Below, in pieces: positions 1-64,000 of a DNA stretch of 64,000 bases. A program made the translations under genes and the position numbers. A model generated the notes under the pieces. The model did no database searches. It was given only the letters and a program-made list of their open reading frames with translations, and was not told where the DNA came from. This DNA is from Dicyema japonicum (taxonomy: Eukaryota > Animalia > Dicyemida): assembly GCA_011109175.1 (NCBI GenBank), contig RDEW01000020.1, positions 62,001 to 126,000 of the forward strand. Reading direction: 5' to 3'. Every line of letters starts with the position of its first letter. The first letter of the stretch is position 1.

Positions 1-149
1 GTTGTCATATATATACAACATTGAGCTTTAGTAAGTATACAAGTCTGGGCTGTGGAAGTCCCGGAAAAGACTAACGTCCTTTTTCAAATAATCGAATCTA
101 CCGACAGGCCTTCCGCAGGAGCATGATCACGTGGAACAAGGAACGTGCA

Positions 150-800
150 CAGGTGTCTAGTACAACTGCCAGCTATATCCTCTGGAACAGCCACTCGGTT
201 TTGTGACGCTCGTTACTCACTTTCGATATCATAGATCCAAGTGAATTAGAAAAGAGACCTTCTTGAGCCCGAAGACTCCACTCGTGTCGACAATAACGGG
301 TAGTGCACATAATCTGGTGGAGAGGTTGCTGTTTTCTTATTTTGGAATTCTCGAATTTTTGTGCAGTCTTTCCAGATTTCAACGTAGAGTCTGAAAGTCT
401 TGGATGGGAAAAGGTGCATGCGCATCCCCGACCCCAAATCAGGCATTTCCCCGAGAGAAGGAACAGACAGTGATCTCGTCAAGGCATTTTCCATGTCCAT
501 GATCCAGGCCCAACAGTTCCAGAGATACGGGAATCCAGCCACCTAAAGAATGTGCTCCACGGCCTTATTAATGGTGGCATGTCTCGGAAACCGGTCACTG
601 CTGTGTCGGCAAGAGAGTAAGTGAAGTCCTTTACAGTCCATAACAGATCCACAGCTTCACGAATGAGGCTGCTATAGGTCGACCCCGAGACGAACGGAAA
701 TATCTATTCAAAGGGCATCCTTATCCAGAAGGGAACAAATAGAAGATAATGAATACTAGCTGGTAGGGGGTAAAGCTAACAGAATCTGTTCTCGTTTATC
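150..800 (-). mobile_element. Decayed CRE-like non-LTR retrotransposon 3' part (zinc knuckle + restriction-like endonuclease)
   Basis: Across frameshifts reads LLDKDAL*IDISVRLGVDL...SCGSVMDCKGLHLLSCRH..RHATIN..., then VIVDTSGVFG...TEWLFQRI*LAV, matching the CCHC + RLE C-terminus typical of CRE-clade elements. Confidence 0.65.
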
Positions 801-824
801 GAGAGATTAAAAATTTGTGTGTTT

Positions 825-1615
825 TTTTATTTATTTAACCCAAGACCACGATAAAGCCAAACTAATTATTACGTGATCCCGATGAATTCTAACAGAGACT
901 TCATCTTTGCCCGGTGTTCTTCCTAAGTGCCCGCATGAACGTACAGGACGGCTGCCTGAATTTTCAGGGCCACCTTCCTGTGATCTGGAGTCTAGTCTCA
1001 TAAGGGCCTCCAGAGGCGTAGGTCGGTTCGGTGATCATCACAAATCCAACGCTCCGTTTTTCCGTAAGCCCTCTTTTGCATTTCCTCAATTTTCCTCATA
1101 TTTGTCCAAGATATGGACGGTCCCCAAGAGGCGCATGCATATGAGAAACATGGCTCGATGTACTGTCTGTACACGTTCATCAAGACTGGGTGAGTACCAC
1201 TCTTCCATATTCCCGATAAACTTTTCAAAACGTTCAGTTTCTTCTCGCATTTCGATAGAATGCTTTCTACGTGTGGTGTCAAACAGAGATGCATATATTT
1301 TGTCACACCCAAGATCCTTTGACATCTGTTGAAAGGGATGTCGACCTTGTTTAACTTCAAGGTGACTGTCTTCCATCCCAATCTTTTGTCAGAGGTAAAT
1401 AGTGACGTAGACGACTTCTCTGCATTCACCACAAGCCGGTTTTCCACTATCCAGGCATTAAGCCTGTCAAGGTTAATTTGTATCCTTTCTGTGGCTTTCT
1501 GGATGTCCTGATCACGCGAAGCCAGCACAATATCATCCGCATGTAGAACATCATTATCAGATTCAAGAGTCGGGAGATCAGCCGAAAAGAGGTTAAACAG
1601 AACAGGGGATAAAGG
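825..1615 (-). mobile_element. 5'-truncated I/Jockey-like LINE: RT C-terminal half with (TAAA)n tail
   Basis: PLSPVLFNLFSADLP...HADD, then ORF 998-1528 (NAEKSSTSLF, ILGV, LSGIW, YRQYIEPCFSYACASW); tail at about 825-840. Confidence 0.8.
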
Positions 1616-1783
1616 ATTAATAATTTTTAATAAAATATCTATAAATTAATTCAGCATTAAAGATATAAATTTATTTATTTATGTGCTTTACTAAATTTAA
1701 TATTCAAAATATTGATTAAAATTGCATTTTTTTCCGTGTGGTCTAAATCTAGTGCTAGTGATTGACTTGTTTAGAACCCTATA

Positions 1784-2937
1784 ATGGAATTACCAGAAAA
1801 CGACATCTCAGGTTTTATTTGAAAGCCCATTACAGTAGAAAATGACAATCAAGAGATTTCAAGCTCAAACGATCATAGTGCGATTGAAAATTTTGAGATT
1901 GAAGATGTGACTAAATTATATGAAGTCTCTGATTTATCTATAATGTCAAGGAGGATGAATTACCTTTAGAAGCCGAGATTGACAGTGACGATTACAACCT
2001 CGATGAAGGATCAGTTGACGAGAACGAGTTGGGTTATCCTCATTCCTTCATAATAGATTTATCCACCGATTCGGGGAACTCTTATATCTGCAATGTGGGT
2101 ACATTTAGTATGAAAAAAATTCATATTGGGGAGAAACACCAGGCCGATATTCCACCAATTACCGACGAACCTCTCCCCTTAACTAGTCAAAATGAACAAA
2201 TCTTATGGAGTTGTTCAGACTTCTCATTGGACGAGGGTAACTGCACTTACTATTTTAGTTAGCAACTTTTTGGTCTCCGCTGGGTCGACTATTCATACAA
2301 ATGGCTGTGTGGCGGATGATGAGAACGTTTCTATGTTAGTAAGCTTTAGTTGCTGTTTGGATTAATGACCAATAATTACGACGTAGATGCTGCACTAGAA
2401 AATTCGCACGTGGGTGATTTTTCGGACATGACTGGTATCTTGTTGCATTTACTGCTAGAATTTATGAATTCGTGGTCAGAAAATGACTGTCTTGCCTTTG
2501 AGGATGGTCTTGTTAAATATGGGAAGGATTTCCTGGCAATTCGAAATGTGAAGCTCCCGTATTACGAGGTGGGTGATTTGGTCAAGTTCTATTATATTTG
2601 GAAAATGTCTCCACGTGCTGATGAAATCAATCTGTATCTCAAATCCAATTCGGCTTATTGGAAAACTGTAGAATATGGGAACAGAGATATGTAGTCATTT
2701 TGTCTATATTTTAGTGACCTCACAAAAGTTATTGTCTCCCACGTGTGTAAGGATGATTCTTTACGCTATCCGAATGGTTATCTGTCCAGTTTTCGGAGGA
2801 ATATTGGGCCGAAAGATGACTCTGATGAGGAAAGCTCTTTAATCCCCAAAATTGATATGAAATACTATGCCTTTTTTCTGCATGATATTTACCGCCAAGC
2901 TAAGGGGAAGTCTGTTAATGAGGAAAATGACCCCTGA
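1784..2937 (+). CDS. ELM2-SANT corepressor (MIER-like), multi-exon
   Basis: Acidic N-terminus; ELM2 start KIHIGEKHQADIP; SANT WSENDCLAFEDGLVKYGKDFLAIR...FYYIWK; short GT-AG introns join the ORFs; ends TGA 2935-2937. Confidence 0.75.
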
Positions 2938-3049
2938 AGACAGTTCCTTACATTTTATTTGATATTTATTGTTTTCTTATTGACTCGTTAAGCACACTTC
3001 ACGTGGGAGGCTGGTGACCATTAGGAAGTGCACCATTAAGACCGCTATT

Positions 3050-4310
3050 AATAGATCCTACACTTTCACGTTGAGTCATGGTGGTTCATAGTGAGAGAAG
3101 AGATTTCGAATTTCTTTTGCTACCGGAGATGGATCATCCAACCTCTACTAAAGTATTCTCACTTGTCCTTTTATCAAAAACAAATATGTCCGGCTTGTTA
3201 TTCTGTACTTTGACATCAGTCATTAGCGTCGTATTGACTCGGATCTCAACATTCTCAGTTGTTACTATTGATTGGACTGAGTGAGTCTTCAGTTTCTTTG
3301 AATATGTGATTCCATATATACGACACAGGTTTAAATGAAGACATCTCACCAACTCATTGTGACGTCGTATGTAATCACTATTTGATATCCTATTGCATCT
3401 CGTTGCCAAATGATCGACTGTTTTTGCAATGATTGCAATTCGATCCTTTTTCTTTAAAGAACAAATTTCGGTCTTGTAAAAGACAATACAAAACTTCGGC
3501 TCTTGGACTATTATTCCCTCTTGCAACCATCCCGAAGATGATGCAATGTCAACAGTCGGATCTTTTAAACATTTGAATAACATAGAATGAAGAGATTTAC
3601 TGTTAATTTTCATCAATAACCATTCAATTTGGACTTGTTTAAGTTTCCCTACATCCATTTTAGAGGAATTTTCATCCAAGTTATCTTTCTGAGTTAAGAA
3701 TCCCGTTGCCATATGTGTTTTCTTTAAATTGACAGCCCGCAGAATTCCAGCTTTCCTCAGACACACATTAGATTTTCTTTCCAAATCATGGAGGAATTGG
3801 AACAACATGCATTCACTTTTGAACACGATTGAAGTGAGTCCTCTCCCAAGCTTATCTCTTGGTAAATAGACCCTTTCTTTATTTGCAGGCTTTAAATGAA
3901 GTTTTGTCTCATAAAGAATACGTCGAACATCAACATCCTCAAACTCATGTGGTTCAATATTGATTAGTCCAAAATAATAGTTGTAAAGTGACAGTGGGGA
4001 TTCGTTAATCGCTTTGAACATATTTACTGCATTCAACTTTGCTTGCCAAACCCTTAATTCTTTTTCGGCAATCTTTTCTAAAATTTCCTGTTTTAGAGTG
4101 TTACTCCATTTATCCTCCAACATTCCTAGGTATCGATAACCTTGAGTTCCATCCAAATATTTTGCTTCCTTTGATAAACATTCAACATTAGTAGCCGACT
4201 TAATGTTTTTATTGAGTCCTGCTGATTCAAAAAATAATTCAATGTCGTGCATCATCTTAATAATCGTGGCCTCTTCCCGGGCAAATATTTTTCTAATTAA
4301 CAAGAACAGG
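3050..4310 (-). mobile_element. R4/Dong-like (RLE-type) non-LTR retrotransposon, 3' half
   Basis: ORF 3134-4303: YRYLG, ERVYLPRDKLGRGL, DHLATRC...RRHNELVRCLH zinc knuckle, KPDIFVFDK...LVEVG RLE motif. Confidence 0.85.
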
Positions 4311-4344
4311 ATTTAATTTATTTCTCGGTGTATTAATAATCAAC

Positions 4345-4535
4345 TAGACTTTACGAGTGACGCCATCATCAGTTAACATTTCACTGCAGAACCGGATCTA
4401 TAAAGGACATAAACCCAACAAAAAGAAAAAAGAAGTGAAGATCATTCCTGGTCCTCCCTCTACGATTAGTTATCATAACTGTTCTTGGCATAAAAATTAA
4501 GTGTTTATCGTGCCTGAGAGGAGCTATAGCTAATA
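4345..4535 (+). mobile_element. 5'-truncated copy of the tRNA-derived SINE family (see 58850-59510)
   Basis: ACGAGTGACGCCATCATCAGTTAACATTTCACTGCAGAACCGG...CGATTAG aligns with the reverse complement of both SINE copies near 59 kb. Confidence 0.7.
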
Positions 4536-4599
4536 TCTCTTCGTTAATTTTTTAATTTTTTGCCGCGTGGCGCCATGTGGTGCTGCGTGGTTAATCGGT

Positions 4600-4885
4600 T
4601 GAAGTTTTCTGCTTGCTTGTCTGTTCCTCCTCTCTCTTCCTAATAAGAGTGGAGTCATGTGATCCGCCTGTCTAGGTGACGCCCAGTGCCAGACCGGCAT
4701 GAAAAAGGATCATTTGCTCTTTCCCACTCCACTGGAGGGGTTTCCACAACTGCATGTAATGGACGTCTTTTTATATGATTCCGGATGGACTCTGTTTCTG
4801 TAAAAGTGGAAACTGGATACACTTAATTAGTTGTTTACTTTAACTTCTTTCTCGGTGTATCCGGGGTTAATAAATAATAATAATC
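4600..4885 (+). mobile_element. 3' end of I/Jockey-like element with hairpin and (TAA)n tail
   Basis: HLLFPTPLEGFPQLHVMDVFLY-like terminal peptide, then CACTTAATTAG...CGGTGTATCCGGGGTTAATAAATAATAATAA. Confidence 0.5.
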
Positions 4886-5329
4886 TCTTCGTAAAGTGCA
4901 GTATTATCAATCTAATTTACCATAATACGTCAACCACGTGCATCCAACCTTTTGATACTCAATTATTCGCTTAACATTTTCATGGAATTTCAAAATTAAT
5001 TAATGACGTCATTTTACAATTGCTTCCTAGATTCTACCGGGAAATCTATCAAAACTCTTCTTGGATTGCCTTAGTAAAAGAAAAATCGACTCAAAATGGA
5101 TGGCCAACTACGGAGGGAAAACAAAAGGGAGCACAAAAATCAAAATGGTTACATTTGTTTTCGTCTTTGAATCAGAATAGAAGTTTGGAAAAGCTGAGCA
5201 GATGAAGATCAGAACCAAAAGGACTCGAACAATCTGATTTAATTTTACGTAAAAATTTCCAAAAACCATTAAAGTTAGGGGAACAAAGAATGATCCGACT
5301 TCATATAAGCCAATCGCGTTGCTCTGCTC

Positions 5330-6010
5330 CATGCTGAAAATCCTAGAGAGGTTGGTTCTTTCAAAAATTAAAGGTTTTCCCCAGTATATGGCATTTCAAC
5401 GTGAATTCAAGGAAGAGAGGTCTGCTTCGGCTCACAAATCAGCCTTGAATAATACATAATGGATTTTCGCAAAGGCTGAAACACCTGAAGACTCCACTTT
5501 GCTTCATTGATGTCCAAAAGGCTTTCGACTCAGTGTTAAAAAAGATCCTTACTATGAAAATTTTCTAAACAAGAATCCCAGAAATTTAAACTCTGGCTAG
5601 CTAACTTCCTTAGCAGTCGACGAGGACGTGTTTGTACAGACAGTCAATGGTGCTCACGACTTAAAACGTTTTAACGAAATGCGAGAAGATTAATTTTCTG
5701 AAGAGTCTCTTAGAATTATGGAAGGTCGATAGCCATCCGGTCCTTTAATCCAAGTACAAAAATTTACATCGAGCCTGTCATCTCTTACGAATGCGCATCA
5801 TGGGCCTTTTCATCTCATGGACCAATTCTGTTAGGGTTTTTTTGGTGGCTACCCAAAAAAAGCTCTGACGCCTGGAGTAATATGTTTGAACTGAATGGAG
5901 GTACATGTCCCTTCTATCGGGACCGAACCGTTCCTTAGTCAGTTTGGACTTGTGTGGACCGACAAGAAGCACTACCCCAGGCTGAGGATACTTAGTCGCA
6001 TGAGGGTCAC
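5330..6010 (+). mobile_element. Decayed I/Jockey-like RT fragment
   Basis: SMLKILERLV, a DVQKAFDSV-like motif and KIYIEPVISY-like segment, with many stops and frameshifts. Confidence 0.6.
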
Positions 6011-6139
6011 AATTAGCTCAGGTTTAACATTTATCTTGGTTTTAATACTAATGTTTAATATGAGGTATATTGAAGTTTTTACACTCATTTGAGACACTTT
6101 TATTGAGTGAAATATAAAAATTACAAACAGGTGTGAATT

Positions 6140-6830
6140 CAGTGGTTCTCAACCGCAGCCCATCGGGCCGCATGCGTCCTTTTTAAAAGTATAAAAATAT
6201 TAAATATTTTTGGTGGATCCTCATGTCCAGATGAAGAAAACTATTGTTTGCATTAAATTTTAATTAATATTCAAGAAAATCGTGCATTTAACCCTAAATG
6301 GAAGGAATATTTTTTTTGAAGCCTGATTTGTCACGCACATTGCCTGATTTGTCATTTTATTATACGATGTCTGAGTCATATAATGTCGAGAGGCATTATA
6401 TGAATAATTTTTCAGAATATGTTTTTTTCAAGGTAAATCAAGAAAAATCTATATTTCTGTGAAATCAAATCGCAAACTAAACACCATTTTGTTAAATAGC
6501 ATATGTTCACTTTTAAAATACCAAATTACGAGTGCGTACAAAAATATGTCTGTAATTGGATCAGAATGTCTGTAAAGCTCTGTTCAGCAGACACACGGAT
6601 CAAAGCTAAATTTCGCAACCAATTAACTAATGAACATCTTATGCAACTGTTACGTACGTCTTCATCAAAACTGAGTCCCTGTTTTGAAAGAATAGTAGAA
6701 GGAAAGCAGATTCAATTCTCACATTGATTTTAGTTAATTAAGTTTAATTTTCTTTAAATTTTTTTGCGGCGCGCGAAACAATTGTTAATTATTGATTTGG
6801 CAAGCAGACCAATAAGGTTGAGAACCACTG
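6140..6830 (+). mobile_element. Internally deleted hAT (GTF2IRD2/SPIN-like) DNA transposon
   Basis: Perfect 15-bp TIRs CAGTGGTTCTCAACC (6140-6154) and GGTTGAGAACCACTG (6816-6830); ORF 6503-6727 KFRNQLTNEHLMQLLRTSSS resembles the hAT C-terminal dimerisation tail. No 8-bp TSD seen. Confidence 0.85.
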
Positions 6831-6986
6831 ATTAAAGTAGTACAACAAAATGTCGTTTTAATAATAATTAAACATTAAATAAAATAAAAATTTAAATTAA
6901 ATAAAAAAATAAAAAATAAAATGAGAAAGTCAAAATTATACAATCGTTTTCGCGTTGTGTGATCATTGATTTAAATTTTATTACGA

Positions 6987-9900
6987 ATGAAGAAAGTCTT
7001 TTCTGATGTAAAGTTGGACTTTAACGAAAAGCAGTCGTTAAAAGACGTTAAAATCAACAAGGGGATCATTATCAATGGTATTCTCACTTAAAGTAAATTT
7101 ACTAGAATTCAACTTAATTTGCCTCGTTGATCACTCCAATACTGTTTATATCTACTCAATATATGAAAGCAAACTGATAAAGCAAATAAAATTGGAGGAT
7201 TACTCCAAGAAGATGATTAAATCAGTCAATCAGATTTTGTTTTCCATAACCAGCTTAATTCCATCCATTTTTGTTGCCCATTCGTCTCCAAATTCCGAGG
7301 GAGGGATAATTATCATAAACATTGAAGACTTCGACTCTATCATTAGCATAAACACGTTGAATGAAGTTTCTTGCTGTTTTGAAGCTTAGGCGTTATCCTT
7401 GTTTGTGCTTTTGAAGGATAAACGGAAATTTGGAATGTCAGAGACCGTCATTTACGACGACTTTGTCCTCGTTGGATGTCCAATGGGAAAAATTTTCGTT
7501 TTTGGTATTTTTTCATATTAAATTACGCAACGACTATCATTTTGTTTTGTTTTACTCTATTTTGATAATATTTTACATTTCAGATTTGAATTCTGCCCTA
7601 AAAAACAATTTTTGGACTTTTAATGTGAGCATTCGCAAGCTGACGAATTTCACTTCATTTGCAGACAGTGAAAATAATATAAAAAGTGGGAAACTGTCAG
7701 CATACTGGATTAATAGTGAAATCTGGCTTATTTTAGGATTAAATTGCTGTGCCTCTGCATCTGTCACTCACATTAACTATATTTACTCTCGTAAACTGAT
7801 TCTGGTCGGCCTCAGTTCTGGCTTTGTCAAGATTTACCCACTTTTTAACGTCCCAACCACAAAGTAACTCTAAATTGCTTGTTTTAGAAATAACCTTAGC
7901 CTGAACGTGGGAAAAGAACTATCAATTCTCCATTCACAACAATTTCTCAACGTTTGTGGTGATGATTTCTCCAAATTAAATTTTTGGATCAGCTTCGGGT
8001 TTATTTTGTCATAATCCAGTAATAAAAACGTGGCTACTGGGCTTACACTTTTGCAAGTTGACTGCTCGAGTTTACTTAATACCAAGCAAATTTTGACGAT
8101 TGACTCCACCTACTTTAAAGGTACCCTACGAAGTCTGCAAATTGGTTCCATTTCAGACTACGTTTGCCCTGGGAAATACAACTTGACTGGTTTAATTTTA
8201 CTATTGCTATTTTACTAGATGTTTCTAATTTGAATGTGTTCTGCTCGACCACTGTTGAAGGAAATTGTCTAGTGGGGACTGTGTTTGTGTTTGATTGCAA
8301 CAAAATATTGAGTACTTACTCAAGGGAGGATGTTTTTGACAGGTTTGGATCTTATTTTACATGAGGTGCTGTCGCTCTGTTGAGTTCTTCCGCAGAGAGA
8401 AATTCCCTGATGATTCAGATTTGCTTGTTTCATTATTTTAATCATTTCAGAGCGTCTATGCCAGTTTTCCCTTAAACAGCCTTGATAAGTACTTGTCCAC
8501 TTTTTGTAGAGTTCATGATTATATTTAGCACTGAAAATACTCACTTTTGACGGTTATTGGAGTATGCTTGTCACGGGGGAACAATTCATGGTAGTATCTG
8601 CCTCTTATTTTAGCAACTTTATAAATTTTTGGAAAATAATAGAGAATCTAACCAAAACGAGGATACTTTTTTTACAAACTCAATCGAATCAATTTTAGAT
8701 GCTTTTCTAGTTGGAGATCACCACCCGAGTGTTCTTGAAAGCATATCTGAGCGATTTAGTGGTATTTACTAGCGTTTATTTTAGAAGTTCCTGGAAGAGT
8801 TCTCACGTGGGCTTCCACTAAAATACAAAATGGGTTGTCGATACTCTGTGATTTGGGTACATTTGTGGTCATTTTCATAGATAACAAAATAAGCGTTAAA
8901 TGTCAGAAGCGACTTTTGCTCGATTTGGTCGAATTTAGACGAAATTTGTATTCGATACAAAAGATTTTTGAGTATTTGGGGAAAAACGGACTTGTTGACA
9001 ATGGTTCGGGAGTCTAATATAGTTTAGCTCAAGTGCAAGTCAGTCAATGTGAGTCATTGGATAGACTTTTACAGTTTTTTCATAGTTTTCACTCAAATGA
9101 CTTTGTATTTGGTTTGCTTTGAGTAACTCAGTTTAGACCATTTCGGAAGCTTGAATTACCGTCGATTAATGTCGTCTTTGAAGGAAACGATTGATGAAAG
9201 AAACGCTGCCAATCGTCCCCCACCTTTGATTGAATTGTTGGTTGACAGATATGGCTGTTTTGATAGCAATTACAGTCCAATTGATATTATAGTTGTATTT
9301 TGTATTTATTATAGAAAATTCTCTCACTTCCTAGGATGAGTAGCCCATTTGATACATTCGCTGCTGTTTTGGCGTCTTATACTATATTAGATTTGGTCAA
9401 TTTGGCCGGACTTTCCGATTTTATTTCTTCTGATTTCAATTTTTTGGTGAATCTGTTAGATAGAATGTGTCTAACACTTCACAGTCACAGGATTTCTTTC
9501 ATTTCTTTAATAATTTGGATTATTGACAATAAAAGCTTAGACGAGGCCTCCAATCTTCTCAAAGTATTCATTCTCTCATTTTCAGACTGTAATACCAAAT
9601 CTGATGGAATATCCATTTCAAAGCGGCGATAAATGGCTGTGTGGGATGATTCTGCAGAGAATGGTCGTGTTTGGATTCTATGAGTTGGCTTACGAGTTTC
9701 TGACCTCTGTGAATATTTTCTCAGACGATTTGTTTGTTCTCAAATTATTCGTTTATATTCGGCTGGAGTTTTCGCATATTTTACTAATCCTTAGGATGTG
9801 GAATAGGGCAGTCAAAATTGTACTTTCTGAAGACAGATCTCCATTGATGCTTCACTTTGGCTTAAAAATGGCCGATTGTTTGCTGTTTAATTACTTTTAG

Positions 9901-12900
9901 CTGAAAATTTTGCAAGGACTTTGGCGCAATTCCCGATTTCCGCAGAATTTAAGGATAAAATATTCGACGTTGACTGTGGAAAGTCTCCAATGTTTGAAAA
10001 TTATGTTTCCTTCTATCTTGGGAATCAGTGCTTAATTTTCACCAAATCTCACTCAAATGTTACATTTATTAGTGAATGTAGGACTTGACCACGTGTATGA
10101 AGAATAATTTGATAAGAAAGCTAGAAGATGGTGGAAATGCCCCGGAAGATCCTCTTAAATCATTATTGGAAGCCTTTTCTCTTAAGCCTGACATGACCGA
10201 TGAGGCATGTGTGGATTTCTTTGCAGGTGGAATCAGGTTGTTTAAATGTCTGACATTTAGAGATGAAATTGATAGTCTGTGGACCAAAGACTGTGTAAAA
10301 CAAAGGGAACAAATAAAGTTGACTTGTTTAGACTATTATAGATATAGTTTGAATTCCTTATGGGAGGTTTTTGGATCTTATAAGTTTGAAAACAAGGCTG
10401 AACGGTATGTGCACTTTAACTGCAATCCGATAGTACACGAAATGTATTCTCTGTCCATAGTTTAGATTTGGCGATTCCTTTTCTGTTTGTCAGTCAGATG
10501 AAGCCCAGGTAAGCATAGTCAGTGATACGTCGATTGAGATGGTCAATTACTCATACCCAAATGAGCTAGTCTCTGATGTTCAAATGCTGACCTCTCCCGC
10601 TGATAATTACCATTTAATCAATCTGGGCGAATCGATACCGCAAATTGAACAAATGACAGGGAATATTGGCAGAGATGACCTATTCCAAGGCGAAGACATG
10701 TTAATTTCTCCAATTGTTAAAGCTGGGGACATTACTGGGTCGGTTACCTCACAGGATGTTAGTTATGTTGCAACACACTGCAGAACTAAGGACAAATCAG
10801 CGTTACCAAAACAAGACCGATTACCATCGACTACTTTGAAAGAGGACATGTCAGAGGTATCGAAAGGGGAACAGTCCCCAACTGGTGCTAATATTGGGGA
10901 ACAAACTCACACTTTGAATTCAGATAATCTTTTATCGGCATTTTCGCTTCGTGCCGCTATTACTAATCCTATTTATGATAATTATCAGAATATTATTGAA
11001 TCGAAGCTTATGGATAATTCTCGTTATTTGGATGAGAGTGCTCAGAGTTCTCCTGACCGAAGTATGTTGACCTCGGTGGATCAACCATTTACTCGCCTTC
11101 CGAACCTATCGAGGCCTTCTATTTCTTGTAAAACTGAGGACTTGCCTGAAAAAATATTATCAGTGATGTCTAATGTGGGTACCCCTATGGAGTTGTCAAC
11201 TATTGAATTGCCTGAATCCTCTAAGAAAGAAGATTTAATACGCGAATCAGTTTCTGGCTTGTCCTGTAGTGACGCACAATTTACTCCAAAATTTCCGCTT
11301 TTTGAGACACGTGACGATATTATTGAAACTGAGACTTCAGTAATTTATCAGCCGATGAATATTTCCATTCCAGCCACTGTTCCCCAATCTACTTTTGAAT
11401 CTCCGTTAGAGTCGTCTGTCTTTTTTGAAGTGAAACCTATTGAGGAGAACACCCCTCAGTCTAGTGAACAGTTCGAAACTAGAGAGGTTGAAAAACATTC
11501 ATTTTCATTACCCACAAAATTATTCGTCGAATCAAATGTTAGCATAGGTGACATTTCACCATTGGCAGGCTCAACTGATAATATGGAGTGTTCTTGTGCA
11601 TTGCCGATTACTTCAACTTTATCCCATAACGAATCATCAAAATTACCACCAGTGGAGATTACTGAAAAGATTACAGAGTGTCTTGATCGCCAAAGCACAA
11701 ATACTGGTGTCTTCAAGACTCCCAGTGTTCCTCAGTTACTTAGAGAAAAACATTCCCTAATCAAAGATGATTGTTCATTCACTCCCATGCCTAAACAAGT
11801 TCCATTTACAGAATTTTCCTTTCAGCAAAATATGGATGAATCGAAATATTCCTTTGCCGAACCCGCGACTATGTTGAACTACAGTAATCCTGGAGAAAGT
11901 GCTAATACTAGTATCTTTAATGCGGCCAGAGTTCCCCAGTTTTCTAAAGAAAGATTTTCGTTCGTCAAACCTGACAGTATATTTACCCCAGAACCTAAGA
12001 AACTTATAATTACAGAATCTACTGGGGAACTACCTGATTTTGATGCTAGTAAGGCTAATGTTGAACATGTTAATGAATCTAAATGTTTAATGAAAACACT
12101 TTCATGTCAAGAAGATTCCTCCGACGTCATGAGTTTTGTTCCTCCCCTTATTAAATTATCAGAGTCCGAAAAGCGACCTTTTGTGGGATTTGGGCTTTCT
12201 GACCCATCTGAGAAGACTAGTCACGAATTCCAGATTAATGAGTCACTCAAACATTCTTTTGCTCCTCCTTCCGTTATATTTCCCACGTCCTCGGATATTT
12301 CTCAGAATATGTGTGAACCATCTGCTGCTGGATTTGAATTTACAGGGCCCGATATTCTCTTTCAATCCACGTGCCAATCCATCAATGTTGGGTCAAAGTC
12401 AGTCATGGAATCTTCTGTTTTTACAGAGACTTTACCTGCTGACATTAATATTGGTCAGATACCATTATCTCAATCTGTGGAGACATCATTTATTACTCCC
12501 AGTTTTCTACAAACCGAACTATCAGGAAGAATTAGTGTAATTCAAGATGACAGACTGGGAGTTGTTAATTCTCCTTCTGTACTTCACAATCAGTCAAATA
12601 AGGAAACTCTTCAGGATCCTCAGGAAACGCCTTATTACTACCCAAAGTCGGCAGAAGAGACTGTGAGAGATATTTCTGGTGATTTCTCTGTCACTCAAAC
12701 AGAAAATGTCCGATCTGTTGTGGAAATTAGTGATTCGGGAAATAAAGATGTACCATGTGAAGTTTGTGATATTTTTGACTCTTAGGAAATGCCTTCTACC
12801 CAAAGCAATCAAGAAAATGAAGAATTTTCTGAAGAAACTGAAAAGCAATATGAAATTGTTTCAGATAAGGGAAATTTGTCGGAGGCTGCTATATTTGATA

Positions 12901-14148
12901 CTACAAAATGTGACATGACTTTTATTGAGGACGATTCCTTCAATGTCGTTGCAGAAACTGTTTCTGTGGACGATTCCATGAACGTTAAGGAAATCTTAGA
13001 TGAATTTGGGACAGATTTTGTGGAACCTAATCAAATGTGTATGGATGAGAGAACATCCTCGGAAAGTGATTCTGTCGAAGCTCAGTGGAACTCTGAGATT
13101 AAAGCTTTGAGTGAAGAGATTATCCACGAGGATGACATCTCAATCGAGGAGAATATGACTGAGTCGAATTTAGTTTGTGAGGAGGGATTTGAAAGTGATG
13201 TACAACAGGAATTGGAACCTCCTGAAGTATTGATCCACAATTTGTCAGCAAGTGATCATTCACACGACACACCGATTGGGGAGATTAGAAAAGTAGAATA
13301 TCATGATATAACTGTGGATAATCTCCCCAGGGTGGAAGGATCCTTTGTAGTTGCTGAGGAAAAACCCGAGTCTCCATTATCTGGGAATATTTGTGACCAA
13401 GTTGGGTCTTCACAAACTCGAGAATCAATTAGTCCTAAAGACGTTTTGGTGGAGGATAACAGTATTAAACTGGTGGTGGAGGATGAAAAGTTGGGTGAAG
13501 GTAAAAAACCCGGTGGTCGAAAGAAACCTGTAGCAAAATCAGTGAAGGCCACGAAAAATAGAAAAAAGATAGATAAAAATGCCAAAAAGAAGCCTGAAGA
13601 GAAGCATATTTTGTTGCCTCTTAATCCTTTGGATCAGGAAGTAGAGTCAGAGTAGTGTTTGTTGTCAGTTATCTTAGGAGGAGCATGCGAAGAAGAATGA
13701 GGTCGGTCATGAGGAAGTGTAGTTTAAAAGTCCTCGAGGATGTTGAACCTGAAGCTATAAATGATGATATATCGAATAAGGAGTTGGGAAAGTTTCTGAA
13801 GGAGAATGACATCAACTGTGGCCCGGTAAATAAATGGACACGAAAGACCTATTTAAGTCAATACTATTCTATAATGGAAAATAAACTCAAGAGTAGTTGT
13901 TTGTTCGATTTTTAGACGTTGGAGCACCCAAAAGCAAACAAGTTGTTAAAGACGATGAGACTGTAGGAGCTAAGAAAGGTAAACGTAAGGGAGGCAAGAA
14001 AGTTACATTTGAAAAGAAAGAGACCTTGATTAAACCTAAAAAAAGGTCTGTTTGTGAAGTAACTATTTGTAGGAGATTAGTTGAGACCAAAGAAAAACTT
14101 GATAGTCATTTAAAGTTGAGATCTGGAAGATCTATTAAAAAGAAATAG
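6987..14148 (+). CDS. AHCTF1: ELYS/MEL-28-like nucleoporin: beta-propeller + helical ELYS domain + long S/E-rich disordered region + LEM domain + basic tail
   Basis: VTHINYIYSRKLILVGLSSGFVKIY resembles human [42 protein letters not shown] resembles FWLIDHNDYESGLDLL; LAQFPIS resembles LLKFPFT. From about 10060 onward, 22-26-nt GT-AG introns join ORFs 10085, 10539, 12789, the LEM exon and 13897 in frame. Start codon and 5' exons are approximate. Confidence 0.65.
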
Positions 14149-14379
14149 TCTGTAATAATTTGTTAATTTGATTAATAACTCTTTTTTATTTAATTAGTTG
14201 TTTTTTATTTTATAATCGACTCGGATTATTGACAAATGGAGTCTTCGACAGTCTCTGTTCTAAGATCACTTTGGTCTGTGATATCGAAAATCGGCTCAAA
14301 TTTTTTACATATTTGTAGATATTTTGATATTATATGAAACAAGGGCAGCTCGATAGACTGGCCGCCTTTAAGAATTTTC

Positions 14380-14580
14380 GTTGTGATTCAATTAGAAAAT
14401 TTTTAATAAGTTGGATCTAATCCAATCAACTTTACTGCAGTCTCCCGAATTGCGGATAGTCTCAATGACGAGGAGCATTAAATCTGCATTGTCCACTAAG
14501 GACTTGAGTACGTCATCGTAAGTCGGATAAATTGTTCATAAACTGTGGCAAGGCTCCGATCTTTAAGTGTTTTTGAGACA
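14380..14580 (-). mobile_element. I/Jockey-like RT thumb fragment
   Basis: SLATVYEQFIRLTMTYSSP*W matches the motif seen in the other I-like copies. Confidence 0.5.
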
Positions 14581-14699
14581 TTTTAAAATTTTCATTTTTT
14601 TAGAGAAGAAATTACTTTGTTCTCAACATGTCAGATAAAGAGAATCCCTGATCAAAGGTGACCCCAGAATTTTCGGTTTTTTGTTAAAAGGAATATTCT

Positions 14700-16015
14700 A
14701 GTTCTTCATTAGGATTTTTGTCGTAAATACAAATATTCGTAGGTTGAACTCCCCTCTGCAAACGGCGAACTGTTCTAAACATTTGCGTTCCGTATCCCAA
14801 CTTCTCAATTTCACTGACACGTTCGTTAATTTTTTTACATAAATTTCATTTTTCCTCCTTTTAATCTCCTTGACAATACGATTTCTTTTTCTTCTTAACT
14901 CGATATAAGCATCACTTTTGTACACGATTCCATTCTCAGTCGCAATTTTTTGTTTAATTGATAATGAACCAATTTCGTGATCAAAGACCTCTTTAAATCC
15001 TTAATCCTCCTTTTAAACTTTTTTCCCCAAGCACGTCGAAACTTGCCTTCTTTATTCCCCAACAGTAGCATTCCAAATCATCTCTGGGGGATTTTCCATA
15101 TTTATGTTCACAATCTCCTTCCTAATTGCCATACAATAATCTTCACGCGTCTTCTCACATAAGCAATTTTTCCACAATAAAACGATCCAGATAAGCTCTC
15201 TTTGTTCTACCTCCATCTATTCCGAAATATCTTTTCATTCTGAAACGTGCAACCAGCAGTTTATGATCACTATAAGTGATAGTGCCTCTATAGCTGGGAG
15301 TCTGTTATTAACGCACAAAAAGATAGTTACATATAACATAATCAATCTGGTTGTATATCCGGACATAGTCACCATTTCCATCATTTCTGAGTCCAGCCCA
15401 TGTAGTCTTATGCCTCGCATTGTGGTCGAATGCAGAATTACAAATGAAGCAGTCAAACATGTTGCAAAATTGCACGAGCGATTCTCCTGACATATTCCTC
15501 TTCCTCCTGGCATGTCTACTCATACAGGGTTCTCTCCATGGACAGTGTCCCACTTTAGCATTCCAATCTCCACACAAAAAGGTCATAAACGAGCCTTTGA
15601 GATCAGAGATGGTATCCGTTAGTGACATATAAAACAGATCAAGTTCATCGGGATTTGTAGAAACTCTCGCCATTGTGGGCGCGTAGACATTAATTATAGA
15701 TATAAAGGAATTATCAGTCCTCCCACTCTTAATCTGAAGTACTGCTATTCTGTCATTCACCCTCCACACTCTGTGAATTCTCCCATCAAGACATTGATGT
15801 ATAGCCAAGTCCGTAGTGGTTGCATTCGGAGTCTAGTAGTATAAGTCTAAACTCTCCGTAATTCTCCTCAACTGCATCCTTCATTTTAGTCTCCTGTATA
15901 CTGCACATAGTGACCTTATATGATATTAAGTCACTTATTTAATCTTCCCTTTTCCGTTTTTCTTTCAAGCCTCGAACGTTGAATGACGCCAATGTGAACA
16001 GATTATTCGACATGT
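14700..16015 (-). mobile_element. RTE-clade retrotransposon APE endonuclease region (decayed)
   Basis: LASFNVRGL; RIAVLQIKS..IINVYAPT; LCGDWNAKVG; RHKTTW..YNQIDYVI (ORF 15308-15808). Confidence 0.85.
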
Positions 16016-16362
16016 GTGAAAAAGACATAATTTAAGAACCACGTCACCAGTTCAATTAATTACGGAGGAGACTATCACTCGTTTAAAAACAGTATAATGT
16101 ATCTTTCCCAAGTCGTAGACATAGGAGCGCATTTGATTTTTTTTTTGTGTGAACAGATATTAGTTTGGGCAGGTGGTCGCCTGCCTTTTTGCATTTTTGG
16201 CTAAACTGTTGATGACGTATGCTAGGTATATTCGCCATTCTATAGTGTCTTTCTAAAGGTTTTTTCTAGTGGGTTCATTGTTGCTTGATATCTTGACTGG
16301 TGCTTCTCCAGAATCGTTACTTTCTCATTCGTTTTCCCAGGTATGAATTGTATCATGGGGAC

Positions 16363-17888
16363 CGCATGTGCAACAAAAAATATAAGAGAATTAGTTAGGT
16401 TGCTCCAAGCTCTCCTGTTCTTTGCTAGGTTTCTCAGTGAGTCCAGATCGTCACCAAATACAAATGTTTTCTTCATGGCTTTCAGATCGTTTTGTAGAAC
16501 GACCGGGAGGGTAGTTCTCGGTCTTCCACGAAAGCGTTTTACATTGGAGTAGTAATCTTCCATTGCGATATTCGGAGGGGATATCGGGTCCAACCTCAGG
16601 ACGTATCCAAAAAGTCTCCAACGAGAGCTAATGATCTCGTGGCTTAATGGTGTACAGTCACATTTATTGTACAGTCCATTCCGCGAGATCTTGGATGGCC
16701 AGACATTCCAGTTATGCTTCTTAGATAATTCCTGTGAAATGAGTCTAGCCTCTCCAATTCCTCTTTAGAGGTGGCCCAGGTCCCAGAGTTGTATAGTAGA
16801 TTGGTTTGATGAAGGTGTCGTATAACATAATCCTTTGTTTTATGTTATATCCTTTCCGTTTTAGCCAAAGATTTTTCAGCCTGTGTAATGCCGCATTTGC
16901 TAATGTTTTTCTCCGTATGATGTCTTCGCTATCTCCTAGTAGAAAGCCAAGTTTCTTTATGTGTCTCCATTTTTCTTCGAGTGAGTTGTTCATTCGTCTT
17001 ATCTCTGTCCGTTATGTTTTTTCCCTGTTCACTGTGAGAAACCATTTCCCAAGTATATCTGGTGCTTTTTCTAGTACATGCTCCAGGAGTTCTTTGTCTT
17101 CAGAAATTAGGTCGACATTATCAGCATAAATCACTTCTTCTATTTTTCCTTGGTATAATGGTCTCAGTTCCCTCATAGCGGCCTCCAAATATATTGTGAA
17201 TAGTAGAGGAGAGAGGGAGTCTCCTTGAGGAGTGCCTGTTTTGTTTCAAATTTTCTTGAGTAGGTTTTTCCAACTCTCACAAGGAATTCTGTGTTAGATA
17301 GAAGGATTTGAATCATTCTTAGACTCGATTCGTCAATAAACCCTTCCCGCAGTCATCAATTTGTTCCTGTTAATCAAATCAAAGGCTTTTGATAGATCTA
17401 TTCTCAGAATGTGGGTGGCATTGCAATATCTTTGATGTGTTGCACATCTCCATCTGTGACTCCAGACTGCATCAGCTGTTGATCTTCCTTCTCTGAACCC
17501 ACTTTGACTTTCGGGTAGGTATTCATAGGCGAGTCCTTTTATTCGTTCCAATACAATGTTAGCTAAGACTTTCCGTAGAGAATTTGATAAAATAGTCGTT
17601 CGTAAGTTTTCAAACGGTTCTTTGGGTTTATTGGGTTTTTGTATAGGTATTAGTACCCCGTTCCCAGGGGTAAAGTTGAGTTAGTTGAAAACATTTCATT
17701 TAGTAGTGTAGCGATTTTTTCAAAAAGGGGGTCAGGGCCGTATTTCAGTAATTCTGGGTTTATCGTATCTGGTCCAGGGCTTCTATTATTTTTTAGTTTT
17801 TTACATGCTGTTTTTACTTCCAAAATTGAAATTGGTTCTTTTAAGGGTCTAGGCTTTCCTTTGAATGGGGGGGATTGCTGTAGTCAAA
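16363..17888 (-). mobile_element. 5'-truncated RTE-clade RT insertion flanked by a 14-bp direct repeat (putative TSD)
   Basis: KNNRSPGPD, SQSGFREGRST, IDLSKAFD, GTPQGDSLSPLLF, YADN, IKKLG, YDTFIKP; TGTATCATGGGGAC at 16349-16362 and 17889-17902. Confidence 0.85.
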
Positions 17889-18299
17889 TGTATCATGGGG
17901 ACATCTTATCCTCTTCTGGTTTTTATCGACTAGCTTTAAGACCCTGTTTTTGCTATAAGGTATCAGCCGTACCTCCCTCCATGTTCTGAAGTGTCACACC
18001 TCATTCAGACTATTACGTGGTTATATGCTGCTACCACGTGTCCATAGCATCTGATTTTTGGCTTTCGAGCTCATTCGCAGTGCATCTCCCCAAATCCAAT
18101 TAAGAAGCCTAACCGTGGTATTACTTCTGCCTTGTATTGACCGTCAGTCTATCATCCTGAAGTCTTCTCTTCCTTGCTCACAGGATCATAATCAAAACGT
18201 GTCCTCTATGTTATGGAATTATAGACGAAAGACGACACGGTTCTTTCAAGGGACACGTGCTGTTCAAACAAAGTCAAATTATCCCAGCGTGTTCATGGT

Positions 18300-18900
18300 T
18301 ATTATTATTTGCAGTTGGTGGTCGACTCCACTCGATCTGAAGGAGGAGATGAACGATCAAGATAGATTCCTAGTTCTTAGTAGAAGCGCAGGAAGTTACG
18401 GTCATTGTTTCTTGGGGAGTCCTCTGAAAGAAGTGTGGTGAGGAATGAACTTTTTGAAAAAGGATAAAAACGCAAGGTTCCCGTTTGATTGAATTGATTT
18501 GAGAACCTTCCTCGGAAAGGTCGTATTCTATTGTCTGAGTGATGACCTTGTTAATACAGACTGCAGTGGGAGATGGTTTTTCTTACAAGTGCCTTCAACA
18601 CGTTCCACTTCCGAAGTCACCTGGTCATGACTCAGTCCGCGTGATACTGAGGATCTTCTGATATCCTGTAGTGTGTATAAAAGTGTCACCAATAATATCT
18701 GGAGTCAACCTATGAACCCCCTATCCGAAATGAATATTGTGAAGCGAAGACAAGTCGAACTAAGACCTTTGTTAAGAGAGTCCTCTAAATGAAATCGAAG
18801 ACATGGAGTCCCTATCGATAAGCGTCTGTGATGAAAGACAAATCTTAGGTGAGTTGTGGTAGACCAGCCTGTTTTAGAGCCATGGTGGAAAGCAGGCGAA
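18300..18900 (-). mobile_element. Possible heavily decayed Ty3/gypsy pol remnant
   Basis: Only weak motif: LKSIQSNGNLAFLSFFKKFIPHH resembles the gypsy RT-thumb FLG...FYRKFIP motif. Confidence 0.3.
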
Positions 18901-18935
18901 CGCCTGTTTTAGAGCCATGGTGGAAAGCAGGCGAA
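18867..18935. repeat. Perfect 34-bp tandem duplication; each unit can form a hairpin
   Basis: GCCTGTTTTAGAGCCATGGTGGAAAGCAGGCGAA at 18867 and 18902. Confidence 0.95.
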
Positions 18936-19600
18936 ACCTCCAACACTTTTGCCATAATACATGCTATAGAGACCCGGCTGTGGGGAGACGAAACTCCATT
19001 GGTAGTAACACTACAGTGGAGATCGGGAACTACAGTAGAGTCATCTTTCAACTTTCCCGTCTTCCGAAAGAGTTCTTCAAGATGTTCTGAAGTGTGGGGG
19101 TGCAGATCCCAGATTGCCATAAATAACCCTTTTTCACGTGGAAATATGTGTTTGTATCTCATTCACAGGATGGTGGTTAACCGCAATTTTATGGGCAATC
19201 AAGAAAATACAAGTTGGTAGTTAATTGGTAGGAAGGTTGATGCGGTGACGTACCACCATTGTGCGAAATATCTACACCCCTTCATTACCGATAAACCATT
19301 CGTCTCCCTCTCAACTGACTGGGCGAAATGACTGACTCAGAGACATCCAAGTTTGGACCAAGAAAGCGTCGTAATCTCCAATGGCCAAAATCCAAGTGTG
19401 GACAAGGATTATCGCTGAGGAGCTAAAGGAGACCCTCAATCTGAATCAGAGATGTAGCCAAGTAATCTCAGTCAGATTATCGATAACCAATATAGCTGTA
19501 ATTACAAAAACGTGCGTGGAGACATATGGTGCTGTAACAGATTTGTGTTCCAGATATTGATTTGTGCAGATTTATATCTAATTTTGCACCAATTGGACGT

Positions 19601-20377
19601 ATGAACAAGTTTTTAATCAGGAAAATCAAATATTTGAGTTTTTGTCTCGGTTTTGTGACGATTTGTTGTTTCCAAGCCGGATTTCTGTCCCAAAAATTAA
19701 TCGAAATCAGCCAACTGAACTTACTTTGGCTTTTTTCCGACATTACCTGCATCCTCTTTTTCACAATTTTCCTCAGAGACCACTGGAAAATAAGCAACCA
19801 ACTTTCAGAAATGTCTCAGAGACAGATACTATTGGGATTCACGTCATTTCAGATACTTTTTATCACAGCATACATCAAGCTTTCGTCTCTTGGCCAATTA
19901 CAGTCATCCACGCTTATTTTCCTCGAAATGACCCTTGGATTTATGTTTTTCACTTTAAGCTCAGCAACGGAAATTTCCGGTCCCAAAAGCGACATCTTCA
20001 GCACATATTTACTTTCCATTGACTTCATCGATTCAGTGGATTTCCACGCTCTTGTCTACAGACACTATAAAATTGAATCCTTCACCAGAATGCTCCCCAC
20101 CCCTTTCATTACGACGTTGAGTTACTCCCTGATTTGCTTGGCAGTGGTGATTTTCACAGTCAACTATAAAAATTGGGCCACGAAGAGGACCAAGTATTCC
20201 AAAAAGTGGCTGATTTCTCTCTTGTTGTCCATGTTCCTGATCAACTCTCTATTTCTTATCATTAGAGTCTATATTTTGGTCCAATTTTCAACCTACATTT
20301 CAATTTTCATCCCCAAAAATGTTCTAATTGCTGTGATCTGCCTTGTCAGATTATCAGTCCAAGCATGCACCAAATAA
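19601..20377 (+). CDS. Multi-pass membrane protein, TMEM121/CECR6-like, intronless
   Basis: Open frame with several hydrophobic helices; IDFIDSVDF and FLINSLFLIIRVYILVQF..SIFIPKN resemble the CECR6/TMEM121 family motifs (from recall). Confidence 0.6.
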   Translation: MNKFLIRKIKYLSFCLGFVTICCFQAGFLSQKLIEISQLNLLWLFSDITCILFFTIFLRDHWKISNQLSEMSQRQILLGFTSFQILFITAYIKLSSLGQLQSSTLIFLEMTLGFMFFTLSSATEISGPKSDIFSTYLLSIDFIDSVDFHALVYRHYKIESFTRMLPTPFITTLSYSLICLAVVIFTVNYKNWATKRTKYSKKWLISLLLSMFLINSLFLIIRVYILVQFSTYISIFIPKNVLIAVICLVRLSVQACTK

Positions 20378-21389
20378 TAGTGTTTGTCACGACCGATTAA
20401 TCCCCTAATAGTACAGTCATTTCCATTCTAATTTGATTACTGAGATTTGCTAAGACTTTCAGAGACTCAGAGATGGTTGACCAGTTCCCTTCAGAAGAGC
20501 CGTATTTTAGTTGGATTCAAATCTTTATGATCTCGACCAAATCCAACTGAAAGCTCTAATGGAGCCGAAAATTGTCATTTGTGGTTATCATGTACGCACG
20601 TGTGGTGAAACAGGTTACGCATATTGAGAAATTTCGACCATGACTTATCCATTAAGGGAGCAAGGAATCAATCCCAGGTGAGAAATCTTAACTCACCCCT
20701 CTTCTGTGCTAAATCCACCATTTTGAATTTCTTGAATCAAAAAGAGAGTTCTCTAAGGGAAGGAAAACTTCAGGGATTGTTAAGAACATTCGAGAATAAC
20801 CAATACCTATCCAAGTTCGGTGGGACTAGAACTCAGACTTTAACGCATCTCTTGCTTCATTTTGGTTCCCGTTCTCTCCAGAGTCCACTAGAAAGGGGAT
20901 GAGAAATTAAGTCCCCAGAGGAGATGAATACATTGTGTATACTGTGACTAAGTCATACCAGAGCTAATCTGCCAGTTCAATCTTAGACCAACTAATCACT
21001 AACTGGTCTAAATTTCAGTGAAGCAAGTAAATAAGACAGTTTGAATACATAATTTACTGACAAGGAATGTAATTAAGCTATTAATTTGCTCAGCAGCTGA
21101 TAAATAGTATACTATACAGATTAATTGGCAAATAATCAATTTTTATTTAAAAATTAAATCCCCAAAATACTTGGGTTTCTTCGTTAACAGTGTCAACTAA
21201 TTTTTAATTTGACATAGGCTAAAAACTGTAATAATTGATTTACTAAAAAAATTATGAATTTATGTTAGTTCTATTAAAAACAAATTTAAAAAATTTAAGA
21301 AATATTTATTTTTATTTTAAAAATTATTTTTTTATTTAAAAAACTTAAAAAAATAAATATAGTGTTAAACGGGGCTTTGACTAATTCTG

Positions 21390-24977
<3,588 letters not shown>

Positions 24978-25099
24978 TGTCTTAAAACGGTTTTTCTTTT
25001 AATTGCTTTTGTTCATTCTTTACTTTTGTCAACTTTCCTCTTTAAGTGGCACTTAAGTTTACAAAGTCGCTCTTTGTCTCTCATCAAAAGGTTGGGATG

Positions 25100-25250
25100 T
25101 CTGCCTACACTCAGACGTTTGTGTGGGGAAATTCGATAACTTATAGTCCCCCGCCTCATCACTGTCTTTTAATCCGACTGATCTGTTGGATTTCCACCGC
25201 TTGATCCACGTGAGTCACTTATTAGTTGTGGGCAATCTTCGTTATTTATA
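25100..25250 (+). pseudogene. Diverged partial duplicate of the SERCA M6-M7 segment
   Basis: CACTGTCTTTTAATCCGACTGA...CCACCGC...CCACGTGAG...CGTTAT aligns with SERCA 24200-24345. Confidence 0.7.
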
Positions 25251-25889
25251 GACTCCCTTTCTCCTACATCGTAAGGAGTGACGCATTATACACCGCAGAA
25301 AAGGCTGACTCCAGTTGATCTCTGTTAATATGGGTGATGGCAACCTCATTTAAGACCGATCCCACTTTGTCCAGAACTATACTTAAAAGATCCTTCTCCC
25401 TTTATAAGGAGAGTTATCCCCTCTGTTATCTCCTCATTCAAGTTAATCGACATGTCCTCACCAATCTGAGCAGTTAGCTCCACAAATGCAAAGGGGATTT
25501 CTCCTCCAAGTATTCTTTCCATCCACACACTCAACAAGAATGCTTTGAAGTGAAAATATATTAATGACTTCAATCAATATATACTTATGAAGTCTATGTT
25601 CTGCCAAGTCATTTTGAACACGCAGAACTGTCTTGCTAAAATATTGGAAAATGGGGAAGGTATTTGTTAAGGACTCGTGAACTGAAGCGATAATAGTATT
25701 CTGAAATTATCAAAATAAGTTGTATTCAAAACACAAGGCAGCACACTGTAACGCTTAGAGAAGAGTCCTTAACGAAAGAATTACTCACCCAGAATATTGA
25801 CTTTACATATTCAGTGGTTGCTATCTTAAATTCCCGTTGCATTTAATTATGCTTAACCCTCACTTGTGTCTACTCCCTTTCTCCTACAA

Positions 25890-26060
25890 ATATTGTCGGG
25901 AGTGCGGTAAAAACATTATACGCCGCAGAAGAGACTGAAAAGTCTAAAGGGATGAGGTACAAAGGGCTTTTGAAACGATTCGCGTTCCACGCTATTGTTG
26001 TTGAGACAACTGGAGGTATAAGCAGGAAGGACTGTCTTTTGTCAGGAGACTGGAACGTCA
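25890..26060 (+). mobile_element. CRE-like RLE fragment
   Basis: AAEETEKSKGMRYKGLLKRFAFHAIVVETTGG. Confidence 0.65.
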
Positions 26061-26139
26061 ACTACACTTATCAACCACAACGTCCGTGAAATCCAGTTGT
26101 TCCTCTAGTTGGTTTGCAATCTTTAAGAAACTAGCGATT

Positions 26140-26863
26140 ATCAAAAAGCACTCTGTTAAGACAGATCTTCCCAGAGATCTTTAACTTTCATGTCAGGTCC
26201 TAGTGCTCCAGAGCAAACAAAGAGATCCTGAACTTCTTTTCCAACCAGAGATGGACGATGTCAACATTTAAGCGAGCTAGTCCCTCTCTGACGGCCCTCG
26301 ATAGCAGCAGTTCCAAAGTGCTAATCTCAGAAGGTCATGAGGGTAAACAAAGTCATGCAAACTAAAAAAATGATTAGTATTAAAAAGTGATGTATGATTT
26401 ACTAGTAAACTTTCCCACGTGAATATCACTAATCTCATCGCCAGAACACCAGGACAAATCGATGATGATTCTTTACGCCGCTAAATTGTGAAACATACTT
26501 ACGTGGAGAATTAGCAAATAGATGCTTTCTTGTAACCTTAGCAAGTAAATTTTATAGAAGCGAGTTTTGTACGCGAAATTAGCACTTGAGTCAAACTTTC
26601 GCACGTGAATGTTGCAGATAAAGTAAATTCATATAAATAATTGTTATTGTCAGTTAAATTCAATCCGTTTACACATGAGCATAATACCTAGGGTTCCGCT
26701 TATGCTGTGCTCTTCACCATCCGTTCTACCAGTTTACTCCGTGTGAATTCTTTCTCGCAGTTCATCGAGGTCTGGGTAGAACAATCAAAATGCACTATGT
26801 TAAGACAGATCTTCCCAGAGATCTTTAACTTTCATGTCAGGTCTTAGTGCTCCAGAGCAAACA
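26140..26863 (-). repeat. Two near-identical 72-bp copies of an I-like element 3' end (26148-26219, 26792-26863) flanking two AAACTTTCSCACGTGAAT units
   Basis: Direct repeat with 2 mismatches; the minus strand reads VCSGALGPDMKVKDLWEDL. Confidence 0.8.
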
Positions 26864-26974
26864 TAATTAAGCATGAAATATTAATGAAAGAATCAGTCAA
26901 TTAGATATAACCATAAAAGACAGCAGCATATAAGAGAGAACTGCTGTCGGACTACTCCCAAACTCATTCCATTG

Positions 26975-28530
26975 TCACATGAATGACTCAAAGTCATCAG
27001 AATCTCCATTCTCGTAGTTTTCGTAGTCACCCGACAGTGAGTCATCGTCAAAGTTTTCCAATGGAGTAGGATTAAAGTCGACTTTGTACCTCAAAATGGC
27101 TCCAATCCCCCCAAATCCCTTAACAAACTGTGATCCCTGCGGCGACTGGTCCCCCACTAGTTCAAGCGTTATCCCTATGAGTTCACAACCACCACCAAAC
27201 CTAATGAAACATAGTTTTCAGTCATCCACTCCAAATAACTCACACACTCAGTCACCGTCAACTCATCCTCAGTCTAACCACGTGAATAATCACTCAACCT
27301 CCGGATCGAAGTATCGCTCACACTTCCGCATTTCCTCTCTAGTCACGTGCTTGTATGAAACCTCCTCCGTCACAGGGTTTAGCAAAGTCATCATAACGAC
27401 GTCGAGGTTCTCCCAGACAATGAGAGTGTCAACAGCATTCATCTCAATGGCTTGGAGAGTGTCCACCAAGCCATATACATTCTTTCCAGTGTCGAGGTTG
27501 ATCTCGTTGAACAAACGATCTGCAAATACCCCCAAACACTTAACCAATGACCTTCTTCTCCTTATTGAATAGCACGTTGCTAAGACAATCCGACGACAGA
27601 GAAATTGCTTGAGTGAATCCGCTCTCGTCGCCGTAGGAAATATCCACCAACTTTAGGACAACCGCTTGCAGTCTCTGCGAAGATGACTTTGATGGCAAAC
27701 CATGTCAAACATGTCTGATTTGTGGAGCTCTGATTTGAAGTCAGCAGACCCTGCCAGAATCAATCCAGCCACGTTCGGTCTATCATTGGTTATGAACAGT
27801 TCTGTGCAGCATTCCGCTACTTTCCGTAAGTAATTGTGTCGTTTTTCCATCCTCAGTCGCTCGAATCTCCGCTGTGACTGTCCACCACGGCCTAATAGTC
27901 ATCAATTTATAAAACCGTGCTTCTTGGGAAGATCCACGTGGAATTTATGCAGTACCTCCTTGGTGTTCCCAGTTAAGGTCCCGAAAAGGACCCCATTTCC
28001 ATCCATTATCACGAACCCGAACTTCTGTTCGTTCTCCAGCAGACAAGCGAGCGCCTAAATTACAGAATTTCCTACTTCTGTGTGGAACTTGTTATCACAG
28101 AGGTAAAGTGAGCTATTTACTGGACGAAATGGCTCGAAGTCGATAGTTATCTTCTTTTCTTTGCCTTCGTCGGTGATCACGGTCCCGCAGTACAAGACGA
28201 GTCCATTTGGGGGTACTGATGATAGAGAACTCATGTTGTACCTCGAGAATAGAGCTTTAGCCGAGACTGTACAGATGTGATTGCACTCTGAACAGAAAGT
28301 CTGTTTACTCGGCTTTTTATGTTCGTTGCTGTCCCGTATTCGAGAGAAAGAAGTTTGGCTACTCTGGAGATTTGATCACGTGGAGGAACAATAAGTGAAA
28401 TCATGCTAGTACCATTTCTATACGTGAATGGCACTAATTACCCGCGGGCTGCCTCCAGATTTTTGATAAGTTTCTTAACCTTCCATACTTCAATGGTATT
28501 GCAAATGTCATTTTGTTCGCCGTTCAACAT
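26975..28530 (-). CDS. ETF1: Eukaryotic peptide chain release factor 1, 8 introns of 21-26 nt
   Basis: [48 protein letters not shown]; the spliced frame appears intact; ATG at 28530, TGA at 26975-26977. Confidence 0.98.
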
Positions 28531-28804
28531 AAGTAATGTCAGATAATGTGATTCGGAACTTTTTATTTAAATTTTAGTATAATAATTTTAAATATATTTT
28601 AAATATAATTTTAATTCAAATTTCATAACATCTCATTGAACTTTAATTTATTCATTTGCTCACTTAGGCCTCGAAAAAAAATTCGAATAACTAAATCTAA
28701 AAATCCACCTATCATCACTTGGCTGACAATTGTGAATATCTACATTTCCCCTCTGCCGTTTTGTCACTGCCGTTATCATCCTGATCTCACCCGAATGGAA
28801 AATA

Positions 28805-29824
28805 CAGTAAACCCTCATTAATCCGAAAACTTAAATAATCCGATTTTTTAATGATTCAGCAAAATTTTACGAAGATTCCATACAAACAGGCTTTAATAAA
28901 CCGAAACTTTATAAACCGCAATCCGAAAGAGATTTATTAAAAAATTCGGATTAATTTTCATTTAAATTTAAAATCTAACAGTACCACATGGTTAGAAAGA
29001 GAACCGAAATTTATATTGCACAGAAAGAAAGATCTGTGAAATAAAAAATACGTCAAAAATGACTCTCAGATTATCGCATGTCTGTAAAATAAAAATGAAC
29101 CTTTGTTTGGGAATTTATACACTTTCATAAATTCTTAAGAATCGTGAAAATGAGAAAACTGTGAAACTATGATTAACAATTTTACACAACCTGTGGTAAA
29201 CATCATCAACTTTATAATTCACTTGTTGAATGGATTTTAAGGGTCGATAAAATTAATGGTTTTATTACTAAAAGCTAAAGATGAAAAGATAAAGCCACTA
29301 ACGAAATTTTTTGAAAACATTAAAATTTTATTCCTTCCAAAAAACACAACTGGCCATCTTCAACCAATGGCAAGCATAATCAAGAACTTTAAGCATTATT
29401 ATAGAAAAGGGCTTATTTTGGATATATGGAAGCCCTTGATTTGGAAAAAGATTTTTTTGTGAATTTACGGAGGTCATCAATATTTTACCTCACGCATGGA
29501 ATGAAGAAAAGTAGACACAATAAAAATTGTTCATAAAGACAGGACAATCAAATGTCTCGATTCATTTGCTAATGAAGATATCATGCAAGATGCTGTTTTG
29601 AATGTGTACCTAAAGAACTGGAAGAACTTGCTAATGAAGAAGAAATAACTCATACAGAAACGCTCGACGAGAATGAAATCGTCATCCTCTTTTGTGAAGA
29701 TTATAATGTCGACGATGAAATTATTGATGCTGAAAATGCAGAGACCGATGTAGAATTTTCGCCATTACCTTCACAATCCGAAAGGCAACCAAATTTTTTT
29801 GTTCGGATTAATGAGGGTTTACTG
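28805..29824 (+). mobile_element. pogo/Tigger DNA transposon, internally deleted
   Basis: Perfect 23-bp TIRs CAGTAAACCCTCATTAATCCGAA, TA on both sides (28803-4, 29825-6); IKILFLPKNTTGHLQPM..IIKNFKHYYRK DDE_1 motif. Confidence 0.93.
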
Positions 29825-30379
29825 TATTCTAAACGCAAAGTGCCTCTTCCGATATCTTAACCAACAAAAGACCAAAGAGATCTTTAATATCCTACAACAT
29901 TGATGACAAAATTACCTTTAATAATCCAAGTAAACACAAGGACCCATCCAGACGTGTTGACTGGGCATTTCCCTCGTGGCTGCCATCTCTTGGGATTTCA
30001 TATGTGACTTACTCACCGACCATAACACAGTCATACAGCAAATTCCACGAAACTCGCGAGCAGTCTGGTCTGCCTTTACATTTTTTTCTTGAACATCGCT
30101 CCACTGGATCCTTTCAATCGAAGTTGTTGTCAGTTGCCGTAATGTAATAATACTACTCGCAAAATATTTATTCCGATGGGTCGACCCCACCGCTCTATAA
30201 CACATAACATGGACAAGAGGGAGAGGACTTCGACAAACAGTCAACTCGTGGGTGAAAAAATTTCATATCTAAATAAAGAAATCATCTTTAATAAGACAAA
30301 AAAGAACGACGGGGAGCCCTCTGAAAAAAGCAACGAGAACTCGCTTTCCACCACTGTATGGAAAACACACGAGATGCTC

Positions 30380-30830
30380 CAAAACCAATAAGCTTATAGT
30401 CATACAGCCTATTCCAAAGACCTAGACCATCGTACAAGACATAAGGAAAGGTCAAATGCACACAAATCAACTGAAGTACATTCCTTCATTAGAAATGCTG
30501 AGAACTCGTTCTTTCAAGGATCAGATGGTATCTCCATTTACGAACTGGCACTCCTAAGACCATCTGCGACGCAGGAATATAGAGAAGATTTTTGACTCAG
30601 TCCCCACAAAGAACCCGACAACAGTAATCTACTCAACTTCTATTCTTCCCATTCTCATGTCATGGCACACTTTATCATCACTCACAGAGGAAAACGATAT
30701 CGACTCAAATCGCGAAACCTCTCATACGGAGTCCCAGTAGGATCCTAACATTGTTCGACATATTCCTTAGCGACATTCATTATGTAGAAGAAATCTTCTC
30801 TTTATGTAGATAATCCTGGAACGTGGGAAG
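30380..30830 (+). mobile_element. Decayed non-LTR RT fragment
   Basis: FDSVP, GVPVGS and YVDN (YADD-like) motifs with stops. Confidence 0.5.
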
Positions 30831-32289
30831 AAACTAAGCATGGACACTAATCGCTCAACCACATCTTGCGGCTCTCGTGGCTAATAAATTAAATTTATTT
30901 TAAGAAACCTCAAGTGTTTCCTCGAATTTCTGCAGAATTCGATCAGAGTGTCCTCTAGGACCGATCGGGATTATTCCTCATGAGTAACACTTACACCAAA
31001 TGTGTTCCTTGGTTTTTTGCGGAAACAGAGGAAATTAACTACATCTAACTCTAGCTTAGTACCTTCGATGTCTAACCTTGTCTAATCCAACCTTTGTCTA
31101 CATGACTTCCACAACTTCCAGCTCAATTAACCGCTAAGCGATCATTTTTGTCATAAAAAAACTCACAAAATTCAGGAAAGAAAATTTTTGTAATATCCGA
31201 ACAAAGGCAATTCAAACCTCTTGATAAATTGATCACTTCAAAGAACTTGGGTCATTGAGGTCAGGAACTTTCGAAAGAACTGTCTCTCTTTTATGTGAGG
31301 TAACATTATGGAGAACTTCTTGAACGACTAGTTTCTTGAGAAAGGAATTTTGTGAGTTTGGTTTCATGTTTCTCTCGTGTTAAAAATCGGGTTAAATTAA
31401 CACAAATATCTTTTAGATAAGGCACAGCCTGAGAACAACGGTAAGGAGTCCTTGTTTATGGGACATTTTACTGTAACCTTGGAAATAGTTTTTCGTGGTG
31501 GAATCGTCGTCCCTGGCTCCCTCTGTTTTTATCAATGCATGGACTACTACGCAATTAATGGGTATCGTGAACTTGTAACCTAAATAGAAACTATTAGTTG
31601 TCCTGCTATAACGTTCCAGGGGATAAGTGGACATCGAGAGACAATCCTTTTTCGTACCCCAACCCATTTGACCAAATGAGCAAAATATATTGGAAATGAC
31701 TCCTCACTTGACCATTAATCTTGGATGATTTTATGGAAGTCGAAATACAACAGAAATGAGTTGATCTTTAAAAAAAATAATTTATGTTCTAAAGATGTTG
31801 TTATCTTCATGGAGGGGTCATTACAGAATGTTTATGTAAACCCCCAAGACCACCTAGGGGGAAGGCGTTAAAACTATCTAATTGGGAGATTGCAGCTTAT
31901 AATTAATTTCACAGTCACCTCAAGTGGTCCAGTATCGATCCCACTGTTTTCCGAGAGTGCCTTCGTGGATGGTTGCAGAGTAACTTGATATTGGTATCCT
32001 TCTTCAGGGCCAGTGGGGGGTTTCTAATTGGATTTCATGATTCTTTGCAGAAACGGGGAAAACTGTGGCCATTCTTCCTTGAAAATTCCTGTGAAAGAAA
32101 GTGACGAAAAAAGAAATCTCTGACAAAGGAAGAGGACACAAGGTTTTTGTCGGATTGAGTTAATGTTCTCGGTCTTTGATGAGAATATGGCAAACCTTGC
32201 ACAACAAGTGTATTCATACGTCAATAAGTTTTCACTGTCAAAGTGGACCTATCCTTTCCAAGTATCTTGTCCATCCTTATCAGTCATTG

Positions 32290-32530
32290 TGAGAACCCCT
32301 CCAGCGAGTAGGGGAGTGATGAATCTTTTTGGACGCTGGACAAGCACTGGGCGTCTCCTGAGACAGATGGATCACATGACACCTTTAAGGATTTGAAGAA
32401 GGCACCAAACAGAACGGAATCTCTCGACCAGGAGGGGCATTAAAATCGAACTCTAACGACAGAACTAACCACTTTGCTACTTAATCCAAGACATCTCCCA
32501 CTCAGAGACGTCTCCCACAGCTAATAATTT
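32290..32530 (+). mobile_element. Probable 3' terminal fragment of an I-like element
   Basis: NLFGRW...TFKDLKKAPNRTE resembles the terminal HLF-C..KDLW..P peptide of related copies. Confidence 0.35.
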
Positions 32531-32633
32531 ATTTTTTAATGAAATTAAAATCTATTTTTATCAGAGCAATTAGTTTACAATCATTTATGGAATATTAATT
32601 TATTTATTGCTATAAATAATTGTCAAATATAAA

Positions 32634-33400
32634 TTATTCGACTCTAAAAGTTCTCTTGTGAGAAGGTCTCCCACGATACCGAGGAGTCCCATCACACAAC
32701 AGAAAATGTTCCTTCCACTTGTCTTTTCTATAAAACCGTTTTTTGCATTTTTCGCACATGTGCTTGTAATTTTTACTGTGACTTTGGGAATGTCTGTAAA
32801 ATGCTCCATCAGTCACGACTTTACTGCAAATTGTGCACTTTATGTGCTTTTTTCCGTTAACATAAATTGGTTCCCCGCACATGCGAACATTTTTTGTCGA
32901 TCTCTTCCGAGGTTGAACTGTTTGGCTGATAATTTTCATCATTCGTTATCTCATTATGGTTATTTGAGGTATAAGCGACTGTATCCTGATAATTTACAAA
33001 GTTATTTTTCGCAGCACAGTTCAAACTCCCCCAGAAACTGAAAAGATGGGCATAGTAGTTATATTGGAGCATCATCATCTGGAAGGAATCTACGAATTAT
33101 TACGTTCACTACAAGTTCTGTAAACGTTCGTTTCGAAATCCCCCAGCAAATATGGCTTGTTGGTTATTTCAGATTTTTCATATTGAACGTCTGAAAACGT
33201 TAGCGAGGGTTCTTTAAAAGTAGTAAAATTTTTTTGAGCCTCAGTTGGAAAAGACTGTGTGTTTTGAATTCTTAAAAAATCTGGTATGCCGGGAGTGTTA
33301 TTTTCCTGTTGCCTTCTGTGATGAATCCACCTCAAGAAGTTGTTCACGTACCACGGACTGATCCCCCAATTATTCATAGACTCAAATATTCAAGATTTGC
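32634..33400 (-). CDS. C2H2 zinc-finger protein (two C-terminal fingers + AT-hook-like RGRP); 5' exons may extend to about 34100
   Basis: CTICSKVVTDGAFYRHSQSH, CEKCKKRFYRKDKWKEHFLLC, PRYRGRPS; upstream ORFs 32857 and 33090 look coding; an apparent frameshift sits in an A-run. Confidence 0.65.
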
Positions 33401-34899
33401 GTGTGCCAAATTATAACAATTAATTAAACGCAAAAAATAATAATCAATGTGTCAATATTATCTCGCTTTGCCTCAGCTTGTTGATTATACCCTCCCACGT
33501 GGGCTTGCAAATCAAAAGTAGAGCAGTCCATCTGACTTACGACCTGTTTTAGATCTGCAAAAGTTGAGCGCTGAATCAATATTTTCCAAAATAGGTCCAT
33601 TACATTCCAATTTGACATTGTCACGAAATATTGACCTAACATCACTTTTTGAATCGTACTTATAGCCTAGTGACCATCAGTAACCAATGCATAAAATTAA
33701 GGGATGTTACATGTTTAATCGGCGTGAAATGTGGTAAATCACAATCTCATTATCTTCAAATCATTGGGTCTCGAGTTTGTCGATATCTATTAAATCTAGT
33801 GTATATTAAGAGAAATAAGAGCTTATTTTCAAACCTCTTGAGATAATGGTGATGACACATTATTCACAGTTAATTAAATCACAATTATTCTCACGCTAAG
33901 CAAGGATCACATCCCATTCAATTGTAACCCCAAAAAGTCTAGCAAAATCCAATAGACTTTGTCGAAACTTCAGCCGAGGTTGATGTTCTGAGTAATTAAG
34001 GAAATGTCCTCAAACACTACTTTGGGTGTCTGTGTGCGTCTGTTTGTCCCCATATAATCTCTAGAAACTGATGGGGTTAAAAGATGAAGTTGGTGAATTT
34101 AAGAGTGGGGGAAGGTGATTAGGATAAAATTTAATTTAGCCGATTTGGATTTCCAGCTGTTGTCTGCTGTAATTACCATTTTAATAAGGCAATTATCGAA
34201 AAGTCCGAATAAAGGGACAAACAAAAGAAAATACAGCGACAGTTTTTGTGCGAACAATTTCTATACTTTTATCACGCGAATTCATGGAAATTGATTTTTT
34301 TCAGTTTTTTAATGACAATTATTTCATTAAATTAATAAATTAGGGCCCACTATACCACAGCAGGCATTTTTGTCAACAGACTCAGACATCGAGGCAAGGA
34401 GCATTTCTTGGAGTCACAAGTAAACGGTTTGCTATACACGATACAGTGTATGGGGGTAGATCCTGAAAGCTGGAGTTCATATAACTTGGTCTGGAGTTGT
34501 AGATCATCTTATTTTCGAAAATCTCCTCCTTTCGTGACTCCACTATAGACTAACGAACTGCAGACATCACCAGAAAGCTGGTTCACTGTGAACATCTTGC
34601 TGTATAATATCAAACTTCAGGTGTCTCAAGATAGACAGTTTACTGTAAAGTATGAGGAGAGCCTTAAGTGTAGACTGGCAAACTGCAGACATCATTGAAA
34701 AACAGGTTCGCTGTAGGCTACAGTACGAACTTGACGAGGAAAATAATTTTACTGCAGCGAGGACAAAAATTCCTACCACGAATAATTAAGTAGAATGAAG
34801 GGTCTTAAAATCGTAAATCCAACATTATTTAGTAAGACAGTCAATTTTAACAAAAAGCAATTTATTACGTAACAAGACAATCAAAATCATCCAGCTGAA

Positions 34900-35450
34900 A
34901 GAGTTGAGTAACTGTTTCCCCTGACAACTGCCAGAAAATTTGGAACAGCCACTCCATCTCTTGACGCTCATTGGTCACTTTCGATATCATTGACCAAGAC
35001 GATCTTAGTAAAGAGACCGTCCTGGGTCTGAAGACTCTACTCGTCTTGACAACAACGGGCTGCGCATGGAATCTGGTGGAGAGGCTGTCGTATTTTTTTA
35101 TTTTATGGTTCTCGAATGCTCGTGTTTCCTTTCAAGCTTTAAACGTGGAATCTGGATATTTGACTGGGGAAAGGTGTCTGTGCATGCCTCATCCCAAATC
35201 AGGCATTTTAAAAAATCAAGGGCAATACAGTTTTAAAAAAAGACATATTTATTTATAACAATAAAATCGTTCTAAAGTCCAGCGGATATGATCGAGTGGC
35301 TGTTACCTCTGACTACTGCCAGGGATATCCTTTGGAAAAGCCACTCGGTTTCCCGACGCTCCCTCGAGGCTTTGGTCAATAGACACCCAAGTGCTCTAAG
35401 GAAAGAGACCGTCTTGGGGCCAAAGACTCCGCTCGTCAGTTTTTATTAAT
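34900..35450 (-). mobile_element. Two adjacent CRE-like RLE 3' fragments
   Basis: Nucleotide similarity to 170-450; TSGVFGPKTVSFLRALG...TEWLFQRISLAVVRGNS. Confidence 0.75.
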
Positions 35451-36149
35451 TAATTGATTTCTTAATTATTTAGCGCTAACCTCAACAACAAGCAAACCAT
35501 AAGGTAGCTTGAAGTTGGGTCTGTTCGCTACAACAATTGTAGGCAGTTCCACCACGAGAAAGTGACTCTCATAAAACTCTGAGCTCATTTTCCCTTGTTC
35601 ATCTTCGGCTTCTCTGCCCCATCGGATCAAATTGACTGACCTCTGGGGACGCCCATTTTTTGCTATCATCGAACTTTTAGCCATCAGTTTTCTTCACTTG
35701 AAAGTAATGGGGGTAAATAAATAAAACGCTGAAATTTTTGACCTTTGACCAAACAATCCACTTAGTCATGAAATTCATCAAAAAAAGAACTGTCGACTGC
35801 AAAAGGATAATAATGAAAGAAATCATCTCAAAAGCCTACAAAGACAAACACAAGAAGTCATGGAGAGGAATTGGACAAAGAAATTTAAAAAAAATGTCAC
35901 AAAAACGCGACTGGCAGTCCTCACATCAGCCCTAAACAATCAAATCACCTTCAAATTTAAAAGACTCGAGGAAGACATCGAATATGAAGGTACTCCTAAT
36001 ACACTCAACAAAATCATGAAACAAAATGGAGGTTTAAGTCATATTTCCCATAGAAAATTAGAAGACCATATTTCTTCACAAAAACAAAATTGTTCCCATA
36101 CCATCGTAACTAGCACTTTAACGGGGTAGAGATTAAAATCAAAAGTCAG

Positions 36150-36600
36150 CTTATTCTTTCGGGTCGGGCGGAATACTCATGATTACTCTTTAAAAAATTG
36201 GGTCCACTCGTTCTCATTTCTCTAACAAATTTGGGTCCCTTCGCTTGTCCGTTAATTATAACTCTATCCAGAGCATCTGAAAGTAATTCGATATACAGAA
36301 TTCTTGAAGCTTGGGCAACTAAAGGATTCCTCCGTTTGCAGATCCATAGCCTTTCGACGAAAATCTTAGAGCAACTAATTCTCGATATGATCAACCCATA
36401 TCTCCTCGTATCCCCCTTCAAAATGGATTCCAGAAGGGTCATTCACGAAAACCTACCCCGTAAACTAACAAGATTTGCTTCGAAGACCCTCCAATCCAAT
36501 CAAAAGACCTTAGTATGTTCTAGTGACATACAATTGGCTTTTGACTGAACTACAAGAAACTATTTCAAGGAAAATCTTTGGCTCAGATATCCAAAAAAAT
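36150..36600 (+). mobile_element. I/Jockey-like RT N-terminal fragment
   Basis: KILEQLILDMINPYL..SPF(Q)NGF..DIQLAFD. Confidence 0.55.
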
Positions 36601-37149
36601 TGAAAAGGTGAATTGGAAACTTTCTTAAAGGATGAATGGAAGGATGGTGTCGAAAAAATTTTAGTCTGTTTACAACTTCAGAAAAAAACTCTTTTAATTT
36701 TTAAAAATAGTGTTAAAATATTTTGAAGATTAATTCAGCGTTAGGTACCACGTGGGTGGGTCCCAAGATAGAAGAGATCGAAATTTTGATTTCTATATTA
36801 ACGTTAAAATGAGATTTTTGAGATCAATTTGGCAATAAGAACCACGTGGGCAGATCCCAAGATTGATGAGGTCGAACGAAGTAAGAACTCGTCGCCTGAG
36901 TTTGATCCATTATGATTTCTTTTTGTATATCAGAGAGTGAATTTATATCCAACCTCAGAGTATCGCAAACTGTGTATTTTTGCCTTAAAATTGTTCGGTT
37001 TGACGAATTGTGGCACTTTTGTTGTGATTTATGTTAATGCAACGTAGCGTCATGTGGTCCACCTTTTATGGTGGCGCCGAGTGCTTCTATGCACAAAAAA
37101 GGACCTACATTTCTCCCCCCCCCATCTGGAGTCATCTTCAGACGACAAC

Positions 37150-39130
37150 CCTGCTGCCTCAGCCTCTTCTGGACAAAAGACCTAACCTTACTACTTGCCG
37201 GCGTCGTGGAGCAAAACCCAAAACCGCAACTAACGATTCTACAGCTTAACATCAATGGAATAATCATCATCGGATTCAAAAAAAGCCTTTCCTCTCATGA
37301 AGAAAACTACGCCATTCATCAACTATAAGAACGCAAGATGTTCCTTCAGGCGGTACAGCGATAAACTAGATCGAGAAACTAGTGCCCTCATCAAAGAAAG
37401 GAATCAGCTTAAAAGTAATCTTCCATCTTTCCCCGGGAGGAGAAGCCAAATCAAGAGCCTCAACGACGCAGTCGCACAGAGGTTGAAATCATCTCAAAGG
37501 AATGAATGGGAAAGCAGAATCAGAGGTCTTTGCAATCATAAATCTACCCATACATGTGGAAGACCATTAAAAAGCTCGGACCATATACGAAAACCTAATA
37601 ACACGGGCCAGCCAAATGTCCAAGAACTAAACAACCTTATGAAGTTTTATGTCGGAATCAGCCACGAGAAATTCCTGAAAACCAGCCCTTCCTTTACGAC
37701 CACGAAGCCAAAAAATTTCTTCATTATATTGCTTATCACATTCCGATATTTGGATTGAAATCAAAAATACAAAATCTTCCTCTCCTGCGGTCCTGATTTG
37801 ATTCCGGCTATTCTGCTCAAACATCTTGGCCCAATTGGAATAGAAGCGCTCCGGAACATCTTTAACTTTTCAATAAACCATAACCAAATTCCAGACATTT
37901 GGAAACAGTCCAACATACGCCCAATTCTCAAGCCGGGAAGGCCGAAAAGCGACCCCTCTTTTGGTACAGATTATGCTCATCATCGAAGCTCCTGGAAAAA
38001 CTCGTTCTACGCATCATTTACCATGTCCTTCCCCTTGCACATCTCCAACATGGTTTCAGGAGAGACCGATCTACATCAACACACCTCACCTCATTGAACC
38101 AGTTCATTATTGAAGGCTTTTCTGCAAAACCACATCTAAAATCTGTTTTATGCTCTCTCGACCTACAAAAGGCCTTCGATTCTGTATCCAGAAAAATCCT
38201 TACTCAAAAAATATTTAGACTATCCATCAACTAGAACATAAAATTATGGTTTTCAAATTTCCTCAACGGAAGAAGAGGGCGTGTATGCTTGGTTGGAATT
38301 CGATCAGTCTCAAGATTACTTTTAAATGGAGTTCCCCAAGGCTCCCCTGTCTCCTGCCCTATTCAACTTATAACTTTCCGACATTTCCAACCCAGTTATA
38401 GAAGACTCGATAATTCTCACCTATGCTGATGACCTACTAATTATTTCACGTGATAAGACCTCACGAATGCTTCAAAAAAGTACAAGAACTCTTGAAACTT
38501 GGCTACACCAAAACCGGATGAACATATCTTCCGAAAAATCCTCCACCACTCTATTTACCTCGGATAAAAGGCTCGGAGGATGTACCGTGGATCTATTCCT
38601 GGACAACGAAAAAATCCCTTTTACGAAGAACCCTAAAATTCTGGGGGTCACTTTTGATACCCACATGTGTTTTTCTGCCCATATTGAGAAGACCATTGGA
38701 ACTTGTCAGAGGAAAATTGGTTTAATCAAAACCATATTTGGTGGAATAAAAAAGCCATTCCCTGCTCTCGGTATTCTCTATAAGCAATTCATCGAGCCGA
38801 CAATCAGTTATGCCTTATCTCTCGTAGACCAACCGTCTTAAAGTTGATAACACCCTATGCGAGCTGCGACTACCATAATGCACATCGCAAAGCTGTGTCT
38901 ACCCAGTCCATTTACCACCTTATCAAGCAAAACGGCAAGAGTTTCTTAACCTTAACCCTACAGCAAGACCTGTCGTCGACAGACGTCCTGTGTCAAGCAG
39001 TTTCCAGAAGCACGCCCATCTCTTCAAAGAATTCTTCCATTTTGAGAACACATTCTCATTGGATTGAGGAATGTTCTATGATCTCCGCCACGCTTGCCAC
39101 ATTTGGTCTTTCCATTCTTTAGATAGGAAG
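37150..39130 (+). mobile_element. I/Jockey-like LINE, internally deleted and frameshifted (APE N-terminus + RT)
   Basis: LLLAGVVEQNP..LTILQLNING; IPDIWKQSNIRPILKPG; QHGFRRDRST; LDLQKAFDSV; GVPQGS; YADD; ILGVTFD. Confidence 0.9.
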
Positions 39131-39767
39131 AAACAATTGCACATACAGTTATACGAGGAAGACCCATAACTCGGGAGATCTCAGTATTGCCAAAATTATT
39201 CTTAGTGTAGTTAATAACGAGCTCTCTGACTTCATTTGAAATTTTACGCCTTTCCTGGCGATTGTTTCTTTCATTTTCCTGGTTGTTCTATCACTCGAAG
39301 GGACTAGGGGTAAATAAAAAATAAATAAATTTCTGGTCTTATTTAAAATGTCCAAAAAATCATTAATGGTTCAAGAAAATGTGACCTGAAACCAAATAGA
39401 ATGATCACTATAAATACAAAATGAGTACAATGTTAATGAACAAAGTTATCCCAAACGGAATCAAAGATATTTTATCCCCGTACCTACAAATGGAGAAAAC
39501 TGGTTTGTAACGGAAACATAAAAGCAACAAGTGAACGCTCCCAGAGATCAGTCAGATGGATCAGGGAGGACAAGAGTGGTCATATATGAGAAGGTAAAGA
39601 GAAGCATTTATTTTTATTTATTTAAATCGTAAAATAATTAATATTTATTATAATCAAACAACAACAACTATGGTAGTATTGTTATTGTTGTTAGTAATTT
39701 AATGCTGTTAAAATTTAAATTCTGCGTATTTATCGATCTTGCACTCGAGTGTAGGCACTACAATAAC

Positions 39768-40671
39768 TTACTGAAAGAAACATTTCTTTTCGCACAAAAA
39801 TGGAAGGTACTCATTGCATGACACCATATCCCATTGTTGATTTTCGCTAAAAACTGCACATTTTTTCGAACTATCAAATTTGTAGTCGCTGTGATAATTT
39901 TTATATTTCTATTAAATTTAAAATTTACTTGAAGTTCATTATTTGAATTGTACAATGATTTCCCTGAATTAATCAAATTTCTGGCGCCAATATAAAAATT
40001 TTTAACTCCCTGAAAACGATCACCTATAAATTTATTTTCCTTTTCTGAGTTGATTGTAACCAATCCTCCACCATACTTTACACAAAAATCTTCAGCATCG
40101 GAGTAATCAATTCTCCGGTTTTTGAAAAATTTGTAGCACTTTTTAGATTCCTTTGAGCAGTTTCATTCCCTTTAAGATGAAATAAACATAAAACTTGGTG
40201 TTTCACATAAAAATGCCATTTTTGTGGAGCAATCATTGTCGTTCCACTCTCCACCAGTATGATAAAAGTGAACACAATGCTCATTCCACCATTGCGACTA
40301 GGTTCATCACTCCCCCAGTAGAAATATTTCTAAATTATATTAAATATTGTACTTGCTCCTGATTGTGGCTGTTTACATAATGTCCTGATTTTATTCTGTC
40401 GTTTACTCCAATATAAATGTATTTCTTGTATGGACGATAGAAATAGTCTCATAAAATAAAAAAAAAATCACCAATTAAAAATTTATTTAATGCTCCATTA
40501 TTGATGACAGCCAATGTACCCCCAATGTCCTTACAATAGTTCTCAGCATCTAAATAATCCAGTTTTTCTTTAACAAGAGTATAGCACTTATCATTATAAC
40601 AAATTTCATCCCTGAAATATTTTATTTAATTTACTTGAATTTATCAAATTTACCAATAATATTAGAAACAT
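39768..40671 (-). CDS. Secreted protein with two C-type lectin domains
   Basis: Signal-like MFLILLVNLINS; CYTLVKEKLDYLDAENYC..GGTLA; HCVHFYHTGGEWNDNDCSTKMAFLCE; CYKFF..AEDFC..GGLVTI; WDMVSCNEYLPFLCEK; 20-25-nt introns; two apparent 1-nt frameshifts. Largely missed by the ORF track. Confidence 0.85.
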
Positions 40672-40979
40672 TTTATTTTATTATTTTTTTTGATTTTTAT
40701 AATGTTTTTGTAACCAGCTTGTTTGTTTTATAGATTATTCAAACATATGCCAAATTATTATGTTGTGTTGCAATTACCCTAAGTACGACCTTGCTCAAAT
40801 TAGAGGTTTCCCCAAAACAGAGGTTTTCCATATAGTTCGATAGATAGACAAAATGAACATTTTTTAAAGTAATCAGTTATTTTCTTTATATATTTATATA
40901 TATTTTAATTCTTACCATCACTTTCTTTCTGAATTACAAAAATCATGAAGATAGTCATGAATCAAATTAAAAATGTTTG

Positions 40980-41509
40980 CCTCTAAGTTTTCCATCAACT
41001 TAAGTTTTTCGATATTGATGGTTCAGAGTCTATGTTACCACTTGCCGCAAATTTAATTTGGATAGAGGTCCCATAAACAATCTCAGGTCGTCTTGAAAAC
41101 ATAAGAATTCGATTAGACAGATTAAACAGTTATCTTTGAAATTTTTAATGATTCCAGCATCCAATGGTTGAAGAAATGCCGTCGTATTTTTTGGCAAACT
41201 AAACGTTGATATTTTGTGGCAGCGTTATCCAATAATATTAAGATTTTTTTTTGAAAAATAATTTTTTCATTAATTTTTTGAAGCCAGGATGCAAAAATGT
41301 CTCCTGTCATCCACGCATTTTTGGACAGAGTATAAATTTCCATAAATTTCAGAAAAAATATAATAAAAAATTAATGCCACAAATAGAAGTGCTAAATTTA
41401 ATTGATTTGTCATACTTTTGGTAGAAAATTTATAGAGCGCCCCAAAAACGGAGTTTTAATACAAGTGCCTCACCTCGGAGGTGCAGCCCAAATAGAGGTC
41501 AGACTGTAT
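40980..41509 (-). mobile_element. pogo/Tigger transposase remnant with one TIR-like end
   Basis: KNAWMTGDIFASWLQKIN..KKILILLDNA; TACAGTCTGACCTC end at about 41509, similar to the end at about 51926. Confidence 0.7.
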
Positions 41510-43849
41510 TACAGGTTAATATACAAAAAGTCGAAATTGTAACTTTTGCATTAGCGTAATATGAGATTCTGGAAATCAAGGGAATACAAAGGAGGTCCTT
41601 ATGTTATGAGAGGTCGAACATTAAAATTTCATATTAATGTTAAAAATAAACTTTTAAAGATCACGGATAGGTCAGAGACCACTATTGAAGGTCCTCAAGT
41701 CATAAGAAGTCGAAATTTTATTTTCCCAAAACAAGCTAATCCTGGAAAAATTATACTCATGTGCTTGAGATGACCTTTACAAGGTCAATTAATTTAATTT
41801 ATAGAAAAAAATTAAGCCAGACAATAGTTGTCAAAAAGACAGTGATCATTGCGCGAACGATGGCAATTCCAAAAAGTTAATGAAACCAACGACGTTCCCA
41901 AGGATCTTCCAGTCTCGACGAGATTGTGGTTCCAATCTCTCAAAGAACACCTCTGGTGACAGGCCCCGCTACATCTAAAGTCTCAAACGCAATTATGACG
42001 AAGCAGAAACGGTCCCAGCAGAATATTTATCCAACTTCCTCCGTTCTACAGACTGAATCTGTATTGGGCATCATATATTCGTTCAGGAAAAAGTATCAAC
42101 ACACACTTAATTGACATTTGACAAAGTTATTATTATTATTACCCCCAGGATCACTGGGTCAAAGAGAAAGAAATAAAAGTTCTCATCTAACTAAGTGATC
42201 CCAGACCGACAAAGGTGAGGACGAGTCCGGCGGAGTCGAGAATCCTGAACAGCTCTTCTCATTGGACATGGCATCGGCTCAAAATTTCTGTATGATTGTA
42301 GATAATTCGATAGTATTTGGAATTTGGAATAGAGGAATAATGGATAATGGAATAATGGAATAGAGGACAAAGTTATTAAATAAAGCTTTGTATAAAATTA
42401 TAATATTTGAATTTAAAATTAAAAAAATTAATTGAATTTTAAATTAAAATTATTTATCATATATACATAAAAAATCAAATTTAAGGAAAAATTTTAAATT
42501 TAAATGTTCATCTCCTCATGTAGACCGAGACTCTAACAAATCTCCGCAATATTCTCTAGCCAGTTCGTAAAAATTTAATCCTGTAGAAAAGAGGACCAAT
42601 CTTCGACTCAATACACGTTTTTGGTCCTCAAGGCTGTGGAAAGTCGTCCTTTCTAGCCTACATTCTCACATAACCACATCACATCTTCTTGGACTCCTCT
42701 TAGTGCTATAACGACTGCGTCTTATGGAGTTACACATGTTCCAAACTCAATTCATTGGTGATTCTGTTACGGATTTCATCAATTCCGTTAACGGAATTAA
42801 TCCCCCTCCTATTTTGGTTGACTTCTTCCTCATTCCGGGTCCTCGACTCAGCTGAGAAGTTGCCCACTCACATTTTGAACGTGTTTTTAAAAATCAGGAG
42901 CATTTCATCAGCCACTGTGGTCTTCGTCAGTCATGCCATGTGGGCTGACCTCACGAACGGATCTTCGACGGTTCTGAGTTTCTACGTCCCCAATATTCTC
43001 TCAGTTTTGCTTGAGATCATATGTAGACGATATATCAGCCATTCTAGCAGCCCATGTAGCCAAAGAGAGGTCCCCGATGGTAGATCTGTTCGTAGATCTT
43101 GTTGTGAGGACCGTGGTGGACAAATGGACCCGTAATTTGAACCACGTGGTTCCATGTGTACATGTAATACTCAAATTTAGGCCAAAATGCTTTATGAAAA
43201 GTGCGTCCGGCCAAACGAGGACAGGATCAGCCTGAATCCCCAATCTTTGTGGAAATTTCTCGAATCAGAGCTCACTAACCTACCCCGGTGGCTATTTCTG
43301 AGGTATGTCGACTTATATAATCGAAAGATCGTCTTCTACTGAGTCCCATGTGGACTTGCCGTACAATCTAAAACTCGTGCTCATCTGTGCATTCATAGCC
43401 TCGTATAATCCGGCTTCTTCTGACTGCAAGTACTTCACAAAGGCGGGAACCAAGAAGAAAAAATCGCGGAAGGAGACCGAATATGTATGATTATTTTGAG
43501 GGAACTTAGAGGCCACAATGCGGCGGACCTCGGACGTTTGAGTTGGATCGGATCTCTGCGATTCACCACGTGTTACGGAGCTACGTGGGTCTTGAGTGTC
43601 GTTATGACTTGAATATTTACGTATTTTGCAGTTTTATGCATGTAGTTAGCCATGCTGGTCTCCTTGAGGATGCTGACTATGACTGGGGGGTTGGATTCCC
43701 CTAGATTTAGATGCTTGGTGTCTCATGAATGGGTTAAACAAGTGGCCCACTCAATAGATTTTAATCTTGGAGTCTATACATTTGATTTTAATATTCATTG
43801 ATTTTTTGTTAAATACTTTAAATTTTTATTTAATTATTATATTTTCTGC

Positions 43850-46800
43850 TTGTTTCTACTGTTTTACAAAGAAGCATTTTCATCGGACCTATCTACGAAA
43901 GATTTTGATAGAGAAACCAATTGTAACGTAGACCATGTGGGGCTGTGTGAGACTCAAGAAAAAGGACTACCTCCTAGTCTGGTGTCACAGCCAGATTGCC
44001 GTGCAAATCTCCTTCCTTTAAATGCTATTATCGACCAAGTGGATTATAAAGAGAGTTGGAATGGACGTCTGAAGTTGTTCGAGCTGCTCAAGCAAGATTC
44101 GGAGAATTCCTCGTGGTGGCTGGCCGTTAATCACTCGGTCTTTTAATGAGAAGTTTGTTATGTCCAAATCGATTGCAAACTTGAAGAGTTTGGCCAAGTT
44201 AAAGTCGTCAAAATCCAAGTTTTGGGAATAATGCATACAGCACCGACATCTCTAATTTTAGAGTTTGTTCAAATGAACTTTGTGCCCAAATTAATCGAGT
44301 ATAATCCATGCCTCGTGTATTACGGAAGCCTACCAAAAAGTCCCCTTCCAACTTCTCAACAAAGAAATTCTCTCGGGGATTAACTCTTCAATATGGCAAT
44401 ATATCAATTCCTACCCTTCTGCTAATTTGAATGATATTACAGATATCATTTATGCTGGGCAGTTAACATATGATGCTCTCTCAATCTACGAGAAAAGAGC
44501 CAGTGGGTTGAGCGCATGCAAGGAAGACTTCTGAAGTTGAATAAACAGCTCAAGCAAATCTCGGTGCTTGTCGAACAGAAGGAAAATAAGAGGTTCGAAG
44601 ACGATACGTGGGATACACTGTGCCAATATGGATTTCGAAAGTTGAAGAAAGGTAAATTGGGAAAAATAGTTAGTTGCATTCAGGATAAAATAAAGATCGT
44701 GAGAGAAAAAACTCAGAGTACATGAATCCCGGAAAGAATTCAGGAAACAAAATTGTGTTTCGAACTCAATCGAAAGCTTTTTTACCAAAAGTTAAATGGA
44801 GAAACCAGGGATGCCATATTTTGTTTTAGTGAAAGTGAATGTCTAGCATTTTGGGAAAATATTTGGAAGGAGCATGATATCAAGGAGAACACATAAACGA
44901 TGAGTAGAAGAGTTACTGGAGTAAAAGACACATTTGTAGACTGCAGGAAAGAAGATATCCTTGAAATTAAATCCTGCCTAATTGGAAAGCCAGTGGTGTG
45001 ATGGGTGTACAACTCCCTTCTTAAAAGATTTATTTCAATCCATGATAAACTCTGTGAAGAGGTTGGCAAAATAAATGATTATTCCCCTGATGAGTGGTTT
45101 TACACAGGGATTACATATCTTATCCCGAAGGAAAAGAGATATATGTCAATCCCCAAAGACTTGAGGCCGATTACATTCATGACTAACTTATATAAGTTAG
45201 TGACAAAATGTGTTAACCATAAATTGTCAGACTATATTGAAGAATTCGATCTTGTGAGTGATAATCAACTGGGAACTAAAAGGATGTGTCAAGGCTAAAG
45301 AACAGGTAATACTTAAGCAGTGTAGAACTAAAAAGAATGGGAACAATTTGTCTTCGACATGGATAGATGTTAAGAAAGCATTCGATTCTGTAAATCATGA
45401 CTTTTTATACAAAGTCTTGGACAACTCTGGACTCCCATACTGGATCGTGAATTTCATTAAGAATTTGGCAACCAAATGGAAAATCAGACTCAACTTTAAT
45501 CAAAAAGAAATTGAGAAGTTGAATTGAAGCGAGGGATCTTGCAAGGCGATTCGTTGTCACCACAAATCTTTGTACTTCTGTTGGATCCTCTCAGCAGGAT
45601 TTTGAATGCAAAATACTTAAAGGTGACCATAGATTACCTGAAAATATTTTCCCACAAAAAGGATACAATGTTTATGACGAATGAAGTTAATATGTTCTTC
45701 GAAGCTGCTGGACTTGCACCAAATTCAGAAAAATCGGCTACTAATGTTTCTGGGTTGAGCTCCCAAGCCAAACTACTGGATGGAATAGAGGGATATCGAT
45801 ACCTTGGTGTGCTGAAGGACAAAAATAGGATCATTTTGAAAAAGTAATTTCTAAAGACGATTTTTGATGGAGATAAGAATAGAATTGACAACTTGGCAGT
45901 GACAAAATTAAATTCTGGGAACCTGTTCAAGGCCATGAATGAGCATGATTTATCTCTCCACAACTATACATCGGATTAATTGATATCGAACCAACTGAAA
46001 TTGAACTCATTGACGGGGATATACGAAAAATCCTTGTAAATCATAGGATTCACTTTAAACACGGAAACAGAGAACGACTTTATTTACCAAGAGATCAGCT
46101 CGGAAGGTCTAGTCTCCATTACACACAAAAGTAAACGCATGCTGCTCCAATTCCTATGGATGTTGGAAAGAAATCATGCTATTGTCTGAGGAAGGCAGGA
46201 ATTCTACAGACCATCAAATCAAAGAAAACTCATATGGTCACAATCATAGAATTCCTCAACCGAAAATATAAAATTCAATAACCCGATATTCTCAAAATGG
46301 ACACATTGAAAGAACTACAGAAAAATGTTTATTGGAACAAATACGTGCAAAACCATTGCATGGAATACTTTTCAACTGTTTGCATAGAAACAACTCACCC
46401 AAATCCGAAGGAATGTTGTGCCTCACTCAAGATCGTAGTTTATTCTTCGATTGTATTGGCTCTAATCGTGGTCACTGTAGCACTGCTAAAAATGTTGATC
46501 ATTTGGCTACAAGGTGTGGTCGAATGCTGAACAGTGACTATCTTCGCCGACACAACGAAGTAGTGGGATGTATTCATCTGCATCTATGTCGATGGGATAA
46601 AACACTCGAAGAAGCTCAAAGCACACACTCTGCAATTAATAGTCGCCAATGACAATGTTGAAATTCGTGTGGACACCACAATTAATACAAAGACAAATAT
46701 TGAGAGTAACAAGCATGGTATATTTGTTTCGATAAACTAAAGAACATAATTACACTTATTGAGATTGGAATCACTTCAAACACTAAAGCAAGTCGAAGTG

Positions 46801-47070
46801 GAAAAATTGCACAAATATGACCTGCTTGCAGGCGAATCGAGACTAATACGAATTGAGACTAATGCTAAGGTTAACATTGTGCCAATAGTGCTTACCTGGG
46901 ATGGAATTGTATCAAGGTTTTATAAACATCACCATGCTTCGCTTAATGTGGAGAGTCCTATAAGAGCGTACATCCAATCTCAAGTGATCAAGAAGACCTT
47001 GGAGAGCATACGAGTAGAACACAAATATGGACTTACTCTTGAAGAAGGATTTATGGACTTACCATTATAG
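43850..47070 (+). mobile_element. Near full-length but frameshifted R4/Dong-like RLE retrotransposon
   Basis: IIYAGQLTY, DLRPIT, WIDVKKAFDSV, GILQGDSLSP, YRYLG, ERLYLPRDQLG, DHLATRC..RRHNEVV, EVEKLHKYD. Same family as 3050-4310. Confidence 0.9.
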
Positions 47071-47549
47071 AAGGACTAACGAGCCAAATATGCAACTTTG
47101 GACAGGAACAAAATGGACAAACTGGGATAACAAATAATTTAGATGTTATTCAGGATGAGTCTGTGCTCTTGGTCGGGTTGGGCCATAAGAGAAGGAGAAT
47201 GTGCTAGGGATGATAACATAGAAGGAGCCCCTACATTAGTTAATTTAATTCTGACGTTAATATTATTATTATTATTTTTTAATTTAATTTAGTCGGTCCA
47301 TGGTTCAAAGCCATTCCTAATGGTGTTTCAGGTACCTTTCTGGATGATGAATGCGTCTATATTGGGATATCACTACGACTGGGATTAAAAGTCTGTTTGC
47401 CGCATCTGTGCCGATGCGGAGATCAAATCGATTGTTTTTGGCTACACCCTGCCACGCAGTCACTCTATATGACCATTTGCTCACTTTTTTCCGTAAGAAT
47501 GTTTGTATATATTTGAAGTCTCTAACGCTTTTAAGACATTCGTGCAATT

Positions 47550-48080
47550 AAGTGACGTCATCACCTCAGCCAAAAAAGGACAGCTTTCGAAGAAAGACTC
47601 TCGCTACAGCTTCTCTGCATAAAGTTAAAAAGAACTGGATTCACGAAAGACGATCAAGTACATCATTCTGGCTAATGCTATACAATACCCTTGTTAAACC
47701 AGTCCTACTATATAATTCATCAACGTGGGCGATTTTTGAGGCTGAAGAACAGGGGATAGACTCATTTCATCGAAGACAGTTGAGTACACTGCTCGAGTTA
47801 AATTGGCCAAGGAAAATAAGCAAGAGAGCTTTATTATAATGTTTGCTCCACTGGTCCTTTGAGTTTCGAGATCACTGATTTGATATGGAGGCTCGTTGAA
47901 CATACTGAGATTGGAGATGGATACCCCAGCTAATATAGCGACGGAGGAGTAATTTGTTGACGTTTCTGTGGACGCCCGCGAATCACGTTCCCTAGGATAC
48001 CTGACTGATCTCAAGAATGAAAAAAGGAAATTGAAATATGGAGAACATCTGGATGACTTGAGAGAGGTTGACACGATCGC
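47550..48080 (+). mobile_element. RTE-clade 3' fragment
   Basis: RRKTLATASLH..LYNTLVKPVLLYNSSTW..FHRRQL; same family as 16363-17888. Confidence 0.75.
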
Positions 48081-48109
48081 GGAAGTTGGGACACAAACGA
48101 CACTTCGTT

Positions 48110-48810
48110 TATTTATTTAATTTATTAACCCCGAAATCACGAAAAAGAGGATAAAAGTTATCGTCTAATTAAGTGACTCCGGTGTCCATACCAGTCCTTT
48201 TCCTGCGATTAGTTTTAGAGTCCTGGATTAATCTTTACAGCGGGAAAGGTTTCTTCTCATATCTCGGGCAGGGGTCCATATATAGTTTGAAGTCCAGCAC
48301 GAGGGGATAGTCAGGGGACTTTACAATTTTGAGGAAGTTCCGGTAAGGTATTCCACGATTGGGAGGACGATTAGTGTTCTCGGTAGTAACGAGGTGGACG
48401 TCTTCTTCAACAACCTCAATAGTGTTCTGAGATATCGATTTTGTAAAAATTCCAGCTTGCTCTGTGGTGATAAAGGGGCAATCCATGCAGCACAGGGGTA
48501 CTCGATACCTGGTAGAACAAATTGTTTGTATAAAAGCTCTAACGATGGTCGGGAAGATATTGGAGTGTGAGTGAAAGACCTGAGAATTCCGATTTTCTTT
48601 TGGATCCTCACGGTTACTAGGTCCACTTGATTATAAAATGTGAGGAGGGGATTCAGGAAGACTTCAAGGATTGAAAGAATCTTCTTAAAGGGAAGCGGGG
48701 AGTCATATAATTTTATTCGTGGTGTTGCCATATATCGTTTCGTGCTGAAGTAAACGTCATTACATGTGACTTTCATTGTGATATATTCAGACGGTTCTTC
48801 AGGAACCAAA
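48110..48810 (-). mobile_element. I/Jockey-like 3' fragment with tail
   Basis: LYKQFVLPGIEYPCAAW; GTCACTTAATTAG...GGGGTTAATAAATTAAAT tail. Confidence 0.7.
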
Positions 48811-48922
48811 GACCCATCAGGTTTAGTAGATCTTGATAGTAGATCGTTTATAAATTTGATAAATTTTTTTAATATTAAAATTTATTCAAATAAAATATTA
48901 AATTAATAAATTAACATAATAA

Positions 48923-49669
48923 ATGAACTATAAACCTGACAAAAATTTAGGTGTCATATATATTTATTAATAGCCATACGTCGCCTTTTAATTGAAGCAC
49001 ACGAGTTAAGTCAACCAACAGAGATGTACTACGCCCAGCCTTGTGAAGATAATCTGTTCGAGTGGCACTTTACTATTCGTGGCCCACAATACACAGACTT
49101 CCAAAGTGGAATCTATCATGGAAAATTATATTTTTCTCATGATTACCCGATTGAGCCTCCAGAGTTCAGTTTTTTTACTGTAATTTTATGACCCAATTTA
49201 GAAAAATGGACTTTATCGCCTCAATGAGAGGATAAAAATTTATCCATCTTCGCTCGAATATGACTTTTGGCAACCTGCTTGGTCAAGTTGATTTTTACAT
49301 GATATTCTAGTATCCACAGTGTTGTTAGGAATTATGTACTCTTTTACCAAGTATGACAAATATTGTTTTGAGATGATTGATTCTGATCGAAAAAAACTAG
49401 ACTACTGACTGCTCTATCACGATCATTTATGCTCATCATGTGGAGAGACTAGATTTCTTTTAACAGAAGATGAAAAGTATTCACGCCCTACAATATACAA
49501 GGAAGATTCCAATCAAATTTTGAAAGGATTATGCAGTAGTTACAAGGATATTTCATTAGATGCGAGAAGAGAAGAGACTGCTGACTCTGATGGGGGTAGT
49601 GAGGATGAGTTATCAGTTAGCTCATCTAAGAGGAGGAAGTTGACATCAAGTGATTCAGATAATAGCTGA
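48923..49669 (+). CDS. UBE2J1: UBE2J1-like ubiquitin-conjugating protein lacking the catalytic Cys; in-frame TGA at 49406
   Basis: AIRRLLIEAHEL, AQPCEDNLFEWHFTIRGP, GIYHGK, WQPAWS; three 22-24-nt introns. Not in the ORF track. Confidence 0.8.
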
Positions 49670-50199
49670 ATAGTATTTAGATTATATACTTTGTTCTAAA
49701 TTATTATTAACTAACCCATAAAAAGCTAATACCAAGAAAGAAGGACTTTAACTATCTAAACCTCAGGAGGATCAAGATGTTACTGCTGTGGTCTTTCAAT
49801 GTACTTACAGCTTTTCTAAATCCATGACGATCCTCTTGCGTCAGAATTTGGAGTGGATATTTTTCTCAATTTAAGTGTTTTGATGCTTCTAACGCTAATT
49901 GATACAAGCGATCAGATTCGGAGCCGCAGAGAGTATGAAACTGAACCATCGCTCATGATTACCGCGTGATCAAGTAATGAAGGAGATAGTTGAGCAGAAA
50001 TTAGTTAAGGAAACCATTTTTTGCTCTTAAAGAATTAATTGCGTAGAGGTTCAAAATTGAAATTCCATAGCTCTGAGGGTAATTGAAATTCCATAGCTCA
50101 GAGGGGACATGCATATTCCACGGTCATATTAATGATCTGATTATATAAGACGTCTTGGTCCTAGAGTTTTGAATATTTTTTTATGTCTAGTTTTTGGGG

Positions 50200-51180
50200 A
50201 TCTTTAGCCAGAACTTTCTTCACATGTTGGGGAAAAGAGAGAGCAAGGGCCAAAGGTCACTCCAGTATTCACGGATGTCTATTCATGGGAATGATATCTC
50301 CATGAAGGTCGATTTGTTGTGTATACGTTTGTATCCGATCGATTGTAAAATTGGTATATGAAGATTTTTCCATCGACCGGGAGACTCGGTTCGAATGTGC
50401 CTCCGTGTTGGTAGTTGCAAGAGGGCAAATGAGGTTTAATTTTCAAAAGCATGAGTTTTTCCATGAACACGATAACGCGCACGTCAGGGATAACGGGTTG
50501 CAAGATGAAGGTGAGAGTTTTCATCGATCTTATTCCGTGAGTCGGCATGCAATAACAGATAACATTATTTTATTCAAAACCCCAACTAACTAAACAAGGT
50601 AAGAGCCATTAACTAAAGAGGAAAGCCAAGATTTGGGGTCGTCTATATCGGGGCACTCTCATGAGACACCGTATGTCTCTTCTCCGTAAAAAGCCCCAAT
50701 TACAATGCGAGTTTCCACAAGAATGTAATAAATCACCGATTCTTCTCGTTTTTCTTTCGTATTCGTCATCAATTTCAGATGCTAAATCCAATCCATGTGC
50801 TTCAATTTAGTTTCGTTTATAATTAGAACTTCCATCTGGATCGTGCTGGCTATAGCAACCAGCACTGAGGCCCGTTTCCGAAGAGAACGGGCATTAATCA
50901 GGGTTATCCTGACTACTTCTGGTTTTTTCGGTGGCTGCCCTCTCTTCTTAAGAGCACCACTCTCTTCTCTGTGTTGAAGCTTCTACTGTTTCTTTTTTAG
51001 AAGGTTTCTTATTATATGTCGTATTCCAGCCAGTCTGCCCATACATTCTAAACTCTGACTTTAATTTCTTATTCGTTCCAGTTTTGGAAACTTCACTTTC
51101 TCCATTATGGGCATTTTCTCGTTTTAGAAATAATTTTCCATTCGATTCTTTCCTTTTTTGGTCAATTTTGTTTTTCTTCG
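50200..51180 (-). mobile_element. Decayed APE endonuclease 5' region of a non-LTR element
   Basis: VRITLINARSLRKR..VLIINETKL (APE motif I) and an LVGVLN motif resembling GDLN. Confidence 0.6.
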
Positions 51181-51216
51181 CAATGTTAGCTTCAACAGCC
51201 TTGGGGCATCTTCCAT

Positions 51217-51525
51217 AATTTAGTTTCGTTTATAATTAGAACTTCCATCTGGATCGTGCTGGCTATAGCAACCAGCACTGAGGCCCGTTTCCAAAGAGAA
51301 CGGGCATTAATCAGGGTTATCCTGACTACTTCTGGTTTTTTTTCGGTGGCTGCCCTCTCTTCTCTGTATTGAAGCTTCTACTGTTTTATATGTCCTATTC
51401 CAGCCAGTTTTAATTTCTTATTCGTTCCAATTTGGAAACTTCACTTTCTCCATTATGGGCATTTTCTCGTTTTAGAGATAATTTTCCATTCGATTCTTTC
51501 CTTTTTGGTCAATTTTGTTTTGTGT
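51217..51525 (-). repeat. Tandem duplicate of about 50803-51180 carrying three deletions of 20, 21 and 25 nt
   Basis: Direct alignment; very high identity outside the deletions. Confidence 0.92.
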
Positions 51526-51979
51526 CGGCATGCAAAAAGAGTTCAACCTATAAGGTTGTTTTGTGTAAAAGATGAAATACATTAGTCTCTCGAATCCGAT
51601 AATTCTCAAATCCGCCAGATTTTTTAATAAATCCACCATGTCTCTTAATTTTAAATATTTTTTAAAATAATTTTATAGGTAAATAATAAATAAATAACTT
51701 ATTAAAACGTTGTCATTGTTTATTGCTGTTTTCATGAAACGTAACTGTACAAGATTAAAAAACAAAAAAAAATTGCCATTTTAAAGTTTATTGAATCGAA
51801 TATTGAGACTTTCTTGCATTAATTAAATTATTAAATTTTTATTGGTGTTAATTTTTTGACAGAACTTCGGTTTTTGGAACAACCTCAGTTTTTGGAACAC
51901 TGTGTTCCAAATCGAGGTCAGACTGTACTTATTTGGTATAATTCTGTCCTTGTGTAATTTATATTTCCAATTTTTTTGA

Positions 51980-52140
51980 AGCCGTTGGTCGGGAGCCGTT
52001 GGTCCAATGACGGCTGAGTTCTTGCGAGAACTCGGAGGATTGCTTGCCAGAAAGAAAAGGGATCAACGAGAAGGGTTATGAAGACAAAAGATTGGAATAG
52101 CCATACTCCGAGGGAACTCGTTCGCAATCCACGAAGCAGG
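51980..52140 (+). mobile_element. CRE-like RLE terminal fragment
   Basis: GPMTAEFLRELGGLLARKKRDQREG..RQKIGIAILRGNS. Confidence 0.6.
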
Positions 52141-52859
52141 CTTCCTCAACTGACATTTGTTTAATTGTTAAAAAATTTTTTTTGAATCTAATCAAAAATA
52201 ATAGTGATTCCCGACAACTTAAAACTATGGATGAACTTCTAAGCCAGGGTTTTCCTTGTGGGCGATATGAAATTTCAGGTGGGCGTTTTTGAGATATGAA
52301 GCCTTCTGATTGGTGGTGAACCCATAATATGACATTGGATATGGAAAATAATCAACGTTCAATTTTGAAAAATACGAAATTTAATGCAAAACGAGATGAG
52401 TATATACTCGTATTTAATTTTTTTCAAAGGCAGATTAGGAATTGCTTTTGACCTGGAAACCGATACAACGTAAATATCAATTTTTAAATGTGAATCAAAG
52501 CTATTATAATTTAATTATAGTTGCATACCCAACTGATGAGGACCTTCATGGTTGGTTTTATCGCTGTTTTATTTCTTAGTTTAAACAGTAGGGACTCGAT
52601 GTTATGCTAAGTCATTGGTTGGTTAATCGACAGCATCTGTTAGCTAAATTTACTAAAGGTCACCTACATGACTCTCTCACTACAGTTATTTTGTCTGTAA
52701 ACAAAATCAAATAGTCTTTTCTACAGCTGTGTGTTAACAATGAAGATGTTGTACGACTGTTTATGCACACTTAATTGATATTAAAGGGGGACTGTCTGGT
52801 GCGGATATTCTCTCTCTTTACCAGTCTAGTAGAGTTTCTCTAATTGTCGAACGATAAAC

Positions 52860-54080
52860 TTGGTCAGGTACTAATAATAAAAACACCAGAGACCACGGTT
52901 ACACAAACTAGCTAATCTCGTGATCCCAGCACGCTCTAGCAGGGACCTCATCTTGGCCCGATGCTTTTTCCTCGACCCCACACAAGCATGTATCGGTCGA
53001 GTGACTGGACCTTAGCAGTCACGACGGTGCGTTCCATGGTTCATTCTTATCAAGGTTTCAAGATGCATTGGTGGCTAGAACTCTCCAGAAATCCAGAGTT
53101 CCTTGATTTTGGAGGCTCTTTCCCGGCTAGCCTCGATCTTCAAGACCAAGAGATGAATGGGCACCATATACCACATGCATAAGAGATTCATGGTTCAATG
53201 ATTTTTTTATATACAGTGCTCAAAACAGAATGCTTTTTTATTTTTTTTATTTTTATTGAACCAAAAAACCATCTTCATATCCAAAATAAACAAAATTCAG
53301 GTTATCCCAGCCTCCCTCAACAGTCTCAGCATCTTTCCTCGGTGTTCCGACTACGTTCCTGCGCATTTCCGATATGGACAGGGTCCGCATACTTGAGTCT
53401 TTAGCAGAATCCTTTTCGATTTTCCATAAACCTGTGAGGCATTTCAGAACATTAGTTTTCTTTTCGCATTTCGTAATTACGTTTTCAACGTGGAGGAGAA
53501 TGACATATGCATGTCAAAAGTCACCCCAAAGATCTTTTGAGATTTTCTGAAATGAATAGCTTCATTGTTTGCCTTCAGTTCCACCGTCCGTCTTCCCAGT
53601 CTCTTGTCTGAAGTGAATAGGGTTGTGACGGACTTTTCATTATTGGCAGTTAGGCGATTCTTTGATAGCCATTCTTCAAGACGGTCCAGATTTTCTTGCA
53701 GTCTCGAAGAGGCAATTTTGATGTCCTGATCGCGTGACGCAATGACGATGTCGTCGGCATAAGTTAGAATATTATCATTTTAGGAGTCTGGATTGGGTAG
53801 GTCCGCCATGAATAAGTTGAATAAAACTGGAGACAAAGGGGATCCTTGGGAAACCCCATTAGGGAGAAGCCGTGAAATAGACCTTGACTGGCCAATGCAG
53901 ACTCGTCTCCTCCGACCAGAGTTTGAGCTTTCCAGGAACTTTTGTTTGGAAAATTTTCCAAGTAAGAATTTTTGAAACAGAGTCAAAAACTTTGTGGGCA
54001 TCTATGGAGCCAAGTACAGTCTTCATGTGTTGGACACAGAATCAAAAGCTTTGTGGACGTCTATGGAGCAAAGTATAGTC
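52860..54080 (-). mobile_element. 5'-truncated I/Jockey-like RT with 3' tail
   Basis: GVSQGSPLSPVLFNLFMADLP, YADDIVIASRDQDI, ILGVTFD; same family as 825-1615. Confidence 0.85.
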
Positions 54081-54153
54081 TTCATGACTTAAAACATTTG
54101 AATAACTAACAATTTATTAAAACATATATAAAATAATTTTATTAAATGGTCAC

Positions 54154-54483
54154 TTATTTTGAACGAAAGCCGTACTTTTTTTTAATAAAAGAAAATTTTT
54201 TCGAGAGAATTTTTTCGTCACTGTTATACTGAGTTTTACTCATTAAAGTCCATTTTGACTTGACTGGGTTTGGCTGATATTGCGAATAACTACGATTTAA
54301 TGATTCCCGCTTGTTATTCTGAATGTACATCTTCATACCAATTTCATTAAGACGGTAATAGTCGGGATTGAAAAACATTTTGATTCTAATTCTCTCCTCA
54401 TCTGAGAAGTCTAGGCATGAGCACTTCCCGGTCCTGTACTCGCATAGTTTTTTTGAGTAGCACTCATAAATAGTACGGTCCAT
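54154..54483 (-). CDS. Hypothetical ORF (possible last exon of a host gene)
   Basis: 109-aa ATG ORF with a Cys cluster and a basic tail; no family recognised. Confidence 0.3.
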   Translation of the reverse strand: MDRTIYECYSKKLCEYRTGKCSCLDFSDEERIRIKMFFNPDYYRLNEIGMKMYIQNNKRESLNRSYSQYQPNPVKSKWTLMSKTQYNSDEKILSKKFSFIKKKYGFRSK

Positions 54484-54959
54484 TCAGTGTTATTTACGCG
54501 GATTCGCGGTATTCTCACTTACAAAGGAATCGTGTTCTTGCGGGTATTTGATTGCTTCACATTAAGCTATGACTTTTCAGTAATAGGATATACGCTTTTT
54601 TGAACTTCAGACAATATTAAGTTCAAATTGTCTGAAAATGAATACCCACGTGGACGTATTTCTCGATTGGGTGAAGAGTCGGGGATGGGGTCACTTACCA
54701 TTACTTATTTTTCTTGATGGTCTTTTTGTTGCTGACATCGATGAAACAAAGGGACTTGGTCCATGTGGATAATCCGACTTCCTTGTGTGGATGCACGATG
54801 GGGTCACTTAATTAGCTGTCATTACATACTTTGGTGGTCTTTTTGTTAGTAAATGGATAAAACGTGGAACTCTTCTTAGTAGAAAATTCTTCCTTGCCTG
54901 GTATTGTGCTTAATTGGCTTATAATCACTCAATTTTTTACGATCATCGCTGAAACCTTA

Positions 54960-56904
54960 TATGCCACGGTGCACTGGATGTCACCTCAGTCGGGCGGATC
55001 TGATGACGCCAGATCCTGAGTGAGTTACCGTCATTGTAAGATTGGAGAGGGAGAGGCCATCGACGCGGGTGTTGTTTCAGGTGAGGTATCTACGGCTTCC
55101 CATTTGAAGAGAGTTGTCAGGTCTTTTGTACAAACAATTTATTAAGGCAGACTTAGCAGAAATCTCGGGGATTCTCAATCTGTTTTTTGATAGCAAAAAA
55201 GAAGTGACAGCCACAATGAACGGTTGATTGAGAGCTCCTACAATCTCACTTATCGTTTGTACCAAAATCTGTGTTGAGTACATGACATTGGCATGGAGAA
55301 TGTGAGGTCATATTATTAAAATCTTAAACATAGAAGTCATTAGAAAAGTTTATCTAAATTAGGGAACCACAATATAAGGAAAGGAGGTCTATGGACTCAT
55401 ATGATGTCAATTTTCCCAGCAATGAGCGATTTCACTATCTAATGATTAAGAAACACTGAATAAGTCGAACTCATCAGATCCCCGAGAATAAAGATGTAGA
55501 AGAAAACCAGAATTTTATTTTCTACAAGTTAATAATCTTGTTTTATGACATGACAAAGAGAAAGTCAATACATCAGAGGTTGGTTCAACAATTCGATCCT
55601 CGTCTATCGGGAAATGAATAACTCGTCGTTTTGGCATCAGACAACATCTTCGTTTATTAGCTGAAACTCCTGGGACCATCTGCAACGGAAGTATAACTCG
55701 AATATCGATACACGAAAATAACGAAATCCTTGATAAAACAAGCCACCTAACTTTCAATCCTCATACCGTCTGGTCTTCATCATCTGTTGGTTGTCAAGTG
55801 ATTCGGAAAAACGGGTCTTTCAAAAGATATGTCTTACAATTGCTCTTCCATTTTCAACATGGTTTCCATGCGTGGTACTCAATCATAACTCACTTAACGA
55901 AACTTATTTATTTCACTTCATACAGCCTAAATAATCTCTTAATTTAGATAGTAACTCTTGTCCTCTTTCTTGTGGTTCTGGGGTTATAAATCAAATCAAT
56001 TCGCCTTGGTCGCTACAGGGGCCATATTTTTTTCTGTCCCGGCCACCTTCAATTTCTCCACCATACTGGATCATATTGATTTAGATCAAGGAGCGGACCT
56101 GGAAATTTCTTCCTTTTACTGGGTCCCCGGAGGATTGGTGCTAAGTCAAAAAGGTTAGTTAGTTACGATGATGGCTTGTGCCATGATTCTACAAATTCTT
56201 TGTCGACATGTGTCACACCTTTTATGTGCATGAACTAAACGACTGTCTAAAGAAACATTGAATACGCTAAGGATTCAGGTTAAAAATCTGTCGAGCTAAA
56301 ATCTTACATCGGGTTTTGCCAATGGTAGTCAGTCGCTACTCCCGAAGACCGTCAGAGTTTGACTCACACGCCTACAGTGTGGAACAATCTATCTCTGATG
56401 GAAGAGAAGTTAGAGATCTCTTTACTTTCCTTGGACTACAAGACTCGTGAGAAAATGGAAAATTTTTTGGAGCGACCAGTTTTAGTGACGAGTTGTCTTA
56501 TGGTTTCCAGGTTCTTACAAATTACCGATGTTGGGATTAATAATTTAAATTTACGATTAATATTCTCGAGAACAACTTTTATTACAGCCATGATGGATTT
56601 TATAGATTTTCCACAAATCCCATTTGCGTAGATCATTGTACAACAAATCCATACGGACTAGATTGTCCACTTGTGGACCAAGGATTCCTGACGTCTCAAC
56701 AGCAAATGGGACAAACAGGTGATCCTTCGAAATGCCTCGGTATTTCCTTCTCTTCTGATCCTCGGATAGCTTAGAAGCATTCCCTAGATCCGAGACTGAA
56801 ACGGCCAAATTTTTTGGAGCGTAAATTTCTGATAACCTCCATTCATGATAAAGTGGGTTTTCCTCACTCCAAATGTCAGATTTAATATCGTGGCAATAAA
56901 CCAC
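54960..56904 (-). mobile_element. Cluster of decayed CRE-like RLE fragments
   Basis: KRRKYRGISKDHLFVPFAVETSGILGP (56560-56900), RPDGMRI (about 55770), KRPD..RYLT*NNTRVDGLS (about 55050-55140). Confidence 0.6.
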
Positions 56905-57098
56905 ATAAACCCAATTACAAGTAAATTAACGATTAAATAGAAGCATCCACACACACTAAGAAACTAGATTTATATCACAGGTCAATTCTTGTATACCACG
57001 TGGTTAATTGGTGGAAAAGTTAAGGTAACTCCATTGCACGAAACGCCCACTTGGTTTCATGGTGGATAAAAGCCTTTCTTCCTTCCTATCGTAAGCAT

Positions 57099-57229
57099 GC
57101 ACGAGGCGACGGACATAACCGGAAACCATAAGTTATGAACAAAGAAAGGAAGTATCGAATGCACGAGGTGAAGACATAACCGGAAACCATAAGTTATGAA
57201 ACAAAGAAGGGAAGTATCGAAGGCACGAA
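57099..57229. repeat. 62-bp tandem repeat (about 2.1 copies) upstream of the PNPLA2-like gene
   Basis: GCACGAGG..GACATAACCGGAAACCATAAGTTATGAA.CAAAGAA.GGAAGTATCGAA at 57099 and 57161; partial third copy at 57223. Confidence 0.9.
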
Positions 57230-57525
57230 ATATCCAGACACACATCCCACCAGCCTCATATGTTGCTAACAAGTCTTTAGCGTTGTAAATCTCACTAAAA
57301 TCGACAACTAACGTAATAATGACATTTCCAAGCAAATTTATCAATTATCGATTTATGTCTATAATTAGACACAATCACATTAAATATATTTTTTATATAA
57401 ACAAAAAACCAAAATTAAAGAATTAATATTAATAATTAAATTTCATGTAAATTAATGACACACCTTTCGTGTTATCACGCCACATTAAAGCGCATTTAAG
57501 GCAATAAAACTACGTAATTGTAGAC

Positions 57526-58586
57526 ATGAGTGAAAGGGATGTGAGTATTTCTTTTGCTGGCTGTGGATTTCTTGGTCTTTACCACGTTGGCGCAGTCAGA
57601 TGTATTCAAGAAAACGCACCTAATTTGCTGGAAGGAAAATTTCTTGGCTGTTCAGTGGGAGGACTCATATCGACCTCAATAATTATTGGATGTTCTCTTG
57701 ACCGTACTTCAAATATGATCCTCGAATTCTCTTCCAATGCTCGTTCAAGATTCCTTGGACCCTTTCATCCGTTTTTCAACCCTTCAAAGATCCTCAAACG
57801 GATCATCACGGATATACTTCCCCCAAATGCCTACCAACTCTGCACAAATCGTTTGTATTTGTCTCTTACCCGTGTAACTGATGGATCTAATGTCATTGTC
57901 AGCGAATTTACCTCCAATAAAGAGCTCACTGATGCTCTGTTGTGTTCTTGCCACATTCCAATCTTCTCTGGACTGGTCCCACCAAAATTCAGAGGTGTTT
58001 TCTACGTCGATGGATTTCTTTCGAACAACCTCTTGTCTTTTGGAGACGACACAATTACAGTGTCTCCTTTTTGTGGGTCAGTGGATATTTGCCCCAAGGA
58101 TTGTTGTGAAATGCCCTTTGATTCCTTTTTGGGGACGACTCCCATGCAATTTTCCCTTTTCAACTTTTTACGTCTCATAAATGTTGTGTATCCACCCTCT
58201 TCTGTCTCGTTTGAGAACCTTGCCCGTCAAGGATACCACGATGCTCTTCGTTTCTTGACCTCTTCTCAGTCCTGCTTCAGTCCTTTGCTTAGTCCAGCTT
58301 GTCCGTGCTGTATTCACGCTCACTACACTCCACTGACCAAGGAAAAGTCTCCTATATTGCTTTACACACGTGTTCTGTCGAGCGTTGTTTTTTTGCCATT
58401 GCAATTACTACTGTCTTGCTTATGAGGTTCGTCGCTTACTGCCCTGATCTCTTTGTGGATTTGAGAATTGTTGTTGGTTCGATTCATAGAGGATCTAAAA
58501 GAAAGTTGAAGAGATCTGTGAGCAAAATGACCCCTGATGACTCGTATTTCTACTTCAAACGAGTGAGATTCATCTTAAAGACTTAA
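57526..58586 (+). CDS. PNPLA2: Patatin-like triglyceride lipase (ATGL/PNPLA2 family)
   Basis: SFAGCGFLGLYHVG glycine loop, GCSVG nucleophile, YVDG catalytic Asp. ORF 57526-58425; a C-terminal extension to 58586 in another frame is uncertain. Confidence 0.9.
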
Positions 58587-58849
58587 CTTTATATTTTTAA
58601 ATTATATTTTTATTGACATGATTAGTATGAGTTAGTGTCACAGCTTGATGACGTTCATGATCGAATATGGTTTTTCCTACATTGTAGTCATTACTCCTTT
58701 TATTAATCACTGATTTTTTATTCACTTGTTTTTTGGAATAAAAAGTTATTTTCGTGCTATTTTTGATCCATGTAGTGATAATTTAATAAATTATAATTAA
58801 GCACTACCGCGTTGTCAATAGCACGTAAGATGCCTAGGTTTCGCTCGTG

Positions 58850-59121
58850 CAGAACACACACTTTATTTAAGTAAAGAACAGTTATTATAACTAATCGTAG
58901 AGGCAAAACAAGGAATGCTCTTCACTTATTTGTTTTTTTCTTTTTCTTGTGTGTATGTCCTTTTGACTATCCAGTTCCGCAGTGAATTTCCACTGATGAC
59001 GGCGTCACTCGTCAAGCCCTTTCCGCATCGTAGATGCGTGGAACCTTCCACCAAATTAACAGCAGCGAGAATCGAACCCGTGACTTAAGCCACTTTAGCC
59101 CGACACCTAACCACTATGTCC
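58850..59121 (-). mobile_element. tRNA-derived SINE, copy A
   Basis: A box GGACATAGTGGTTAGG, B box GGTTCGATTCT (59067-59078), conserved core shared with copies B and C. Confidence 0.7.
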
Positions 59122-59224
59122 ATGTATTGAACAAACCAATTGTCCACTTTCTCTACCGGGGGACCTATCCCTGATGTCTTATCTGAGTGTTCATTTATTA
59201 TTTTTTTGCACCTTCAGAGGAGCC

Positions 59225-59510
59225 ATATCAGTTATCGCTCTCCTCAGGCAGAACACACTTTTATTTTAAGCAAAGAACAGCTAATCGATGAGGGAGAATC
59301 AAGAAAAGCTCTTCACTTCCTTGTTTTCTTTTTCTTGGGTGTATGTCCTATATAAACGATCCGGTTCCGCAGTGAAATGTTCACTGATGACGGTGTCACT
59401 CGTCAAGCCATAGCATATGATGCGTGAATCCTTCAACCGAATCTATAGTATCGGGATTCGAACTAGCGTCCTTAAGGCCTCTTTCCTGCAACCGTTACAC
59501 TCATTAATTA
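59225..59510 (-). mobile_element. tRNA-derived SINE, copy B
   Basis: A-box-like GAGTGTAACGGTT, B box AGTTCGAATCC, core GGCTTGACGAGTGACACCGTCATCAGTGAACATTTCACTGCGGAACCGG. Confidence 0.7.
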
Positions 59511-60199
59511 TTATTATTTTGTAAAACGCAATAAAAAGAAAGTTATCTCCTCGTCTCTGCAACAGCGTGGTTTACATGTTAGATTCTTCCAAGCTCTTCT
59601 TTTAAAAGCGATTTTTTTCGGAAAACGTATAGGTCGTCTGCATTTTAGAGTTTCTTATTTACAGTCACAAGATCTTCGTGAATTGCAAAAGGGGAGAGTA
59701 GCATGGAAGGTATTCACAGCTGCTCTGCAGATAAAACATTAATTTTATTTATCAATCTAGGATAAACCGAGAAATAAGTTAATTAGATGTATCAGGTTCG
59801 ACAGTTGCAGAAGAGACTTTCCGATATTACACACAAGTCCATCAGAACCAGACAAAGGGAACTAACGTCCAGTTATTGTAGTTTGGGTACCCTTCCAGTA
59901 GAGTGGGTGAGAACAAATGATCCCACTGGGAGCACGACGCCAATATTGCAAATAAGGGAAAAGAACAAACAAAAGGAAGGAAGAAAAATTTTTGATAAGT
60001 GATCAGCGATAAGATTCTAACCATAACCAGTGTTACAGGATTTTATGGGAATCGTGAGGACATTCAACCAACTTATTGAATACCTCAAAACTCACAAATG
60101 GGAAGACTCCGAGTCAGTTATTGAGAGTTGTTCAAGATACCTGTCCCCGTCGGTTTCAATCTCCCTATTTTCGGGCTGGGATCACTTGGATAGATGGGA

Positions 60200-61000
60200 A
60201 TTCTTTCTTTATTTATCCAGTGGCTCTGTTTCACTAAATAAACCCTTTTACACCACACGTGGCCTAACCATATAAAATGTAGTGCATAAAATCGTCCGAT
60301 CGTTCTAATACTACATATTCGGATTTACACTCAAACCGCATTCCAATTTGATAGCACTTCTCATAGATCTTTCGAGAAGGTTATCGATTAACGACCATCC
60401 CTAAAAATCATAGATTAGGAATAATTTAATGCTAGATATAAGTATATCAAGATGAAAGCGTATAAGGGATTTTTCTTGTCCCCATTTGTTTATAATATGA
60501 TTTTTGAAAGATACCTTCTGGCCTACATGTACTCCAAGTATTTCAGCGCCTCAGAGACCCCCTCAAAAAGAAAATGGCTTTTTCAAGGAATTCCCATTTC
60601 AGTGGAAACTCTCATTGACGCTGATTTTTTGCTAATGTTCTTGGTTGAATAAATTACATCATCAGTGTATATTAGCAATTCATGTGATCTGCTTTGGATA
60701 ATTTGTTCATCTTCGTCATCCTGACCCCGGTTTGGGAGAAAACGAATCTAGTAATAAATGTTGTCTGTTCTTTTGTCCTTGCATCCACCAAGCTCTTGAG
60801 ATAGTTTCATCCAAAAATAATGATTTTAGCCATACTTTCTGTAATATAGGATATTTGGGTAGTCTAAGGACGGAGTCTTAGTATCTTACTGAAGATTTTT
60901 CTAGAATGACTTTATTTCGAAAGACTGTAAGTGAAGACCGAAACTGACAAATACCTGATCCCAACACGTCCCAACAGAGCCCTCAACTCAATGTTCTTTC
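60200..61000 (-). mobile_element. Probable decayed Ty3/gypsy RT remnant
   Basis: TTFITRF, LLIYTDDVIYST, KSHFLFEG..LKYLE spread across frames. Confidence 0.4.
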
Positions 61001-61894
61001 ATGAATTCACACAAACTTACCATGAATTGAGTTTTCGATCACTGTAAGGGGCTACTTCCACCATATTTTCTAACAATCTTCTGCTGAGATGTTTTCCGTC
61101 GAACCAATTTTATTTTTCATGTCTTGAATGTTGGTTTGCTCACAAGAGTGACAAAAAGGAGACCTATTCACAATCCCCAATGAGAGCACGAGGACAAAGC
61201 AGAGACTCTTCAAGTAGAATAATAACTCGGTCTGTGAAAACGGTTGACGGATAAGGATTGGTCATACGTCTAAATACGAAGCGAATTTGGGAGATGAACA
61301 ATTTAGCTTACTTCCTGGGGTGGCTTGTGAATGGTTGATATGCGAAAGAGGAGAGTTAAATATGACATAACCCGGAAAACAAGGCAATGCGATCGTGGAT
61401 GGTTTTTGATCTCTTGAAGTCAAGAGTCGGATGCAATGAAGTAAGCTGGATAGTGGGGGGTGCCCACAAAAGTGTGAAATAACAATTTCATGGTAAATTT
61501 CTTGAAAACAGGATTAAGACTTCGATTTGATAAGAGAATACACTAAGGATCTGAAGGATTAAATAGACTGACTGAAAAACAGAAAGTCACAGCTAAAAAC
61601 ACAAAGAATGTGTTGAATCGAACTAATTATGTGATCCAATTCCAGGGTTTGCAAAGAGTGGAACTCTTGCTGTACTTACAGGAGTCTGTAGCTCTTATCG
61701 GTGACCATGTTATCAATCTGATTGTTCTCTGCAATGACAGATAAAACAGGTGCTGATTTTATTGATTTCGGAATGATTAAAAAAGTTCTAGGAAATTATA
61801 TAACTGTTCAAAATTAAAAAAATAATTAAATTTATTTTATAAACATTATAATTTGTATAAATTCAATACTTCGTCGTTGTTGTTGCATCTTTTC

Positions 61895-63145
61895 TATGAC
61901 TGACTTTCTTTCAGAAGCACCCAAACACCAGTATTTCACCGCCCCTATTTCTGCGTTACATATAAAAAGTATTATTAATATTATTGGCGACAGAGTGGAC
62001 TACTGATGACGCTAAGCAACTCATTCATGAAATACTTAGCATTGATGGCATATTATCGACTCCACTTGTCATTTTGGACACTTGCGTTGACTGGGAGAAA
62101 ATCGGCAGCAAGGAATATTTCACTTCACGTGGGTTTACAGCACAAGACTGTCGAGATATGATGTCCCACATGATTAGACGAGTAGTTTTAAATAAAATTT
62201 TGTAGTTTGATTCTATGAGATCCTACGACAATATTTTACGCCAAGCACGTGACAATATCACCCGGGTCGGAAACCAGTCCAATAGTGATGCTCATTCGTG
62301 TAACAATATTACTCAGAGAGGAAACCAGTCCAGTGGCGATGCTCATTCGCGTGACAATATCACCAGAGATGGAAATCGATTCAATGGTGCTCATTCTCGT
62401 GACAACATAACCCAGAAGGAAACCAATCAAATGGTGGGGCTTATTCTCCTAAAAATATCACCCGGGATGGAATCCGGTCCAATGGTGCTCATTCTCCTAA
62501 AAATATCACCGGGAAGGAATCCTGTCAATGGTGGCTTATTCTCGTGAAAAACCTCCACGTCCACGTAACCTGGTACGTTATACAGAATTTAGCCGCCTTA
62601 ACTCAGGCGCCAAAAAATGTTTAAATTTATTTATTTGTAGCGGGCTATTCTGAGACAACTTCGGAAAATGTACTTGAGAAGTTGGAGACGACTAAGTGAC
62701 GAGAAGAAGATCCCCTTTATATTGAAGTCTGCCAGACTTGGAAGACGCTATGTAAATTTATTCATTATTACTAGGGTGGGACGAGCATCTCCAGAAGGGA
62801 GAGAGACATTATTAGAAGGGCTTTTGTGGACAGGAAAATTGAGTGATTCTTATATTTATAATTAGTTGTGACTTGGCGAGGAGAATTATGTTGGAAAGCA
62901 GATTTGAGTTGCCAAAAATGCGGCCAACCACAAAGAAGAAGAAAGTAGAAACAAAAGATTCTCGAGGCGATTTCTTTTATAGTAAATATCTGACGAATTT
63001 TCCCGCAAAAAATCTCTACATTCATCTACTTAATAACATTCCCGGTTTTAAGGAATTCTTTAAGGAGACTGCTACTTCATTACATCTTGACTTATTTGAT
63101 GTTGTAAATAAGTTCAAATGGACTCAGATTCTGGTGGTTAAATAG
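61895..63145 (+). CDS. UBTF: UBF (upstream binding factor)-like protein: N-terminal dimerisation-like domain, repeat insertion, one HMG box
   Basis: WTTDDAKQLI..VDWEKIG..DCRDMM..MRSYDNILRQARDNI resembles UBF WSQEDMLTLL..MDWEKVAF..FRTLTELILDAQEHV; KPPRP..SWRRLSDEKKIPFI..RY is an HMG box; 22-25-nt introns; apparent 1-nt frameshifts. Confidence 0.6.
62246..62545 (+). repeat. Coding minisatellite, six units of 47-51 bp
   Basis: Units read RDNITRVGNQSNSDAHS / CNNITQRGNQSSGDAHS / RDNITRDGNRFNGAHS etc. Confidence 0.9.
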
Positions 63146-63306
63146 TGTCATTGTAACAATTTTTAGTATAAATTTTAAACATTTATTTAAGTAAAACGTT
63201 AGCAAACACGTAGGCTAAGATAGTTAATCTATCTGCTTCATGTGCTGATCGGCTGAATTTTCCCGCTCTTGACTTTGATAATTTATTAGAGATTGATCTA
63301 AGAATA

Positions 63307-63973
63307 TTAATTAATATTACCATAATTTTCAAGATTGCTTGAATAATCGACGAGGGAATATATATTTGGGGAGAAAATAAGATTGGCATTGGAGTGGAGT
63401 AATAGACTGAATATGAACAAATATAGTACCAGGTGAGTTTGAGGGTCCGAAGAAGTGAGAATAACACAGTCCAGGGACCATTCCGTAGTTTGCAGCTGTG
63501 TAGACCTGTAAATTATGTCGGAAACGTTAAACATTATCATTACTGTCCTCAGATTGTGAAGGTTGAGGAGAGACGGGGAATACTGGAATATAAACCTAAA
63601 AGGATTAGTCAAATCTAAGCAAGCCAAGCAATTATTACTAACAGGGAAAGCACAAGGAGGAGGTGAGTTATTTTGTAGTCTTTCATTCTGAGGTTAAGTC
63701 GTCCATTGTGGAGTAGAACATCTTTCAGTTTACTTTGGGGGTGGAAGTACCTGCACGTGGTTCGATTACAACGCTGCTAAGAATAAATTTAATAACTTCT
63801 TTTAAAAAGTCATAACAGGAAATCACAGTTCCATTTGATATCAGGACAGAATTTGTTGGATGGGCAAACATGCAGTCATCAATTGACCGGGTACATTTTC
63901 CTTGTTGGAAATCTCTACAAACTTCTACAGTCAGCCAAGAAGTATCTTTGCCTTGAAACGAATAACCAAACAT
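63307..63973 (-). CDS. MBNL: Muscleblind-like CCCH zinc-finger splicing factor (5' end may lie outside the window; 3' end uncertain)
   Basis: WLTVEVCRDFQQGKCTRSIDDCMFAHP; after a 20-nt intron, CYDFLKEQRCNRTTCRYFHP..NGRLNL. Confidence 0.9.
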
Positions 63974-64000
63974 AACCGAATGACTGCGCAAATTGTCATT

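Follow-up and report, generated by a model that had tools for sequence, protein, structure and literature searches.

A LEM domain near the C-terminal end of a predicted large soluble protein with ELYS/MEL-28-like layout in the dicyemid Dicyema japonicum

Structure of the locus

The stretch of DNA considered here comprises 64 kb of Dicyema japonicum contig RDEW01000020.1 (positions 62,001 to 126,000 of the forward strand) and is referred to as the window. Positions 7075-14148 (+) of the window are proposed to hold a single gene of 22 exons, which are separated by 21 GT-AG introns and together provide 2,172 codons plus a stop. Twenty of these introns measure 21-29 nt, and the remaining one spans 79 nt (7505-7583). 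The model was built by working backwards through GT..AG segments of 20-32 nt, retaining those that leave the frame open, and was subsequently refined by hand; the resulting chain ties the long open reading frame (ORF) at 10461-12782 to stop-free segments reaching back to about 7040. The spliced model starts with the ATG at 7075, ends with the stop codon at 14146-14148 and contains no internal stop. The introns are rich in T (38-61%), begin with GTA or GTT and in most cases have TTTAG, TTCAG or CTTAG at the 3' end, and all ORF-ending stops between 7386 and 13915 fall within T-rich GT..AG segments that restore a long open frame. During refinement, two automatically placed introns (8731-8759 and 10433-10460) were dropped in favor of 8762-8784 and 10444-10465, which are closer to the consensus.

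Exons 1-17 (7075-10443, +) encode an N-terminal region that is hydrophobic, presumably folded and about 980 residues long. A 22-nt mini-intron (10444-10465, +), which covers a stop codon at 10463-10465, joins this folded part to exon 18 (10466-12761, +), whose 765 codons specify an acidic, Ser/Thr/Glu-rich and disordered sequence. The following 24-nt mini-intron (12762-12785, +) is in frame and contains the sole stop between two long ORFs. It leads into exon 19 (12786-13651, +), 288 codons in length and very acidic, with a basic patch at its end. A 26-nt mini-intron (13652-13677, +) then covers the stop at 13653-13655 and shifts the reading to the frame of exon 20 (13678-13892, +), in which a basic helix precedes the LEM domain. 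Downstream of a further mini-intron of 23 nt (13893-13915, +), again covering a stop (13913-13915), exons 21-22 (13916-14148, +) specify a Lys/Arg-rich tail that terminates at 14146-14148; a 27-nt segment within it (14046-14072, +) may be regarded as an optional intron, since it is in frame and free of stops. An earlier note on this DNA, made from the sequence alone, had described mini-introns of 26 and 23 nt on either side of the LEM exon, and both are present. The intron of 22 nt that it placed upstream is probably the one at 10444-10465, and the two long ORFs are separated by the in-frame intron of 24 nt. The in-frame linkage of the LEM exon to the long disordered ORFs, likewise claimed in that note, is supported by the logic of the gene model, in which splicing itself is predicted.

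To place the junctions around the LEM exon on a quantitative scale, a position weight matrix (PWM) was trained solely on the 16 upstream mini-introns, which score from -3.0 to 7.3 when each is left out in turn, and the background consisted of all 2,023 GT..AG candidates of the window that measure 20-29 nt. On this scale, the intron directly preceding the LEM exon (13652-13677) reaches 5.8 and ranks among the top 0.7% of candidates, followed by 14046-14072 (1.0, top 8%), 13893-13915 (0.7, top 9%) and 12762-12785 (-0.3, top 13%). Thus, all four introns around the LEM exon score inside the range of the 16 upstream ones, among which 10444-10465 is one of the best (5.9, leave-one-out). Equally good GT..AG candidates cover 7.9% of the bases of the window, and the chance of a stop-covering intron that also supplies the correct downstream frame is about 0.026 per junction; therefore, three consecutive junctions of this kind would arise with a probability of about 2e-5 if the ORFs were unrelated. 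From these sequence features we consider it probable that the LEM exon and the long disordered ORFs belong, together with the folded N-terminal region, to one predicted gene.

The genome of D. japonicum comprises 67.5 Mb with 5,012 genes and 49% repeats, which amounts to one gene per 13 kb, and it is characterized by a GC content of 36.7%, a heterozygosity of 1.24% and very short introns (PMC6736024). Introns of such tiny size are otherwise found among animals only in myxobolid cnidarians, with about 29% GC (PMC13644364). The window itself has a GC content of about 38%, contains LINE fragments and displays frequent allelic differences in the reads; within its 64 kb, recognizable neighbor genes and LINE fragments lie kilobases away from the locus.

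A different partition of the same sequence would assign exons 20-22 to a gene of their own, with translation beginning at the ATG at 13686 and a product of about 138 residues that is soluble and basic, so that the upstream gene would end at 13653. The LEM domain would then be situated near the N-terminus, as in emerin, LAP2, MAN1 and otefin, and in-frame ATGs are indeed available at 13686, 13698 and 13710; moreover, ATGs occur one to two codons past the acceptors of both exon 19 (12789) and exon 20 (13686). The four sequencing runs that contain the locus, all from one 2019 study, yield collinear DNA contigs over 8300-14250 with Nextera adapter ends; they are DNA runs and contain no exon joints, including that of 13651 to 13678. 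Against a separate gene stands the distance of about 30 nt from the stop at 13653 to the downstream ATG (13686), which in a gene-poor genome leaves no room for a promoter, and this interval (13653-13686) also lacks an AATAAA for the end of an upstream gene. Furthermore, the stop in question lies inside a top-0.7% intron candidate that joins the two frames exactly, and the same pattern recurs at 12762-12785 and at 10444-10465, with the joint chance of about 2e-5 given above. Two genes at this position are accordingly improbable, and the continuous model from 7075 to 14148 is followed below.

A LEM domain in exon 20

The peptide of interest is read in the frame of the forward-strand ORF 13655-13915. 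Within it, the stretch matched by the Pfam LEM profile PF03020 covers 13766-13855 (+) and represents the core of the domain, the second helix of which continues to about 13891. The curated gathering cut-off of PF03020 is 24 bits and is exceeded under three delimitations of the segment, namely by the ORF taken from stop to stop (26.9 bits, E 3.5e-6), by exon 20 taken as 13679-13891 (27.2 bits) and by the interval 13754-13891 (28.9 bits, E 8.3e-7). This corresponds to an E-value of about 1e-6 per protein, or about 5e-3 if all ORFs of the window are allowed for. In emerin, the residues conserved with LAP2 form the blocks 11EL, 24GPVV, 30TR and 34Y (PMC3810338 Table 2). EL, GPV, TR and Y are all present in the segment, and their spacing is that of emerin (E to G 13, G to T 6 and T to Y 4 positions). 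No SAP or other Pfam family competes for the segment, which occurs as a single copy within the 64-kb window.

Pairwise comparison of the segment by phmmer returned no LEM chain from the PDB sequences and, for a 51-residue version, nothing at E<=0.001 among 1.84 billion representative sequences. Such blank results are expected, because a LEM domain comprises only about 40 residues; therefore, the assignment is carried by the profile match together with the motif spacing and the modeled fold.

The fold was modeled by AlphaFold in single-sequence mode for the whole exon and for the LEM portion separately. The whole-exon model (71 residues, pLDDT 74.7) displays helices at residues 4-21, 33-42 and 52-70, of which the basic N-terminal helix packs against the helix-loop-helix formed by the other two. 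Comparison of this 71-residue model by Foldseek against the PDB and by VIA-align gave merely generic helical matches. A shape search of the ESM Atlas, on the other hand, retrieved an emerin cluster (98% PF03020) exactly over exon residues 26-71. The LEM-only model (46 residues, pLDDT 83) consists of a helix-loop-helix with helices at 8-17 and 30-45, and its first three ranks in the Foldseek search of the PDB are all emerin LEM structures, namely 1jei, 6rpr_G and 6ghd_H. These matches have TM scores of 0.53-0.63 under either normalization, an rmsd of 2.4-2.7 Å and 26-32% identity, with E-values of about 1 because the domain is tiny. When the 46-residue model was compared by VIA-align with 48,161 representatives, the proteins listed were those of the helix-extended-loop-helix (HeH) superfold, comprising the Rho N-terminal domain, many SAP domains, emerin and LAP2; emerin is represented by 2odc_I (Z 4.8) and 7ndy_G (Z 4.5), and the LEM-like domain of LAP2 by a Z-score of 3.8. 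We conclude with moderate confidence, as far as a modeled structure permits, that the fold would be of the HeH type and the sequence signature of the LEM type, that is, BAF-binding.

Membership of such a broad superfold leads to the question of whether the segment might be a generic HeH or SAP DNA-binding motif, or a chance profile match, without affinity for BAF. The Pfam score exceeds the cut-off by just 3-5 bits, Rho, SAP and MANF domains match emerin in shape score, and LEM proteins are missing from the pairwise searches, all of which would fit such a motif. Opposed to this are the four LEM-specific blocks at exact emerin spacing, two of which, GPV and TR, coincide with the emerin mutants M24 and M30 (PMC3810338 Table 2), as well as the lack of any SAP family match to the segment; in addition, the highest identities among the structural matches belong to emerin LEM domains (22-32%). 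A generic DNA-binding motif or a chance match is therefore highly improbable. The LEM pattern that the earlier note had recognized at 13740-13890 is borne out by the profile score above the cut-off, the emerin spacing and the modeled fold, and the domain is very probably genuine.

Character of the encoded polypeptide

The local composition of the predicted protein divides it into distinct parts. Residues 1-980 have a hydrophobic fraction (ILVFMWYC) of 0.40-0.53 versus 0.26-0.33 downstream, and within the first 420 residues blade-like VG..G motifs can be seen by eye to recur. Residues 980-1984 carry a net charge of -104 and contain few hydrophobic residues; internal repeats noticed by eye in this disordered region found no blastp support at E<=0.01. 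The acidic part gives way to a basic patch at residues 1985-2017 (13506-13604, +) with 45% Lys/Arg, which includes the sequence GGRKKP. The LEM domain occupies residues 2062-2104, approximately, of the 2,172 and is followed by a C-terminal tail of 68 residues with 37% Lys/Arg and two K-K/R-x-K/R motifs. No hydrophobic segment follows the LEM domain in this 68-residue tail.

A regular-expression scan of the model identified the sequence KKVTF (13996-14010, +) in the tail, an RVxF-type motif resembling docking sites for the phosphatase PP1 and the sole match of this type outside the folded part. It is possible that KKVTF serves as a PP1 dock beside the LEM domain, for which the motif itself is weak evidence because it is short. 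AT-hook sequences were also sought, and neither GRP nor [KR]G[KR]P is present anywhere in the model, the nearest approach being the GGRKKP of the basic patch. AHCTF1 is named after its AT-hook, and human ELYS has 2,266 residues. ELYS is further characterized by binding to the Nup107-160 complex and by its presence at pores and kinetochores.

Possible relation of the N-terminal region to ELYS

The earlier note had designated the protein ELYS-like. With respect to layout this description holds, in that a folded region of about 980 residues is succeeded by an acidic region of about 1,000 residues and a basic end with an RVxF-type motif. At the level of sequence it found no counterpart, as no exon matched ELYS in Pfam, the PDB or ELYS clusters. 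PF13934 (ELYS), the profile of the central helical domain, gave no match at E<=10 to any of the exons or stop-free segments, a search of low power as it was made with exon pieces only. For exons 1, 3 and others, ranging in length from 18 to 97 residues, neither PF16687 (ELYS-bb), which stands for the N-terminal beta-propeller of seven blades (mouse structure 4I0O), nor the PDB sequences gave a match, and among the PDB sequences, which we take to include ELYS chains, exons 1, 3, 11, 14, 15, 16, 17 and 20 retrieved chance-level entries without any ELYS or LEM chain. These exon-level tests are of low power because the HMMER filters drop pieces of about 10-15 bits; the region that we take to be the ELYS helical domain would be split across exons of 83, 97 and 52 residues. 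As a lead only, exons 14-16 presumably show a likeness to the central part of the helical domain in human ELYS, in that a W-(L/I)-I-D motif is followed by the pattern W...I.Q...G...A and the motif (L/F)-P-(F/I)-(T/S). A word search for relatives and transcript-derived proteins with exons 15, 18 and 19 yielded nothing, including no self match, and neither ELYS nor LEM nor any nucleoporin is listed in the supplementary material published with the D. japonicum genome.

Searches by Atlas features gave nothing for exon 14. For exon 15, the nearest neighbors were TPR solenoids of the IFT140/172, ELP1 and Gemin5 type at 0.83-0.87 (IFT140/172 at 0.86), which is below the level of 0.9 regarded as meaningful for this measure. 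As a lead only, the features of exon 15 hence point to predicted alpha-solenoid (TPR) repeats.

These results bear on a second view of the locus, in which there is one gene with a C-terminal LEM domain and the N-terminal 980 residues are not ELYS but belong to a lineage-specific or some other propeller/solenoid protein. The blank exon-level ELYS searches, the neighbors of exon 15 in the Atlas and the lack of an AT-hook would all accord with it. However, IFT, ELP1 and Gemin5 are well conserved, so that a Pfam match would be expected even from single exons, and these proteins have no acidic tail of 1,000 residues that ends in a basic chromatin-binding module. Furthermore, the folded and the disordered part match those of ELYS/MEL-28 in size, and ELYS orthologues are themselves very divergent, worm and human ELYS sharing at best about 23% identity (PMC4920428). 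We therefore regard an N-terminus unrelated to ELYS as unlikely, albeit less so than a separate LEM gene. Were it correct, the locus would specify a new soluble LEM-domain protein and no nucleoporin fusion. Orthology to ELYS, argued here by analogy of layout, is slightly favored.

Known ELYS and LEM proteins compared

In ELYS, the structured N-terminal part consists of a beta-propeller and an alpha-helical domain and comprises 1,018 residues in human and 956 in worm, and the C-terminal half is unstructured and contains nuclear localization signals as well as chromatin-binding elements (PMC4920428). Binding of ELYS to chromatin involves the AT-hook and a further C-terminal domain, which contacts the acidic patch of the nucleosome (PMC7764596). 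In addition, PP1 is bound by MEL-28/ELYS (PMC9576876). The D. japonicum model resembles these proteins in size (2,172 residues versus 1,784 in worm), in the extent of its hydrophobic part (about 980 residues here, about 950-1,020 structured residues there) and in what follows this part, namely a long acidic half that is unstructured and then a C-terminal end that is basic and putatively chromatin-binding, and its RVxF-type motif would fit the PP1 binding reported there. It differs in that it has neither an AT-hook nor a sequence-level match and instead carries a LEM domain 70 residues from the C-terminus. The match in layout falls short of proving homology. That no ELYS is known to carry a LEM domain, as the earlier note had stated, agrees with the literature searched, in which none is described and ELYS and LEM proteins are treated as separate players; reviews of ELYS and of the evolution of nuclear structure likewise mention no ELYS-LEM polypeptide.

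With emerin, LAP2, MAN1 and LEM2 the D. japonicum domain shares the EL, GPV, TR and Y blocks and the helix-loop-helix, its best likeness being the LEM domain of emerin. In those proteins, however, an N-terminal LEM domain is combined with transmembrane segments, whereas here a C-terminal LEM domain is followed by a lysine-rich tail, and neither an MSC domain nor any other known domain accompanies it. A further group of LEM proteins contains ankyrin repeats, which are combined with a nuclease domain in ANKLE1 and are also present in ANKLE2. A parallel may also be offered by ANKLE2/LEM4 and LAP2alpha, which are not inner-membrane anchors of the classical kind and in which the LEM domain docks a large scaffold, active in nuclear reassembly, onto BAF. 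ANKLE2 moreover couples BAF to a phosphatase, and the D. japonicum model has its RVxF-type motif 32 residues downstream of the LEM exon. The model contains neither ankyrin repeats nor the C-terminal domain of LAP2alpha, and the type of its motif is that of PP1 and not of PP2A. LEM domains are normally N-terminal (PMC3810338), and a C-terminal LEM domain on a soluble scaffold of about 2,000 residues is absent from the described LEM families.

A possible link between pore seeding and BAF

The explanation that we prefer, with a probability of about 0.5, is a single gene with the layout of ELYS/MEL-28 in which the position held by AT-hooks in other ELYS proteins is taken by a LEM domain. According to this explanation, the helix-loop-helix of the LEM domain would engage the chromatin-associated BAF dimer, DNA or nucleosomes would be bound by the basic sequences on either side, and chromatin, post-mitotic or peripheral, would thereby serve as an anchor for the folded N-terminal part. 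The basic patch, the LEM domain and the lysine-rich tail with its RVxF-type motif may thus constitute one chromatin-targeting module. More tentative, with odds that we place a little below even, is the evolutionary and functional extension of this explanation, namely that a dicyemid ELYS orthologue lost its AT-hooks and gained a LEM domain, and that pore seeding is tethered to chromatin via BAF.

In animal cells that divide by open mitosis, the nuclear envelope is rebuilt along two spatially distinct routes: ELYS seeds pores on "non-core" chromatin, and BAF together with LEM membrane proteins builds the pore-free "core" (PMC3383574, PMC9576876). If the preferred explanation is true, the ELYS-dependent "non-core" route and the BAF/LEM "core" route, which occupy separate subdomains of the envelope in human cells, would be merged in one polypeptide. 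It would also constitute a case of module replacement, LEM for AT-hook, in a parasite of about 30 cells with about 5,000 genes, and would offer a direct test of whether docking to BAF can replace AT-hook and nucleosome binding in pore seeding. Should the N-terminus not be that of ELYS, the locus would still specify a soluble protein, about 2,170 residues in length, whose C-terminal LEM domain sets its architecture apart from the LEM families described.

Allelic variation

The DNA runs reveal 24 coding differences between alleles in exons 18-19 (about 3.2 kb), of which 6 are synonymous and 18 non-synonymous, compared with 2 in the covered portion of the folded part and none in the LEM exon. These counts fit a disordered linker under weak constraint, the differences being too sparse for any further statement. 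Three adjacent differences at 13201-13205 travel together and change Val-Gln to Ala-Tyr without creating a stop. One further allelic difference is located at 13900, inside the intron 13893-13915.

Internal features of the gene model

Within exon 18 (10466-12761), which encodes an acidic disordered stretch of the proposed 22-exon gene, the segment at 12032-12246 represents two diverged haplotypes: it carries a dense cluster of 13 allelic differences in 215 nt, most of which are non-synonymous, and the DNA contigs from all four sequencing runs covering the locus break up there. Further downstream, in-frame ATG codons on the forward strand are located one to two codons past the proposed acceptor sites of both exon 19 (12789-12791) and exon 20 (13686-13688), the latter exon encoding the LEM domain. 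Given a methionine frequency of 2.1%, the two placements together amount to a coincidence of about 1%; these ATGs could serve as internal starts or could reflect chance.

While 20 introns of the gene model are mini-introns of 21-29 nt, a single one (7505-7583) spans 79 nt; the latter appears conventional and has a pyrimidine-rich 3' end.

Flanking regions and further ORFs

On its upstream side, the region of the proposed start codon (ATG at 7075) adjoins an extremely A/T-rich stretch with A-runs (6830-6950), which may constitute the promoter of the gene or an intergenic boundary. Shortly downstream of the gene model, an ORF on the reverse strand (15308-15808) is a LINE fragment, its match to the endonuclease/reverse-transcriptase family Exo_endo_phos_2 being weak and under the cut-off (E 1.2e-4). 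The forward strand additionally harbors an ORF that matches the CECR6/TMEM121 family (19562-20377; 37.8 bits, E 2.3e-9), a P-type (E1-E2) ATPase fragment slightly below the cut-off (22003-22524; 27.4 bits) and an ORF for a patatin-like phospholipase (57526-58425; 53.4 bits).
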